From contig CAURNU010000003.1 in assembly GCA_963526735.1 (NCBI GenBank), forward strand, positions 62,530-126,529: a stretch of 64,000 nt of DNA. Direction: 5' to 3'. Shown here in pieces: positions 1 to 64,000 of this stretch (its first letter is position 1; each line of letters opens with the position of its first letter). Source of the DNA: an uncultured Candidatus Saccharibacteria bacterium. Its GTDB lineage: Bacteria > Patescibacteriota > Saccharimonadia > Saccharimonadales > Saccharimonadaceae. Made by a program: the position numbers and the translations under genes. Under the pieces are notes generated by a model. It saw nothing but the letters and a program-made list of their open reading frames with translations. It had not been told where the DNA came from and searched no databases.

Positions 1-881
1 GCAATGCTTGGCTATCGCTAGCGGCAATTTTGATTATGACGATCACCTTGCTGATTATCTTTTTGGCTGTAGCATCAAACAATATCTTAAAAGACACTGT
101 CAATTCGATTCGCGATCGAGTTCAAATGTCGATTTATGTCAAAAACACAATTGATGAAATAACAGCTCAACAGATTAAATACGATATCGAAAAAATACCA
201 GGCGTAATCGCTGTGGAATATATTTCATCAGCTCAGGCGCGTAAGGATATTACTAACGGCAATGTTGATGATAAAGGCTTTATTGACGCGATTAACGAAG
301 CTAAGAATAAATTACCATCAACTTATCGGGTTAAAATCACTGACATTAACGATCCATCGAAACTCGAGAGCTACACGAAAGACAATGATTTGATTAAAAA
401 ATGGCTTGATCCGAAACAACCACCGTCTTTTTCATCATCATCACGCACAGCGATAGATAATATTGCGAAGCACGCTGATTTTGCCGAAAAAGCCGGTGTG
501 GCGGTAGCAGTGATTTTTACGGCGGTAGCGGCGCTAGTGGTGTTTAACACCATTCGTATGGCGATTTTTAACCGTAAAGACGAGATTTATATGATGCGCT
601 TAATCGGTGCAGAGCCAAGCTTTGTTCGTAGTCCGTTTGTGGTAGAGGCGGTACTTAATGGTGTTATTTCGGCAATTATCGCCACTTCCACTGGGCTGGT
701 GCTATTTGACTTGGCAAAAGATAAAATCTCATCTTATGGCGTCGAAATTGCACAAACGATTGAGTTTGCAACTAAGCATTGGTATCTGGTGTATGGTGTG
801 ATGATTGGGGCGGGGATTTTGATCGGTATTTTCTCGTCGTTCCTCGCGACCGGTAAATATTTAAAAGAAAAGCATAACTAG
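1..881 (+). CDS. ftsX: Cell-division permease-like protein FtsX (5' end cut by window edge)
   Basis: The reading frame is open from nt 3; the track ORF starts at TTG 30. Layout is one N-terminal TM, an extracytoplasmic domain of about 110 aa, then three C-terminal TM helices, as in FtsX. It is followed by a coiled-coil CHAP hydrolase, as in FtsEX-PcsB modules. Confidence 0.75.
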   Translation, partial: NAWLSLAAILIMTITLLIIFLAVASNNILKDTVNSIRDRVQMSIYVKNTIDEITAQQIKYDIEKIPGVIAVEYISSAQARKDITNGNVDDKGFIDAINEAKNKLPSTYRVKITDINDPSKLESYTKDNDLIKKWLDPKQPPSFSSSSRTAIDNIAKHADFAEKAGVAVAVIFTAVAALVVFNTIRMAIFNRKDEIYMMRLIGAEPSFVRSPFVVEAVLNGVISAIIATSTGLVLFDLAKDKISSYGVEIAQTIEFATKHWYLVYGVMIGAGILIGIFSSFLATGKYLKEKHN

Positions 882-916
882 CACCGTAGTTGTAAAAACT
901 ACACGTTGGTTAGAGC

Positions 917-946
917 TTGACTTTTGCGAAGTGCTTATGGTATAAT
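917..946 (+). promoter_or_regulatory. Sigma-70-type promoter for the CHAP hydrolase gene
   Basis: TTGACT (917-922), 18-nt spacer, TATAAT (941-946), 48 nt upstream of ATG 995. Confidence 0.5.
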
Positions 947-994
947 TTAAGACATAAAAAACTGCGACGAAAATAAAAAATAGCGAGAGTTATA

Positions 995-2128
995 ATGACC
1001 AACTACAAAAAACATAAAATTTTCCATAAAGCCCTGCTGATTATTACAGCGATTGTTATTACAGCATCTGGATTATCGTTAAATCATATCTTGTTTAATA
1101 ATCGAGCACGAGCGGACGTTTTTGACGAAAAAATTCGTCAATTGCGTGAAAATAATAAATACTACGAATCACAGGCTTATGACTTGCGTAAAAAAGCCGA
1201 GTCGCTTGAGGCGGAAGTGGCATTTATCAATGAGCAAAAAGCCCAAATTCAGGTGGCAATTAATCAGATTAGTGCCCGGATTGATGCTTTAAATAAAGAA
1301 ATTACCGCTCTCGAAAAATCGATTGCTGATAACCGCGAGGCGCTAGGTGATGTGATTGCTAAAATCTATCTCTCGAGTCAGGTATCGACCATTGAGCGCC
1401 TAGCTAGTTCCAGGGCAATTACTGATTTTATCGATGAAGAAGCGCAGAACCAAACTCTCCGTCAGAATCTGAGTATTAAGCTTAAAGAAATCAAACAACA
1501 GCGTGAAGATGTTGGTGCTAAAAAAGCTGAACAAGTCAAAGTTCTCGAAGAACAACAAAAGCAAATGGCTGCTCAAGTATCACTTGAGAATGAAAAACAG
1601 CGTATTTTAAATCAAACTAAGGGCGACGAAAATCTCTATCGTCAGATGACCGAGGAGAACAACGCGCGTATCGAAAAACTGCGGGCTGAGCAGATTGAGG
1701 CTAACCGAATTGCCAACGCTGGCTTTAATATTCCAAAAGGTATTCCAGGTGGCGGTGGCTATCCGGGTCAGTGGGCGAATGCGCCACTTGACGCTTATGT
1801 CGATCCATGGGGACTGTATACTCGCGAATGTGTGAGTTATGTTGCGTGGAAGGTATATAGTACCGGTCGATTTGTTCCGCATTTCGGCGGTCGGGGTAAC
1901 GCTAATCAATGGCCATCAACGACGGCTCGCCATGGTATTCCACAAGGTCGTCAGCCAAAAGTTGGCGCTGCCGCTGTCTTGATGGTTGGCTATTATGGTC
2001 ACGTGATGTATGTTGAAGCGGTACATGGTGATGGCACGATTACAGTCAGTGACTATAACTTGAACTGGGACGGTTTGTATCGTATTTACAGGCGTTCAGC
2101 CTCTGGTTTGACTTATATTTACTTTTAA
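995..2128 (+). CDS. Coiled-coil CHAP-domain peptidoglycan hydrolase (PcsB/EnvC-like FtsEX partner)
   Basis: N-terminal membrane anchor, then about 220 aa of heptad-rich coiled coil. The C-terminal CHAP domain has the catalytic Cys (YTRECVSYVAWKV) and His (YYGHVMYVEAV). It lies directly downstream of ftsX. Confidence 0.75.
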   Translation: MTNYKKHKIFHKALLIITAIVITASGLSLNHILFNNRARADVFDEKIRQLRENNKYYESQAYDLRKKAESLEAEVAFINEQKAQIQVAINQISARIDALNKEITALEKSIADNREALGDVIAKIYLSSQVSTIERLASSRAITDFIDEEAQNQTLRQNLSIKLKEIKQQREDVGAKKAEQVKVLEEQQKQMAAQVSLENEKQRILNQTKGDENLYRQMTEENNARIEKLRAEQIEANRIANAGFNIPKGIPGGGGYPGQWANAPLDAYVDPWGLYTRECVSYVAWKVYSTGRFVPHFGGRGNANQWPSTTARHGIPQGRQPKVGAAAVLMVGYYGHVMYVEAVHGDGTITVSDYNLNWDGLYRIYRRSASGLTYIYF

Positions 2129-2270
2129 AACTGCTTTTTAGTCATAATTTCCGTCCTTGTTGTTTTAAACACAACCTTAAAAGGGCGGATTTTTTGTGGT
2201 AAAAATGCTACAATAAAATGAGTGATAAAAAGCGTGGATGCCTTTTTAGGTGCGTGAAAACAGGAGTAAA

Positions 2271-3476
2271 ATGAATCAACCATCGACAAAACGAACGATT
2301 GCTATTGATAAAACTAATTTACTAATTATATTAGTGATTGTGTTTGTACTGGGTTTTAGTTTTGGAGACCGCAGTCATACAATTTTTAATTACGTTGGCA
2401 AAATGTTTGGATTTAGGATTAACCAAACTGAACTTGACTACAAAACTTTAGATCAGACTTATGCGACTTTGAAGCAAAAATTTGACGGAAAAATTGATCT
2501 ACAGACGCTAATTGAGGGTGCGAACAAAGGTCTGGTTGGAGCGCTAGGCGATCGTCATACAGTTTATTTAACACCAAAAGAAGCCGAGCAATTTAACAAA
2601 AACCTCGAGGGCGATATTGGTGGTGGTATTGGCGCGGAAGTTGGGATTCGTAAGGAGTTGATTACGATTATCCGCCCGCTGAAAGATAGTCCAGCACTGA
2701 AGGCTGGAGTGCAAGCCGGCGATGTTGTTTATAAGGTCAACGATGAAGAGGTTGGAAGTCAGACACTCGACCAAGTAATTCAAAAAATTCGTGGTAAACC
2801 TGGCACGGAAGTTAAACTAACTGTTGCACGCAAAAATCATTCACAACTAATCGATATTAAAATTACACGTCAAACCATCAACAATCCAAGCGTCAATTTG
2901 GAAATCAAAGGTGATGTGGCAGTCTTAACGGTGTCGCGTTTTGATAAACAAACAGCAGTGTTGGCACGTCAAGAAGCTGAAAAAATCAAAGCTCAAGGTA
3001 TTTCTAAAGTTGTTCTTGATTTGCGGGGGAATTCTGGTGGCTATTTGACGGCGGCACGTGATTTAGCCGGGTTATGGCTGGATGGTCAGCTAGTGGTGAG
3101 TGAGCGGATTGGTGATAAAACTGTCCAGGAATTTTTCTCGAAAAAAGGTGATAATATCCTGGCAAACACCAAAACTGTTATCTTGATGAACGCTGGTTCA
3201 GCTAGCGCTAGTGAAATCGTCATCGGTGCGCTCAAAGATTATAAAAAAGCTACTTTAGTTGGCGAAACTAGTTTCGGCAAGGGTAGTGTCCAGGAGCTAG
3301 CAAATCTACCAAATGGTGGTCAGCTCAAAGTGACGGTCGCACGATGGTATACGCCACAAGGTCAAAATATTGACGGACAAGGCATCAAACCAGACAAAGA
3401 AGTCGAGCTGAAAGCTGATGACTGGCAAAATGACCGTGATCCACAGCTTCAGACGGCGCTTGATATGCTAAAATAA
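2271..3476 (+). CDS. S41 family C-terminal processing peptidase with PDZ domain
   Basis: S41 motifs GNSGGYL, SASASEI (Ser) and FGKGSVQ (Lys), plus a PDZ-like segment (VQAGDVVYKVNDEEV). ATG 2271 follows AGGAG; the track ORF begins at the in-frame GTG 2250. Confidence 0.8.
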   Translation: MNQPSTKRTIAIDKTNLLIILVIVFVLGFSFGDRSHTIFNYVGKMFGFRINQTELDYKTLDQTYATLKQKFDGKIDLQTLIEGANKGLVGALGDRHTVYLTPKEAEQFNKNLEGDIGGGIGAEVGIRKELITIIRPLKDSPALKAGVQAGDVVYKVNDEEVGSQTLDQVIQKIRGKPGTEVKLTVARKNHSQLIDIKITRQTINNPSVNLEIKGDVAVLTVSRFDKQTAVLARQEAEKIKAQGISKVVLDLRGNSGGYLTAARDLAGLWLDGQLVVSERIGDKTVQEFFSKKGDNILANTKTVILMNAGSASASEIVIGALKDYKKATLVGETSFGKGSVQELANLPNGGQLKVTVARWYTPQGQNIDGQGIKPDKEVELKADDWQNDRDPQLQTALDMLK

Positions 3477-3520
3477 GCTTTAAGTAATAGATATTACAGA
3501 GAATGAGGTATAATTAAAAC

Positions 3521-3967
3521 ATGATTGTGTACACTGATGGATCGGCTAGTCCAAATCCTGGCCCGGGCGGTTTTGCGGTAATTGACCAACATGGTCAACC
3601 GCTAGCTTTGGGGCGAGAAGCACATTCGACTAATATTCGGATGGAAGCAGTGGCGATTATTGAGGCGCTAAAATTAGCTGATGGCCAACCGATTAAGATT
3701 TATACCGATAGTCAGTTTTGGATTAATGTTTTAACGCAATGGGCGCCAACTTGGGCCAAAAATAATTGGACGAAGAAAAAAGGCGAGATTAAAAACCTTG
3801 ATTTAGTCCAAACTGCTTTTGAGCTGTATCAACAGTCACAGGCGACCTTAATTTGGGTGAAGGGACATAGTGACAATCAGCTCAACGCTCAAGCTGATTA
3901 CTGGGCGAATCAAGCGCGCCAGGGAATAACTTTAACCGAAGCAAAGGAGAAAATATGCGCAAATTAG
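3521..3967 (+). CDS. rnhA: Ribonuclease HI
   Basis: MIVYTDGSASPNPGPGG (Asp), TNIRMEAVAIIEAL (Glu), IYTDSQF (Asp), GHSDNQLNAQADYWAN (His/Asp). This is the canonical RNase H1 catalytic set. Confidence 0.85.
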   Translation: MIVYTDGSASPNPGPGGFAVIDQHGQPLALGREAHSTNIRMEAVAIIEALKLADGQPIKIYTDSQFWINVLTQWAPTWAKNNWTKKKGEIKNLDLVQTAFELYQQSQATLIWVKGHSDNQLNAQADYWANQARQGITLTEAKEKICAN

Positions 3968-4488
3968 CTATCAAAGTTAAAATCAATGATTCGGTGGCGA
4001 TTAGCAAAGCATTATACGATGCTGGTCGCAAACTAGGCGATGAATATCAGCAATTTGATCGAGTGTTTATGCCACGTGGTTATCAAAAAGCCTATTCAGA
4101 CCCATCGGTGGCACCACAGCTGATTATTCGTACTAATACGATTGCCGGCCAAATTAGCCATATGATGATTTTAAAACGCCCGGTTAATCCTAATTTGACG
4201 TATTTTTTTCAGACACAGGTGATGGATTATAATCAAACTGCGCATATCGTCAGCAATATGGGTTACGAGCTTCACACGGAAGTACCAAAACGGCGCCGTA
4301 AACTACTAATTGGTAGCGTAGTACTATATCTTGACTACATTGATGGCCACGGCTGGTTTTTAAAAATTGAAAAAAATCTCAAAAACCACGAAACCGATAA
4401 TACTGACGATTTATGGAAAATCCTTGAATCGCTCGGTGTACAACAAGTCGAGGCAGTCGGACGTTACAGTGAAATAATTAAACAATAG
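3955..4488 (+). CDS. CYTH-like (class IV adenylate cyclase / triphosphate tunnel fold) protein, atypical N-terminal motif
   Basis: The size (177 aa) and the C-terminal strand pattern RRRKLLIGSVVLYLDYIDGHGWFLKIEK resemble CyaB/CYTH proteins. The N-terminal ExExK motif is replaced by AIKVKI. It overlaps rnhA by 13 nt. Confidence 0.4.
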   Translation: MRKLAIKVKINDSVAISKALYDAGRKLGDEYQQFDRVFMPRGYQKAYSDPSVAPQLIIRTNTIAGQISHMMILKRPVNPNLTYFFQTQVMDYNQTAHIVSNMGYELHTEVPKRRRKLLIGSVVLYLDYIDGHGWFLKIEKNLKNHETDNTDDLWKILESLGVQQVEAVGRYSEIIKQ

Positions 4489-4497
4489 GAGAAGAAT

Positions 4498-5514
4498 ATG
4501 ACCTTAGATACCAACGACCAAGATTTAAAAGCTAGCGAAAAAGTGACTGTCGGTTTTGATTTGTTTAACTGGGCGAATAATATCGAGCGTTTCAAAAAAG
4601 AACTTGATATGGAAGTGCTGGTGATTAACAAGCACTTTACACCATTTCGGCTCAATCTCGATCAGGATTTAGATAACCAAACCCGAACAATTTTCTTGTA
4701 CGAGCTGGTTAATTTTATTAATAAGGGCGCCGAGATTGGGCTAGAGGTCCGGCAATTTGAAATGGAAGAAGCCTCAAAAGATGTTGTGCTTTATACAACA
4801 CTAAACCGTGTGGAGCGGGCTAGCTATTTGCTAGACTTCCTGAAAAACCGCTACGGTGAAGTCGTTGATTTTAATAACAGCGAGCATGAATTCCGCTTAA
4901 TGAAAGCGATTGTGGTGAAGTTTACCCATAAAACGGGTGAAGTTGAACCGTTTTATATTATTAAACAATTGGCGTCGTCGCAGGCAGTGTCGGGCACGAC
5001 TGCTTGGCAAATCAACAGTTCAAAAGTCGAAGCGTTTGCAAGCGATGTCAGCTTAAAACCACCACTTGATAACCAAATGCTATTAGTCGATAACCAGATT
5101 TTTGTGTTTAATCAGGCGAAATTTGAGCGTTTGTTTAATTACGATTACAAAAAACAACTAGTGGCGGAAGAAAAAGTTCGGGCGATTGAACAACACTTTA
5201 AACTGAGTTTTCCAGAGGGCGTATCAATGAATATGCTGATTAAAGAGCGCAAAAAGACGCTCGCTAAAATCCAAAAACTCGACGTCGATTTCCCGATGAA
5301 TCAAGAGGAATTGATTGAATATGCCGATGAAATGCAGTTGGAATTGATGACCGATGACCAGGGTGCGATTATTATTCTCGATGGTAATGATTTGGATATG
5401 TTTATTGGACTGCTTAACGAAGATTATATGGTCAGTACCGTCACAAACCGTCGTTATGAAATCACTGCCAAAAAAGCCATGAATGCTCCTGATGGTGAAC
5501 CGCCACGAGGCTAA
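4498..5514 (+). CDS. Hypothetical protein, possibly DUF4868/KwaB-like
   Basis: A long ORF tightly coupled to both neighbours. The segment LLVDNQIFVFNQAKFERLFNYDYKKQ recalls the DUF4868 core pattern. This is recalled from memory only and has not been searched. Confidence 0.4.
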   Translation: MTLDTNDQDLKASEKVTVGFDLFNWANNIERFKKELDMEVLVINKHFTPFRLNLDQDLDNQTRTIFLYELVNFINKGAEIGLEVRQFEMEEASKDVVLYTTLNRVERASYLLDFLKNRYGEVVDFNNSEHEFRLMKAIVVKFTHKTGEVEPFYIIKQLASSQAVSGTTAWQINSSKVEAFASDVSLKPPLDNQMLLVDNQIFVFNQAKFERLFNYDYKKQLVAEEKVRAIEQHFKLSFPEGVSMNMLIKERKKTLAKIQKLDVDFPMNQEELIEYADEMQLELMTDDQGAIIILDGNDLDMFIGLLNEDYMVSTVTNRRYEITAKKAMNAPDGEPPRG

Positions 5515-5517
5515 GAC

Positions 5518-6798
5518 ATGGATCAAGCGCAAGCTCTGAAGATTTTAAACTCCGGTCGCTCAGTGCTAATTACTGGTCGAGCTGGTTCGGGTAAGACTTA
5601 TTTACTAAATCAGTTTATCAAGGCTCAGCGTCAAGCTGGCAAGGTATTGGCAATTACCGCAACGACTGGTCTGGCAGCGACTCATATTGGCGGTGAGACG
5701 ATTCATCGTTGGAGTAAAATTGGTGTTCATGACCGATTGCCGGCTACTTTTTTTCAAAAGCTAACTACCAAAGATCGCCAGCGTCTGTTAGAAGTCGATA
5801 CGTTAATTATTGACGAAATTAGTATGTTATCAGATCAGCAATTTGACATGATCAATCAGGTATTAAAGGTCGTTCGTAGTTCAACAGCGCCATTTGGTGG
5901 AGTGCAAGTGGTGATGAGTGGCGATTTCTTCCAGTTGCCACCGATTAAGCGTCAGATTGTTCAACTCGATGTATTTAGCGATGGGGCTGGGGCGGGGTTT
6001 GTGACGAGCTCGCGGGCTTATCAGGAGCTGGCGCCGACGGTGTGCTACCTAGAGAGTCAGTTTCGCCAGTCAGACAATGATTTATTAAGTGTGTTAGAGG
6101 CGATTCGGACCGGTAATTTTGATGAGTATGAATTTGAATTTTTAAAAAGTCGCCTGCATCAAAAGCCAACTGAAGCTGACGGCGTGGTGACGAATTTACA
6201 TACCTCAAACATGGATGTTGACCGAGTGAATAGTATTAGTTTGGCGCGGATTCGTAATGATTTAGTTAGTTATCAGATGATGGGCAGTGGTAATCGTTAC
6301 GGTCTGGAAGTGCTGAAAAAATCAGTGCTCGCCCCGGAACAGCTTGATTTGAAATTGGGTGCGGAAGTGATGGCCATTAAAAACGATGCTAAATTGCGGT
6401 TTGTCAACGGTAGTCTTGGTAAAGTGGTTGATTTTGCCCTTAAAGAAGGCAAGCGTTTGCCGGTGGTGGAGTTTAACTCTGGTCGGCAGGCGCTAATTGA
6501 ACCAGATAGCTGGGATTTGACCGAAAATGATGCGAAAGTGGCAAGTGTTGCGCAATTACCACTACGCTTAGCTTATGCGATTACAATTCACAAAGCACAG
6601 GGCATGACCCTGGATAAAGCCAAGATCAATCTGGCCAAGGCTTTTACGCCGGGGATGGGGTATGTGGCTTTGTCACGAGTACGACGACTGGAGGACTTGT
6701 ATCTGATGGGCATTAATCAAATGGCGCTGACTGTTTCAGAAGAGGCGCACCAGCTTGATGAAGACCTTAAGCGTCAATCGCGCATGGAAAAAGTTTAG
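5518..6798 (+). CDS. Pif1/RecD-family SF1B DNA helicase
   Basis: Walker A GRAGSGKT, motif Ia TATTGLAA, Walker B LIIDEISM, motif III GDFFQLPPI, and C-terminal ITIHKAQGMTLD and YVALSRVRRLEDLYL. Confidence 0.85.
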   Translation: MDQAQALKILNSGRSVLITGRAGSGKTYLLNQFIKAQRQAGKVLAITATTGLAATHIGGETIHRWSKIGVHDRLPATFFQKLTTKDRQRLLEVDTLIIDEISMLSDQQFDMINQVLKVVRSSTAPFGGVQVVMSGDFFQLPPIKRQIVQLDVFSDGAGAGFVTSSRAYQELAPTVCYLESQFRQSDNDLLSVLEAIRTGNFDEYEFEFLKSRLHQKPTEADGVVTNLHTSNMDVDRVNSISLARIRNDLVSYQMMGSGNRYGLEVLKKSVLAPEQLDLKLGAEVMAIKNDAKLRFVNGSLGKVVDFALKEGKRLPVVEFNSGRQALIEPDSWDLTENDAKVASVAQLPLRLAYAITIHKAQGMTLDKAKINLAKAFTPGMGYVALSRVRRLEDLYLMGINQMALTVSEEAHQLDEDLKRQSRMEKV

Positions 6799-6831
6799 AC
6801 AAGTGAGTATAGGGTGTGCTACACTAAAATC

Positions 6832-7863
6832 ATGAATAATAATCCATTTCGACCTGATGAGGTCAAAATTGCGGTCATCGGTGGAGGAACTGGTAGTTTT
6901 ACTTTACTCTCAGCGCTCAAAAAACACACCAGTCAGATTGCCGCGCTTGTGAATATGGCTGATGATGGTGGCTCAACCGGCCAACTACGTGATGAATTAG
7001 GAGTTTTGCCGCCTGGTGATGTTCGGCAGTGTCTAGTGGCATTGTCGCGTTTTCCAGAGGTGCGTGATTTGTTTAATTATCGGTTTGAAGCTGGTAGTTT
7101 TAAAGGGCATGCGTTCGGTAATTTATTCCTGACGGCACTCGAAAAAATGAAAGGCGACTTCGCAGAAGGGGTGAAGCTAGCTGGTAAAGTGTTAAACATT
7201 ATCGGTACTGTTGAACCAATTACTCTTAACAACGTCACTTTAATGATTGAAGATGACAAAAAGGTAATCAAAGGTGAGTATCGAATCAGCGAAAAACGCT
7301 TTGCTCAGGCGCGACCAAAAATCTGGCTAGAACCACATGCTGAGGCTAACCCAATGGCAATTGGAGCAATTATGAACGCCGATATGGTGGTGATTGCGCC
7401 CGGCAACTTATATAGTAGCTTAGCGCCAGCTCTGCTGGTTGACGGTGTTGGTGAAGCCCTCAAAAGCTCCCGTGCGCTTAAAGTTTATGTATGTAATCTC
7501 ATGACTAAACCTGGGCAAACCGATGGTTTCATGGTGCAGGATTTTGCGAGTGAAATTGAGCGAATTGCTGGCACGGAGTTTTTAGATGTAGTGGTGTTTA
7601 ATACTGAAATCCCAACCGATGAGCTGATCAAAAAATATGCTCGCGATGGCGAATTGTCAGTTGGTTATGATGAACTGGACTTGCTTGAGCAGAATTATCA
7701 GGCACTCGGTGCGAAACTGCTCTCGAGCCAAGTATGGCAACCGGTCAGTAAAGCCGACCCGATTGCCTCTAGTCGCACGCTGATTCGTCACGATTCTGAT
7801 TTAATTGCTAAGACGTTGCTGGAAGTGTATAAAACTTACAATTTACAGCGCAATGGTGAATAA
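6832..7863 (+). CDS. yvcK: YvcK/CofD-like (UPF0052) gluconeogenesis/cell-shape factor
   Basis: IAVIGGGTGSFTLLSALK and NMADDGGSTGQLRDELGVLPPGDVRQCL signatures. ATG 6832 is preferred over the in-frame GTG 6814. Confidence 0.8.
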   Translation: MNNNPFRPDEVKIAVIGGGTGSFTLLSALKKHTSQIAALVNMADDGGSTGQLRDELGVLPPGDVRQCLVALSRFPEVRDLFNYRFEAGSFKGHAFGNLFLTALEKMKGDFAEGVKLAGKVLNIIGTVEPITLNNVTLMIEDDKKVIKGEYRISEKRFAQARPKIWLEPHAEANPMAIGAIMNADMVVIAPGNLYSSLAPALLVDGVGEALKSSRALKVYVCNLMTKPGQTDGFMVQDFASEIERIAGTEFLDVVVFNTEIPTDELIKKYARDGELSVGYDELDLLEQNYQALGAKLLSSQVWQPVSKADPIASSRTLIRHDSDLIAKTLLEVYKTYNLQRNGE

Positions 7864-8419
7864 ACTATTTGTTTTGCTGGATTTTGATCGGACACTAGCT
7901 GATACTGATCAGCTGAAATATGATTTTGATCAGCTTTTGGCGCGTGGTTTATCACTTGAATCAGCACTGATGGACTTTGGGCAAACGCATCAGACATTAC
8001 AAGCAGGACAAAAGTACTTATTGCCTGGGGCGATAGAATTGTTGAGTTTTTTACAACAGCAGGTAATTCCGCATGGTATTTTAACCTATGGTCAAGCTGA
8101 CTGGCAACGGGCAAAAATATTGGCTACGGGATTAGCTGATTTACCAGTTGTGATCACTGATCGTACCGATAAGGGTACATTGATTGCCAGTTGGCGTCAG
8201 GCAAGTGGAACTTATCAGCTACCGCCTGAGCTGGGTGGGCGATTTGTTGAGCGGATTATGCTGATTGATGATAAAATCTATTCCTTTGATGGTTTGCCGG
8301 CTGATGCTTTAGGGCTGTATTGTGGAGGCGAACAAGCTGAAAACCTGCCACGCAATGTTCAGTCAATTGCCAACTTAAGCGAAGCACAGGATTACATCGG
8401 TCAGCTTCTAGGTTATTAG
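7853..8419 (+). CDS. HAD-superfamily hydrolase-like protein
   Basis: N-terminal DxD motif (VLLDFDRTLADT) and a later LIDDK motif. ATG 7853 overlaps the end of yvcK by 11 nt; the track ORF starts further upstream, inside yvcK. Confidence 0.55.
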   Translation: MVNKLFVLLDFDRTLADTDQLKYDFDQLLARGLSLESALMDFGQTHQTLQAGQKYLLPGAIELLSFLQQQVIPHGILTYGQADWQRAKILATGLADLPVVITDRTDKGTLIASWRQASGTYQLPPELGGRFVERIMLIDDKIYSFDGLPADALGLYCGGEQAENLPRNVQSIANLSEAQDYIGQLLGY

Positions 8420-8425
8420 TTAACT

Positions 8426-8457
8426 AAAAATGCCCAGCGTGATGCTGGGCATTTTTT
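8426..8457. terminator. Bidirectional rho-independent terminator
   Basis: AAAAATGCCCAGC-GTGAT-GCTGGGCATTTTTT lies between the convergent HAD-like gene and rpmA. Confidence 0.75.
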
Positions 8458-8471
8458 AGATTAAAGAGTGA

Positions 8472-8744
8472 TTATTTAACGCAAACTTGGGTGCGTGGTA
8501 CGGTTTTACCGCTGAAGCGAGTTTTCTTGATTTTTTTGAACTCGACAACACCAGCTTTAGCAGCGTGGATAGTGTAGTTTCGGCTCATCAAAGTGCCTTC
8601 ACCAGCGATTTTGGTTGCGCCAGTTTGACGAACAAGCACTTCACCTTCGTTAACTTTTTGACCACCGAATCGTTTGACGCCCAACCGTTGTCCAGGCGAG
8701 TCGTGGATGTTCTTACTTGAGCCACCGGCTTTAACTTTTGACAT
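8472..8744 (-). CDS. rpmA: 50S ribosomal protein L27
   Basis: MSKVKAGGSSKNIHDSPGQRLGVKRFGGQKV...VRQTG is the canonical L27 N-terminus. Confidence 0.95.
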   Translation of the reverse strand: MSKVKAGGSSKNIHDSPGQRLGVKRFGGQKVNEGEVLVRQTGATKIAGEGTLMSRNYTIHAAKAGVVEFKKIKKTRFSGKTVPRTQVCVK

Positions 8745-8915
8745 TTATTTTCTCCTCACCCCGACTTGGGGTCTTAGTTTTTATAATAACTCGCTATATT
8801 TTACACAATTGTGGTTAAAAAGTCAATAAAAGATTGACAATAACCCAAAAAAGCATCAATTTACGATGATAATGCTATAATAAAACTATAAGTTATAAAT
8901 AATAAAGGAGAATTT

Positions 8916-9683
8916 ATGTCAGACAACGTAAATCCAACTCCGGCTGCGCCAAAATCAACTGCGCCGGTATCCACGAAAATTGATTTCAAAAATATGTGGA
9001 ATTTTCTGAAAAAAACTATCACTAATCCAACCGAAGCTTTGACAAAAGACATCGATGGTTTTGCTGATATCAAAAACAGTGCTATTTTAGCAGGTGTCGT
9101 GGCGCTGATCGGAGCACTCATCAATGTCATCACGGCAATGATTGTTGCTCTCAATAGCTCACGCGTAGTCAAAAGCCTCTTCGGTAGCTCCAAAACCGTT
9201 AAAGAAGGTCTCAACTGGGACGCGCTGGGAAGTGTTGAGTATGGCTCAATTATTTTTAAAGCCATCCTGGCCTATGGTTTGATTATGGCAATTGGCGCTG
9301 GTGTCTATTTTATCGCTAGCTCGGTTGTTAAAAAACAAGCTAACTTTTCAAAACTATTAGCTGTCGTCAGCATTGCTCTGTTGTTTTATCTAGTGCTATC
9401 ACAAATTGTTGGTGCTTTGATTATGAAACTCAGCGTTCAAGTCGGTATGTTTGTGGCAAAAATTGGTTTGATTTATGCTCTCGTCTTAGCTTATGAAGGT
9501 TTGAATTTCCAGATCTTTGGTGACAAAAAAGACCAAGCCAAGATTTTCTTCAACATTGCTAGCCTGGCAGTAATTGCGGTGGTGTTTTATTACATCAACC
9601 GCGAGCTGATGACTGGCGTGACAGCGTCAAATGTCATGGATGGTCTTGACTCGCTCAAATCCCTCGAGAAGCTTTTGAAATAA
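8916..9683 (+). CDS. Multi-pass membrane protein, function unknown
   Basis: About 5 hydrophobic helices follow a polar N-terminus. An AAAGGAG RBS lies upstream. Confidence 0.55.
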   Translation: MSDNVNPTPAAPKSTAPVSTKIDFKNMWNFLKKTITNPTEALTKDIDGFADIKNSAILAGVVALIGALINVITAMIVALNSSRVVKSLFGSSKTVKEGLNWDALGSVEYGSIIFKAILAYGLIMAIGAGVYFIASSVVKKQANFSKLLAVVSIALLFYLVLSQIVGALIMKLSVQVGMFVAKIGLIYALVLAYEGLNFQIFGDKKDQAKIFFNIASLAVIAVVFYYINRELMTGVTASNVMDGLDSLKSLEKLLK

Positions 9684-9700
9684 CTGCATTGAATGCAATA

Positions 9701-9731
9701 AAAACCGCCTCGGGATAACTGAGGTGGTTTT
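9701..9731. terminator. Bidirectional rho-independent terminator
   Basis: AAAACCGCCTC-(9 nt)-GAGGTGGTTTT lies between convergent genes. Confidence 0.6.
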
Positions 9732-9751
9732 GAGTTTGTGATAGTTGATTT

Positions 9752-10912
9752 TTAGATTTTACGCAAAATTACAATACGACGAGCGACGATTTGATCATTG
9801 CGGTGATAGAGTAGACCGCGTTCATCAACGTGCCGTAATTTAACCAATTCAAAACCAAGTCGTTTGAGATAAATCGGCTTAATTAGCTCTAAGTCACGAT
9901 ATGAACCATCACGTCGCAACCAAGCTGGTAGGGCGAGACAAACACGAGCGCTAGTGGGTAATTGTTGATGTAAATTAGTTAAAAATCGGGTTTGTAATTG
10001 ACTAATGGTGTCGGCCTCGGTGTCAATAGTGGTGTCTGATTGGATTGACTTAAACGGATAGCCAAGATAAGTTTCGCTAGCAACACAATCGACATCATTT
10101 GGCCACTGTGCTTCGGTGGCATCACCAACTAGCAACTCGGGAGCTAAATCACGATCGAGCCAAGCTAGATTCTGCTTGGTATAATCAATCATTCGAGGCT
10201 CGAGGTCGCTACCAACCACTCGAAAACCAAGCAAATGAGCTTCTTGCAAAACCACGCCCGTTCCGCAAAACGGATCAAGTAATTTAAACTGCTGGTTAGG
10301 CGCAAACGGTGCTGGGCGTGATAAATTAATTAAAATTTGGGCTAACTTCGGTGGTAGCATGCCGACACGAGCATCACGATTCGGACGCTTACGGTCACGG
10401 TTGACGTAAGCGGTGATATTTTGGGCGCCAAGACTGCGACCGATGTAGGTTCGGCCGGCTTGTTCAACGATAATTAATTCAAGCTTTTTGGGGCTCAGGC
10501 CGAGCTTGTTATGGTGCGAGACGGCGGTTGATAAAGCGCTAGTTTGATTGGGGACGAGGCGAATTGAGCCGGTGAAGGCTGATTTAAGCGCTAGACCAAG
10601 CTCCTGCGCCTGACATGGTTTGATGCGCGAACTGTAATAACTCACGCCAAGCGTGATTTTACCTAAATCTTGCGGTAGGGTTTTAGCATAAAACTGTACT
10701 AGGCGATTCTTGACGGTTTTAAAATCAGTGGTGTTTAACTCCAGATCAAGTTGCGCTAACTTCAAACAACCACCGAAATGATTAATTTCAGCGTTTTTCG
10801 CCTCAATCAACACAAAATCCTTACCAACAAGCTGGAGTTTATCGGCTCCGAAATAACTCTCGAGCTCGGCCACTGATAGCTCAGCTTGTCGTCCCAAAAT
10901 CGCAATTAACAT
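9752..10912 (-). CDS. SAM-dependent RNA/DNA methyltransferase (UPF0020/Trm11-like)
   Basis: Motif I LLDPFCGTGVVLQEA in the C-terminal half and an N-terminal non-catalytic domain. The substrate cannot be determined from sequence. Confidence 0.55.
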   Translation of the reverse strand: MLIAILGRQAELSVAELESYFGADKLQLVGKDFVLIEAKNAEINHFGGCLKLAQLDLELNTTDFKTVKNRLVQFYAKTLPQDLGKITLGVSYYSSRIKPCQAQELGLALKSAFTGSIRLVPNQTSALSTAVSHHNKLGLSPKKLELIIVEQAGRTYIGRSLGAQNITAYVNRDRKRPNRDARVGMLPPKLAQILINLSRPAPFAPNQQFKLLDPFCGTGVVLQEAHLLGFRVVGSDLEPRMIDYTKQNLAWLDRDLAPELLVGDATEAQWPNDVDCVASETYLGYPFKSIQSDTTIDTEADTISQLQTRFLTNLHQQLPTSARVCLALPAWLRRDGSYRDLELIKPIYLKRLGFELVKLRHVDERGLLYHRNDQIVARRIVILRKI

Positions 10913-10941
10913 AAGGCTATTATATATGATATGATGGTGAT

Positions 10942-12051
10942 ATGGAAGTGGGAGAACGAGTTCCGTCGCTACCGATTTTCGGTGTGGTTGATTTTTTGGC
11001 GACGACTAATCAGATTTTAGACTACAGCTTGCCAGTGGTGCAAATTATTGGTGAGGTGTCAAGTTTTAAGATTAATCAAGATAAGTTTATTTTTTTTGAT
11101 CTCAAAGAAGACGATAGCTTGGTGAGTTGTTTTATGATGCGGTTTAAACTGCGTCAAGAGATTATTGATGGCATGAAGGTGATTATTACCGGTAAACCGA
11201 ACTTGATGCGGATGGGTAAGTTCAGCATTACTGTGGACAGTGTTAAGCCTTTTGGTCATGGTGAAATTAAAAAACAGCGTGATTTATTGTTTAAAAAACT
11301 CAAAAACGAAGGCTTGTTTGATGAGGCGCGCAAGCGAGCTTTACCACGATTGCCAGAGCGAATTGGGGTGATTTCTTCAACTGGCGCCGCTGGCTATCAG
11401 GATTTTATAAAAATTATCAACGAGCGTTGGTCGGGGTTGGAACTGGTGGTACGTTCAACTCCAGTGCAGGGCGATATGGCGGCTGATGAAATGATTAACG
11501 CCCTCGATGAGTTGAACCAGATGGATTTAGATGTGATTGTGATGATTCGTGGCGGTGGGTCACGGGATGATTTGGCGTGTTTTGACGATGAACGGCTGGC
11601 ACGGGCGATCGATGAGAGCTATTTGCCGGTGGCGACTGGTATTGGGCACGAGATTGATATCAGTCTGGCAGATCTGGTGGCGGACTTTCGAGCGGCCACG
11701 CCGAGTCATTTAGCACAGGCAATTGTGCCGTCAAAAAAAACCGTGCTTGATGGCCTGGAGCAAGGTCTGAAATATATTCAGGCTGATTTAGTGCAAACCT
11801 GCGATCGCCAACTCGACTGGGTTGATCAGTGCCATCTAGAAGTGTTACAGGCGCTGTTTGATAAAATTGAACAAACCGAAAACCGGGTGTTTGAAATGGC
11901 GCGAATTCTCAAGGCGCTTAATCCTCAGCGCGTCTTGGAACGCGGTTATGCCATTGTCCGGGGAATTGTCGCCCAACAACAGTTAATTGAAATTGAGCTA
12001 AAAGATAAAATAATTGCCGCTGAGGTAAAGGAGATTTATGACAAAAAATAA
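10942..12051 (+). CDS. xseA: Exodeoxyribonuclease VII large subunit
   Basis: N-terminal OB-fold region and the catalytic-core pattern VIVMIRGGGSRDDLACFDDE. It is followed by overlapping xseB. Confidence 0.9.
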   Translation: MEVGERVPSLPIFGVVDFLATTNQILDYSLPVVQIIGEVSSFKINQDKFIFFDLKEDDSLVSCFMMRFKLRQEIIDGMKVIITGKPNLMRMGKFSITVDSVKPFGHGEIKKQRDLLFKKLKNEGLFDEARKRALPRLPERIGVISSTGAAGYQDFIKIINERWSGLELVVRSTPVQGDMAADEMINALDELNQMDLDVIVMIRGGGSRDDLACFDDERLARAIDESYLPVATGIGHEIDISLADLVADFRAATPSHLAQAIVPSKKTVLDGLEQGLKYIQADLVQTCDRQLDWVDQCHLEVLQALFDKIEQTENRVFEMARILKALNPQRVLERGYAIVRGIVAQQQLIEIELKDKIIAAEVKEIYDKK

Positions 12052-12220
12052 AACTATTAAGCAACAAATGGAAGAGATCGAAGAGATTTTAAACTGGTTC
12101 GATCAAGCCAGTGATTTTGATGTCGAGAAGGCAACTGAGAAATACCAGCAGGCCTATGAGCTACTTCAGGAACTGCGTTTAGATTTAGAAACTAAGAAAA
12201 ATCAGATTGAGGAACTGTAG
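12038..12220 (+). CDS. xseB: Exodeoxyribonuclease VII small subunit
   Basis: A 60-aa helical protein that overlaps the end of xseA by 14 nt, with the typical size and position for xseB. Confidence 0.8.
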   Translation: MTKNKTIKQQMEEIEEILNWFDQASDFDVEKATEKYQQAYELLQELRLDLETKKNQIEEL

Positions 12221-12310
12221 TAATTTGGATATTTTAAGAAAATATTATCTGGCAGAAAATAAAACAATAAAAAGTCAACCGAACAATTTTACACTGGTTG
12301 TGGAAAAAGC

Positions 12311-12850
12311 ATGAGCGAGATTTTGATGATAATTGGTGGGGTAGCGGGGGCGATGTTTTTGTTGACGGTGCTGGTTGGTGCGCCGTATGTGCCAACGCAT
12401 AGTCGTCAGTTTCGTCGGCTGTTGCGTCATTTACGGCTTAATCCGCAGACCGATGTGTTGGTCGATTTAGGTGCGGGTGACGGGAAGATTGTGCGCTTGT
12501 CAGCTCCATATGTGAAATTAGCGCTGGGCTACGAAATTAATCCGGCTCTAGTGATGCTGGCAAAATTACGCACTCATCGTTTTCAGAATGCTCGTATTCA
12601 GCTGGCTGATTTTCGTCAGATTCAGTTGCCTCCGGAAACGACTATGATTTATATATTTTCGGCTGGGACTTTTTTAAACCAGGTGATTGCGCTGATTAAT
12701 CGTCATCTGCAACAAGCCAATCAGTCAGTCACGGTGATTAGTTATGGTTTTGAAATGCCATATCTCGGTCAGCCGGAGATTTATCAGGGTTTTTTGATTT
12801 ATCACCTCAAGCAAAAAAGCACTAGCAAAAAACCGTCAAGCAAGGTATAA
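12311..12850 (+). CDS. Class I SAM-dependent methyltransferase with N-terminal TM helix
   Basis: Motif I VLVDLGAGDGKIV and a hydrophobic N-terminus. Confidence 0.55.
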   Translation: MSEILMIIGGVAGAMFLLTVLVGAPYVPTHSRQFRRLLRHLRLNPQTDVLVDLGAGDGKIVRLSAPYVKLALGYEINPALVMLAKLRTHRFQNARIQLADFRQIQLPPETTMIYIFSAGTFLNQVIALINRHLQQANQSVTVISYGFEMPYLGQPEIYQGFLIYHLKQKSTSKKPSSKV

Positions 12851-12858
12851 TCTAATTT

Positions 12859-13515
12859 ATGGAAAACGCTCAACAAAAAAATCCCAAAAACGAAGCTAAC
12901 GGCTTGATGGTGATGGTAGTGGTCTTTGGACTAATCTTATTCTTGGGTCTGGTGACCATGGTGTGGATGGCAATTACTTTTGCTAATTACCGTAATAATG
13001 ATGTTAATCGTCTCAAGGCAAAAGAAGAAGAATCGCGTATTGCGACTACGCAGAAGTTAGAAGCACAATTTGCCGAACTCGAAAAAACACCATATCAACA
13101 GTTTGTGGGGCCAGAAGATTTAGGGCGTGTGGCTTTTTCTTACCCTAAAACTTGGAATCAATACATTAATAAGGCCACTCAGCCATTTGAAGTGTTTTTT
13201 AATCCAAATCTAGTCCGTCCAGTGTCAGATTCGAACTCGCGCTATGCTCTGCGGATGCTAATTGAGCCAAATGATTATGTCAAAGTTGTTGATAAATACA
13301 GTAGTTTGATTAAAAGTAATAAACTCAAACAATCGATTATTAATATCAACGGTCAGCAGTCAACCCGCCTTGATGGTCAATTTAGTGATAAGATCACTGG
13401 TTCGGCGGTGATCTTCAAAATCCGTGACAAGACGGTGACGATTCGTACCGATACTGACCAAACTCACTTGCCAGATTTTAATAAATTGATTGGCACTATC
13501 ACCTTCAAAGATTAA
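12859..13515 (+). CDS. Membrane-anchored hypothetical protein
   Basis: A single N-terminal TM (GLMVMVVVFGLILFLGLVTMVWMAI) followed by a soluble domain of about 170 aa. Confidence 0.5.
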   Translation: MENAQQKNPKNEANGLMVMVVVFGLILFLGLVTMVWMAITFANYRNNDVNRLKAKEEESRIATTQKLEAQFAELEKTPYQQFVGPEDLGRVAFSYPKTWNQYINKATQPFEVFFNPNLVRPVSDSNSRYALRMLIEPNDYVKVVDKYSSLIKSNKLKQSIININGQQSTRLDGQFSDKITGSAVIFKIRDKTVTIRTDTDQTHLPDFNKLIGTITFKD

Positions 13516-13537
13516 AAAACTTACTCACTGAGGAATT

Positions 13538-13569
13538 AAAAACCGTTGTAGTAAATACAACGGTTTTTT
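13538..13569 (+). terminator. Rho-independent terminator
   Basis: AAAAACCGTTGTA-GTAAA-TACAACGGTTTTTT. Confidence 0.75.
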
Positions 13570-13584
13570 AGGTGTGTTGGCGTA

Positions 13585-14331
13585 TTGAGTCGTTCAGAGA
13601 ATGATGTTTTATGCTACAATAATGATATGAATAACTCAGAGTGGAGTGTATTGGATTTGGGGCAAAATACCATTGTGGCGCACGAGCTAAAAAGCCCATT
13701 GGCACTGATTCGTCAGATGTCGTTGTTTTTAGCGCAGAATCAACTCGAACCGGCCAAAACCCAGCGCTATTTGCAACAAATTGTTGCCACATCCGAGCGA
13801 GCCTTACGATTGACTAACGGACTGAGTCGGTTAGCCAATATTGATCAATTACCACTTAATCTTGAGCCAATTAACGTCGCTGAGCTCTGTAAGCAAGTGG
13901 AAGTTGAGCTTAATCCGTTGTTTAAATTACATCAGAAGCGCCTATTGGTGCGTAAAAAACGTCGTCAATATCTAGCGGTGGCCGATCATTTTTTATTGAA
14001 GTCAGTGTTAATTCAGTTTTGCGATAATGCACTGCATTATGCGGATGCGCGTCATCCAGTCAAGATCGAAATTGCCCAAACGCAACAAGCAATTCGGGTG
14101 AGCGTCAAAGATCGCGGACCGCGCTTGCCGATTGCGGTTTGGCGTCAGCTTAATGCTAATCGTTTAGTCCCGCAGGCTATCGCTTCGCGTCCGCAGAGTA
14201 GTGGAATTGGACTATGTATCGCTCAGCAATTTGCCGAGGCAATGTCAGCACATATTGGCGCCCAGTCACATGCTGATGGGGTAAGTTTTTATATTGATTT
14301 AATGATTTCTAATCAGTTGTCACTGTTATGA
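13585..14331 (+). CDS. Soluble sensor histidine kinase (HisKA + HATPase, no TM or sensor domain)
   Basis: H-box VAHELKSPLALI, N-box FCDNALHYA, G-boxes DRGPRL and SSGIGLCIAQ. The likely true start is ATG 13627, 6 nt after TACAAT (13614-13619). Confidence 0.75.
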   Translation: MSRSENDVLCYNNDMNNSEWSVLDLGQNTIVAHELKSPLALIRQMSLFLAQNQLEPAKTQRYLQQIVATSERALRLTNGLSRLANIDQLPLNLEPINVAELCKQVEVELNPLFKLHQKRLLVRKKRRQYLAVADHFLLKSVLIQFCDNALHYADARHPVKIEIAQTQQAIRVSVKDRGPRLPIAVWRQLNANRLVPQAIASRPQSSGIGLCIAQQFAEAMSAHIGAQSHADGVSFYIDLMISNQLSLL

Positions 14332-14732
14332 TAAGAGCGCAAATCCCCACTGATAGCGTTTCGACAAGTGAACTACCACTGGTGATGGTAGTGGATGATG
14401 ATATATTTTTTGGGCAATTAGTGCAGGATGTGCTGGATGAATATCAAGTTGTGCTATGTACTGATGCGGTGATGGCGTTAGAGCGACTCGATGAGCTAAC
14501 GCCACAAGCAATGATTATTGATTTGTTAATGCCGGCGGCGACTGGTTTTAGCTTAATTCAGGAATTGATTTCACATGATGATCTCAATAAAATCCCGTTG
14601 ATTATCTGTTCAAGCGTGGCAAATGAAGTTGACGCCGAGTTTTTGCAGGCGAGTGGCGTACAGGCGATTTTGGACAAAAACATCATTCAGCCTCGGGATT
14701 TAAAATTAACACTCAAGCGGCTTGGTGTATGA
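14328..14732 (+). CDS. Single-domain response regulator (receiver only)
   Basis: VMVVDDD and the phospho-acceptor context MIIDLLMP, with no output domain. It overlaps the kinase stop by 4 nt. Confidence 0.75.
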   Translation: MIRAQIPTDSVSTSELPLVMVVDDDIFFGQLVQDVLDEYQVVLCTDAVMALERLDELTPQAMIIDLLMPAATGFSLIQELISHDDLNKIPLIICSSVANEVDAEFLQASGVQAILDKNIIQPRDLKLTLKRLGV

Positions 14733-14775
14733 TGTTAAAAACACAACATAATCTAAGAATTACATTGTCTAGAAG

Positions 14776-15462
14776 GTGGCAATGAGTCAGTTTTTGCGTA
14801 CACAAGCGATTATTTTACGGCGGACTAACTACGGTGAGGCTGATAAAATTATCAATTTTTTAACCACCGACGGTCAGTTGTCGGCTGTGGCACGGGGTAT
14901 TCGCAAAGCTGGCAGTAAACTCGCCGGGGCGCTTGAGCCGTTTAGCGTAGTGGAGTTGGTGCTAGTGAAAACTCGCGGTGATTTATATCGGATTACCAGT
15001 GCTAATTTGTTGGCACATTTTGATCAAATTATCGCTTCGTATGAGCGGTTAGAACTAGGTTATTATTTTATAAAAGTCGCCAGTCGGCTCAGTCAGGATT
15101 TAGATGGTGACTATTGGTTTGTGATTTTAAAACAAACGCTGGAAGCGCTCAATCAACCAACGATTGATATGCGCTTAATTAAGGCTTGGTTTAATTTTCA
15201 GGCGGCGATTGCGCAGGGTGAGGCTTTTAACTGGGAACTAACAGCTGATGGTCAGGCGACGCAATTGACGCAGAATTACAGCTATGACGTCGGTCAAAAA
15301 GTCTTATCTCATGATCTAAATGGACGGATTACTGGTGATGTCTTAAAGCTTATCAAAGCGTTAAATCTCTACGACCTGCCAACAGTCGCACGCATCAAGG
15401 GTACAGAGCCATATTTAGACTTATTATTAAATGTGTCAGTGGCGCATTTGAGTTTGGAATAG
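14776..15462 (+). CDS. recO: DNA repair protein RecO
   Basis: The N-terminal OB pattern TQAIILRRTNYGEADKIINFLT and the length are typical of RecO. Confidence 0.75.
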   Translation: MAMSQFLRTQAIILRRTNYGEADKIINFLTTDGQLSAVARGIRKAGSKLAGALEPFSVVELVLVKTRGDLYRITSANLLAHFDQIIASYERLELGYYFIKVASRLSQDLDGDYWFVILKQTLEALNQPTIDMRLIKAWFNFQAAIAQGEAFNWELTADGQATQLTQNYSYDVGQKVLSHDLNGRITGDVLKLIKALNLYDLPTVARIKGTEPYLDLLLNVSVAHLSLE

Positions 15463-15521
15463 GATTTTGGCAAAATAAAAAGCCCACCGTATATAGTGAG
15501 CCTTATGTGTCTTATTAAAAC

Positions 15522-16016
15522 TTAGAAAGGATCGTTATTGGGGTGAGTTCCATCTTGATAAATAAAACGAGCACCTCCTCTTTTATAACTTCTGAGATTG
15601 TTAAGAAGATTTTGTGAAGCTGAGACTTCTTGAAACGACCCAATCAAAAATTTATGTTTGGGGTGATCAATAAGGTCCATATGATACCCATTCGTATCCA
15701 CAATAATCCTGAATATGTTAGTTAATTCACCGGTCTTTTGCGGCACAACCACAATATTTTGATTGTGTTTTTTCTGCAATATGCTGTGGACCGCATTCTC
15801 AATGAATCGAGGAGAATAACGATATGTTACATCCATCTCGCGACGACCGTCAGTTGAACGAACTGTTTGCAGGATTCGTGCGTGTAGAATTTTGTACACC
15901 AGGATTTCATCAGTGCGTTTAATGGTTGCAAGCTCAGCCATTAAGTTGATTTTATTATCGAGCTTGCCCTCAACACTTTCAAAATTATTGTCGTTAGCAT
16001 TTTTTTTAGCAGTCAT
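15522..16016 (-). CDS. Hypothetical protein
   Basis: AGGAGG RBS upstream. No motif recognised. Confidence 0.5.
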   Translation of the reverse strand: MTAKKNANDNNFESVEGKLDNKINLMAELATIKRTDEILVYKILHARILQTVRSTDGRREMDVTYRYSPRFIENAVHSILQKKHNQNIVVVPQKTGELTNIFRIIVDTNGYHMDLIDHPKHKFLIGSFQEVSASQNLLNNLRSYKRGGARFIYQDGTHPNNDPF

Positions 16017-16215
16017 TTTTTCCTCCTAGAAAAAATAGAGCGCGCTAGGCGCTCAAAATAGATTTAACTATCTTAAGAGTCCCTTTGGATGTAAAAGAAC
16101 TAATAAGACGCCTATATTGTATCAGAAAATGCTTATTTTGCAAGCATAAACAGTTTCAAAAACCACCTTGTCGCATGAGGAGAAGGTGGTTGATGGCGAT
16201 TATGAAACGCTGATT

Positions 16216-16629
16216 TTAAGCCAATTCGCGCTGTAAAACCTGCAGACCGCGCTGGAACATTGACTGGCGCTTGGTGTTAAGCTGTTGATTCATAACTAGG
16301 GCGATACGCATCAGCTGAGAGTTAGTCTCTTGTTCTTGCTTCAAAATATCAGTCAGGAGATTATCAATGTTGACCGTCTTGAGGGTGGCGTTAAACTTGC
16401 CGAATTCATCGAGCGTAATTTTAATCGCTAAATCTTTGGCCTCGAGAATATTATTAAAACCGAGCGTTACGTCACGAAAAGTAGGCTGACCGCGCTCAAA
16501 GCGCGCCAGGGCAGAATTGACTTCCCGCAAAATCTCCAAGCTAGCATAGAGTGCTGTCGCCCGAGTCTGAACCACGGGATTTTTGGCACTAAAAAGTAGC
16601 TCTAAAAACTGTTTTAGATCTGATTTCAA
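16216..16629 (-). CDS. Hypothetical helical protein
   Basis: A 137-aa ORF followed on its own strand by a hairpin plus T-run (around 16170-16200). No motif recognised. Confidence 0.5.
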   Translation of the reverse strand: MKSDLKQFLELLFSAKNPVVQTRATALYASLEILREVNSALARFERGQPTFRDVTLGFNNILEAKDLAIKITLDEFGKFNATLKTVNIDNLLTDILKQEQETNSQLMRIALVMNQQLNTKRQSMFQRGLQVLQRELA

Positions 16630-16775
16630 ATTGTTTATCCTTTTTTTGTGTTATTAATTAATAATATCTTCATTATAGCATAATTATTATAAAAAGTCAA
16701 TTATTATCCCGCGCGCAGTATCTGTAAAATTCACTCAATTCTGGTATAATAAAAAGCAGAAGAAACGGAGATAAC

Positions 16776-18128
16776 ATGAAACAAGATGATACAATGGCGA
16801 AATTGATTGCGCTAGCCAAGCGACGCGGATTTATTTATCAGGGTAGTGAAGTATACGGTGGTCTGTCGGGAACTTGGGATTATGGTCCGCTGGGTGTAGC
16901 GTTGAAGCGCAAAATTATCAATCGCTTCTGGCAAACCTTTATTGATGGACGCGACGATATGTATGGCGTTGACGCAGCGATTTTGATGAACCAAAAAGTT
17001 TGGCGGGCAAGTGGGCATGTTGAGACTTTTGTTGATCCGTTGTGTGAAGATGTGGTGACTAAAAAACGCTACCGCACCGATCATGTTTTGAAGGATAACG
17101 GCTTGTCGGCAGACGGCTTGACAATGGCGGAAATGGACGCGCTGATTATCGAAAAGGGCATTAAATCACCAGATGGCAACCCTTTGAGTGCCTCACGTGT
17201 GTTTAATATGATGTTTAAAACTAACGTCGGTGCGATGGAGAGCGAGGACTCGGTCAGTTATCTGCGACCGGAGACGGCACAGGGTATTTTTACGAATTAT
17301 CGGAATATAGTGGATTGTTTCTATCCGGATTTACCGTTCGGTATCGGTCAGGTGGGTAAGGCGTTTCGTAACGAAATCAGCCCGCGGGATTTTGTGTTCC
17401 GCTCGCGTGAATTTGAACAGATGGAAATTGAATATTTTGTTAATCCGAATGATTGGGAACGAGCGTTTGAAGAGTGGCGTCAGGCGTTTTGGGATTTTCT
17501 GACTGGTTTGGGTCTGCCGAAAGAAGCGATTCATGAGCTAGAAGTGCCAGAGGCGGATCGTGCCCATTACTCGAAGCGGACGATTGATTTTGAATTTGAT
17601 TATCCAGGCCTCGGTCGGGAAGAATTGATGGGAATTGCCTATCGTACGGATTTTGACCTCAATAACATTGAGCGAGCTAGTGGTAAAAAGATGGAATATC
17701 TCGTCAAAGGCTCGAATGAACGGTTCGTGCCTCATGTGATTGAGCCGAGTATTGGCGTCGAGCGACTACTGATGGCGGTATTAGCGACGGCTTATACTGA
17801 GGATCAAGTTGGTGGCGAGACTCGAGTGGTGTTGCGTCTGACAGAAGAATTGGCACCAGTACGCTATTGTGTATCACCACTGCTCAAAAATAAACCAGCG
17901 TTAGTCGAAAAAGCCCGTGAGGTATATCGTGCTTTGAAACAAAAATACGGCAATGTCGTCTGGGATGACAACGGCAATATCGGTAAACGCTATCGCCGTC
18001 AGGATGAAATCGGTACACCGTATTGTGTCGTTGTGGACTTTGAGAGCCTCGAGGATAATACTGTAACTGTGCGTGAGCGTGACACAGCTGAACAAAAGCG
18101 AGTAGCTATTAGCGAACTAATTGGTTAA
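16776..18128 (+). CDS. glyQS: Glycine--tRNA ligase (dimeric GlyQS type)
   Basis: MAKLIALAKRRGFIYQGSEVYGGLSGTWDYGPLG and class II aaRS motifs (FRNEISPR, GIGVERL). Confidence 0.95.
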   Translation: MKQDDTMAKLIALAKRRGFIYQGSEVYGGLSGTWDYGPLGVALKRKIINRFWQTFIDGRDDMYGVDAAILMNQKVWRASGHVETFVDPLCEDVVTKKRYRTDHVLKDNGLSADGLTMAEMDALIIEKGIKSPDGNPLSASRVFNMMFKTNVGAMESEDSVSYLRPETAQGIFTNYRNIVDCFYPDLPFGIGQVGKAFRNEISPRDFVFRSREFEQMEIEYFVNPNDWERAFEEWRQAFWDFLTGLGLPKEAIHELEVPEADRAHYSKRTIDFEFDYPGLGREELMGIAYRTDFDLNNIERASGKKMEYLVKGSNERFVPHVIEPSIGVERLLMAVLATAYTEDQVGGETRVVLRLTEELAPVRYCVSPLLKNKPALVEKAREVYRALKQKYGNVVWDDNGNIGKRYRRQDEIGTPYCVVVDFESLEDNTVTVRERDTAEQKRVAISELIG

Positions 18129-18134
18129 ATATTT

Positions 18135-18911
18135 ATGGAAATAATTCGCTCGCGTCAAAATACAAAAATCAAGCAAATCGCTAAGCTAGTCACTGAGGCA
18201 AAAGCTCGGCGCCAAGCTGGTTTGACAGTGATTGATGGGGTGAGTTTTGTGCGGGATTACATCGCGAAATTTGGTCAGCCAGAGATGTTGCTGATTGATG
18301 AAACTAAACAAGAGCGTGTGCGGGCCGTCTCGGAGCTGGCAAGTGAATATATTCTGATATCGCCAGAAGTGATGAAACTAATCTCGCCAGTTAAAACCAA
18401 TGCTGGTGTTTTAGCGGTGGTTAAAATCCCAACTGTGTCTCAATTCCACTCCGCCGAACAATCGGTAATTTTGATCGATCAAGTGCAGGATCCGGGTAAC
18501 CTCGGGGCGATTTGTCGCTTGGCACTGGCAGTTGGCATTAAAGATATCGTGTTGGCTGATGGCTCGGTAGATGCGTTTGCACCGAGTGTGATTCGAGCTA
18601 GCGCTGGTGCGGTGTTTGATTTGCATATTTACCAAAAAACTGATTTGGCGCAGTTTATCATGACACATACGGAGTATCAATTTATCGCGACAAGTTCGCA
18701 TGCTGAGAAAAATATCTTTGAGCTGGATCTGACTGGCAAAATTGGCTGGCTGGTGGGCAATGAAGGTGCGGGGGTCTCACCGACGCTTTTGCAGTTAGCG
18801 ACTTTGACAACTAAAATCCCGCAATCTGATCAGTTGGAATCGCTCAATTTAGCGATGGCCACGACGGTTTGTCTGTATGAGCAGTATCGCCAAAATCTAC
18901 GTTTAAGCTAG
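18135..18911 (+). CDS. TrmH/SpoU-family RNA 2'-O-methyltransferase
   Basis: SpoU motifs DQVQDPGNLGAICR, LVGNEGAGVS and ESLNLAMA. Confidence 0.8.
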   Translation: MEIIRSRQNTKIKQIAKLVTEAKARRQAGLTVIDGVSFVRDYIAKFGQPEMLLIDETKQERVRAVSELASEYILISPEVMKLISPVKTNAGVLAVVKIPTVSQFHSAEQSVILIDQVQDPGNLGAICRLALAVGIKDIVLADGSVDAFAPSVIRASAGAVFDLHIYQKTDLAQFIMTHTEYQFIATSSHAEKNIFELDLTGKIGWLVGNEGAGVSPTLLQLATLTTKIPQSDQLESLNLAMATTVCLYEQYRQNLRLS

Positions 18912-18985
18912 TAATAACTAATTGTTGCTGAATTAGCAAAATAATGATTTTGAGTTTGTATTTATAATAAAAGCTGTTTTAGATA

Positions 18986-19014
18986 TTGACATATAAGCAT
19001 AAGTGTGATAGAAT
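18986..19014 (+). promoter_or_regulatory. Promoter of the repeat-protein gene
   Basis: TTGACA (18986-18991), 17-nt spacer, TAGAAT (19009-19014). ATG 19024 follows only 9 nt later with no SD, so the transcript is near-leaderless. Confidence 0.55.
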
Positions 19015-19023
19015 GCTGGTATT

Positions 19024-19587
19024 ATGAAACAAAACAAACAAAAATCAACCAAAAAAGCCCAAGTATCATTTTGGCAACAAGAAGTATCATTTGACCTGAA
19101 AAAAAGTCCAGTTTTGAACTTTTTTAAGCAAGATGTCGATATGGATATTAATAACAGTCCAATCGTGAAGTTCTTAAGCAAAGAGATTAACACCGACTTG
19201 AAACAAAGCCCAGTGCTAAACTTCTTGAAACAAGATATTGACATGAATGTCAACAATAGTCCAGTTGTTAAATTCTTAAACAAAGAGATTGAGACTGATT
19301 TAACCAAAAGCCCAGTATTGAACTTCTGTAAACAAGAAGTGACTCTCGGTGGTTTTGCTGATGTGTCAGCGAGTCCAATCCTGAACTGGTTTAAGCCTGC
19401 TAAAGTCAAAACTCGTACTGCTAAAATCGCGACTGACGAAGTTGTTATCAAAGCCATCGACAAGGATTTTGTCATCAGTTGTCTGATTGTGTCGTTGCTA
19501 ATGAATATGTTTATGCTGATTTCGTGGTTATACTACCAAGTTGACCCAGCATCACGCCAGGCTATCATTCAGATGATTTTTGGCTAA
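19024..19587 (+). CDS. Tandem-repeat protein with C-terminal TM anchor
   Basis: Lys-rich N-terminus, six or more 17-aa repeats (SP[VI][VL][NK]F[FL]xK[QE][DE][IV]...), then the TM helix FVISCLIVSLLMNMFMLISWLYY. Confidence 0.6.
   Translation: MKQNKQKSTKKAQVSFWQQEVSFDLKKSPVLNFFKQDVDMDINNSPIVKFLSKEINTDLKQSPVLNFLKQDIDMNVNNSPVVKFLNKEIETDLTKSPVLNFCKQEVTLGGFADVSASPILNWFKPAKVKTRTAKIATDEVVIKAIDKDFVISCLIVSLLMNMFMLISWLYYQVDPASRQAIIQMIFG
19057..19398 (+). repeat. In-frame tandem repeats (51-nt unit alternating two subtypes, 102-nt super-unit)
   Basis: SP-initiated 17-aa units start at residues 28, 45, 62, 79 and 96, with a degenerate unit at 117. The odd and even units form two families (SPVLNF.KQD.DM..NN and SP.VKFL.KEI.TDL..). 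Confidence 0.75.
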
Positions 19588-19603
19588 AATCGCTCTCAAA
19601 ATA

Positions 19604-19636
19604 AAAACGCTACCCACTACGGTGGCGTTTTTTTGA
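19604..19636 (+). terminator. Rho-independent terminator
   Basis: AAAACGCTACC-CACTAC-GGTGGCGTTTTTTT, with one G-U pair. Confidence 0.65.
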
Positions 19637-19760
19637 TTTTGACCGCTAAGCTCATAACAGAGGTAAATAGGGTGGGGTGATATTAAAAAATCCGCACTTT
19701 TCCACAGAACTGTGGAAAACTAGCCAAAAATCGGCTACTTTGTAATAAAAAAATCAAAAA

Positions 19761-19795
19761 TGGGGGTTGCAGTGGGTGAAAGTGGGTAGTATAAT
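19761..19795 (+). promoter_or_regulatory. dcw (mraZ) promoter with MraZ-box direct repeats
   Basis: TGGGG (19761-65), TGGGT (19773-77) and TGGGT (19783-87). The last two are separated by a 5-nt spacer. They are immediately followed by TATAAT (19790-95). Confidence 0.55.
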
Positions 19796-19868
19796 GAAGT
19801 CAGTGGAAAACTAAAAACAAAAACCACTAAAAAACAAACTTTTAAAAACCTATGAGAGAAAGGTAAAA

Positions 19869-20237
19869 ATGGACACAGACTATTTCGAAAGGAAGCTCGA
19901 TGACAAGAACCGCTTGACCATCCCAGCTGACTTGCGCAAAGAGTTTGAATCCGGATTGATCCTGACTCGCGGTTTTGGAAAATACCTACATCTTTATTCA
20001 AAAAATGTTTGGGATAAAGAAGTAGAGCCAGCTTTGGAAGGTAGCATTCTCGATGAGAAAGTTGCCGACATCAACGTTCGGTTCCGCCGTGGTAAAACCG
20101 GTGGGATGCTCGACCAAAAACAAGGTCGCATTACCATCGAAAAGCATTTGCTGGATTACGCTGGAATTGACCGTGATGTAGTTGCTGTTAGGGCTGGTAA
20201 ATATTGGCGATTGATGCGTCCGGACAGTCTCGATTGA
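19869..20237 (+). CDS. mraZ: Transcriptional regulator MraZ
   Basis: Two MraZ/SpoVT-AbrB half-domains: LDDKNRLTIPADLRKEF and LDQKQGRITIEKHLLDYAGI. It is the first gene of the dcw cluster. Confidence 0.85.
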   Translation: MDTDYFERKLDDKNRLTIPADLRKEFESGLILTRGFGKYLHLYSKNVWDKEVEPALEGSILDEKVADINVRFRRGKTGGMLDQKQGRITIEKHLLDYAGIDRDVVAVRAGKYWRLMRPDSLD

Positions 20238-20272
20238 CCGATGGCTCATCGCACCCCTGCACATTAACAATT

Positions 20273-20534
20273 CATTCTAGGTCGGATATCTGGTAACTTG
20301 ACGGTGGAAGATATTCGAAAACCACCTCACAAAAGTTTCGACGCACTAATACATAAAACACACACCTCCCAAATTCACATATAAGTCTCTCAAGCGGTTG
20401 TTTCTCTCTCCCTTATTTGGAAACAACCGAACCTTATATAATAAAGAATTTAGAACAACTCTATAACACTTTTTTAAAAAACAAACACTTAACAAACACA
20501 AACAGTTAAGTTATCAGATACCTGACCTAGAATG
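20273..20534 (+). other. Structured mraZ-rsmH spacer (25-nt long-range stem enclosing about 210 nt)
   Basis: 20273-20297 pairs with 20510-20534 at 24 of 25 positions. Two of those pairs are G-U only on the + strand. An internal 10-bp hairpin is formed by 20395-20404 and 20420-20429. Confidence 0.4.
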
Positions 20535-20562
20535 ACACTGTTAGAAAGGTAGAACCGACCGT

Positions 20563-20591
20563 TTGAGTTTATAAGCGGTTTAGGTTACAAT
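20563..20591 (+). promoter_or_regulatory. Internal promoter for rsmH (leaderless type)
   Basis: TTGAGT (20563-68), 17-nt spacer, TACAAT (20586-91). ATG 20599 lies 7 nt downstream. Confidence 0.45.
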
Positions 20592-21579
20592 GACAATTAT
20601 GTCAGATCTACATCAGTCAGTATTATTAGAAGCGACCTTGCGTGAGCTCCAACCTCAAGTGGGTGAGTCATATTTGGATTTAACGGCCGGTATGGGCGGA
20701 CATGCTCGAGCGGTGTTAGCTCAGACGATGAATTACGCCGGTAGTTTGCTAGTTGATCGCGATGATTTCGCATTAAGTCAATTGGCGGATTTGCGGGCTC
20801 AAGGTGTAACGACTTGGAAAAGTGATTTTGCGGCCGCAACTGAGCGACTGGTGCTAGATCAACGACAGTTTGATTTGATCTTGCTGGATTTAGGTGTTTC
20901 GTCGCCACAGCTTGATCAGGGTGAACGAGGTTTTTCTTTTAATAAAACCGCCAAGCTCGATATGCGAATGGATCAAACTGCCGAACTTGACGCTTATCAG
21001 ATTGTTAACTACTGCTCGATTGGTCAAATCGTCCAAATTCTGACTGATTATGCTGAAATCAAGCCCAAACTGGCGATGCGAGTCGCCCAGGCGATCGATA
21101 CAGCTCGACGTCAGCAGGCGATTGAAACCACCACCGAACTAGCCGAGATTATTTGTCAGACTCTACCTTCAAAATTAAAATATGGCAAAACCCATCCAGC
21201 GACTAAATATTTTCAGGCAATTCGGATGGCGGTTAACGACGAACTAGGGCAATTACGATCGGCACTAGAACGTTTGCCACGATTACTAACCCCAGGCGGG
21301 CGAGTGGCGATTATCAGTTTTCATAGTTTAGAAGACCGGCTAGTGAAAACTTTTTTCAAAACTCAGACTCAGCGCGGTTTATTAGCCGAACTGGAGTTAG
21401 TCACCCCGAAGCCGATTTTAGGCTCGGTTGAAGATGTTTCCAATCCGCGATCACGTAGCGCAGTGCTACGAGTCGCAATGAAAAAACAAAAACAAAAAGG
21501 AGGCTATAATGCCAAAACAAATCAAAGTAGCAAGCAAATCACGAGCAACCCGCGTCATCGTACGCGTAGCTTAAGCTAG
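20590..21579 (+). CDS. rsmH: 16S rRNA (cytosine1402-N4)-methyltransferase RsmH
   Basis: HQSVLLEATL, DLTAGMGGHA, DLGVSSPQLD and SFHSLEDR. The start is more likely ATG 20599, because ATG 20590 overlaps the -10 hexamer. There is a basic C-terminal extension. Confidence 0.9.
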   Translation: MTIMSDLHQSVLLEATLRELQPQVGESYLDLTAGMGGHARAVLAQTMNYAGSLLVDRDDFALSQLADLRAQGVTTWKSDFAAATERLVLDQRQFDLILLDLGVSSPQLDQGERGFSFNKTAKLDMRMDQTAELDAYQIVNYCSIGQIVQILTDYAEIKPKLAMRVAQAIDTARRQQAIETTTELAEIICQTLPSKLKYGKTHPATKYFQAIRMAVNDELGQLRSALERLPRLLTPGGRVAIISFHSLEDRLVKTFFKTQTQRGLLAELELVTPKPILGSVEDVSNPRSRSAVLRVAMKKQKQKGGYNAKTNQSSKQITSNPRHRTRSLS

Positions 21580-21717
21580 GCTAATTTACTCATAACAGAG
21601 AAGCGCCGGCTTCGGGTTTATAATCAACTCGAAGTGGCGTCTTCTCGCCAAGTTTTATTTTTTAAACGCAATTACTAAAAAACCAACACCAACAAGAATA
21701 TAGGATTAACACCAACA

Positions 21718-22062
21718 ATGAACAGTATTACTTACGCATCACGGCGGGGAAATCGGAATTATGGGCGCAACAAAAACATTTCCGCCTATCAATCTAACAT
21801 CAAACTCGGTCCTGTAGCTCACACAGTCCTGGTCGGATTGATGATTACGGTACTTGGCTTGATTTACCTGACTCAAGCAACCAAAACCACTGGCTATGAT
21901 TACGAAATTAATAAAGTCGATACGGAAATTGCCGAACTAACCACTAAAAAAACTGATCTCGAGATTGAAAAAGCTCGCTTGACAGCCTTGGCTACTATCG
22001 AGAATAGTTCAGTGGCACAAAATATGACGAAGCCCGCTCAGACAACTTTTGTAAAAAATTAG
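21718..22062 (+). CDS. ftsL: FtsL-like division protein
   Basis: A single TM (VAHTVLVGLMITVLGLIYL) followed by a short coiled coil, at the canonical position between rsmH and ftsI. Confidence 0.55.
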   Translation: MNSITYASRRGNRNYGRNKNISAYQSNIKLGPVAHTVLVGLMITVLGLIYLTQATKTTGYDYEINKVDTEIAELTTKKTDLEIEKARLTALATIENSSVAQNMTKPAQTTFVKN

Positions 22063-22268
22063 CACCGGAGTTTTTAAAGTTAAATGGCAACTTGGGAACT
22101 AACCGGAGCGATTTTTTGTTGGGTGCGCGTGGTAATTTTAGCAATCCAAGCGCAATTTTAAGTGGGTTTTGGTCGCTAAGGACTAGTGTTAATCAAGTTG
22201 GTTATGGTATAATTAGATGAAAATAATTAGATGAAATAATAACAGTAAAAGGTTTGCATTAAATCACC

Positions 22269-23996
22269 GTGAAAATTCTCTTCGCTAAACACAGTCGGGT
22301 CCGCATTTTGAGCGGAATTTTAACCGTCACGGTGGCGTTGATTGTGGTGCGTTTGTTTCAACTGCAAGTGATTGATCATCAAAAATATCGCCAGCTGGCT
22401 TATCAAGAACAGGTGAAAAAACTCACAATCCCGGCGCATCGTGGTTTAATTTATGCGTTAGATCATCAAACGCCGGCACCACTTGTGATGAATGAGACGG
22501 TCTATACGATGTTTGTTGACCCACAAGTAGTGAAGGACGATAAGGCGGTTTTGGCGGCGCTGGTAGGGTTAAATCAAGATTTAATCATTGGTAATTCAGC
22601 CGAAAAACTAACTCAGAAAAATACCCGCTATCAGGTGCTGGCGCGCGGTTTGTCCCGTCAACAAGCCGAAGTAATTAAAGCCAAAAAACTAACTGGTATC
22701 GGTTTTCAGGCGGTGAGTCGTCGGATCTATCCGGAGGGGGCGCTAGCCTCGCAAGTGTTAGGTTTTGTTAATGCGAATGGTGGTCAATATGGTGTGGAAG
22801 GCAAGCTCGACAAGCGCTTAACCGGCGAAAATGGCGTGTTAGAGGCAGTGACTGATATTTCTGATGTGCCACTGACCGTCGGCGAAAAATATACCAACAT
22901 TCCGGCTCGCAATGGCGATAATCTGGTGCTAAGTATTGATCGCAATATTCAATCGCAAGTCGAAAAAATCCTCAAAGCTGGTCTGGAAAAAGTTGGCGCC
23001 GATAATGGTAGTGCGCTAGTGATGAATCCCCAAACTGGTCAAATTATGGCGATGGTGAATTATCCGAGTTATTCGGTAGCTGAATTTAGTAAAGTTAAAG
23101 ACGTGGCGCTGTTTAATAATGCGACGGTTGATCGCCCGTATGAGGCTGGATCGGTTATTAAAGTATTCACGGTGGCTATGGGTATTAATGAAGGTAAAAT
23201 CACCCCGCAAACCGTGTTTTATAACCAAGACACAGTGAAAGTTGGCGATCGCACCATTAAGAACGCCTACAAGGGCAAAATCGGTAATATTACCATGCAA
23301 GACGCTCTGCAATATTCGCTCAATACTGGTATGGTGAATATTATTTCGCGTCTCGGCGGTGGCAATATTGATCGATCGGCACGTAATATTATTTATAATT
23401 ATTTTCACGATCGGTTCCGACTGGGTCAAAAAACCAATGTCGAACTACCGGAAACGGCCGGCATTATTATCCCCCCCACTGAGGTTGAGGGTAATGCTGT
23501 GCGGTATTCAAATATGTCTTTCGGACAGGGAATGGATGTGACAATGGTGCAAGTGGCCGCGGGATTTTCGGCAATTATCAATGGTGGCGTTTATTACCAA
23601 CCAACTGTCCTAGCTGGTACAGTTGAGAACAGTATTTTTAAGGCACAAGCACCGAAAGTGATTGATGGGCAGGTAGTTAAAAACACCACCTCGACGCAAG
23701 TTCGCCAGATGTTGACTGAGGCACGTCGGCTGTATTATAAAAATGTTGACCGGGCTGGTTATGAAATCGGCGGTAAAACTGGTACCAGCGAGAAGATTGT
23801 TGATGGTAAATATGTGGAAAATCAAACAATTGCGACTTATTTGGGTTATGGCGGGACAAATCGCCCCGAATATGTCATAATGATTAGAGTGGACGGCAAG
23901 GGTAAATACCTGGCTGGTAATACCGATGCCGCACCAATTTTTACTGATATTTCTAACTGGTTAATTGATTATTTAAAACTATATCCGAAGGAGTAA
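22269..23996 (+). CDS. ftsI: Penicillin-binding protein 2B/3 (FtsI-type transpeptidase)
   Basis: N-terminal TM and PBP dimerisation region. Transpeptidase motifs are SVIK (AGSVIKVFT), SLN (YSLNTG) and KTGT (GGKTGTSE). Confidence 0.9.
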   Translation: MKILFAKHSRVRILSGILTVTVALIVVRLFQLQVIDHQKYRQLAYQEQVKKLTIPAHRGLIYALDHQTPAPLVMNETVYTMFVDPQVVKDDKAVLAALVGLNQDLIIGNSAEKLTQKNTRYQVLARGLSRQQAEVIKAKKLTGIGFQAVSRRIYPEGALASQVLGFVNANGGQYGVEGKLDKRLTGENGVLEAVTDISDVPLTVGEKYTNIPARNGDNLVLSIDRNIQSQVEKILKAGLEKVGADNGSALVMNPQTGQIMAMVNYPSYSVAEFSKVKDVALFNNATVDRPYEAGSVIKVFTVAMGINEGKITPQTVFYNQDTVKVGDRTIKNAYKGKIGNITMQDALQYSLNTGMVNIISRLGGGNIDRSARNIIYNYFHDRFRLGQKTNVELPETAGIIIPPTEVEGNAVRYSNMSFGQGMDVTMVQVAAGFSAIINGGVYYQPTVLAGTVENSIFKAQAPKVIDGQVVKNTTSTQVRQMLTEARRLYYKNVDRAGYEIGGKTGTSEKIVDGKYVENQTIATYLGYGGTNRPEYVIMIRVDGKGKYLAGNTDAAPIFTDISNWLIDYLKLYPKE

Positions 23997-23997
23997 G

Positions 23998-25035
23998 ATG
24001 ATTTTTAGCTCGCTAACCACCATTTCAAATTATGCCCAGAATAGCTTTAGTCTGGCGATTGCCACGATAATTATTGCTTTTTTGTTGACGCCTCTTTACA
24101 CTCATGTGGCTTATAAATATAAATTCTGGAAAAAACAACGCGAAACTACCACGACGGGCGAAAAATTAAAGGTGTTTACTAAACTCCACGCTGCGAAGTT
24201 TCGTCGCAATATTCCGACGATGGCGGGAGTAATTATCGTGCTGTCGGTATCGATTGTAACGCTCGGCTGGAACCTGGATCGTGGCCAAACTTATTTGCCA
24301 CTGGCTGCGTTGATTGGCGGTGGTTTGGTTGGGCTGATTGATGACGTGATCAACGTGTTCGGCACCGGCAAGGGCGTGGCTGGTTTGCGGTCAAGTTTGA
24401 AATTTATTATGGTGCTCTTGCTTGGTTTGGGGCTGGGTTGGTATTTTTATGCGAAATTAGGCTATCACACCATGCACGTGCCGTTTGTTGGCAATTGGGA
24501 TTTAGGCTGGTTGATTATTCCAGTGTTTGCTTTTGCGGTAGTATCAACTGGCAACGCGGTCAATATCAGTGACGGCTTGGATGGTCTGGCGGGGGGATTA
24601 GCGGCATCGGCTTTCACAGGATTTGGGACAATTGCTTTGTTGCAAGGTCATGTTGGTATGGCTGGGTTCTGCTTTACGGTTGTGGGAGCATTAGTGGCGT
24701 ATTTGTGGTTTAATATTTATCCGGCGCGCTTTTTCATGGGAGACGTTGGTAGTTTTGCCTTGGGTACTAGTCTAGGGGTGATCGCAATGCTGACCGATAC
24801 GTTTTTGCTAGTGCCGGTTATTGGAGCTCTGTTTGTGATTGAAGCTGGTTCGAGCTTACTACAAATCACCTCGAAGCGTCTTTTTGGTAAGAAAATCTTC
24901 ATTTCAGCGCCGATTCATCATCATCTGGAGGCTAAGGGTTGGGAGGAAACGAAAATTACCATGCGCTTTTGGCTGATTTCAGCAGCAGTGGCAGCGATCG
25001 GGGTCTTAATTGCGATCAAAGGTGGTCATGTCTAA
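23998..25035 (+). CDS. mraY: Phospho-N-acetylmuramoyl-pentapeptide transferase
   Basis: NAVNISDGLDGLAGG, YPARFFMGDVGS and APIHHHLE. Confidence 0.95.
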   Translation: MIFSSLTTISNYAQNSFSLAIATIIIAFLLTPLYTHVAYKYKFWKKQRETTTTGEKLKVFTKLHAAKFRRNIPTMAGVIIVLSVSIVTLGWNLDRGQTYLPLAALIGGGLVGLIDDVINVFGTGKGVAGLRSSLKFIMVLLLGLGLGWYFYAKLGYHTMHVPFVGNWDLGWLIIPVFAFAVVSTGNAVNISDGLDGLAGGLAASAFTGFGTIALLQGHVGMAGFCFTVVGALVAYLWFNIYPARFFMGDVGSFALGTSLGVIAMLTDTFLLVPVIGALFVIEAGSSLLQITSKRLFGKKIFISAPIHHHLEAKGWEETKITMRFWLISAAVAAIGVLIAIKGGHV

Positions 25036-26365
25036 AACCTTTTTTGGCACTATTGGTGGGCTGTGGGCTAACTTTTTAGCAATTGTTGGACAAGCTAGCG
25101 GGCGAGTGTCTGATCGGCCAACTCAGGCACGGCGCATTGCGAAGCCGGGGCTTAATAATTTAGCTGGTTCCAGCCAGACAATTGTTCGTAAACATCGTCC
25201 AGATTATTACATCGTGATGTATATGATTTTGCTGATGTTGATTGGGTTAGTGCTGATCTATGCGATTGGTCCACAACGCGTAAATCTGCTCAATCGTTCG
25301 TTTGATAGTAATAATCAATATAGTCAGACTTATTTTTTCTCAAAGCAGTTGATAAGTTTGGTGCTAGCGATTGTGGCCTTTGTGATGACCGCCAGCGTAC
25401 CTCTCGAAAAACTGAAAAAACACGCATTGTTGATTTTAGCTATAGGCCTAGGGGCTGGCATGTTTTTGTTTATATTCTCAAAACAACCACTGTATAAGCT
25501 GGGCTTGGTGCAATGTAGTTTAGGGGCGTGTCGGTGGCTGAATTTTCGGTTTATGACTATTCAGGTAGCTGAAGTGATTAAAATCAGTTTGGTGGTATTT
25601 TTTGCGGTATTTTGGAAGTTTTTTGCTGATAAACAAACGCTGAATAAATCAGCCAATCTATTTTATTCGGCGGTAATTTTAGCGTTAGCGCTGTTGATGA
25701 TTGTGGTTTGGCAAAATGACTTGGGTACAGGCTTATCAATGGTGTTTATTTTGCTGGCGATGTTATGGAATGCCGGTGTTAAACCGCAAATCATGCTATT
25801 AATTGCGGTCTGTGGAGCTGTGGTGGCGTTGGGATTTGTGGCTGTAAAACCACACCGTATGGCGCGGGTGATGACTTTCTTAAAAGGTGACAGTACGGAA
25901 ATTACCGATTCAACTCGTCATATTATCCAAGCAAAAATAGCTGTTGGCTCGGGCGGAATGTTTGGTTTAGGTATTGGCAAGAGTGTGCAAGCGACTGGCT
26001 ACTTACCGGAGGCGATTAACGACTCGATTTTTGCGATTATTGGCGAAGTGTTTGGGTTCGCGGGTTGTATCGTGGTAGTTGGGTTATTTGCGGCCTTGGT
26101 GGCTCGCTTGCTAAAAAATGTAGCAACTTCACATGATACATTTAATCGTTTGTTGATTACTGGGGCGGCTGCTTGGGTGTTTTCGCATTTTGCTATTAAT
26201 ATTACTTCAATGCTGGGAATTGCGCCGATGACTGGTATAACCTTGCCGTTTTTGAGTTATGGTGGTACGAGTATGATTTTTGTGGCGGGGGTGCTTGGCT
26301 TGGCGTTTAATGCCTCGCAATTTACAGCGCATAGTATTTATTCATTTAAACGAGGTAAATTATGA
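25028..26365 (+). CDS. ftsW: SEDS-family peptidoglycan glycosyltransferase FtsW
   Basis: A 10-TM SEDS pattern ending in TGITLPFLSYGGTSM. ATG 25028 follows AAAGGTGG; the track ORF starts at 25010. Confidence 0.9.
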   Translation: MSKTFFGTIGGLWANFLAIVGQASGRVSDRPTQARRIAKPGLNNLAGSSQTIVRKHRPDYYIVMYMILLMLIGLVLIYAIGPQRVNLLNRSFDSNNQYSQTYFFSKQLISLVLAIVAFVMTASVPLEKLKKHALLILAIGLGAGMFLFIFSKQPLYKLGLVQCSLGACRWLNFRFMTIQVAEVIKISLVVFFAVFWKFFADKQTLNKSANLFYSAVILALALLMIVVWQNDLGTGLSMVFILLAMLWNAGVKPQIMLLIAVCGAVVALGFVAVKPHRMARVMTFLKGDSTEITDSTRHIIQAKIAVGSGGMFGLGIGKSVQATGYLPEAINDSIFAIIGEVFGFAGCIVVVGLFAALVARLLKNVATSHDTFNRLLITGAAAWVFSHFAINITSMLGIAPMTGITLPFLSYGGTSMIFVAGVLGLAFNASQFTAHSIYSFKRGKL

Positions 26366-27504
26366 AAATTCTAACAGTTGGTGGCGGTTCGGGTGGACAC
26401 ATTATCCCGGTAGTGGCAGTGGTGGAAAAGCTACGCCAGCTGACACCGGAAGCGGAAATTCGTTTTTGGTGTGATCGCAAGAGTCTGAAAATGGCACGAG
26501 AAGCGTTTGCTGAGCAATCAATTGCGATTAAATCTATCTCAGCTGGTAAGTTTCGGCGCTATCATCATTTTACTTGGTGGCAACATTTGCGCCCCTCAAT
26601 TGTCATTCCAAATTTGATTGATTTGTTCAAGATTGTTGGTGGTTTTATACAGAGTTGGTGGCGACTACTGGTCTGGCGACCAGATGTGGTGTTTGCAAAA
26701 GGTGGTTTTGTGTGTTTGCCGGTGGGAATCGTGGCACACTGGATGGGGATTAAACTGATTATTCACGATTCAGACACCGTGGCTGGGCTAACTAATCGGA
26801 TTTTATCGAAATATGCTGTAAAAATAACAACAGGTATGCCGGTTGAATACTATCGTTATCCAACGAACAAAACTGTATTTGTCGGTAGTCCGGTGCGTCA
26901 GGGTAGTGGATCGGTAGCTGATCTTAGACAACAACTGCAAATTTCGCCAAAAAAAATAGTGATTTTAGTCTCTGGTGGAGGACTAGGCTCAGACTTTTTA
27001 AATCGGATGACGTTGGCAAATTTGGAACAATTACCAGATAATTGTCAGGTGATTTTGTCGGCCGGTCGGGATAATTATCAGGCGGTGATTAGTCAAAATT
27101 TTGACAAAAACAAGCTAATCGTGCGTGATTTTGTGGCTAATTTTGCCGATTATGTGCGATTGGCGGATGTGGTAGTGGCGCGGGCTGGGGCAACCACTAT
27201 TGCTGAGTTGGCGGTGCTAGCTAAACCAGTAATTTTGGTTCCAAATCCGAAGTTGGTTGAGGGCCATCAACTCAAAAATGCTCAGATGTTAGCTGATAAA
27301 CAAGCAGCGGTAGTACTGGATGAGTTTGCTTTGGAACAAGCGCCGGAGCAATTCGGGAAAGCGATTAATGAATTATTAGGTGATCAACGTCAGAGAGAAA
27401 TATTGAGTCATAATATCCAGCAATTTGCGAATCCGCAGTCAGCGTTGATTCTGGCGGAATTAATTATTGCGGAAATCAAGGGTGGGGAAGGTAAGCGTGG
27501 ATAA
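26362..27504 (+). CDS. murG: UDP-GlcNAc:lipid I GlcNAc transferase MurG
   Basis: VGGGSGGHIIP N-terminal G-loop and C-terminal RAGATTIAEL. Confidence 0.9.
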   Translation: MKILTVGGGSGGHIIPVVAVVEKLRQLTPEAEIRFWCDRKSLKMAREAFAEQSIAIKSISAGKFRRYHHFTWWQHLRPSIVIPNLIDLFKIVGGFIQSWWRLLVWRPDVVFAKGGFVCLPVGIVAHWMGIKLIIHDSDTVAGLTNRILSKYAVKITTGMPVEYYRYPTNKTVFVGSPVRQGSGSVADLRQQLQISPKKIVILVSGGGLGSDFLNRMTLANLEQLPDNCQVILSAGRDNYQAVISQNFDKNKLIVRDFVANFADYVRLADVVVARAGATTIAELAVLAKPVILVPNPKLVEGHQLKNAQMLADKQAAVVLDEFALEQAPEQFGKAINELLGDQRQREILSHNIQQFANPQSALILAELIIAEIKGGEGKRG

Positions 27505-34330: not shown

Positions 34331-37054
34331 CTATTTCGGCTGGTTTTTCGATTTATTGTGAGGTGGACGACGGCGTGGACGTTTTTTAGCAGTAGTGCCA
34401 GCTGGATTCTGCCCTGTCGATGAACCGGTGTTGGTGTTTGGCGTGCCAAAGAGGCTCTTGATTTCACTCAGAGCTTTTGGATTGAGGCGTTGGTAGCCAC
34501 TATCGGAGGTATCGGTGCCATCAGGCGCAGGTTCATGATCAGAAGGGCGCATCTTACGCAAATCAAGCTGATTATTTCCCCTATTATCCCCTGTCGGTTG
34601 GTGTAATTTTTCTTGAAAACGCTGGCGACTTGGTGTATCGAATTGTTCAGGAATCTTAATGACGCTAGCGATTTCATGCTCAACATCAGCTCGATTACGG
34701 CCGTAATGACGGCGACTGTGATCGATAATTTGGTCGAGATAATCAGCTGGTGGTTCAGGCAGATTGAGGGTCGAAGCCGAGAAGGCCGGTTGTTTTTCAC
34801 CGTTAATAATCATGCTCATAATGAAATGACGGTTGTGCATATTGACTAAATCATTGACCTCAAACTGTGGTTCAAATTGCTTGACTAACAGCGGTGCATC
34901 ATCAGCTGATACGCGGAAGGAAATCATCGAACCGACGTTACCGAAGACGGCAGTGCGTACTTCATCGCTCATCTGGGCAATGTATTGATTGGCAACGGTC
35001 AGGTTTAGAGCGTATTTGCGCGCCTCAGACAGAATAGTGGCGAAAGAGTCGGTGGCAAAGTTCTGGAACTCGTCAACGTAGAGATAGAACGGACGACGAT
35101 CGGCGATGTTCGGAATATCAGAACGACTCATGGCGGCGAGCTGAATCTTGGTCACTAAGAATGCCCCCAAAATACCGGCATTATCCTCGCCGATTAGACC
35201 TTTGGAGAGGTTGACGACCAGGATTTTACCATCATCCATCAGTTGGCGAATATTAAAGGTTGATTTTGGTTGGCCGATGATATTACGAATAATTGGGTTG
35301 GCGGTGAAGGCACCGACTTTGTTCAGGACTGGCGCAATAGCTTCAGTGGCGTATTTTTCATTCCAGCTAGCAAATTCTAGTTTCCAAAACTGTAAAATCA
35401 CAGTATCAGTGACGTAATTGAGAGTTTCTTTGCGGAACTCCTTATCGGTCAACATACGGGTAATGTCGAGAATGGTCGTCTCCGGTCGTTCTAGAAGCGC
35501 GAGAATGGTGTAACGCAAGATATGCTCGAGGCGTGGACCCCAAGAGTTACCGAACATGCGTTTGAGCACGCCAATTACCTCTGATGAAACCGTCAGGCGT
35601 TGGCTCGGGCTAGTAATTTCCAATGGGTTAAAACCAAGCGGAAAAGCGGTATCAGCTGGGTTAAAATAAATGACGTCTTTAATTCGTCGCTCAGGGATGA
35701 AGCGTAAATTATTGATGGCAAAATCACCGTGCGGATCAATAATCGCATAGCCTTGATTATGATAAATATCAGATAGAGCTAAGAGTTCTAGAGTACCAGA
35801 TTTACCAGCGCCAGTCTGACCGATAATATAGAGGTGACGAGAACGATCCTTGCGTAACATACCAAATTGATGTTTGACGCCTCGGAAATCGGTCATACCG
35901 AAAGCTGAAATGGCGGGATTAGGAGCAGCATTGGGGTTGATAATTGGCAGTTTGGACGGTGGTTCGGCGGTTTTAGAAGAGGCCCAAACAATATTAGGAG
36001 TTTCGACGTTAGTGTGGGGCAAGTGGTAAACGCTAGCAAGCTCTTCAATATTCAAAATAAAACCCTCATCGCTAAAACTACGAGCTTGGTAGGCAGTAAT
36101 TTTCTCGGGGTCGAAGCTCGATTGTGACATCTGAAAACCGTTCAAATTGGTACTGTTAAACTGCTTGAAGGTGCCGATAATCGACTGCATGCGCAAGCGA
36201 GCATGGTCTTCGTTACTGCCGGCGTAAACAATACGGATTTTGACTTTAAAGCCAAGTTTAGCGGCTTTTTTCTCAGCCTCCGAGACTTGGAGTTTTTCGC
36301 GCTCGGAGAGCTCGGGCTTGTCGGGTTTTTCGCCAGCTTCGGGCGGTTTGGCAAGCGCGCCCAGGGCAGTTAAAAACCATTTAGCATCAAGGGCAAATTT
36401 AGTCTTTTTATCAGTGATATTATCTTTGACCCATTTTTCGGAATCTTTGTGCCAGGAGTCGGCAATTGGACGAATTAGAATCTGAATCCATAATTCTTCA
36501 TCAGCATCTTCGAGTTTAGCTAAAGTTCCAGTAATGCCAGCTAAGGGGTCAACCTCGAAGCCATTAAAAGTACGAATTGGCAAAAACTCCGATTCTTTGA
36601 GGTTAACTTCAGCGGTGTGGACTACTGGCTTGCGGACATTGAGTGAATAATCATAATCGGCGGTTTTAATCTGAACACTAGGGTATTGAGCGTAAATCTG
36701 ACCTTCAACGAAATTGCGCAGGGTTTTTGGTAAACATAGATAAAACATAATCTGCCCATTGACGGTAGCAATTTCAAAACTGAGGTGTTCTTGAGGCACG
36801 CCACTCTCAATCAAGCTGGCGTCACGCAAAATACCGTGCAGACTAGCAAATAACTGTTCAGCGGCAAGTTCAGATTTGTCGTTGGTTTTGGGGATTTCGA
36901 GAATTAACAGTGTGCTTTCGGCTGATGATTCGATGGTTTGAATTTCGAGCTTTTGGTAATTGCGCCAGGTTAAATAGAGTAACAGAGTAACGGTTGGCAT
37001 CCATACATACCAACTCAAGATGAATTTTATTAAGCCGGAAATCATTTCTAACAT
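34331..37054 (-). CDS. Membrane-anchored TraD/VirD4/TrwB-like (type IV coupling protein-like) ATPase
   Basis: N-terminal TM hairpin, an unknown domain of about 380 aa, Walker A IIGQTGAGKSGT, Walker B FYLYVDEFQNF, then SEARKYALNLTVANQY. The C-terminal tail is basic and disordered. Confidence 0.7.
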   Translation of the reverse strand: MLEMISGLIKFILSWYVWMPTVTLLLYLTWRNYQKLEIQTIESSAESTLLILEIPKTNDKSELAAEQLFASLHGILRDASLIESGVPQEHLSFEIATVNGQIMFYLCLPKTLRNFVEGQIYAQYPSVQIKTADYDYSLNVRKPVVHTAEVNLKESEFLPIRTFNGFEVDPLAGITGTLAKLEDADEELWIQILIRPIADSWHKDSEKWVKDNITDKKTKFALDAKWFLTALGALAKPPEAGEKPDKPELSEREKLQVSEAEKKAAKLGFKVKIRIVYAGSNEDHARLRMQSIIGTFKQFNSTNLNGFQMSQSSFDPEKITAYQARSFSDEGFILNIEELASVYHLPHTNVETPNIVWASSKTAEPPSKLPIINPNAAPNPAISAFGMTDFRGVKHQFGMLRKDRSRHLYIIGQTGAGKSGTLELLALSDIYHNQGYAIIDPHGDFAINNLRFIPERRIKDVIYFNPADTAFPLGFNPLEITSPSQRLTVSSEVIGVLKRMFGNSWGPRLEHILRYTILALLERPETTILDITRMLTDKEFRKETLNYVTDTVILQFWKLEFASWNEKYATEAIAPVLNKVGAFTANPIIRNIIGQPKSTFNIRQLMDDGKILVVNLSKGLIGEDNAGILGAFLVTKIQLAAMSRSDIPNIADRRPFYLYVDEFQNFATDSFATILSEARKYALNLTVANQYIAQMSDEVRTAVFGNVGSMISFRVSADDAPLLVKQFEPQFEVNDLVNMHNRHFIMSMIINGEKQPAFSASTLNLPEPPADYLDQIIDHSRRHYGRNRADVEHEIASVIKIPEQFDTPSRQRFQEKLHQPTGDNRGNNQLDLRKMRPSDHEPAPDGTDTSDSGYQRLNPKALSEIKSLFGTPNTNTGSSTGQNPAGTTAKKRPRRRPPHNKSKNQPK

Positions 37055-37176
37055 AACCGTATTATCTCATATTTTACTAAAAAACTCAATCGCGTCTCGA
37101 GTGTGTTAAACGGACTGGCGAGCGACGCAACTCCCCTACTCTTTTTGTGTGAAAAATAGCACTCGTTAATGAGCGA

Positions 37177-38229
37177 TTAGGCTTTGGGTACGAAGTCGTA
37201 AGTTGCTTTAGCGACGCGTTTGAACTCAGGTCGAGCCTGAAGGTTTAATAGCACGGTAGTTTCTTTGACTTTGCGTCGTTTAAGGACTTGTTTAACGATA
37301 TCGTCACGATACATTGGCTGACCGTTTTGTTTGATGACATCAGCGATAATATCTGCTACAGTGCCTTTTTTATAACCCCATTCATTGAGGGCGTAAATCC
37401 CCCGCCCGATTAGCACGAAGCGTTTATCTTTGATCAGTTCGTTGTGAATGGCCTGTTTGGTGACGTCTTTGCGTTTAAAATTACTACTCGCAATCTGGCT
37501 AGCAATATCCGAAAAATGCATCGGCTGGCCGTTTTGCTTCAAGACAACGTAAATTTTGTCTTTGATATTGCGAGGGTTAACATTCGGGTCGGTTGCCATG
37601 CCCCAGAGGTCGTTAAGGGTAGCGAGTTTTTTCGAAACTGTCGCTAAAGCGAGAATCTGCTTTGGATGGTTATAATCGAGTTTAGCGTCAAGCTCTTCAA
37701 GACTGAGGGGCTGTTTGTTGGTTTTGATTAATTTAACAATTTCGTCAATTTGTTTGCGGTAGGTTTTAGCGTCGCCAAATTCGGCAATAGCAATTGCTTG
37801 AGCATAAGAGTCGTTTTCGTCGATTAACACTAGTTTGTTGCTAACTTCAGCGATAAAAGCCACCGTTAAATCATCGCGCGCATCGAGCTGGTCGGTGAAG
37901 ATATTCTTGGTTAGGGTTTTGGTCATGAGGATGTTGCCGTTTTCGGTCAGTTGGCGAACGACGAGTTTTTCAAAGGCTGGCAAGTTGGCAATTTTGCCAT
38001 CATCAGCGGCGATTTTCAAACGAATCAAGATGGCTTTTTCGAGTTGGCGGACGCGCTCACGAGTGATGCCCAAAAACTCGCCGATTTGTTCGAGAGTTTC
38101 GGTTTTGCCGTCTAGACCGAAGCGTCGGGTGATAATCTGTCGTTCACGATCCTGTTCTAAATAGCTCAACAGATCATTAATTACATCTGTTAGAATTTGA
38201 TGCTCGGCCGATGTTTGTTTGCCAGTCAT
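37177..38229 (-). CDS. Sigma-70 region-4 HTH protein fused to two HARE-HTH-like modules
   Basis: The N-terminus ETLEQIGEFLGITRERVRQLEKAILIRLK is sigma region 4.2-like. Two C-terminal repeats of the pattern NGQPM.F.DI....(n)..IYAL.EWGY resemble HARE-HTH (RpoE-delta-like). Confidence 0.55.
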   Translation of the reverse strand: MTGKQTSAEHQILTDVINDLLSYLEQDRERQIITRRFGLDGKTETLEQIGEFLGITRERVRQLEKAILIRLKIAADDGKIANLPAFEKLVVRQLTENGNILMTKTLTKNIFTDQLDARDDLTVAFIAEVSNKLVLIDENDSYAQAIAIAEFGDAKTYRKQIDEIVKLIKTNKQPLSLEELDAKLDYNHPKQILALATVSKKLATLNDLWGMATDPNVNPRNIKDKIYVVLKQNGQPMHFSDIASQIASSNFKRKDVTKQAIHNELIKDKRFVLIGRGIYALNEWGYKKGTVADIIADVIKQNGQPMYRDDIVKQVLKRRKVKETTVLLNLQARPEFKRVAKATYDFVPKA

Positions 38230-38483
38230 GTATTAATTTTTCCTTTCGTTTGACGAGTGCCAGCGACATGGTGGCACGGTTTAAAATTTGTTAAATTATT
38301 ATCTTATATATAATTATACCATAAAATAGACTTTTTCAATATAAAATGTTGTAAAAATAGCAAAAAATCAACGGTAGGTTATGACGATGGTTTTAAAGAG
38401 TGAATATGGTATGAAACAAGACGCTTACGAGTGAAGTAAAACAAGCTCACTTGGCGTGAGCTATCGTGTTTGGAAGTCGAAAA

Positions 38484-40847
38484 TTAAGCAGATTTTTTAG
38501 TGCGTTTGGTGGTTTTTGTGGCGGTTTTAGCTTTGGCAGTCTTTTTGGCAGTGGTTTTAGCTTTTGCTGTCGCTTTTTTGGCAGTTTTAGCTAGCTTGCC
38601 GGTATTTGCTAAAATATCTAACGCTTGCTCTTTAGTTAATGTATGCGGATCGGTGTCCTTAGGCACTTTAGCATTAGTTTTGCCATCGGTGACGTAAGGA
38701 CCGAAGCGACCGTTTAAGACTTTCACCTCGCCAAAATCGGCGATATTTTTCTGGGCTTCTTGGGCAATTTTTTCTTGGTAAAATTGGCGCGCCGTCTCGA
38801 GGTCAATCATCAACGGATCATGATGTTTAATACTGACAAAAGTCGAGCCGACTTTAATATACGGACCGAAGCGACCAATATTGGCAATAATCTCTTGGCC
38901 ATCAGTGGTTTGACCAACCGTACGTGGCAACTTAAACATTTCTAAGGCCTGTTCAAGCGTGACGGTGTTGAGGCTGGTGTTAAACGGCATTGGCGCAAAC
39001 TGTGGCTTGTTGTCGTCGTCACTTTTGCCAAGTTGAATCATTGGACCGAAGCGACCTAATTTAGCAAAAACCGGTAGTTTAGTCTTCGGATCAATACCGA
39101 GTTCGCGTTCCATTGAAATCTCGGAACGCTTAATTCCGCCAGATTGCTCAATTAACTGATGAAATGGCTCATAAAAACCACGGAGCATTTTCACCTTGTC
39201 GAGCTGACCATGCGCGATTTGGTCGAATTCGGTCTCGACTTTGGCGGTGAAGTCATAGTCGACCACCTGATCAAAATGACCTGTCAAAAAAGTATTAAGT
39301 AATTCGCCAATCGGCTGTGGGATAAGCTTACCTTTATCAGAACCGGTTTTTTCGGTGACGGTGCTAGTGGTGACTTGGTTATTAGCTAAAGTCAACAAAA
39401 TTACCTCGCGTGGTTGACCTTCGGTTTGACCTTTGGACACATAACCGCGCGTAACGATAGTATCAAGAATGGTGGCGTAGGTTGATGGTCGACCAATGCC
39501 CAATTCCTCGAGTTTTTTCACTAAGCTACCTTCAGTGTAGCGAGCTGGCGGTTTTTTAAAAGTCTGGTGAGCTTCAGCAGTGATTAGCTCTACTTGGTCG
39601 TTGATTTGCAAATCTGGCAATGGCTGATCGGTTGATAAATTCTCGTATAATGCTAAAAAACCCGGGAATGTCACTACTTCGCCTTGCGCTACAAAAGCGG
39701 TGCCGGCCGGGTCGGCAGTGATAGTGGCAGTGGTTTTTTTGAGTTGAGCGGAAGCCATTTGACTGGATAAGGTGCGCTTGCGAATTAAATCATAGAGCTT
39801 TTTCTCTTGAGCGCTGGAGCCAGCAGATTCAACCGCTAAGTTAGTCGGGCGAATGGCTTCGTGGGCTTCTTGAGCGCTGGCTGATTTGGTAGCGAAATTG
39901 CGGGCTTTGTGATATTTTTCGCCGTAAGTTGTGGTGATATAATCACGAGCTGATGCAATAATTTGCTTCGACAACACCGTTGAGTCGGTTCGCATGTAGG
40001 TGATTTTACCGGCTTGGTAGAGTTTTTGAGCGGCTGACATGGTTTGTTTAGAACTAAAACCAAACTTGCTGTTAGCTTCTTGTTGTAAGGTTGAAGTCGT
40101 AAACGGTGCTCGCGGATTTCGCTCGGCGTCGCTAGCTTTAACTTCGCTGACGATGAACTGGTTATTGATTAAGCCTTCTAAAATCTGTTGGGCTTCAGCT
40201 TGATCAGTCGCGCGAGTTTTAACTTCGGCTTTAAAATCAGTGCCATTGGTTTGAAATTGACCAGTGATCTTGTAATCAGCTTGCGCACTAAAATCACGAA
40301 TCTCCTGCTCGCGCTCGACCACGAGACGGACAGCTGGTGATTGAACACGACCGGCGCTTTTGCCACCTGGCACTTTGCGCCACACAACTGGCGATAACTC
40401 AAAACCAACCAGACGATCGAGAATCTGTCGAGCTTGTTGAGCTTTGACTAACTGCATATCAATGGTGCGCGGATTAGCAATTGCTGATTCTAACGCACTC
40501 TTGGTGATTTCATGAAAAACAATTCGCTTGGTGGTTTTGGGGTCGAGATTTAACACTTCGGTTAAATGCCAAGCGATCGCCTCCCCTTCGCGGTCTTCAT
40601 CGGTTGCGAGCCAAACAGTTTCGGCTTGTTTGACGGATTTTTTAAGCTCGGTGATGACTTTTTTCTTGTCGGGATCAATTTCATAAATCGTTTTAAAATC
40701 ATTTTTGATGTCGATTGGCGGAGTTTTACTTTTGACCGGAATGGAGCGGATATGACCAACGCTGGAGAGTACTGTAAAATCTTTACCGAGATATTTCTCG
40801 ATGGTTTTGGCCTTGGCGGGGCTCTCAACGATCACTAGATTCTTCAT
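38484..40847 (-). CDS. topA: DNA topoisomerase I
   Basis: The Toprim start MKNLVIVESPAKAKTIEKYLG, the catalytic Tyr context (ITYMRTDS), and C-terminal repeats GRFGPY x3. An Ala/Lys/Thr-rich tail is present. Confidence 0.95.
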   Translation of the reverse strand: MKNLVIVESPAKAKTIEKYLGKDFTVLSSVGHIRSIPVKSKTPPIDIKNDFKTIYEIDPDKKKVITELKKSVKQAETVWLATDEDREGEAIAWHLTEVLNLDPKTTKRIVFHEITKSALESAIANPRTIDMQLVKAQQARQILDRLVGFELSPVVWRKVPGGKSAGRVQSPAVRLVVEREQEIRDFSAQADYKITGQFQTNGTDFKAEVKTRATDQAEAQQILEGLINNQFIVSEVKASDAERNPRAPFTTSTLQQEANSKFGFSSKQTMSAAQKLYQAGKITYMRTDSTVLSKQIIASARDYITTTYGEKYHKARNFATKSASAQEAHEAIRPTNLAVESAGSSAQEKKLYDLIRKRTLSSQMASAQLKKTTATITADPAGTAFVAQGEVVTFPGFLALYENLSTDQPLPDLQINDQVELITAEAHQTFKKPPARYTEGSLVKKLEELGIGRPSTYATILDTIVTRGYVSKGQTEGQPREVILLTLANNQVTTSTVTEKTGSDKGKLIPQPIGELLNTFLTGHFDQVVDYDFTAKVETEFDQIAHGQLDKVKMLRGFYEPFHQLIEQSGGIKRSEISMERELGIDPKTKLPVFAKLGRFGPMIQLGKSDDDNKPQFAPMPFNTSLNTVTLEQALEMFKLPRTVGQTTDGQEIIANIGRFGPYIKVGSTFVSIKHHDPLMIDLETARQFYQEKIAQEAQKNIADFGEVKVLNGRFGPYVTDGKTNAKVPKDTDPHTLTKEQALDILANTGKLAKTAKKATAKAKTTAKKTAKAKTATKTTKRTKKSA

Positions 40848-40987
40848 TTAAATAAGTATAAAGCTTTTACGGCAAAATGGCAAATTTCCGTGATTGTTGT
40901 TTTTTAAATAATGCAGATAGTAAAGATGAAAAGCAAGGGTTTTACTTTGCTTTTTTAAATTCTTGAAACGTATGATATGCTCGTATT

Positions 40988-41704
40988 ATGCAGTATCGAT
41001 ATAAAATCTTTTATGATTTATCTGTTGATGAGTGGAACTGGCTGGATGCGCATAATCCAATCCATGGTCAAAATTGGCGCAATATCTTACTTAATGTTGA
41101 TGATATTAAGCTTTATGATAAATTAGCTGAGTTGCCCGACCAACAAGCTGAGGACTATATTCATCACCAACTGCTTAAGCGTCAACAAGGTAGTGAAGTA
41201 TTAACTAGATTCCAAACTCAATTAGAACGGCAATTAGCTGAACGGTTTGTGTTAGCATGCCAAGCTGTTGAACGCTTAACAAATAAACCATTGTTTTTAA
41301 CGGAATATCATTTCCTTTTAACTACCTTCCCACGGTTGCCGTATAATTATTATGATAACATTGGTGAAGTGTTTGTTTACGCAACACTCGACCAACGAGC
41401 TAGTGATCCAATTTTGATGTTTATGCATGAATGTTTGCATTTTCAATTTCATGGGTATTGGCAAAATAATCCTGATTCAATTGTTTCAAAATTATCTAAT
41501 GATAAATTTGAAATTCTAAAAGAATCTCTGACAGTTATTCTTGATGATGAGTTAAAGCCACTAATTACTCATATTGACGAGGGCTATGCTGAGCATCAGG
41601 TTTTACGCCAGAAATTACATAAATACTGGCAAAAATACCATGATTTTTCTACATTGGTAGAATTTGGATCTAATTTGTTGTACGAAAAGTTAAACATAAA
41701 TTAA
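40988..41704 (+). CDS. Hypothetical protein with HExxH motif
   Basis: MFMHECLHFQFH contains H-E-x-x-H. The ORF is AT-rich and isolated between convergent and divergent host genes. Confidence 0.4.
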   Translation: MQYRYKIFYDLSVDEWNWLDAHNPIHGQNWRNILLNVDDIKLYDKLAELPDQQAEDYIHHQLLKRQQGSEVLTRFQTQLERQLAERFVLACQAVERLTNKPLFLTEYHFLLTTFPRLPYNYYDNIGEVFVYATLDQRASDPILMFMHECLHFQFHGYWQNNPDSIVSKLSNDKFEILKESLTVILDDELKPLITHIDEGYAEHQVLRQKLHKYWQKYHDFSTLVEFGSNLLYEKLNIN

Positions 41705-41862
41705 TTAAAGTAAGCAGTGTTATTTAATGAACTTCAAAATAATGACCATTTATTCTGTTAGTTAATAAATCTTGTAGGATTAAGTAGTTTCCTTTGTATT
41801 TGGATTTTTTGCTATTTCATTCAATCTGACCCATGAATAAGAACTAATTTCATAACCATTAG

Positions 41863-42732
41863 TTATATTTTCAGCATCCAGCGATTGGCGCCGAGCGGTG
41901 CGATATGACCGTTAATTTCTAACATAGTTAGATGAAAATTAAACTCGTCAGGGCTGAGTTTGAGCTGTTGTAGAATCTGGTCGCCATCACTTACGCCGTC
42001 AGCAATTAGTTTGAGAATGCGACTCTGAATCGGGTCGTTAATGATTGGTAATTTGGGCTGAGGGTTGGCAATGTTGGAACTGGTGATGCCGAGCGCTAAA
42101 CAGACATCTTCAGCTGAGGTGATCAGCTGAGCGCCTTGTTTGATTAAATTATGACAACCAACCGACATTGGACTGGTAATTGCGCCTGGGACGGCGAAAA
42201 CTTCGTGATTTTGACTGAGGGCGTGAGCGGCGGTTGAGAGTGTGCCACTGCGTGCGGCGGCCTCAACTACAATTACTCCGTCAGCAAGTCCACTGATAAT
42301 CCGATTGCGTTCCAAAAATTGATGTGGTAACGCTGGCTGGTTAGGTGCGTATTCACTGAGAATCACCCCGCCGGATTCTAAAATCTTCTGAGCTAAGTGG
42401 CGATTAGTATGTGGCGTGATATTATTGAGTCCGCTACCGAGGACGGCTACGGTCAATCCCCCAGCTTCCAGACAGCCTTTGTGAGCGATGGCATCGATCC
42501 CCAGGGCTAGCCCGCTGATTATTATCACACCTTTTTTGGCTAAGTCAAAAGCGAGTTGATGGGCAATTTGTCGCCCATATGCGGTGGGTTTACGTGAGCC
42601 GACAATGGCGACAATTGGCGCCTCCACCTCTGGTAATTGACCGAGATAATGGATTTTTTCGGGTGGTTGATAAGTCTCAACTAACCTATTGAAAAACTTA
42701 TGCTTAACTGGTGTAATAGATTTAATTTCCAT
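41863..42732 (-). CDS. dprA: DNA processing protein DprA (Smf)
   Basis: VGSRKPTAYGRQIA and GLALGIDAIAHKG Rossmann-like core motifs, with a C-terminal winged-helix-sized extension. Confidence 0.9.
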   Translation of the reverse strand: MEIKSITPVKHKFFNRLVETYQPPEKIHYLGQLPEVEAPIVAIVGSRKPTAYGRQIAHQLAFDLAKKGVIIISGLALGIDAIAHKGCLEAGGLTVAVLGSGLNNITPHTNRHLAQKILESGGVILSEYAPNQPALPHQFLERNRIISGLADGVIVVEAAARSGTLSTAAHALSQNHEVFAVPGAITSPMSVGCHNLIKQGAQLITSAEDVCLALGITSSNIANPQPKLPIINDPIQSRILKLIADGVSDGDQILQQLKLSPDEFNFHLTMLEINGHIAPLGANRWMLKI

Positions 42733-42749
42733 AAAATAGTATTTAATAG

Positions 42750-42778
42750 TTGACTTTATATCTAAACTATGCTATAAT
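42750..42778 (+). promoter_or_regulatory. Near-consensus promoter with no downstream + strand ORF
   Basis: TTGACT (42750-55), 17-nt spacer, TATAAT (42773-78). Confidence 0.6.
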
Positions 42779-42784
42779 GAAAAT

Positions 42785-43016
42785 GTTGGTGAGGATTGAG
42801 AGCCTCATCGAACATCAGTTTAACACATAGCAAGTTAGAAATATTATCCCCTTCCCCTTTTTTATTAACAAAACTATCTTGATGTGTGTCATAACCCCTT
42901 TAACCGGCGGACCCCAGTGAACTATGAGGTGGGTCACGCTTCTCGGGAGAGCCCAAAAAGGTGTGTTAAAGGGTCAAATGGCGCTAGGTGATGCCCACCC
43001 TTACCTAGCGCTTTTT
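42785..43016 (+). ncRNA. Candidate structured non-coding RNA, about 230 nt, class unassigned
   Basis: It is bounded by the promoter above and by a + strand terminator (GCGCTAGGT-13 nt-ACCTAGCGC-TTTTT, 42981-43016). It has a 5' hairpin at 42783-42815, long-range complementarity, and no ORF of 60 aa or more. Confidence 0.45.
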
Positions 43017-43585
43017 GATTTTTTAACGAGTTTGTAGGTGGAGTTTTCAAAAGAGCCACTAATGAAGTTTTGGGTCAGAATCTGGACTTGGTTCGAGATG
43101 TCGGATAGGAATTGCTGTTCGTCCTTAGTAAAATGCCCCAGGACGAAGTCGGATTTAGCGATGAGGTTGCGTTTGTCATTGTTGATGCCGATTTTGATAC
43201 GACGGAAGTCGACTCCAATTTGGCTAATGATCGATTGCAGACCTTTATTCCCGCCAGCACTACCTGTGTCGCGGGTTTTAATTACGCCAAAATCAAGTGA
43301 CAGATCATCATGTAAAACTAATAAATCGGTAGTAAAATCGATTTTATAAAAATCAGCAATGGTTTTTAAAGTAAAACCGGTGAGATTATAAAAAGTGGTG
43401 GGTTTAACTAGCAAAACTTTTTCGCCACCGATACGCAGTTCACAAACTAGCGCCCGAAAAGCCTTTTTTTCGCTCCAAATACCCTTGTAATTGCGAGCGA
43501 TGTCATCAATAATTCGAAAACCAACATTGTGGCGGGTGTTGTTGTAATTACTGCCGACATTTCCCTGAGCCAAAATTAATTTCAT
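43001..43585 (-). CDS. pth: Peptidyl-tRNA hydrolase
   Basis: MKLILAQGNVGSNYNNTRHNVGF and the DD..L..G pattern (VLHDDLSLDFG). Confidence 0.9.
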   Translation of the reverse strand: MKLILAQGNVGSNYNNTRHNVGFRIIDDIARNYKGIWSEKKAFRALVCELRIGGEKVLLVKPTTFYNLTGFTLKTIADFYKIDFTTDLLVLHDDLSLDFGVIKTRDTGSAGGNKGLQSIISQIGVDFRRIKIGINNDKRNLIAKSDFVLGHFTKDEQQFLSDISNQVQILTQNFISGSFENSTYKLVKKSKSAR

Positions 43586-43671
43586 AGCATTTCCTTTATT
43601 AAAACTTATGGTTATATTTTAACACAAAAACCGCCTCCTCGGGCGGTTTTGTCTTTGTTTAAAAAAAAAGT

Positions 43672-43887
43672 TTATTTTTCGCAGTCGGCTTTGTTGCCTT
43701 CTAGACAAGAGATGCGTTTATTAAGATGGATGTTATTTTCGGAGTTGGTGCTGAGGACTTTATTGTTGGAGGCTTGAAACTGATTCCATGAATAAACAAT
43801 ACCGCATAGCCACAAAGTGTTGATAATAGTTAAGATTAGAATAATTACTTGCAAAATTGTGATTGTCTGTTTTTTGTCTTTACTCAT
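43672..43887 (-). CDS. Small single-TM protein
   Basis: A 71-aa protein with one TM (ITILQVIILILTIINTLWLCGIVY). A hairpin terminator at 43626-43650 lies on its strand. Confidence 0.4.
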   Translation of the reverse strand: MSKDKKQTITILQVIILILTIINTLWLCGIVYSWNQFQASNNKVLSTNSENNIHLNKRISCLEGNKADCEK

Positions 43888-44021
43888 AAAAGCTCCTTTT
43901 GGGTTAAGAATATTACTAGTAGGCGTTTTTTCATTTGAACGCCCTCCCTTCTAAAAAGTACTAACTCACAAAAGAGAGTTGCAAGAATAGTATAGCATAA
44001 GGGTTTTTAAAAAACAAGTTA

Positions 44022-44786
44022 TCAGATAAGATTTTTAGCAAATAAGAGTTTGGTTGATAGCTTGGTTGGCTTGAGCTTTTGCAGGGCTAAAAAGACAATG
44101 AATAGCAAAACATTGAACGCCAGCAAGACCACTAGATTATAGAGTGGTGTTGGCCAGTTGAGCTGGATGGATTTGAGCGGGAGGCGGTTGAGGTAACAGT
44201 AATTCGTGCCGGCCAGATAATTAAAACCAATCATAATAAGATGAAAAGCGTTAGTGATAATGGCGATACGGCGAAGCGAATCAAGATTGAGTCGTGGGCT
44301 GGTTTTGACAAAATAAACCGCTGTCCATAATAACGCGATATGCCCGACAAAATACGAAATATAGCCCCAATGCGGGAAGAGGAACTGGTCAGGGTTGATG
44401 ATCAGTAATGCGATGATTCCACCGAAAATCCCCCAATAAATTGTAATCAGACGAGCGATTTTGTTGTTGGTGAGTAGACCAATAATCGCACAAAAAATCG
44501 CAATTCGGCAGTTGTAAAGTGGCAAGGCCTCAGCTAGATCAAAATGTTGACCAGCTGAAAAATGCCAAGCGTACATAATTGCCTGCTGTGCAAGTAGCGT
44601 GTAAGCTAGGATTTTTTTGAACTTCTCTTGTTTAAAAATTAAGTAGTAATCGCTGATAATAAACATACAGCCCAGCGTGGTCAGCGCCAGAAGCATCAGG
44701 TGCGTCTGATCAAAAGTTGCCATGCTAATCGCCCCATCGGGCTGATGACGAAAAAATTGCTGAAAAAAGCTGATTAATCCCACCAC
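44022..44786 (-). CDS. Multi-pass integral membrane protein (YwaF-like by topology)
   Basis: About 7 TM helices, starting 4 nt after the der stop. Confidence 0.5.
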   Translation of the reverse strand: MVGLISFFQQFFRHQPDGAISMATFDQTHLMLLALTTLGCMFIISDYYLIFKQEKFKKILAYTLLAQQAIMYAWHFSAGQHFDLAEALPLYNCRIAIFCAIIGLLTNNKIARLITIYWGIFGGIIALLIINPDQFLFPHWGYISYFVGHIALLWTAVYFVKTSPRLNLDSLRRIAIITNAFHLIMIGFNYLAGTNYCYLNRLPLKSIQLNWPTPLYNLVVLLAFNVLLFIVFLALQKLKPTKLSTKLLFAKNLI

Positions 44787-44789
44787 TGA

Positions 44790-46247
44790 TTATCTCCTTG
44801 GGGTTGAGCGTTTATTAGCGGTAGTGCGACGACTGCTGAGGCTAGTCGAGCGGGTTGATGACTGACGTTTGGTGGTTGGCTGGGCGGTTTTATCGGTTTT
44901 GGTGGTTTTGTCGAGGCCGGCTTCACGGTTCTTGGCGATTTGTTTTTCGTCACGGAAGGAGAATTTGATCGGTGTGCCAGTAAAATCAAAATTATCGCGC
45001 ACGGTACTATCGAGATAGCGCTTGTAGCTCCAATGTAGGAACTTGAGATTAGAACCATAAACCACAAACCAAGGCGGACTATTGTCGGTTTGAACCATGT
45101 AGCGGAGTTTTGGATAAGTATTTTTGAGACCAGCCGGTGGATGTTTGAGCTTAGCTTCGGTCAGGATTTGGTTGAGTTGACGAGTTGGAATAGTCTGTTG
45201 GCGACGTTTCATAATATCAAGCGTCAGGTCGAACAGCTTGGCGACGTTTTTGCCGGTGATGCTTGAGGTAAAAATCAGTGGCGCATAAGGCGTAAATTGA
45301 AAATCATGAGTAATTCGGCGCATAATGCGGTCTTTGGTTTCTTTTTCGGGAATTAAATCGCTCTTGGAAATTGCAATAATCAGTCCCCGACCGGCTTCAT
45401 CAATAATGCCAGCTAGTTTGTGGTCGAGCTGAGTGCTGTATTCGGTGCCGTCAATCACTAACACACAAATATCGGCCTCTTCGATAGCTTGTAGGGTACG
45501 TAAAACCGAAAACTTCTCGATGCCGACTTGTTGCTTGCCAGGTTTGCGGTAACCGGCGGTGTCGATAAATTCAATCGGTTGTTGATGATAATTGATGGTA
45601 ATGCGGTTAAGGTCACGGGTAGTGCCAGCGATGTTGGCTACGACGGCCTGCTGTTTGCCAGCTAAGGTATTAAACAAGAAACTTTTGCCAACATTAGGGC
45701 GACCGATCAGGGCAACTTTAGTCTTAGTGGTGGTTGGTTGGATTTTGACTTCAGGAATGAGTGATTCGAGGTGATTAGATAATTCGGCGATGCCAGAATT
45801 GTGATTGGCGGATGTATAAAAAATATCTTTAATGCCGAGTCTGAGCCACTCTTCGCGGGCGACGCTGGAGCGCAAGTCGGTTTTGTTGACGACCAGGACG
45901 ACGGGTTTGCGGTTTTTGAGGGCGGTTTTGGCGATTTGGCGGTCGTCTTGAGTTGGAAATAGCGTGCTATCGACTACGACCATAATTACGTCAGCGAGTT
46001 CGACAGCTTCAGCGATTTGGTCTTGGATGCTAGCTTCGAACTCATCAGCTGGATCTTTGAGGCCGGCGGTGTCGACTAACCAGCTAGTTTTTTGCCCAAA
46101 TTTAACCTGCGCCAAGACGTTGTCTCGGGTGGTGCCGGCTTCTTTAGCGACGATAGCTTGCCGACTACCGACCAGTCGATTGAATAGCGAGCTTTTGCCA
46201 ACATTGGCTTGGCCGATAATAGCGATATTAGGTAATGATTTTTTCAT
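44790..46247 (-). CDS. der: Ribosome-biogenesis GTPase Der (EngA)
   Basis: Two tandem GTPase domains (IIGQANVGKSSLFN and LIGRPNVGKSFLFN, each with DTAG and NK.D), a KH-like domain, and a basic C-terminal tail. Confidence 0.95.
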   Translation of the reverse strand: MKKSLPNIAIIGQANVGKSSLFNRLVGSRQAIVAKEAGTTRDNVLAQVKFGQKTSWLVDTAGLKDPADEFEASIQDQIAEAVELADVIMVVVDSTLFPTQDDRQIAKTALKNRKPVVLVVNKTDLRSSVAREEWLRLGIKDIFYTSANHNSGIAELSNHLESLIPEVKIQPTTTKTKVALIGRPNVGKSFLFNTLAGKQQAVVANIAGTTRDLNRITINYHQQPIEFIDTAGYRKPGKQQVGIEKFSVLRTLQAIEEADICVLVIDGTEYSTQLDHKLAGIIDEAGRGLIIAISKSDLIPEKETKDRIMRRITHDFQFTPYAPLIFTSSITGKNVAKLFDLTLDIMKRRQQTIPTRQLNQILTEAKLKHPPAGLKNTYPKLRYMVQTDNSPPWFVVYGSNLKFLHWSYKRYLDSTVRDNFDFTGTPIKFSFRDEKQIAKNREAGLDKTTKTDKTAQPTTKRQSSTRSTSLSSRRTTANKRSTPRR

Positions 46248-46392
46248 AGATTAACTCTTGCATATTATAACATATGCAAGCATAACCTCAAAACTGTGTT
46301 TTGATTGAAGTTAGCTTGTTAAAGAATAGGGGTTTTGGTTTGTAACCGCAACTGTCTTGATGCTTAAATTGTATCAAACATGAGCATATTTG

Positions 46393-47313
46393 TCAAGATT
46401 CTTTTTTAACTAGCTCATCAAACACTCCATTCTTATATTTATCCCAGACCTCTGTCAAAATCCCATCCAATCCATGCAAATACCTGTCCGTCACGGCAGG
46501 GTTTGAGTGGCGCATCAACTTCTGAATCTCATCAATTCCAGCTCCGTGCTTCTGTAAATCAGTCGCAAAGCTATGTCGCAATTCATGAAATTGGAAATTC
46601 GGGTAGCCAGCTTTCTCAAATTCTCTCTTGACGATTCTCACGATCCTAGCAGATGCTATCTTAAGAGAGTCACATTCTTTGAATAAGGTTTTTTGACATT
46701 TCTTTTTAATAGCATATTGCTGGATGAAATTAGCTGTGGTCTCAGAGATATATACAAACCCCAGTTTGCGACCCTTGCCAATAGTTTTGATTACTCGACC
46801 ACAAATATCTTCAATCTGAATGTTAGCCACCTCAGCTATTCGGAGTCCGGTTTCAAATGCAATCATTATCGCGATTTTTGCTTCAATGCTTTGACATTGT
46901 TTGACGACATCGAGAATTTGTTTTCGATTATAAAATTTTCGTCGCACTGGCTCGCTAGCTGTTAGCGCTACATAAGGGAATCTAATTTTAGTTCCGATTT
47001 GTGTTCCGTCAAGCCACCTCAAAAATGCCATGATTTGAATTTTGGTTGATATTAAGCCATTCGGACTCAGCTTCTTGTAGCCCTTTAATTCACTTGTTAA
47101 TCGTAGCCTTGTCCAATCATTGATTACGTTCTCATCAATTTCTCTAAAGTCATCAATCTCCATATGATAAATAAATAATTCTATCGTGGATTTTTTACAT
47201 TTAATAGAACATTCTGTCATATTTCTTACATCCTTGCACCAATCAAGGTACTCAGCCAATTGTTGCTCTGCCGGTGTCATTACGGCTACGTTGTTATTTT
47301 TCATTCCTTTCAT
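46393..47313 (-). CDS. Xer-like tyrosine recombinase (prophage integrase and/or invertase)
   Basis: TGLRIAEV (Arg I), HELRHSFAT (H-x-x-R), MRHSNPAVTDRYLH (His and the catalytic Tyr). An N-terminal SAM-like domain is present but no arm-binding domain. ATG 47313 follows GGAAGGAG. Confidence 0.85.
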   Translation of the reverse strand: MKGMKNNNVAVMTPAEQQLAEYLDWCKDVRNMTECSIKCKKSTIELFIYHMEIDDFREIDENVINDWTRLRLTSELKGYKKLSPNGLISTKIQIMAFLRWLDGTQIGTKIRFPYVALTASEPVRRKFYNRKQILDVVKQCQSIEAKIAIMIAFETGLRIAEVANIQIEDICGRVIKTIGKGRKLGFVYISETTANFIQQYAIKKKCQKTLFKECDSLKIASARIVRIVKREFEKAGYPNFQFHELRHSFATDLQKHGAGIDEIQKLMRHSNPAVTDRYLHGLDGILTEVWDKYKNGVFDELVKKES

Positions 47314-47592
47314 GTAGTCTCCTTCCGCTCTATATAGATTCATTACATAGATTTTAATTTTATTAAAATATCTATACAGAACCATTTTTAGTATTTTTAA
47401 ATATTAAAAAGTCATTTTGAGGCACGCAATGTCGTTTTTTGGATGCAATTGCGAGCGGTTAATTTGTATTTTAATAACATTTATTTTTTAATATTTTACA
47501 AATAAGCATTTTTATTATTTTGTATTTTGCTATGAGCGCAGAAAATCCCGATCAAGCTAATGCTTATCGGTTGTTTCTATTACAATCTTAAT

Positions 47593-48006
47593 TTAAGTTA
47601 ACTTATTAAACCTCTCTTTCCCCATGATTTGGTCTTTCATCGTTTGATAGCGTTTACCTTTTGCGGTCTGAACAAAGCTCATCCACTCCAGCCGTTCAGC
47701 TTTTTTCTTGGCTGCCGCAACAGCCTCACGCGCCTTTGCCTTAAGTTGGTTGATCATTTTGCGCATAATTGCTAAAGTTGTTTCGATCTTTGACTTACTC
47801 CATATCTTTGAAAAAAATCGCTTCGGATCCTTCTTTGTTTTAGCAATCTTCACTGAAAGTGCAAATTCTTCCTCGTAATTCTTTTGTCGATTACGGAACA
47901 TTGGTAAATAATTTACATTATCGATTAATTCCATGGCGTCGCCTAGTAACTTACTCATGATTTTAATTCGGCGTTGCCAAAAAACATCAACTTGTTCAGT
48001 TTGCAT
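47593..48006 (-). CDS. Hypothetical prophage protein
   Basis: A 137-aa basic helical protein. No HTH recognised. Confidence 0.45.
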   Translation of the reverse strand: MQTEQVDVFWQRRIKIMSKLLGDAMELIDNVNYLPMFRNRQKNYEEEFALSVKIAKTKKDPKRFFSKIWSKSKIETTLAIMRKMINQLKAKAREAVAAAKKKAERLEWMSFVQTAKGKRYQTMKDQIMGKERFNKLT

Positions 48007-48204
48007 CTATTTTCCATATCTTTCCCTGTGAGTTTATTTAATTAATATTCTGGAGCAAAACAAAAAAGCCCCAATTAAGTGGTTGTCTAGGCCACTTAAA
48101 TGAGACTTTAGTGCTGTTTCAAATTGTAATGTTGTAATTATAGCAAATCGCTTGAGTTTTGTCAATTCTCGCCTTGCCAGACTATAGGCGATTACGATTA
48201 AAGC

Positions 48205-48549
48205 ATGAAAACTATCTTAAATCGCATCGCTGTCTGGTTGCCCAAACCAATTGACGAGTTAACAGTTAATATTACACCAGCTGGTCTTATTTACTATAAG
48301 GATGATATTGTGAAGACTTCTGATCGTATAACATATCGTTACGCTAAAAACTTCTCAGTTGAAAAAGACCAAAGCTTACTTAAGTTTTGCTTATTCTTCA
48401 CAACTTTTTCCGACGATAAGGAAGCTGCTGAATTCACACTCAATCTAATCGCTAGCACACTAACCTATGATTATGTCAGCAATTTTCTAACGAATAATAT
48501 CGCCGGTGAATTTAAATACTTAAAACACTACTTTACGGAGGATAAATAA
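48205..48549 (+). CDS. Hypothetical prophage protein, co-transcribed with the tail-fibre-like gene
   Basis: Its stop overlaps the start of the next gene (TAATG). Confidence 0.45.
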   Translation: MKTILNRIAVWLPKPIDELTVNITPAGLIYYKDDIVKTSDRITYRYAKNFSVEKDQSLLKFCLFFTTFSDDKEAAEFTLNLIASTLTYDYVSNFLTNNIAGEFKYLKHYFTEDK

Positions 48550-49073
48550 TGCCATTGCCAAATCCCAACTTAGAGTTTGTGCCACTCGATAAGCTCACAG
48601 CTGCTCAACTTAATCAGCTTGTCGCTAATATCATCGCCCTCGCTGACGGCACTGGACTTAACAACAAAAGCGTTAGTGCTAGTAAATTAGCAGATAATAT
48701 TATGAAGCCAGCTTCTATTTATAAATTTGATGATTTCGCCTATAATTCAGCTGAGTTCGGCGATGCTCCAGGAGGAGTTGGCCCATCAGTTGAAATCGAC
48801 GTACCGACATCAGGAGCAGTTTTAGTGTTAATCTCTTGTGGTAGCTATGGTAGTGGCAATGCTAAAATGGTTGGATTTGCTGCTACTGGGGCGAACTCGA
48901 TCAATCCAGACCAAAATGTTGCAACGCGCAATGACGGTGCAACCGCCGTGATTACTTCGTGTCATGAGTTGTTAACTGGATTAAATCCTGGAAAAACAAC
49001 CTTTACACTAAAATACCGTGGATTAAACGCTCGGTTCTTCTCTCGAAAAATAACCGTAATACCACTAATTTAG
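48549..49073 (+). CDS. Tail fibre / receptor-binding protein-like (constant N-terminus plus variable C-terminus, current orientation)
   Basis: The N-terminus PLPNPNLEFVPLDKLTAAQLNQLVANI resembles the conserved tail-fibre N-terminal motif (..L.A..LN....N). The C-terminus is beta-rich. The left inverted repeat lies in codons 45-52. Confidence 0.55.
   Translation: MPLPNPNLEFVPLDKLTAAQLNQLVANIIALADGTGLNNKSVSASKLADNIMKPASIYKFDDFAYNSAEFGDAPGGVGPSVEIDVPTSGAVLVLISCGSYGSGNAKMVGFAATGANSINPDQNVATRNDGATAVITSCHELLTGLNPGKTTFTLKYRGLNARFFSRKITVIPLI
48682..48703 (+). repeat. Left inverted repeat of the invertible segment
   Basis: GTAAATTAGCAGATAATATTAT. Its exact reverse complement is at 49402-49423. Confidence 0.9.
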
Positions 49074-49445
49074 TTAAACTGCTTTGAATACAATACCACT
49101 CAATGACACGAAACCAGTGCTTGGGTTGTAGGCCGATGACACTTGAACTGACCCATTTGGTAGAACGTCGACACGGCCGACCGTACCTCCATTAGGAGCT
49201 GCGAAAATAACGTTGCCAGCTGGTCGATAGCCCTCTGGTAATGTGAAAATCGGTCGTTCAGTAGCGTTGCTAGCGCTGTTCGCTGCAAGTCCAACAAGAT
49301 AGACATTACCAAATATATCTTTAGCGTATTGACACTTATGGTACACTCCACCATAGTTACGAAAACCATTTTCAAAAGTAACGTCTTTCCATTCCAATTT
49401 AATAATATTATCTGCTAATTTACGAGCATAATCGCTTAAATTATC
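49074..49445 (-). CDS. Promoterless, start-less alternative tail-fibre C-terminal cassette
   Basis: The frame is open from 49445 and reads DNLSDYARKLADNIIKLEWKDVTFENGFRNYGG...TLPEGYRP. It has no ATG; the track start is TTG 49397. The C-terminal pattern is typical of tail-fibre tip domains. Confidence 0.55.
   Translation of the reverse strand, partial: DNLSDYARKLADNIIKLEWKDVTFENGFRNYGGVYHKCQYAKDIFGNVYLVGLAANSASNATERPIFTLPEGYRPAGNVIFAAPNGGTVGRVDVLPNGSVQVSSAYNPSTGFVSLSGIVFKAV
49402..49423 (-). repeat. Right inverted repeat of the invertible segment
   Basis: ATAATATTATCTGCTAATTTAC on the + strand, which is the reverse complement of 48682-48703. Confidence 0.9.
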
Positions 49446-49781
49446 CTATTCATGCCACACCACCTCAAATTATAATGAAAAAGTAGTTGGCAAAGTATAG
49501 GTTTTTTGCTAGACTATTGGCGCGAAAAAAACAAAAGTAATTTTCGTGAAATAATTGAAAGGGCGACATTGTTTACTTAAATTTGCCCGGTGAAGCGTAA
49601 TGCTAAATCAACAAGTCGTTACGATAACTTCGCCGGGCTGGCCAGGGTAAATAAAATAGACCTCATCTTACAACTTGATGACGTCTATTATAGCGAACCT
49701 CATTTTAGAGCTTAATGATGTTCGCGCTCGTGGCAATTAGCCTGATAATCTAATTATACAGGTTTTTTAGAATATCTCAAT

Positions 49782-51074
49782 TTAGTAGCTCACCTTTTCA
49801 ATATCTTTAGTATTCATTGCTGCCCACACCTGTCCTCGAGCCGACAATACTGCTCGTTCACCAGTTACTTCAGTGATAGTGTAAGTTGCGTCATATTGTG
49901 CTAAATTAGATCCATAATAATCAATTAGTCTAATCGGCTTAACTACATCACCCACACTAAGTTGAGTTGGCTGTAGTGCTGGCTGGTTGTTAATTAATAT
50001 CTCACCAACCTTACGCTGAACTACTTCATAATCATACCCAGCTTCAGTCAGTCTGCGTTTTCGTTCGTCGCCATTTCCCCAATTACCACGGATAACCTGC
50101 CGAGCTATTTCATCAACTGATAATGTTGGAGCTGGTGCTGGAGCAGGAGCTGACTTTGGAGCTTCTGGTGCAACCATTCCAGCTGGTTTGCAATAAGTTG
50201 CTCCAACGGCTTCCAGATTAAGGTAATGAGTTGAAACTCTTAACGGTGTCCAGTTAGCATCATTGACGATATTTTTATCTGGATCAACTACTGCACCAGT
50301 ATGACCGAACTGGCCACTGTCATAGCCGAAAATCGCACCAGCTTCCTTGCCACACCTGACGAATCCAAACTTATTGACCAAATAATCAACCATTTGATTT
50401 CCATTGACTGGTCCGTAATCTGGATGCGGTGCATGGTTCATTCGAATACCAGTCGCCAAGTAGTAAGCATATTTAGAACATTGCCAGCCTTTACCGCCAT
50501 CATTATCTCCATCAGCTAAACGGCGTGATAATGGATTAATGCTTGCGCCTCGACCACTGATAACTTCCTCAACTTGTTTTTTCTCTGGTTCGGCTTGTTT
50601 GTCGGTTTGATGATCGTTAGTTGTCCATTTTGGAGTAATAGCATCAATAATTGCTTGAGTCACACTACCAGCTTGTTTAGTGAGGTTATCATAATCAGCT
50701 TTAGTTGCATCAACCTCGACTTTAGTATTTTTCAGATTAACAAAATTCTTAATATTATTAAAAGCGTTTGTCAAATACCAAACGCAACCACCAATGATTG
50801 CTGCCGTTAGTGCTGGTAGAGACATCTCGCCCAAGGCACTCAAATTAGCACCAACTAAATTGCCATACCATTCAACCAGTTTCATAATGATTACAAAACC
50901 AACAATGCCGATTGACATCACCACTGCTTTCATCAGGTCTTGAAACATTTTCTTCCATGACCATTTTAAGTCTGGTGTGAACAATACTTTTGCTACACCA
51001 ATAATTAAGTCGATGAGATAAGCTCCTCCCAAAATCCCAACGCCAATTGCTGCTGTTATGATTTGATTTAACAT
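49782..51074 (-). CDS. Membrane-anchored endolysin: N-terminal multi-TM (holin-like) region, CHAP, CW_7-like and C-terminal binding domain
   Basis: About 4 TM helices in residues 1-115. CHAP Cys (GWQCSKYAYY) and His (FGHTGAVV), an Ala/Pro linker, and a CW_7-like motif (IARQVIRGNWGNGDERKRRLTEAGYDYEVVQRKV). Confidence 0.75.
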   Translation of the reverse strand: MLNQIITAAIGVGILGGAYLIDLIIGVAKVLFTPDLKWSWKKMFQDLMKAVVMSIGIVGFVIIMKLVEWYGNLVGANLSALGEMSLPALTAAIIGGCVWYLTNAFNNIKNFVNLKNTKVEVDATKADYDNLTKQAGSVTQAIIDAITPKWTTNDHQTDKQAEPEKKQVEEVISGRGASINPLSRRLADGDNDGGKGWQCSKYAYYLATGIRMNHAPHPDYGPVNGNQMVDYLVNKFGFVRCGKEAGAIFGYDSGQFGHTGAVVDPDKNIVNDANWTPLRVSTHYLNLEAVGATYCKPAGMVAPEAPKSAPAPAPAPTLSVDEIARQVIRGNWGNGDERKRRLTEAGYDYEVVQRKVGEILINNQPALQPTQLSVGDVVKPIRLIDYYGSNLAQYDATYTITEVTGERAVLSARGQVWAAMNTKDIEKVSY

Positions 51075-51090
51075 AATAACTCCTTTTGAT

Positions 51091-51372
51091 TTATTTCATA
51101 CCGCCTCGAAAGACGAAAGCTATAATTCCACTGATGATTGAAGTAATTACTGCTAAAGTGATCTTAGCTTGGCTTTGTTCGCCTTTTTCAACCCGGTCAC
51201 TTAAATTTTCTATAGTGACGCTCATGGCTGCTATCTCTTTTCCGAAGTCAGTTAACAGATCTAACTTATTGTTAGTTTTGTCTTGTGCCTCCTTAACACT
51301 TTGAAGCATTGCTCGTAGCTCGGCTACTTCACTTGCTAGTGTTACGTTGCGACATTTACTATTGTTAGTCAT
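51091..51372 (-). CDS. XhlA-like lysis accessory protein
   Basis: A 93-aa protein with an N-terminal coiled coil and one C-terminal TM (LAVITSIISGIIAFVF), immediately upstream of the lysin. Confidence 0.55.
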   Translation of the reverse strand: MTNNSKCRNVTLASEVAELRAMLQSVKEAQDKTNNKLDLLTDFGKEIAAMSVTIENLSDRVEKGEQSQAKITLAVITSIISGIIAFVFRGGMK

Positions 51373-51405
51373 ACTTTAATCATGAGCGCTAGTAGTCTGG
51401 CGAGG

Positions 51406-51798
51406 CTAAACTGGCAACGCACTAAAAACCATTTTCGCTTCAATGTTTAATTCTGGCAGAGGTCGGTTAGAATTAGATCCACCGTACACAAAAACATAAA
51501 TTTCTAACAAGTATTGGCTTATGTCAACTCTTCGTAAATAAGCATAAAGATCTACGTCACCTATTTCTTCACCAGTTGTATATATCATGCTTAAATTACC
51601 AACTAGCCAATCGTTCATTAAGTTATGCCTAACAATCATATCGCTGATATAATACCCTTGCGGAACAATAATAGATGGCGATCTAAATACTTGTTGGCTA
51701 TAAACAACCTGCGAGGGGATTCGTATACTAGCCGTAGCTTTATGTGCCTGAAAACTCGCATCATAATCCGAGTTTTTCATAAACCGATTAACTTTCAT
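51406..51798 (-). CDS. Hypothetical tail-distal protein
   Basis: The internal ATG 51798 (MKVNRF...) is preferred because the longer track ORF overlaps the upstream gene by 89 nt. Confidence 0.4.
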   Translation of the reverse strand: MKVNRFMKNSDYDASFQAHKATASIRIPSQVVYSQQVFRSPSIIVPQGYYISDMIVRHNLMNDWLVGNLSMIYTTGEEIGDVDLYAYLRRVDISQYLLEIYVFVYGGSNSNRPLPELNIEAKMVFSALPV

Positions 51799-52426
51799 AA
51801 CTATCTCCAAATAGAAAATAATAAATTGGCTTTTTGGCGAGCTGATCACGATTAATAATCCTGACGGATGTTTCACTGATAATCACATCTAGCGAACCTT
51901 GCCCATCATCACCGCTAAAAACCCAAAAAATAGGGATATAGCCCAAATTATGAACAATCGTTCCACCTGCTGACGGTAATGTCCCTGATTCAATTAGCTT
52001 ATTATACTTATTATCAGAATTAAACTTAAAATTCCCTTTTGTATCAAAAACACTCACATCTCCGTTGTAATCTGGAGGAACTAAGCAAATTATCTTCACG
52101 CACATCCAGACGTTAGTTGGTGGATCTATGTTATTAATGCCGATAAGGTGGATTTGACGTTCGTCGGCATAACATTCTATGGCTATTTCTGGCATATTAC
52201 CAAAACGCATTTTTGAATAAACTTCTAAATCATTTGACCAGTTAAAATTAATATCATCCGACCAGATACCTCTCATTAACGGAACGAAAGGTAATCCGTG
52301 ATCAAAATGCAACTCTCGATCATCCCATCTATCACCTCGCATTAAAAACTTCTTCTCAAACACCTTTGCGACATACACCTCGGGATGGTCGCTGTTGTAT
52401 ATAAAGCGCTTGACTTTATTAGCCAT
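51788..52426 (-). CDS. Hypothetical tail-distal / baseplate-region protein
   Basis: Assigned by its position in the tail module and its overlapping junctions. Confidence 0.45.
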   Translation of the reverse strand: MANKVKRFIYNSDHPEVYVAKVFEKKFLMRGDRWDDRELHFDHGLPFVPLMRGIWSDDINFNWSNDLEVYSKMRFGNMPEIAIECYADERQIHLIGINNIDPPTNVWMCVKIICLVPPDYNGDVSVFDTKGNFKFNSDNKYNKLIESGTLPSAGGTIVHNLGYIPIFWVFSGDDGQGSLDVIISETSVRIINRDQLAKKPIYYFLFGDSYES

Positions 52427-52685
52427 TGTTTAGTTCCTCGATCACATCCACACCAGGATCGCTGATCGCCTCGATAACATGTCCATCTTTTGGGTGAGCG
52501 CCAATTAATACTCGACGAGTGCCATCAGCCTCGCTATAGATAAACCCCTGTGAATTAATTCGCGTTAACACTTTGCCTTCCTTGCGAATCACCATCTCGC
52601 CGGTGTTTTGATTTAATTCGATATTACCATTAAGCGTCGATATGACTTTATTGCCTTGAAATTCAACATTTTTTTCAATTTTCAT
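52419..52685 (-). CDS. Hypothetical small tail-module protein
   Basis: Overlapping junctions on both sides. Confidence 0.45.
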   Translation of the reverse strand: MKIEKNVEFQGNKVISTLNGNIELNQNTGEMVIRKEGKVLTRINSQGFIYSEADGTRRVLIGAHPKDGHVIEAISDPGVDVIEELNNG

Positions 52686-54253
52686 CCTAGTACATCCTCT
52701 CCGTCAAGTAGTGACTTATCCAAAGTAAAGCTCGTCACGACTGTATGTTTTTTAGCTTTAATTTTCATAGTCATTATGTCTTCAGCACCAACCGACAACT
52801 CAATTGCTGTAATGAGATAATCGCCCATATTGTTATAATCAATTGAGATCACGTCGTGTAGTTGCAAAGCTGGATTTGGTTTAATCTCTAGCTCTACCTT
52901 TGGCGAATACTCACTGTATTTTTTTAACACATCCACAGCTAATAAATCGCAGTTACGATAACTGCCAAAATAATCATTATCGTCAATTACTAGCGGTAAA
53001 TCACCATACTTGGTGATTGAATCGGGATTTTTTGCTTCATACTCAATCGTATCCACGACCTTAGCCGGCTCACCCCACAATTCAATATTAGTAACGCTAA
53101 TTGGTGCGCTATTCTGATTAGTAATCGTCAGTTTATAGGAATCTTGCAAGACCTCGCCTGCTAGTAATATTCCACCACTTACCACTTGCTTGTTTCTAAA
53201 CTGAGCCACTAACCTGGATTGCCCAGCGTTACCATTTAGCATGATGTTTTTCACGGTATAGACTGGATCATCTAGTTTTAGCCAAGCTACTTTCTTACTA
53301 TTCGGTCTAACTAGCCATTCTTCGTTGTCTAAACTACTGTTCTCCATCGAAAACACCACCTGATTGTCCTGCACTTTTCGCACCTCAGACTTAATACTGA
53401 CCCGATTGATGATACCATCAGTTTGAGAATTATTCAGCTCAATAATATTGCCAGCGTGTAGTCGCATGGCTGGTTGCTTGTCCAGCACGCCAGAGCGTGT
53501 CACAAATCTGACTATCCCTTGCTCGTCTAGCCACAACGCTCCGTTCTCAGCTTGCACCAGCTTACGCAAGATATTGCCAGTGTTATCACCTTTCTTAAAC
53601 ATCACAAATGGTATTAGATTCTGCCCACGCTCCAACTTATACTGGTGGCTGGTCATGCCGTATTGTTGCAAAATAATAGCTATGACTTGATCGGTCGTTA
53701 CATCGCGCAACTTAATCGACGATCGCAAATCCGCTTCAGCAATTTCACTTAAAAAGTCCAACGCTGTCCAGCTAGCCGTCCCTTTTTCGTCGTAATGTGG
53801 CAATTTTTGTAATAATCCTACAAATAATGGCACTGTCTCGGCTGTCTGTACACCAGCATAAAGCCTAAGCGGTCGTTTTGGCAAAATATATTCAGCAATT
53901 GGCGATTTTCCGCCACCATTATCGATCGGACTAAAACTGAAATATCCATCATAATTATTAAGCGTCACATCCGCTATGCTCGCTTGAACGTTATACGGGA
54001 ACTCCACGCTACGTTCAACTCGAAAATCAACCACTCGTCCACTCATATCTTGGTAATCATAAGCATCCCAGACTTGCGTCGGGTTATTTTCAGGAGTTGC
54101 CAGTAGATCGTCACCATCCAGCGTCGATTTATCTAAGCAGAACCAATTGATCGTCTCAGTGCGTAGCTTTGTCCACGAAACCTTAACCTGCGACGCTACA
54201 CCAACGACTCCACTACTTAAAATCTGATGGAACTTATCGCTAACTATTTGCAC
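52682..54253 (-). CDS. Minor tail protein (Tal-position)
   Basis: A 523-aa protein, second gene downstream of the tape measure. The assignment is positional. Confidence 0.55.
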   Translation of the reverse strand: MQIVSDKFHQILSSGVVGVASQVKVSWTKLRTETINWFCLDKSTLDGDDLLATPENNPTQVWDAYDYQDMSGRVVDFRVERSVEFPYNVQASIADVTLNNYDGYFSFSPIDNGGGKSPIAEYILPKRPLRLYAGVQTAETVPLFVGLLQKLPHYDEKGTASWTALDFLSEIAEADLRSSIKLRDVTTDQVIAIILQQYGMTSHQYKLERGQNLIPFVMFKKGDNTGNILRKLVQAENGALWLDEQGIVRFVTRSGVLDKQPAMRLHAGNIIELNNSQTDGIINRVSIKSEVRKVQDNQVVFSMENSSLDNEEWLVRPNSKKVAWLKLDDPVYTVKNIMLNGNAGQSRLVAQFRNKQVVSGGILLAGEVLQDSYKLTITNQNSAPISVTNIELWGEPAKVVDTIEYEAKNPDSITKYGDLPLVIDDNDYFGSYRNCDLLAVDVLKKYSEYSPKVELEIKPNPALQLHDVISIDYNNMGDYLITAIELSVGAEDIMTMKIKAKKHTVVTSFTLDKSLLDGEDVLG

Positions 54254-54636
54254 TATATCGCCCCTGTTTCGGTCATAGTCAGTTCGACACCCTCAGTCAA
54301 ACCATCATTACGAATAATTTTTCGTTCAGACAACTCTAATGCCACCGACATTTCATTAATTCCTAATTTAGTAATCGTCAATTTCGGATAATGTCCAGTT
54401 TGATATTGCCGATCAAAAAACGCTCGCAGTTGCTGATATTGACTGTTAGTCATGTAAGCCCAGCGATGTTTAATCACCTGCTTCTTATAATTATAATAAG
54501 TGCTAATATTACCATCTTTGGTCACAACCGTCTTTTTACCGATGCGATCAGTTTGCGTAATTGGCACTTCAAGCAAATCATACTCAATGCTATCTGTCGC
54601 ATCAGTCAGTTTTAATTTATACCCATCATTAAACAT
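54253..54636 (-). CDS. Distal tail protein-position ORF
   Basis: Immediately downstream of the tape measure, overlapping it by 8 nt. Confidence 0.45.
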   Translation of the reverse strand: MFNDGYKLKLTDATDSIEYDLLEVPITQTDRIGKKTVVTKDGNISTYYNYKKQVIKHRWAYMTNSQYQQLRAFFDRQYQTGHYPKLTITKLGINEMSVALELSERKIIRNDGLTEGVELTMTETGAI

Positions 54637-56488
54637 TTAACATCCTCTGTTTTTTAATCATTTCGTATTGATTGAAAATCTGCTCGGCTACTTTGCGTTG
54701 CTCAGCTTGACTGGTTGCGAAAACGCCCTGAATATTGATCGTGATATTATCACCACTGGTATTACTACGATTATTAAGCTTCTCAATCAAGCTAGTCATT
54801 TTGCTTTCTGGCACTACCCACTCATCTTGGCCACCGTCTCCAGCATAAATGACCGAGCCACCACCTTGCGGTGTGACAATACCGCCAGTTGCCATTCGTG
54901 GAATGCGCGGAATTTGAAGTTTGTTCATTTGCTGGATATTAACGCCAGGTATTTTATTAATGATTCCGATCGCGCCGTTAAGCAACCCAATGAAGAAATT
55001 AACCGTTTTCTCGAACATTTTGAACATATTGTTGATTGCTGAAATAATTGCGTTAGAAATAGCAACGCCAATTGACAGACCTCCATCTTTAAACAATCCA
55101 ATCAGTCTCTGCCACAATCCACTCAGTAGATCAACGAACGCTCTCAGTAACACCGCGCCAACCATCGGCACGGCCGTCACCAGCGCCATAAATAATTTAA
55201 CACTTGCCGTCAGCAATTGTGCGATAGTGTTTGGGTTGAGCAAGAACTCAATAATATTAGCGATAATCTCTGGCAGCGCCTCAGTTAGAGCATTGAGTAA
55301 TATCGGGAATACATCAATCAACGCCATAAACAATGTCACGCCAGCATTAAGTAACATTGTCAGCGTTGCTGGTTCGGATAATTTCGTGATGATTAGTAGG
55401 ATTAAATCAATAAGTGCTCGAATCATCATTGGCGTGAGTGTAACAACCGCATCGACAAGCTGTGGTAACGCTGTAGTTAACGTATTGAGAATTATTTGTA
55501 TTAACTGTGGCAAAATCGCCGCAACTTGCGTTGTTAGTCCAATAGCTGCTTGTAGTAGTGGCGGAAATAGCTCTTGAAATAACTTTGGAATCTCAGTAAT
55601 TATAAGTGGCGCCAATTCACTAACTAACTTAACAATACCAGACAATGCCTGTTTAATGACAGGTAATAGATTTTTAGCGACATTACCAGCCGATTTAACC
55701 AGCGCATCAAGTGATTTATCAATGTCCTTCCCACCAGCCATTGAGGTCATTAAGTTTTTCCAAGCAGCTTTAGTTGAATTTAAGCTACCACTAATAGTTT
55801 CGCTTGCCTCTTTAGCGGTCGTGCCAGTAATGCCCATTTGGGTTTGAATCACATGAATGGCTTTAGTGATATCACCGAAATTACTGATATTATATTTAAT
55901 ACCAGATATTTTTTGAGCATCTCTAAGCAATCTCTCCATTTCTTCTTTAGTACCGCCATAACCAAGCTTAAGGTTGTCGAGCATGGTATAGTTCTGTTTA
56001 GCGAATCCTTGATAAGCGAACTGAATCGACTCCATACTAGTGCCCATCTTGTTGGCGTTATCGGCCATATCGATGATCGCCTGGTTGGCGTATTCAGCCG
56101 CTTTTTTAGTATCACCACCTAAACCAGCTAATAAGCTAGCTGAGAAGCTAGTGGCAGTCTCCATGTATTGATTAGCGGACAATCCAGCTGTCTTATATGC
56201 CTGGTCAGCATACTGCATCATCTGATTAGATGATGATTTAAACAGCGTTTCAATACCACCACTCAATTGCTCGAAGTCCGCATAGCTTTTGACTGCCGCT
56301 ACACCTATGTCACCAAGTGCTTTAATGGCTATGCCAGTACCAACCAAAAACGCCTTACTGATCGCCGCTACACTGCGTCCAGCCTTGCCAACAAAACCAT
56401 CAACATGACGCTCTGCTACGCTCAGACCCTTTTTCAGAGCCTCAACTTCAACATCAATAATATATTGGATTTTGCCGACTTCAGCCAT
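54629..56488 (-). CDS. Tail tape measure protein
   Basis: The N-terminal region (YADFEQLSGGIETLF...YKTAGLSANQYMETATSFSASL) is typical of the TP901-type TMP core. The rest is a long helical, hydrophobic-repeat centre at the expected position. Confidence 0.85.
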   Translation of the reverse strand: MAEVGKIQYIIDVEVEALKKGLSVAERHVDGFVGKAGRSVAAISKAFLVGTGIAIKALGDIGVAAVKSYADFEQLSGGIETLFKSSSNQMMQYADQAYKTAGLSANQYMETATSFSASLLAGLGGDTKKAAEYANQAIIDMADNANKMGTSMESIQFAYQGFAKQNYTMLDNLKLGYGGTKEEMERLLRDAQKISGIKYNISNFGDITKAIHVIQTQMGITGTTAKEASETISGSLNSTKAAWKNLMTSMAGGKDIDKSLDALVKSAGNVAKNLLPVIKQALSGIVKLVSELAPLIITEIPKLFQELFPPLLQAAIGLTTQVAAILPQLIQIILNTLTTALPQLVDAVVTLTPMMIRALIDLILLIITKLSEPATLTMLLNAGVTLFMALIDVFPILLNALTEALPEIIANIIEFLLNPNTIAQLLTASVKLFMALVTAVPMVGAVLLRAFVDLLSGLWQRLIGLFKDGGLSIGVAISNAIISAINNMFKMFEKTVNFFIGLLNGAIGIINKIPGVNIQQMNKLQIPRIPRMATGGIVTPQGGGSVIYAGDGGQDEWVVPESKMTSLIEKLNNRSNTSGDNITINIQGVFATSQAEQRKVAEQIFNQYEMIKKQRMLNV

Positions 56489-56492
56489 TTAT

Positions 56493-56849
56493 TTACTCCA
56501 CTTTAGCGGCATCACGAAAAGGACGGATGCCTGCCTGAAACGCCTTATTTCCGTCTTTACTAGCCATAGCACTGCCTGTCGCAATGAAGTTAGCGCGCGA
56601 TATTTCAGCCACTTTGTTATACCAAACTTTACGAGCGCCTTCTAATAAGACATGCATCTCTTCTAGTTTGATTTTATTCTCGCGTACATCACGCACCGCT
56701 TGCCAACCGTAGTAATAGCCGAATTCGCTCAACAGATAAACCTCTTGCGAGATACGCATTTCACTACTACGTTGTTTTTGGCTACGCTCAAAGCGCTTGA
56801 GAGCTTTTTCTTTGTCCTCTGGCGTCATTAAATCCAAGATATTCGGCAT
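56493..56849 (-). CDS. Tail assembly chaperone-position protein (distal)
   Basis: Located between the major tail gene and the TMP. Its ATG overlaps the upstream TAA. Confidence 0.45.
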   Translation of the reverse strand: MPNILDLMTPEDKEKALKRFERSQKQRSSEMRISQEVYLLSEFGYYYGWQAVRDVRENKIKLEEMHVLLEGARKVWYNKVAEISRANFIATGSAMASKDGNKAFQAGIRPFRDAAKVE

Positions 56850-57277
56850 TATTGATCACTCCCAAAAGCTCGCTCGAATAAGCGACGCACACCCTCCACG
56901 CCTAATATTTCAATTAGTGTTTGTGTATCTTTTTGTGCTTTGGTACCATCATCAATAGCTCGAGCATAGCACTTTAATAATTCTTGATTAACCATTTCTA
57001 ACTCATTGAATTTATCACTTAACTCATCGATTAAACTAATTTTTTGAGCATTATCTAATTGACTCTCATTTTGAGCGCGCTCTTGTAAATCAACCATCGT
57101 TGTGTTGAGTTGCAATAACTTTCGTGTCGCTCGTTGAATATCCAGCTGATCACCAGCCCCTAAACTTCGCAGTGTATAGACTTTACCGTCAATACGCACC
57201 ACTTGAGTACGCTGACTCGGTGTCAGTTCACTTAGACTAATAATCATTTCATTGGTTTTAGTCGGTTGTTTCGACAT
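56849..57277 (-). CDS. Tail assembly chaperone-position protein (proximal)
   Basis: An acidic 142-aa protein upstream of the TMP. Confidence 0.5.
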   Translation of the reverse strand: MSKQPTKTNEMIISLSELTPSQRTQVVRIDGKVYTLRSLGAGDQLDIQRATRKLLQLNTTMVDLQERAQNESQLDNAQKISLIDELSDKFNELEMVNQELLKCYARAIDDGTKAQKDTQTLIEILGVEGVRRLFERAFGSDQ

Positions 57278-57382
57278 TGGAGCCTCCTTGGCATTGATTT
57301 AATATTATCTACAACTGTAACCGCCTATAGTCTGGCGTTTTAAGACCTTGCATTTTTCGTAATTTTATGCTATGCTTTAGAT

Positions 57383-57613
57383 ATGAAATTCCATGCCCCA
57401 AGCTTTTTTATTGGTGCAATATTTGGCAGTAAAAAGCGTAAACAAACTGCCGTAGTGTTAGTCTTGGCTTATATGCTTGGCGCAATGATTTATTTAATGT
57501 ATGTCTTTGCTTATGGCTTGTTTTATGCTTTACCAGTTTTTCTCTACAGCTGGTTAAAAGCTCGGCGTGAAGTAATTGCCGATTATAAAGCAAAAGCCAG
57601 TTCAGCTAAATAA
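57383..57613 (+). CDS. Moron: small 2-TM protein on the opposite strand within the tail module
   Basis: It has its own promoter (TTGCAT, 17-nt spacer, TATGCT) and its own terminator. The 76-aa product has two hydrophobic helices. Confidence 0.55.
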   Translation: MKFHAPSFFIGAIFGSKKRKQTAVVLVLAYMLGAMIYLMYVFAYGLFYALPVFLYSWLKARREVIADYKAKASSAK

Positions 57614-57641
57614 AACACTCCATGATTTATGGAGTGTTTTT
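57612..57641. terminator. Bidirectional hairpin terminator
   Basis: AAAACACTCCAT-GATTT-ATGGAGTGTTTT. Confidence 0.75.
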
Positions 57642-57659
57642 AGTTCTAGCGTAATGTAC

Positions 57660-58211
57660 TTAAGGTGTAACTTCAACCGTTTTCTGATTCTCATAATCCC
57701 AGCGAGATGGTTTTTCAAGATCACCCGTACCAGCTCGCATATAACCACGAGCAGTTGGTTGCATTTGAATAGTAGTTTCGATTTGTAGTGGCTCGTCAGT
57801 TGATAGAGTTGGGTCGAATTTCATTGGCACGATTGCTGAAAAGATGTGAATATCGTTATCGTCGGTTTTTTCTCCTTGTCGATGGATATTAACTGTTAAC
57901 GGCACAGTATTTACTACGCTACCATTACCAAATATCACATTTCCAGTTTTCTGCTTAGCATTAGTTGGAGCATTATAAGCACTCGCCCATAATGCTTTCA
58001 AAGCATCCATGCTTGGCAAAAATATTGTCAATGTGAGTTCTGCGGTTTCAGCCTTACCGCTTGGCTGTTTGCGTACACCAGCTTGAGTTTTCGCCTCAAG
58101 TGTGCCATCGGCGTAACTTGGTTTAATATCGCCCAATAGCGAAGCTGGAATCAGCGCTTTGCCAATTGCCACTTCCCATTTACCAGCAACTAATACTCCT
58201 GTATCTTCCAT
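57660..58211 (-). CDS. Major tail protein
   Basis: A 183-aa beta-rich protein with a strong RBS, located between the tail-completion and chaperone genes. Confidence 0.6.
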   Translation of the reverse strand: MEDTGVLVAGKWEVAIGKALIPASLLGDIKPSYADGTLEAKTQAGVRKQPSGKAETAELTLTIFLPSMDALKALWASAYNAPTNAKQKTGNVIFGNGSVVNTVPLTVNIHRQGEKTDDNDIHIFSAIVPMKFDPTLSTDEPLQIETTIQMQPTARGYMRAGTGDLEKPSRWDYENQKTVEVTP

Positions 58212-58224
58212 TTCTTTCTCCTTT

Positions 58225-58608
58225 TTAATAATTTATTATTCCATTAAGTGAATAAATCACTCGTCCTTGGTTGTCGAGACCAAGATTAGATATTGTTGAT
58301 GGTGGCATCACTACCACAAACTGATATTCTTGACCGCCTTCAACAGCCGGCAACTCATTGATATCGTTATAAGCTGATCTCAAATGCTGAGCTACAGCCT
58401 CTAGCTTTTTTAAGCTTTCCAGATCATCATCACCGACACTGTATAACTCATAGCGTTGTCGGCGTCGACGATTCTTTTCAATACTATCGCCTAAGTTGAC
58501 AATATACATTCCAGACTTGCCAACCGCTATCTTTTGCCAAAACAAATCGGTGCCGATTGTACCGAATCCCTTGTTTTCAAGGTATTTGAGCAATGATAAT
58601 GTTATCAT
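58225..58608 (-). CDS. Tail terminator / completion protein
   Basis: Positional assignment, upstream of the major tail gene. Confidence 0.45.
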   Translation of the reverse strand: MITLSLLKYLENKGFGTIGTDLFWQKIAVGKSGMYIVNLGDSIEKNRRRRQRYELYSVGDDDLESLKKLEAVAQHLRSAYNDINELPAVEGGQEYQFVVVMPPSTISNLGLDNQGRVIYSLNGIINY

Positions 58609-58937
58609 CTTAGAAACCTCTTCACTCCACCCTCTTTAGCTACACTCTGACCAGCTCGTTCAAGATAGCGCAATGTGTGGGGATTTTTCTTGTTTTCGAA
58701 GTGGCGTCGTCTAGCATAACGCACTCGCTCGCCACCAAATTCCACAACCATCACATCTTTGTTGCGACGCCCTGACCGACCGCTGTCTCGAAGCTCTCCG
58801 CTCAGTTTCGGTGCAAACATTCGTGCTCGTTGCAGAATCAGATTACCAGTTGCATCGACCGCATTGATGAGATTTTGTTCGGCTACTTTGGCATAAGCCG
58901 GCATTCGACTAATTTTGTTTACCCTAGCCGTTAGCAT
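58605..58937 (-). CDS. HK97 gp10-like tail-component protein
   Basis: The pattern ARMFAPKLSGELRDS matches the gp10-family signature (..aP..tG.Lr.S). Confidence 0.6.
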   Translation of the reverse strand: MLTARVNKISRMPAYAKVAEQNLINAVDATGNLILQRARMFAPKLSGELRDSGRSGRRNKDVMVVEFGGERVRYARRRHFENKKNPHTLRYLERAGQSVAKEGGVKRFLR

Positions 58938-59259
58938 AAGCTGTCCTTGTTAACACTAACTTGTAATGTTCAATCTCACCAGTTTGATAGTCTTTACCAA
59001 CATTATAACCAGAGATTTCATAACTAATACCACCAATCTCAACGCCATAGTCTAACAGATTATCTTTGGCATCTGCCGTTCGCATGTACAGTATGGAATT
59101 TAGTTCAAATTCCTCGCCGTAACCATTACGTCGCTTGCCAGTCCGTTCAATAAACACTCCGGTTTTTGCTTCGCGCTTGGTAATTTTTCGCCTGCCGGGT
59201 TGATTACTGCTCAGTGTCAGTAGATCGTATTTAATCAGTTTCAAGTGATCAAAGATCAT
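58924..59259 (-). CDS. Head closure protein-position ORF
   Basis: ATG 59259 follows GGAAGGA. The longer track ORF (to 59322) overlaps the upstream gene by 74 nt. Confidence 0.5.
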   Translation of the reverse strand: MIFDHLKLIKYDLLTLSSNQPGRRKITKREAKTGVFIERTGKRRNGYGEEFELNSILYMRTADAKDNLLDYGVEIGGISYEISGYNVGKDYQTGEIEHYKLVLTRTAYANG

Positions 59260-59632
59260 AAATCGTCCTTCCGCACCTGATACTACCTGTCCGTCCGATG
59301 TCTGACTTACCATATTTAGCAATTACTGCACTAAACCTAGCTATAAACTCAGCACGCGCATCGCTTCCTTCGCGGAATGTGATATGAAATCCTTCAACGC
59401 TTTTGCTAGACACGCCTGTCTCCGACTGTCTCTCAAACAGCCCGATTAGGCCGGCTAACATCTGTTTAATTTGAATTGGCGTCTCAGCCTCATACTTATT
59501 AAGATTACCTCCTAATAAATCATTTAACTCCGCATTGGACGCTTCAGTTAATAACTCAATATTGTCTTTTTCAAATTGTGAAAGAGAGCGTCCGATGAAC
59601 GCTGTAATTTCTTGTTCAGTGAGTTTAATCAT
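59249..59632 (-). CDS. Head-tail adaptor (gp6-like connector)
   Basis: The N-terminus LTEQEITAFIGRSLSQFEKDNIELL is typical of head-tail connector proteins. It lies directly after the capsid gene. Confidence 0.6.
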   Translation of the reverse strand: MIKLTEQEITAFIGRSLSQFEKDNIELLTEASNAELNDLLGGNLNKYEAETPIQIKQMLAGLIGLFERQSETGVSSKSVEGFHITFREGSDARAEFIARFSAVIAKYGKSDIGRTGSIRCGRTIYDL

Positions 59633-59661
59633 CTTCTGCTCTCTTTCTCTTTTTTGAATTA

Positions 59662-61443
59662 CTATTGAGCTTTCTTAATAGCTACTGCTGATTTGATTTG
59701 TGCTAAACCACCACCAGCGTAGATTTCTTGTAGGTACTCGACTTTGTTAGCCTGCAATGCAAAGTTTTGGAATTGCTCGACAGTTTCGTCACCGACCATT
59801 TCATACGCTTCGCCGACATACAGCACTACGTCGATCTCGTCATCTTTCATCCAACTTGGAGTGATGATTTCTTTAATTTCGTACGCTTCAGCCATATTTG
59901 AGCCCAGCGATAACACCAAATTACCACCAGTTGTCTCATTGAGTCGCAATTCGGCTTTCTTCTTGCGGCTCATGACTGCGTAGATATCGCCTTCCATCTC
60001 AATCTCTGCCACAGCGTTAACCATTGACACGTACAATTTTTCACCAGTTTTTGGCTCGTATAGGCTTGCAAATGGCTTTGCATTATCTTTAGCATCGGCT
60101 TTGATTGAGATAAAGCTTTTGATCACTTCATCGCCTGTACGACCATCACCAAGAATAATCGCTCGTTCGACCTCAGTAATGATGCGTTTAGTCAAGGTGC
60201 TGACGACATATTTGACTAAGGCGCCAGTATCCTGATTTTCGCGAATATCTTCTTTGTTAATCGGCAAGTATGCGTAGATATATTGACCACGTAACACACG
60301 ATCAAGCAAGGTGATGTCAATTTCGGTCTTGTTCGTACCTTTTTTGTGACCGCGAGCCCGACCACCATCAGCTCCTGCGACAGTATCAGCACTAATGCGA
60401 CGTACAGTTAAGCCGGTTTTGTTAATCGAATTCCAAATTCGACTATTCTTGTTTAAGCCGTCAGTGATAGCTGTAACTAATGCTCCAGGCAATAACACGT
60501 CTGGATTGGTAATACCTTTGCTTTTAACGACTTCTGACCACGCTTTCTGTACTTCTGCCGCAGTTTTGCCAGCGTTATCAATCAAGACGTTAGCGAAGTC
60601 AACTAGCGCTTGTTTAGTCTTAAGATAGCCATTAGTTGCTACTTGTTTTATCTGATTTGGTACAGCTTTTTGAATATTTTCAGCTGCAATTTGGTTTTCA
60701 ACTGTTCCCATTGCTTCTCCTTCTTGGGTAATTGAGCTTTCGCCCTCGTTAATGTTAGATTCGGGTTGGTTATTTGTCGCCTCACCTGCTGGCGCATTTT
60801 CTAGTGGAGTTTCAGATTGTTCATTCTGAACTTGGTTATTCTGAACTTCCTCCTGACTCTCCGCTGCACTACCGAAGCTATCGGTTGATGCTGATTTATC
60901 TTTGTTCATATTTTCTCCTTTCAGAGACTTAACTGCGAGTAATCTCGCTTCTTTATTGCTACCGCGAAACACTAAACTTACCTCAATAATTTCAGCATTT
61001 GAGATAGTTTCAGTTTCGAAGTTATAGTCATAATCGGCCATTGTGATGCTGAAAGCGTTGGATAAATGACCTTCCTCGAGTAACACTAACATTTCCTGCG
61101 CAATTTCGCGCTTTGAAATGCCACACTCGAAGATTAACTCACCGTTTTCATAATAAGCGCTTCTGACCGAGCCAATGACATCACGCACATCAAGTGAATG
61201 ATTGAGCATCAGCGGAATATCAACGATTTCTGATACCCCTTCGGCTGGGATTGTGCCTACAATGATTTCGCCACCAGCTTTCAATGGTAACCGCAAGCTA
61301 TCAACTCGCACTTCCTCGTTATGACGATCTTTATTAATACTCGTAGCAACAAATCTGATGCGGCGCTCCCCATTGTCGCCAGTATCGATAGTCGAAACCT
61401 TGGACTTAATGGACAGCACTGCTTTCTTGATTTCTTTCGCCAT
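59662..61443 (-). CDS. Prohead protease (S78/HK97-type) fused to HK97-fold major capsid protein
   Basis: The N-terminal protease pattern is RFVATSINKDRHNEEV...LNHS...EVSLVFRGSN. An acidic Q/E/N-rich linker is followed by a capsid-like region of about 330 aa. ATG 61443 is preferred over TTG 61479. Confidence 0.7.
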   Translation of the reverse strand: MAKEIKKAVLSIKSKVSTIDTGDNGERRIRFVATSINKDRHNEEVRVDSLRLPLKAGGEIIVGTIPAEGVSEIVDIPLMLNHSLDVRDVIGSVRSAYYENGELIFECGISKREIAQEMLVLLEEGHLSNAFSITMADYDYNFETETISNAEIIEVSLVFRGSNKEARLLAVKSLKGENMNKDKSASTDSFGSAAESQEEVQNNQVQNEQSETPLENAPAGEATNNQPESNINEGESSITQEGEAMGTVENQIAAENIQKAVPNQIKQVATNGYLKTKQALVDFANVLIDNAGKTAAEVQKAWSEVVKSKGITNPDVLLPGALVTAITDGLNKNSRIWNSINKTGLTVRRISADTVAGADGGRARGHKKGTNKTEIDITLLDRVLRGQYIYAYLPINKEDIRENQDTGALVKYVVSTLTKRIITEVERAIILGDGRTGDEVIKSFISIKADAKDNAKPFASLYEPKTGEKLYVSMVNAVAEIEMEGDIYAVMSRKKKAELRLNETTGGNLVLSLGSNMAEAYEIKEIITPSWMKDDEIDVVLYVGEAYEMVGDETVEQFQNFALQANKVEYLQEIYAGGGLAQIKSAVAIKKAQ

Positions 61444-61539
61444 AGTCTCAATATAATTGCCTGTAGTCTGGCAACACAAAAAATATCGCCACCGTTACCG
61501 ATAGCGATATTATGTAGTTAGTTAAGATTAATATTAATA

Positions 61540-62112
61540 TTAATAATCGCGCCAACCTTTATGACCGTGGCATGGATTAGCTTTGCCTCGAGCTGACGGG
61601 TTGCCAGTGACTAGTGTCCCATCCTTGCAATAACCCGTTACAACATTTGTAACGCCACTGTTAGGTGATTTACTACTACCAGTTGCTGAGTTTCCGCCTG
61701 ATTCACTCGCTGAATTGCCAGTCGTTGGTGTGGTGGCTGATTCTGGTACTATATAAGTTCCAACTGCGATTTTCTCTGTTACTGGTTGTTTGGTGATAGT
61801 TTCAGATTTGACTTCACGCGACAGTTCAGTTCCGTTTTTACGACGCACTTCATAGATAATTGTTTTTTCACCGTTCACACCTTTAACCAGCGTCTTCTCC
61901 TGACCCTTCGGCAGGCTGGTGTCATTAACGCGCTCGGTTGTGTAGTCAACACTTTGTTTGACTTCGTCGCTACTGGTAGTTACACCAATATTATTAACTA
62001 TGATCGCGATTATAGCTAGGGCTAGCAGGCCAACTGTGGATGCTATCGAGAATTTTATTAAATCTCTAATAGTTAATGATTTCTTGTCATTCATATCATC
62101 ACCTTTCTTCAA
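61540..62112 (-). CDS. Membrane-anchored G5-domain protein with Cys/His C-terminal motif (moron candidate)
   Basis: N-terminal TM, then a G5-like segment (LPKGQEKTLVKGVNGEKTIIYEV...NGTE...PVTEKIAVGT). The C-terminus YCKDGTLVTGNPSARGKANPCHGHKGW is DUF3761-like. It has its own promoter-like TTGCTT, 17-nt spacer, TATATT. Confidence 0.5.
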   Translation of the reverse strand: MKKGDDMNDKKSLTIRDLIKFSIASTVGLLALAIIAIIVNNIGVTTSSDEVKQSVDYTTERVNDTSLPKGQEKTLVKGVNGEKTIIYEVRRKNGTELSREVKSETITKQPVTEKIAVGTYIVPESATTPTTGNSASESGGNSATGSSKSPNSGVTNVVTGYCKDGTLVTGNPSARGKANPCHGHKGWRDY

Positions 62113-62259
62113 CTATAATATATCAGAAAATATCACCAAAAGCAAAAGTAGCACCTAGTGATACCCCCGTTTTCCGTCGGCAGACTTATTGAGCTAGGCT
62201 CGCACTGCTCACGTGGGTGCTTGATGCTACTCTATGTTGTAATTCTACCAAAAAGCTTA

Positions 62260-64000
62260 TCATTTGTCAAGCTTAATCAGCTCAAACAACCCCCTCTCGT
62301 CAACTACCCACAATTGATTAACCTGATTATTCGGGTTACGCTTATTATATTCTCGTATTTGATGCAAGAATTTATCTTTCAACTGATATTCAGAATGGAT
62401 AATGAAATTCTTTTTACCTTGTTTGACTGCGTCGCGTATATATTTAGCTACGGTCTTATATTTCGGATTACCGACTTCTAGAGCTTTTAGCTCAATCTCG
62501 TTCCCCTGGTCATGCCAGATGAAGTCATTAGTTGGTTTAGCTTTCACTCCAGTAACTGGGTCACCTTCATCTTTCGGAATACGCTCAATTGTTTGCCCAA
62601 GGCGTACAAAATCAGCGATAAATTTCTGCTCATTGGGATCAATCCTATCATATTTCGATTCGCTTGGTATAAATTTACCAGGTTGCTTAACATTACTATA
62701 GCTAAGTATCGGTCTAAACTTTTCCTTCGGCGGTATCTTCTCGACAATAAAACGTTCTTTGCAACTACAATTTGGATGCAGGCTAGCAGTATCAATATCC
62801 ATGTAGTTATTGACAAACAGCTCTTCGTCTTGCTTGCTTTTACTAATTGCCGCTCCGGCTTTGAGATAACTTTGTGTGACATTAACGCGCTTACCGTTCA
62901 TTTTTTGGCACCACGGGCAAGGTTCGTCGCTCACCGTGTACCACTCTTTAGTAATCCGGACTTTAGCGCTATTTTGCACTTGCACCATGGCATCAACCCC
63001 AGCAATACCTCGCGCTCGATGTACCTCAGTTCGAGCAAACCGTTGGATACGCCAGCGGTCGGTATTGACGATTTGACGCATCGTCTCTTTGAGCATCTCT
63101 TTATCCCAATCGTTTTGTCGAGCCAACTCCACCAGCTTTTTGATTGAGGCGTCAGTGCCTAGATTAAAGTCTTTAAGCGATTTGACAGCGTGTTTCTGGT
63201 ATTGATTTTGTAATTTGTTGCTGATAACGTAACCAGTTAATTGATCGGTGTTTTGCAAGCCCAACAACAATCCAATTCCAATATTATATTGCTCAATACC
63301 GCCCTTAAGCAGTATTTCCATTAAAATTTGCTCAAGCTGGTCGCTCAATGTTTTGGAAGATTTTTTAGAGCTTTTTTGTTTAGACAGCGCTAGATCAACA
63401 CGCTCAAGAATAGCTTGTTCTAAGACTCTTTCAATTTTTTGTTCTTCAATACTGTTAGTGCTTTTTATTTTTGGATCAGCTTTTAAACAATGCCCGCCTT
63501 TAGCGGATGACACTTTCTGATTTTTATGACAATCAGGACAATTGCATAATCTAATCGGCTGAGCGAAGTTCTTCAACTTATTAGTATCAGGCGCAGCTTC
63601 AACTTCGCCGCCGTCATCAACTTCAGGCTTGTTATTGTTAATTACTGGTTTGTAATCACCAATTTTGAGTAATTTATAACTATTACTTAAGTTCAGTGCG
63701 TCAACTGCGCTATCAAGTGAATAACCAGCGTCTATCAGCTTGATAATCATATCGACTTCAATACTTTTCGTTTCAGCAGTTAGCTTCTCTTCTTCAGCCA
63801 CACCTGGAATAGCCAGCTCGAAGGTGATCGCGTAACCCAGACCTCCCGTGATACGATTTAACTCATGAGTGAAGCGTGTCCAGATTTTCAACGCCAGCGG
63901 TTTGATAGTGTATTTGATAAATATCTGCTCATCAACTCGCACGCTAGCATAGGTATTGTTATCATTGACGCCTCGAATACTAGCTGGCACGCCATAGACC
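62260..64000 (-). CDS. Portal C-terminal part fused to a MuF/SPP1-gp7 head-morphogenesis domain, with a 166-aa C-terminal extension (5' end outside window)
   Basis: The frame is open to the window edge. MuF motifs are RFARTEVHRARG, SDEPCPWCQKMNGK and LHPNCSC. The extension contains a PD-(D/E)xK-like PTNDF...EIELK. Confidence 0.7.
   Translation of the reverse strand, partial: VYGVPASIRGVNDNNTYASVRVDEQIFIKYTIKPLALKIWTRFTHELNRITGGLGYAITFELAIPGVAEEEKLTAETKSIEVDMIIKLIDAGYSLDSAVDALNLSNSYKLLKIGDYKPVINNNKPEVDDGGEVEAAPDTNKLKNFAQPIRLCNCPDCHKNQKVSSAKGGHCLKADPKIKSTNSIEEQKIERVLEQAILERVDLALSKQKSSKKSSKTLSDQLEQILMEILLKGGIEQYNIGIGLLLGLQNTDQLTGYVISNKLQNQYQKHAVKSLKDFNLGTDASIKKLVELARQNDWDKEMLKETMRQIVNTDRWRIQRFARTEVHRARGIAGVDAMVQVQNSAKVRITKEWYTVSDEPCPWCQKMNGKRVNVTQSYLKAGAAISKSKQDEELFVNNYMDIDTASLHPNCSCKERFIVEKIPPKEKFRPILSYSNVKQPGKFIPSESKYDRIDPNEQKFIADFVRLGQTIERIPKDEGDPVTGVKAKPTNDFIWHDQGNEIELKALEVGNPKYKTVAKYIRDAVKQGKKNFIIHSEYQLKDKFLHQIREYNKRNPNNQVNQLWVVDERGLFELIKLDK

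What the first reader, a model, noticed from the sequence alone, without database searches (positions are those of the whole stretch)
48549..49445. In-frame invertible segment that would swap the C-terminus of a prophage tail-fibre-like protein, with no serine invertase in sight
- **Repeats.** A 22-bp perfect inverted repeat, GTAAATTAGCAGATAATATTAT, lies at 48682-48703, with its reverse complement at 49402-49423. It extends to 26 bp with one mismatch.
- **Left copy.** It lies inside codons 45-52 (SKLADNIM) of the 174-aa tail-fibre-like ORF.
- **Right copy.** It lies in frame upstream of the convergent ORF. That frame is open back to 49445 and reads ..ARKLADNIIKLEWKDV.., but it has no ATG and no promoter.
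- **Geometry.** The two coding segments abut tail to tail at 49073/49074.
- **Predicted outcome.** Inverting 48682-49423 would fuse the constant N-terminus (aa 1-51) to an unrelated C-terminal domain of about 109 aa that has a tail-fibre-tip pattern (..NGFRNYGG..TLPEGYRP..).
- **Comparison.** This is the logic of the Mu G, P1 C and shufflon host-range switches.
- **What is unusual.** The only recombinase within reach is an Xer-like tyrosine recombinase 1.3 kb away (46393-47313). The inner end of each repeat carries the palindrome ATAATATTAT. The host appears to be a CPR-type bacterium.
Basis: seen in the sequence. Interest (0 to 1): 0.85.

Follow-up and report, generated by a model that had tools for sequence, protein, structure and literature searches.

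The report
Invertible receptor-binding head switch in prophage
A prophage carries two alternative receptor-binding tips for one small tail protein, arranged tail to tail between in-frame inverted repeats so that flipping the DNA swaps the tip; this is a known kind of phage host-range switch, here with no dedicated invertase gene in view.

Summary
A perfect 22-nt inverted repeat (48682-48703 / 49402-49423) is the longest in the window; the maximum in 60 shuffles was 15 nt. Both arms are in the same codon phase. Inverting the segment in silico turns the 174-aa protein into a 160-aa protein with the same 51-aa N-terminus and a different head.

- Other phage lineages have the same architecture with unrelated perfect repeats of 20, 23 and 26 nt; L145 has a 16-nt exact core.
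- L004 and L014 carry the same two cassettes in opposite states, with breakpoints exactly at the arms.
- Silent B cassettes are under purifying selection (dN/dS 0.06-0.14).
- The B head model matches the receptor-binding proteins of Listeria phage PSA and lactococcal phages TP901-1 and p2.

No serine invertase or second recombinase was found in the window or in about 9 kb of early genes of relatives. The only recombinase is an armless Xer-like tyrosine recombinase at the prophage edge.

Limits:
- The enzyme is not identified. Candidates are the integrase, a recombinase acting in trans, or RecT/RecA.
- Flipping was not observed in this phage.
- The host taxon could not be checked.

The closest precedent is the Bifidobacterium prophage inversion systems (Mavrich et al. 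2018). Verdict: a new variant of a known kind.

The parts
48549..49073 (+). Receptor-binding protein gene in its assembled state (174 aa): constant N-terminus plus head A
   Evidence: ORF. The C-terminal part matches phrog_7565, a minor tail protein, at its extreme C-end. Homologues P0013, P0014 and P0038. The model shows an N-terminal helix, a low-confidence linker and a beta-sandwich head.
48549..48703 (+). Constant N-terminal module (aa 1-51), kept in both states; it ends in the left repeat arm
   Evidence: The same or a near-identical N-terminus is joined to heads A, C and D in P0008, P0010 and P0011. The 95% identity to L009 ends at 48697, inside the arm.
48682..48703 (+). Left arm of the perfect 22-nt inverted repeat (crossover site), codons 45-52
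49402..49423 (-). Right arm of the perfect 22-nt inverted repeat, in the same codon phase, heading the silent cassette
48704..49073 (+). Head A (currently expressed variable C-terminal domain, 123 codons including the stop)
   Evidence: 89% nucleotide identity to the head of L001. dN/dS is 0.02-0.05. The Foldseek result was weak and jelly-roll-like, so inconclusive.
49074..49401 (-). Head B (silent cassette, 108 codons plus stop), convergent with head A and abutting it
   Evidence: Matches phrog_3285, a minor tail protein, at its C-end. About 91% nucleotide identity to the silent cassettes of L005-L007 (L008 was not compared) and 88% to that of L013. Expressed as the head of P0004 in L004. dN/dS is 0.06-0.14. 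The model has pLDDT 79; its best PDB match is Listeria phage PSA RBP gp15 (query TM-score 0.71), followed by TP901-1 and p2 RBP heads.
49424..49445 (-). Non-coding stub outside the right arm (..DNLSDYAR), closed by an in-frame stop at 49446-49448. It is a decayed remnant of N-terminal coding sequence.
   Evidence: The stub resembles those of L145 and L009 (KQNDYDNKLAD).
48205..48549 (+). 114-aa gene immediately upstream of the RBP gene, sharing one base with its start codon at 48549; a conserved partner, function unknown
   Evidence: It precedes the RBP gene in the window, L001, L005, L009, L013 and L145. No family hit.
48176..48203 (+). Leader element upstream of the 114-aa gene, repeated upstream of the holin gene (51374-51401, minus strand)
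   Evidence: (I2) and 67: 2 copies, 0 expected. It suggests the module is its own late transcription unit (inference).
46393..47385 (-). Xer-like tyrosine recombinase with no arm-binding domain, at the prophage edge next to the host der gene. It is presumably the integrase, and it is the only recombinase in view.
   Evidence: PF00589 at 5e-27. phrog_1 integrase. XerA/XerC/XerD models align over residues 43-317 of 330, all below their cutoffs. It holds the same position in L009-L012.
47593..48006 (-). 137-aa conserved small protein between the recombinase and the module; function unknown
   Evidence: Present in the window, L001, L005, L009 and L013. No family hit.
49446..49781 (.). 336-nt non-coding gap between the silent cassette and the lysin gene
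   Evidence: A promoter-like site lies on the minus strand at 49780-49753. No Rfam family.

Best explanation
This is a two-cassette DNA-inversion switch for the head domain of a small siphovirus receptor-binding protein (RBP) of the TP901-1 / PSA type.

How it is built:
- The gene at 48549 encodes a constant 51-aa N-terminus, which presumably docks the protein to the tail tip.
- Two alternative head cassettes follow. A is on the plus strand. B is on the minus strand and has no start codon. They lie tail to tail between 22-nt inverted repeats embedded in frame in the linker.

How it works:
- Recombination between the arms inverts 48682-49423. This replaces head A by head B (174 aa becomes 160 aa) and parks A behind the dead stub.
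- The expected result is two phage subpopulations with different receptor specificity.

Shown:
- The repeat and the shared codon phase of its two arms.
- Both heads are tail-tip domains.
- The same architecture occurs in other lineages with different repeat sequences.
- A real inversion between the arms in a sister lineage.
- Purifying selection on the silent cassettes.

Inferred:
- That this particular phage still flips.
- That the two heads bind different receptors.
- The enzyme. My first choice is the prophage's only recombinase, the armless Xer-like tyrosine recombinase at 46393-47385, acting on simple sites. I put this at about 0.4; see the rival explanations.
For: Repeat and frame:
- The repeat is perfect, unique and far above chance.
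- Both arms are in the same codon phase, and in-silico inversion gives an intact 160-aa ORF.
- P0004 in L004 is a natural protein with a homologous N-terminus fused to a B-type head. It covers 96% of the predicted fusion at 65% identity.

Inversion in a sister lineage:
- L004 and L014 share the N-terminus and the B and X cassettes in opposite states.
- blastn shows collinear flanks and an inverted 793-nt core at 89% identity. The breakpoints lie at the 26-nt and 23-nt perfect arms.
- These are separate samples, and both are contigs from the Logan collection. My recollection, which no tool checked, is that Logan assembles with 31-mers; if so, the arms are too short to cause a mis-orientation.

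Same architecture with lineage-specific repeats at the same protein position:
- Window and L144: KLADNI class.
- L005-L007: 20 of 20 nt, AIKPEH class. L008 carries the same silent-cassette protein, but its 984-nt contig is too short to hold both arms.
- L013: 19 of 20 nt, with the same A-to-G change in both arms.
- L004 and L014: NSIQLSKI class.
- L145: 16-nt exact core with an open silent E cassette.
- Control: 0 of 80 unrelated phages that carry a B-like domain have such a repeat.

Selection and fold:
- Silent B cassettes have dN/dS 0.06-0.14 at dS 0.29-0.65.
- The B head model matches solved RBPs: PSA gp15, TP901-1 ORF49 and p2.
- Both heads match the C-ends of PHROG minor tail protein families.

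Recombinases:
- Only PF00589 is found, at 46393-47385. No PF00239 or other recombinase occurs among the window's phage ORFs, the host part of the window, or 31 early-region ORFs of relatives L100 and L101.
- The recombinase aligns end to end with armless Xer proteins.
- It is only 30% identical between two lineages that also have different repeats.
- Precedent: armless tyrosine invertase Rin swaps RBP C-termini in Bifidobacterium prophages (PMC6109161).
Against: - No flipped isoform of the window's own phage was found. The window and L144 are in the same state. The 22-mer gave only chance hits in the metagenome and genome collections and none in IMG/VR. No database protein is the window N-terminus fused to B.
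- Some relatives have lost or degraded the system: L001-L003 have no cassette, L009-L012 keep only a stub and outer arm, L015 has a decayed repeat, and L014's B cassette has a frameshift. Frozen copies therefore exist.
- For the enzyme: the recombinase sits where any prophage integrase would sit.
- The repeat shows no similarity to the att-side region.
- The sites share no motif between lineages, and they show no general dyad symmetry.
- The prophage runs off the window's end, so a distant invertase cannot be excluded.
Confidence: 0.75

Rival explanations
1. The same switch, but strand exchange is driven by homology and needs no site-specific recombinase. Host RecA or a phage RecT/exonuclease system would occasionally recombine the short identical arms, and selection would keep the arms identical.
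For: - The repeat sequences are unrelated between lineages, with no shared motif and no general dyad symmetry.
- Arm lengths of 20-26 nt are close to the minimal length known for efficient homologous recombination in E. coli (my own knowledge, not tested here).
- The arms in the window and in L145 have imperfect extensions (39 nt at 87%; 58 nt at 74%), like decaying homology.
- L005 and L013 show the same substitution in both arms, as gene conversion would give.
- Relatives encode RecT, a PD-(D/E)XK nuclease, SSB and RusA.
- No dedicated invertase was found.
Against: - Identity between the arms ends abruptly on both sides in most lineages. Yet the non-coding outer flank of the silent arm could keep longer homology at no cost.
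- Recombination at 20-26 nt would be very rare.
- Concerted change in both arms is also expected if that position lies in the overlap region of a tyrosine-recombinase site.
Confidence: 0.3
2. The same switch, but catalysed in trans by a recombinase that is not in view. It could be an invertase in the unseen part of the prophage beyond 64000, or one encoded by the host.
For: - The prophage runs off the window's end.
- Only about 9 kb of early genes could be inspected, and only in relatives whose portal is 75-76% identical.
- There is a precedent for a phage structural-gene inversion with no flanking recombinase, where an invertase in trans was proposed (PMC6109161).
- In L004 and L014 the module lies between tail and holin genes, with no recombinase within the contig.
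Against: - No serine or extra tyrosine recombinase was found in 46 kb of host sequence, 18 kb of prophage, or the early regions of L100 and L101.
- A host enzyme would have to recognise three or four unrelated sites in different lineages.
Confidence: 0.2
3. A frozen relic. The repeat and silent cassette are left over from an ancestral switch, or from mosaic recombination at a conserved linker motif. This phage no longer flips.
For: - Both known copies of this class, the window and L144, are in the same state.
- No flipped junction exists in the public collections.
- Relatives show every stage of decay.
- The left arm is also a mosaic breakpoint between the window and L009.
- The repeats lie in a linker motif that recurs in tail-fibre proteins.
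Against: - The arms are still perfect over 22 nt, although the window and L144 differ at 10% of positions.
- The silent B cassette has dN/dS 0.06-0.07 against relatives at dS 0.4-0.5. That is not expected for a cassette that is never translated.
Confidence: 0.15
4. A chance repeat or an assembly artefact.
For: None found. The only weak point is that L144's contig ends inside the right arm.
Against: - The maximum in shuffles is 15 nt against the observed 22 nt.
- The same locus is assembled independently in L144 at 90% identity.
- The architecture recurs in at least 8 independent contigs from different samples and assemblers.
Confidence: 0.02

Closest known systems
Rin shufflon of Bifidobacterium prophages (Mavrich et al. 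2018, Sci Rep, PMC6109161)
   Same: - Temperate siphovirus-type prophage.
- The variable part is the C-terminal head of a TP901-1-like RBP, fused to a constant N-terminal part.
- Crossover sites lie at the constant/variable junction.
- The recombinase family is tyrosine, of the armless XerD-like type.
   Different: - Rin has a dedicated invertase gene flanking the cassettes, in addition to a separate lambda-type integrase. Here only one recombinase is seen, and it sits at the prophage edge.
- Rin has several tandem cassettes and an 11-bp rix site (TTCCCTAACCC). Here there are two cassettes and 20-26-nt in-frame repeats.
- The rix motif is absent from the window.
- No sequence comparison with Rin or its cassettes was possible.
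Second, simple inversion in tRNA-Met-integrated Bifidobacterium prophages (same paper)
   Same: [quoted passage not shown]
- Two related prophages differ by its inversion at a short repeat.
- No recombinase flanks the locus.
   Different: - The site there is 8 bp, and the genes have no assigned function.
- Here the repeats are 20-26 nt, both heads are identified as RBP heads, and selection on the silent copy was measured.
- Homology between the two systems was not tested.
Gin/G segment of Mu, Cin/C of P1, Pin/e14, Min/p15B (serine invertase host-range switches)
   Same: The logic is identical: a constant N-terminal part of the tail fibre, alternative C-terminal parts in opposite orientation, and inverted repeats at the junction. 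Flipping changes host range.
   Different: - Those systems use a serine invertase encoded next to the segment, 26-bp gix-type sites and a Fis-dependent enhancer (my own knowledge).
- Each variable part there comes with its own chaperone or assembly gene (U/U').
- No PF00239 protein was found here.
- Here the heads are about 110-120 aa with no accompanying gene.
R64 shufflon (Rci) and inverting type I hsdS loci (tyrosine recombinases acting on in-frame repeats)
   Same: Tyrosine-recombinase systems in which inverted repeats inside coding sequence exchange the C-terminal or target-recognition domain of one protein. In hsdS systems the repeats are also lineage-specific stretches of coding sequence (my own knowledge).
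   Different: - They are not phage RBPs.
- Rci has a conserved 19-bp sfx arm; my remembered sfx core is absent here.
- They have dedicated recombinases.
TP901-1 ORF49, p2 ORF18 and Listeria PSA gp15 receptor-binding proteins
   Same: Small RBPs of about 160-260 aa with an N-terminal docking part, a neck and a beta-sandwich head. The B head model matches them: query TM-score 0.71 to 6r5w and 0.48-0.56 to TP901-1 and p2.
   Different: - Sequence identity is only 12-17%.
- Those genes are not invertible.
- Head A gave no confident match.

Membership tests
Serine-invertase tail-fibre switches (Gin/Cin/Pin/Min) | A serine recombinase (resolvase/invertase, PF00239) encoded next to the invertible segment | tested here: not met
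   No PF00239 hit in the neighbours, the remaining phage ORFs of the window, the host part, or 31 early ORFs of relatives L100 and L101. Caveat: the prophage continues beyond 64000.
Serine-invertase tail-fibre switches (Gin/Cin/Pin/Min) | Inverted repeats at the constant/variable junction of a tail-fibre gene, with alternative C-termini in opposite orientation | tested here: met
Serine-invertase tail-fibre switches (Gin/Cin/Pin/Min) | 26-bp gix/hix-type sites with a 2-bp crossover, and a Fis-bound enhancer | not tested
The arms here differ between lineages.
Rin shufflon (tyrosine invertase, Bifidobacterium prophages) | A dedicated armless tyrosine recombinase flanking the cassettes and distinct from the prophage integrase | tested here: inconclusive
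   An armless Xer-like recombinase lies 1.3 kb away. It occupies the integrase position at the prophage/host junction in the window and in L009-L012. No second integrase was seen.
Rin shufflon (tyrosine invertase, Bifidobacterium prophages) | The 11-bp rix site TTCCCTAACCC upstream of each variable cassette | tested here: not met
   0 matches with up to 1 mismatch in the window.
Rin shufflon (tyrosine invertase, Bifidobacterium prophages) | Several (3 or more) variable cassettes | tested here: not met
   The window has two heads and two sites. L004 has a truncated third cassette with a half-decayed site.
Rin shufflon (tyrosine invertase, Bifidobacterium prophages) | The variable parts are heads of a TP901-1-like RBP joined to a constant N-terminal part | tested here: met
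   Foldseek of the B head model. A constant N-terminus is shared by heads A, C and D.
R64-type shufflon (Rci) | An sfx site with a conserved 19-bp arm, and an Rci recombinase | tested here: not met
   My remembered sfx core GTGCCAATCCGGT is absent with up to 2 mismatches. The pattern is from memory, so this is a weak test. The recombinase was not compared with Rci.
TP901-1 / p2 / PSA-type siphovirus receptor-binding protein | A C-terminal beta-sandwich head domain of the RBP fold | tested here: met
   Head B: pLDDT 79; 6r5w at E 2e-4, probability 1.0, query TM-score 0.71; TP901-1 and p2 heads follow. Head A: inconclusive (pLDDT 60, weak jelly-roll matches).
TP901-1 / p2 / PSA-type siphovirus receptor-binding protein | A homotrimer docked to the baseplate through the N-terminal part | not testable with these tools
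   Only a monomer was modelled. The N-terminal helix (residues 18-32) has low confidence.
Diversity-generating retroelement (alternative way to vary a phage RBP) | A reverse transcriptase with template and variable repeats | tested here: not met
   No reverse-transcriptase family among the Pfam or PHROG hits of the phage ORFs. The repeats here are inverted and flank whole domains.

The most novel reading that the evidence does not exclude
The prophage's single armless Xer-like integrase does double duty. It integrates the phage, and it also inverts the RBP head segment at simple sites written into the coding sequence. The sites would then co-evolve with the integrase from lineage to lineage. 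The repeat sequences are unrelated between lineages, and the integrases are 30% identical.
Probability: 0.3. Interest if true: 0.75.

Novelty: new variant of a known kind. Interest (0 to 1): 0.6.

Why it matters
Phage host-range switching by DNA inversion is a textbook mechanism. Nearly all characterised cases use serine invertases in phages of enterobacteria. The only tyrosine-type case I found, Rin, is a prediction made in Bifidobacterium prophages.

This locus adds a compact, well-delimited example with several useful properties:
- It sits in a TP901-1/PSA-type RBP.
- It has natural evidence for both states.
- The silent cassette is under measurable selection.
- The crossover sites are lineage-specific.
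- No dedicated invertase is present.

It therefore gives a direct way to ask whether a simple armless integrase, or recombination at homology of only about 22 nt, is enough to run a programmed switch. The constructs would be small: 742 bp plus one gene.

If the hosts are oral Saccharibacteria, it would also point to two alternative surface receptors in organisms for which phage-host biology is almost unknown.

Practically, such segments cause mis-annotation. The silent cassette is called as an orphan ORF in the databases (P0001-P0003, P0005, P0007).

Tried and rejected
1. **Flipped isoform of the window phage.** An exact 22-mer scan gave 0 hits in IMG/VR, 3 in metagenome contigs and 1 in genome contigs. 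All four share only 22-24 nt with the window and are chance matches. No database protein joins the window N-terminus to head B.
2. **Integrase site resemblance.** The repeat against the att-side region 46240-46400 scored 7.0, and 81% of null windows did as well or better. An 8-6-8 dyad at 46258-46279 looked like an att core, but it is not conserved in L009 and does not relate to the repeat.
3. **A lox/FRT-like core.** The N-terminal arm of L004 is a 14-6-14 near-palindrome (12 of 13 in the test, p about 0.005), and L014 scores 10 of 13. Their silent arms and all arms of the other lineages are at background. I rejected this as a general feature.
4. **The palindrome ATAATATTAT.** The dyad test found no above-background symmetry at either of the window's arms, so I found no evidence that it matters.
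5. **Close relatives in IMG/VR and INPHARED.** There are none for the module: the best B-like domain is 42% identical and megablast gave no hit. Those 80 loci served as a negative control.
6. **Assembly artefact as the cause of the module's odd strand.** Rejected, because L009-L012 from four samples have the same orientation.
8. **Rfam.** Only a spurious miRNA match far below threshold.
9. **Literature.** Six searches found no description of this system. They did yield the Bifidobacterium precedent.
Full report
**1. The observation**

- GTAAATTAGCAGATAATATTAT lies at 48682-48703, and its exact reverse complement lies at 49402-49423. The repeat tool extends the pair to 39 nt at 87%.
- It is the longest exact inverted repeat with arms up to 1.5 kb apart anywhere in the 64-kb window. 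Sixty Markov shuffles never exceeded 15 nt.
- No further copy exists with up to three mismatches.
- The left arm begins at the second base of codon 45 of the 174-aa ORF 48549-49073. The right arm, read on the minus strand, has the same phase and opens into ..ARKLADNIIKLEWKDV...
- The frame is closed by a stop at 49446-49448 and has no ATG.
- The two coding segments abut at 49073/49074.
- Inverting 48682-49423 in silico yields an intact 160-aa ORF with the same first 51 residues.

**2. The surroundings**

- Host housekeeping genes run to the der GTPase gene (44790-46247).
- From 46393 onward the window holds a siphovirus-type prophage. In order, it has:
  - a tyrosine recombinase (46393-47385, minus strand);
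  - a 137-aa gene;
  - the module studied here;
  - a CHAP/CW_7 lysin (49782-51074);
  - a holin-like gene;
  - tail genes, the tape measure gene and head genes;
  - a portal gene that runs off the window's end.
- The module consists of a 114-aa gene (48205-48549), the RBP gene and the silent cassette.
- The module is on the plus strand, while all other phage genes are on the minus strand.
- This is not an assembly error. Four independent contigs of the same prophage lineage at the same insertion site (L009-L012) have the same orientation.
- The leader of the 114-aa gene is repeated upstream of the holin gene. I take this to mean the module is its own late transcription unit (inference).

**3. 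What the two segments encode**

- Head A matches the last 100 positions of phrog_7565. Head B matches the last 100 positions of phrog_3285. Both are minor tail protein families.
- An AlphaFold model of B (pLDDT 79) finds the receptor-binding protein gp15 of Listeria phage PSA as its best solved match (probability 1.0, query TM-score 0.71). The RBP heads of lactococcal phages TP901-1 and p2 follow.
- The protein is therefore a small TP901-1/PSA-type RBP. The repeat lies in its poorly ordered linker, between an N-terminal helix and the head.
- The model of the A-bearing protein is weak (pLDDT 60). It gives only non-significant jelly-roll or carbohydrate-binding-like matches.

**4. Relatives**

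Protein searches with the real ORF and with the predicted fusion found a small modular family. Their contigs were fetched.

| Locus or loci | Expressed head | Silent head | Repeat | Junction motif |
|---|---|---|---|---|
| Window | A | B | 22 of 22 nt, arms 698 nt apart | KLADNI |
| L144 (another sample, 90% identical) | A | B | same class; contig ends inside the right arm | KLADNI |
| L005-L007 | X | B | perfect 20 nt, GTGCGATTAAACCAGAACAT, arms 749 nt apart | AIKPEH |
| L013 | X | B | 19 of 20 nt, arms 758 nt apart | AIKPEH |
| L004 | B | X | perfect 26 nt, arms 743 nt apart | NSIQLSKI |
| L014 | X | B (frameshifted) | perfect 23 nt, arms 742 nt apart | NSIQLSKI |
| L145 | D | E (open frame) | 16-nt exact core within 58 nt at 74% | KLADKSVE |
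| L009-L012 | C | none (deleted) | stub and outer arm only, 16 of 17 nt | KLAD |
| L015 | C (302-aa fibre) | B | decayed, about 20 of 26 | VKPEH |
| L001-L003 | A | none | none | - |

Further points:
- L008 carries the same silent-cassette protein as L005-L007 (P0002), but its 984-nt contig is too short to hold both arms.
- L013 has the same synonymous A-to-G change in both arms relative to L005.
- In every case both arms are in the same codon phase, and identity stops abruptly at the arm ends.
- As a control, none of 80 unrelated IMG/VR phages with a B-like domain has a repeat at the head of that domain.

**5. Evidence that inversion really happens**

- L004 and L014 have almost the same N-terminus and the same two cassettes, but in opposite states. 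L004 encodes N-terminus plus B with X silent. L014 encodes N-terminus plus X with B silent.
- At the DNA level, L004 5440-6135 and 6879-7005 are collinear with L014. L004 6112-6904 is inverted at 89% identity. The breakpoints are therefore the arms.
- They come from different samples, and both are contigs from the Logan collection. My recollection, which no tool checked, is that Logan assembles with 31-mers; if so, the arms are too short to cause a mis-orientation.
- The B cassettes that are silent in the window, L005, L013 and L144 differ mostly at synonymous sites: dN/dS 0.06-0.14 at dS 0.29-0.65. This is similar to expressed head A, at 0.02-0.05. A cassette that was never translated would not be conserved this way.

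**6. What is not shown**

- The window's own phage was not caught in the flipped state. The window and L144 are in the same state.
- The 22-mer has no true hit elsewhere.
- Reads were not available.
- Decayed versions in relatives show that the switch can be lost.

**7. The enzyme**

What was found:
- The only recombinase is the PF00589 protein at 46393-47385. It aligns end to end with XerA/XerC/XerD models, below their cutoffs, which leaves no room for an arm-binding domain.
- No other phage ORF of the window has a recombinase domain, and neither does the host part.
- The 31 ORFs upstream of the portal gene in relatives L100 and L101 also have none. They instead encode RecT, a PD-(D/E)XK nuclease, SSB and RusA.

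For the integrase as invertase:
- It is the only candidate in view.
- It is of the simple armless type, like the Rin invertase.
- It is only 30% identical between two lineages whose repeats also differ.

Against:
- Its position is the normal place for an integrase.
- The repeat does not resemble the att-side region.
- The sites share no motif and no general dyad symmetry.

My estimates are about 0.4 for the phage tyrosine recombinase, 0.3 for homology-driven exchange (RecA or RecT), and 0.2 for a recombinase outside the sequence in view.

**8. Comparison with known systems**

- The logic is that of Mu G/Gin, P1 C/Cin and p15B Min. The defining serine invertase is absent from everything I could inspect.
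- The nearest described systems are in Bifidobacterium prophages (PMC6109161).
  - The Rin shufflon has a dedicated armless tyrosine invertase, 11-bp rix sites, and several TP901-1-like RBP C-terminal cassettes.
  - A second system is a simple inversion of about 500 bp that swaps the 3' end of a structural gene, with no recombinase flanking the locus.
- The present locus works like these. It is not a member of Rin by the tests I could run: the rix motif is absent, there are two cassettes, and no separate invertase was found.
- It also resembles inverting hsdS loci and the R64 shufflon, in that the sites are written into coding sequence.

**9. Side observations on evolution**

- The 95% identity between the window and L009 ends at 48697, inside the left arm. 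It resumes at 51372, the holin start codon. In between, the window has head A, cassette B and a CHAP/CW_7 lysis cassette. L009 has head C and an Amidase_2 lysis cassette.
- The window's lysin and holin are 91-92% identical to those of the L001 and L005 lineage. The repeat arm is therefore also a boundary for module exchange between phages.
- L004 keeps a truncated third E-type cassette, with a half-site and a homologous stub, upstream of its 179-aa gene.
- Recombination between that site and the N-terminal site would flip the adaptor gene together with the N-terminus. This might explain why the module's orientation relative to the late genes differs between lineages. This is inference only.

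**10. Verdict**

It needs qualification on how unusual the system is, on the palindrome and on the host.
- It is a new variant of a known kind of system, of moderate to good interest. The unidentified strand-exchange mechanism is the part worth an experiment.

Noticed in passing
window 48176-48203 (+) and 51374-51401 (-): A 28-nt leader element, GCCAGACTA...GCG.T.A.GATTAAAG, lies directly upstream of the start codons of both the 114-aa gene and the holin gene. There are 2 copies where 0 are expected. It may be a shared late-gene regulatory or translation signal.
   Followed up: partly
window 48697 and 51372, compared with L009 6149 and 8566: Mosaic boundaries. The window and L009-L011 are 95-97% identical on both sides but unrelated in between. 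The window has head A, cassette B and a CHAP/CW_7 lysin with its holin. L009 has head C, an 86-aa gene and an Amidase_2 lysin with another holin. One breakpoint lies inside the repeat arm and the other at the holin start codon.
   Followed up: partly
L004 5160-5451: A third, truncated E-type head cassette on the minus strand. It has a half-decayed copy of the crossover site (14 nt exact) and a stub homologous to the one at the main silent arm. It lies upstream of the 179-aa gene and looks like a remnant of a multi-cassette, shufflon-like arrangement.
   Followed up: partly
L004 6102-6135: The N-terminal arm is a 34-nt near-palindrome, GATTTTAGATAATT-CTATAC-AATTATCGAAAATC (14-6-14, one mismatch), reminiscent of lox/FRT sites. 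This is significant only for this arm and its L014 counterpart, not for the silent arms or for other lineages.
   Followed up: yes
window 46258-46279: A perfect 8-6-8 dyad, TTGCATAT-TATAAC-ATATGCAA, lies between the host der gene and the recombinase gene. It is a possible att core or a terminator. Its left half is mutated in L009.
   Followed up: partly
window 48165-48137 (-): A perfect sigma-70 consensus promoter match (TTGACA, 17-nt spacer, TG, TATAAT) pointing towards the 137-aa gene and the recombinase gene. No comparable match was found on the plus strand for the 114-aa/RBP operon.
   Followed up: no
L005 4285-5192: The tyrosine recombinase of this relative is split into two ORFs of 192 and 102 aa, while its 20-nt repeat is still perfect. 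All sampled copies of this lineage (L005-L008, L013) are in the same state.
   Followed up: no
L100 and L101, upstream of the portal gene: The early regions of related phages encode RecT, a PD-(D/E)XK nuclease, SSB, RusA and an FtsK-like ATPase fused to a PD-(D/E)XK domain. There is no recombinase of the serine or tyrosine families.
   Followed up: partly
window 59662-61479 and 62260-64000: Two unusual fusions. A 605-aa protein matches both head maturation protease and major head protein families. The portal protein (866 aa in full, P0039) carries a Mu F-like domain.
   Followed up: no
L001 9660-11634: Just beyond the recombinase of this relative lies a restriction-modification pair: an N6/N4 methyltransferase with a RAMA domain, and a HinfI-like endonuclease. 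It is unclear whether they belong to the phage or to the host.
   Followed up: no
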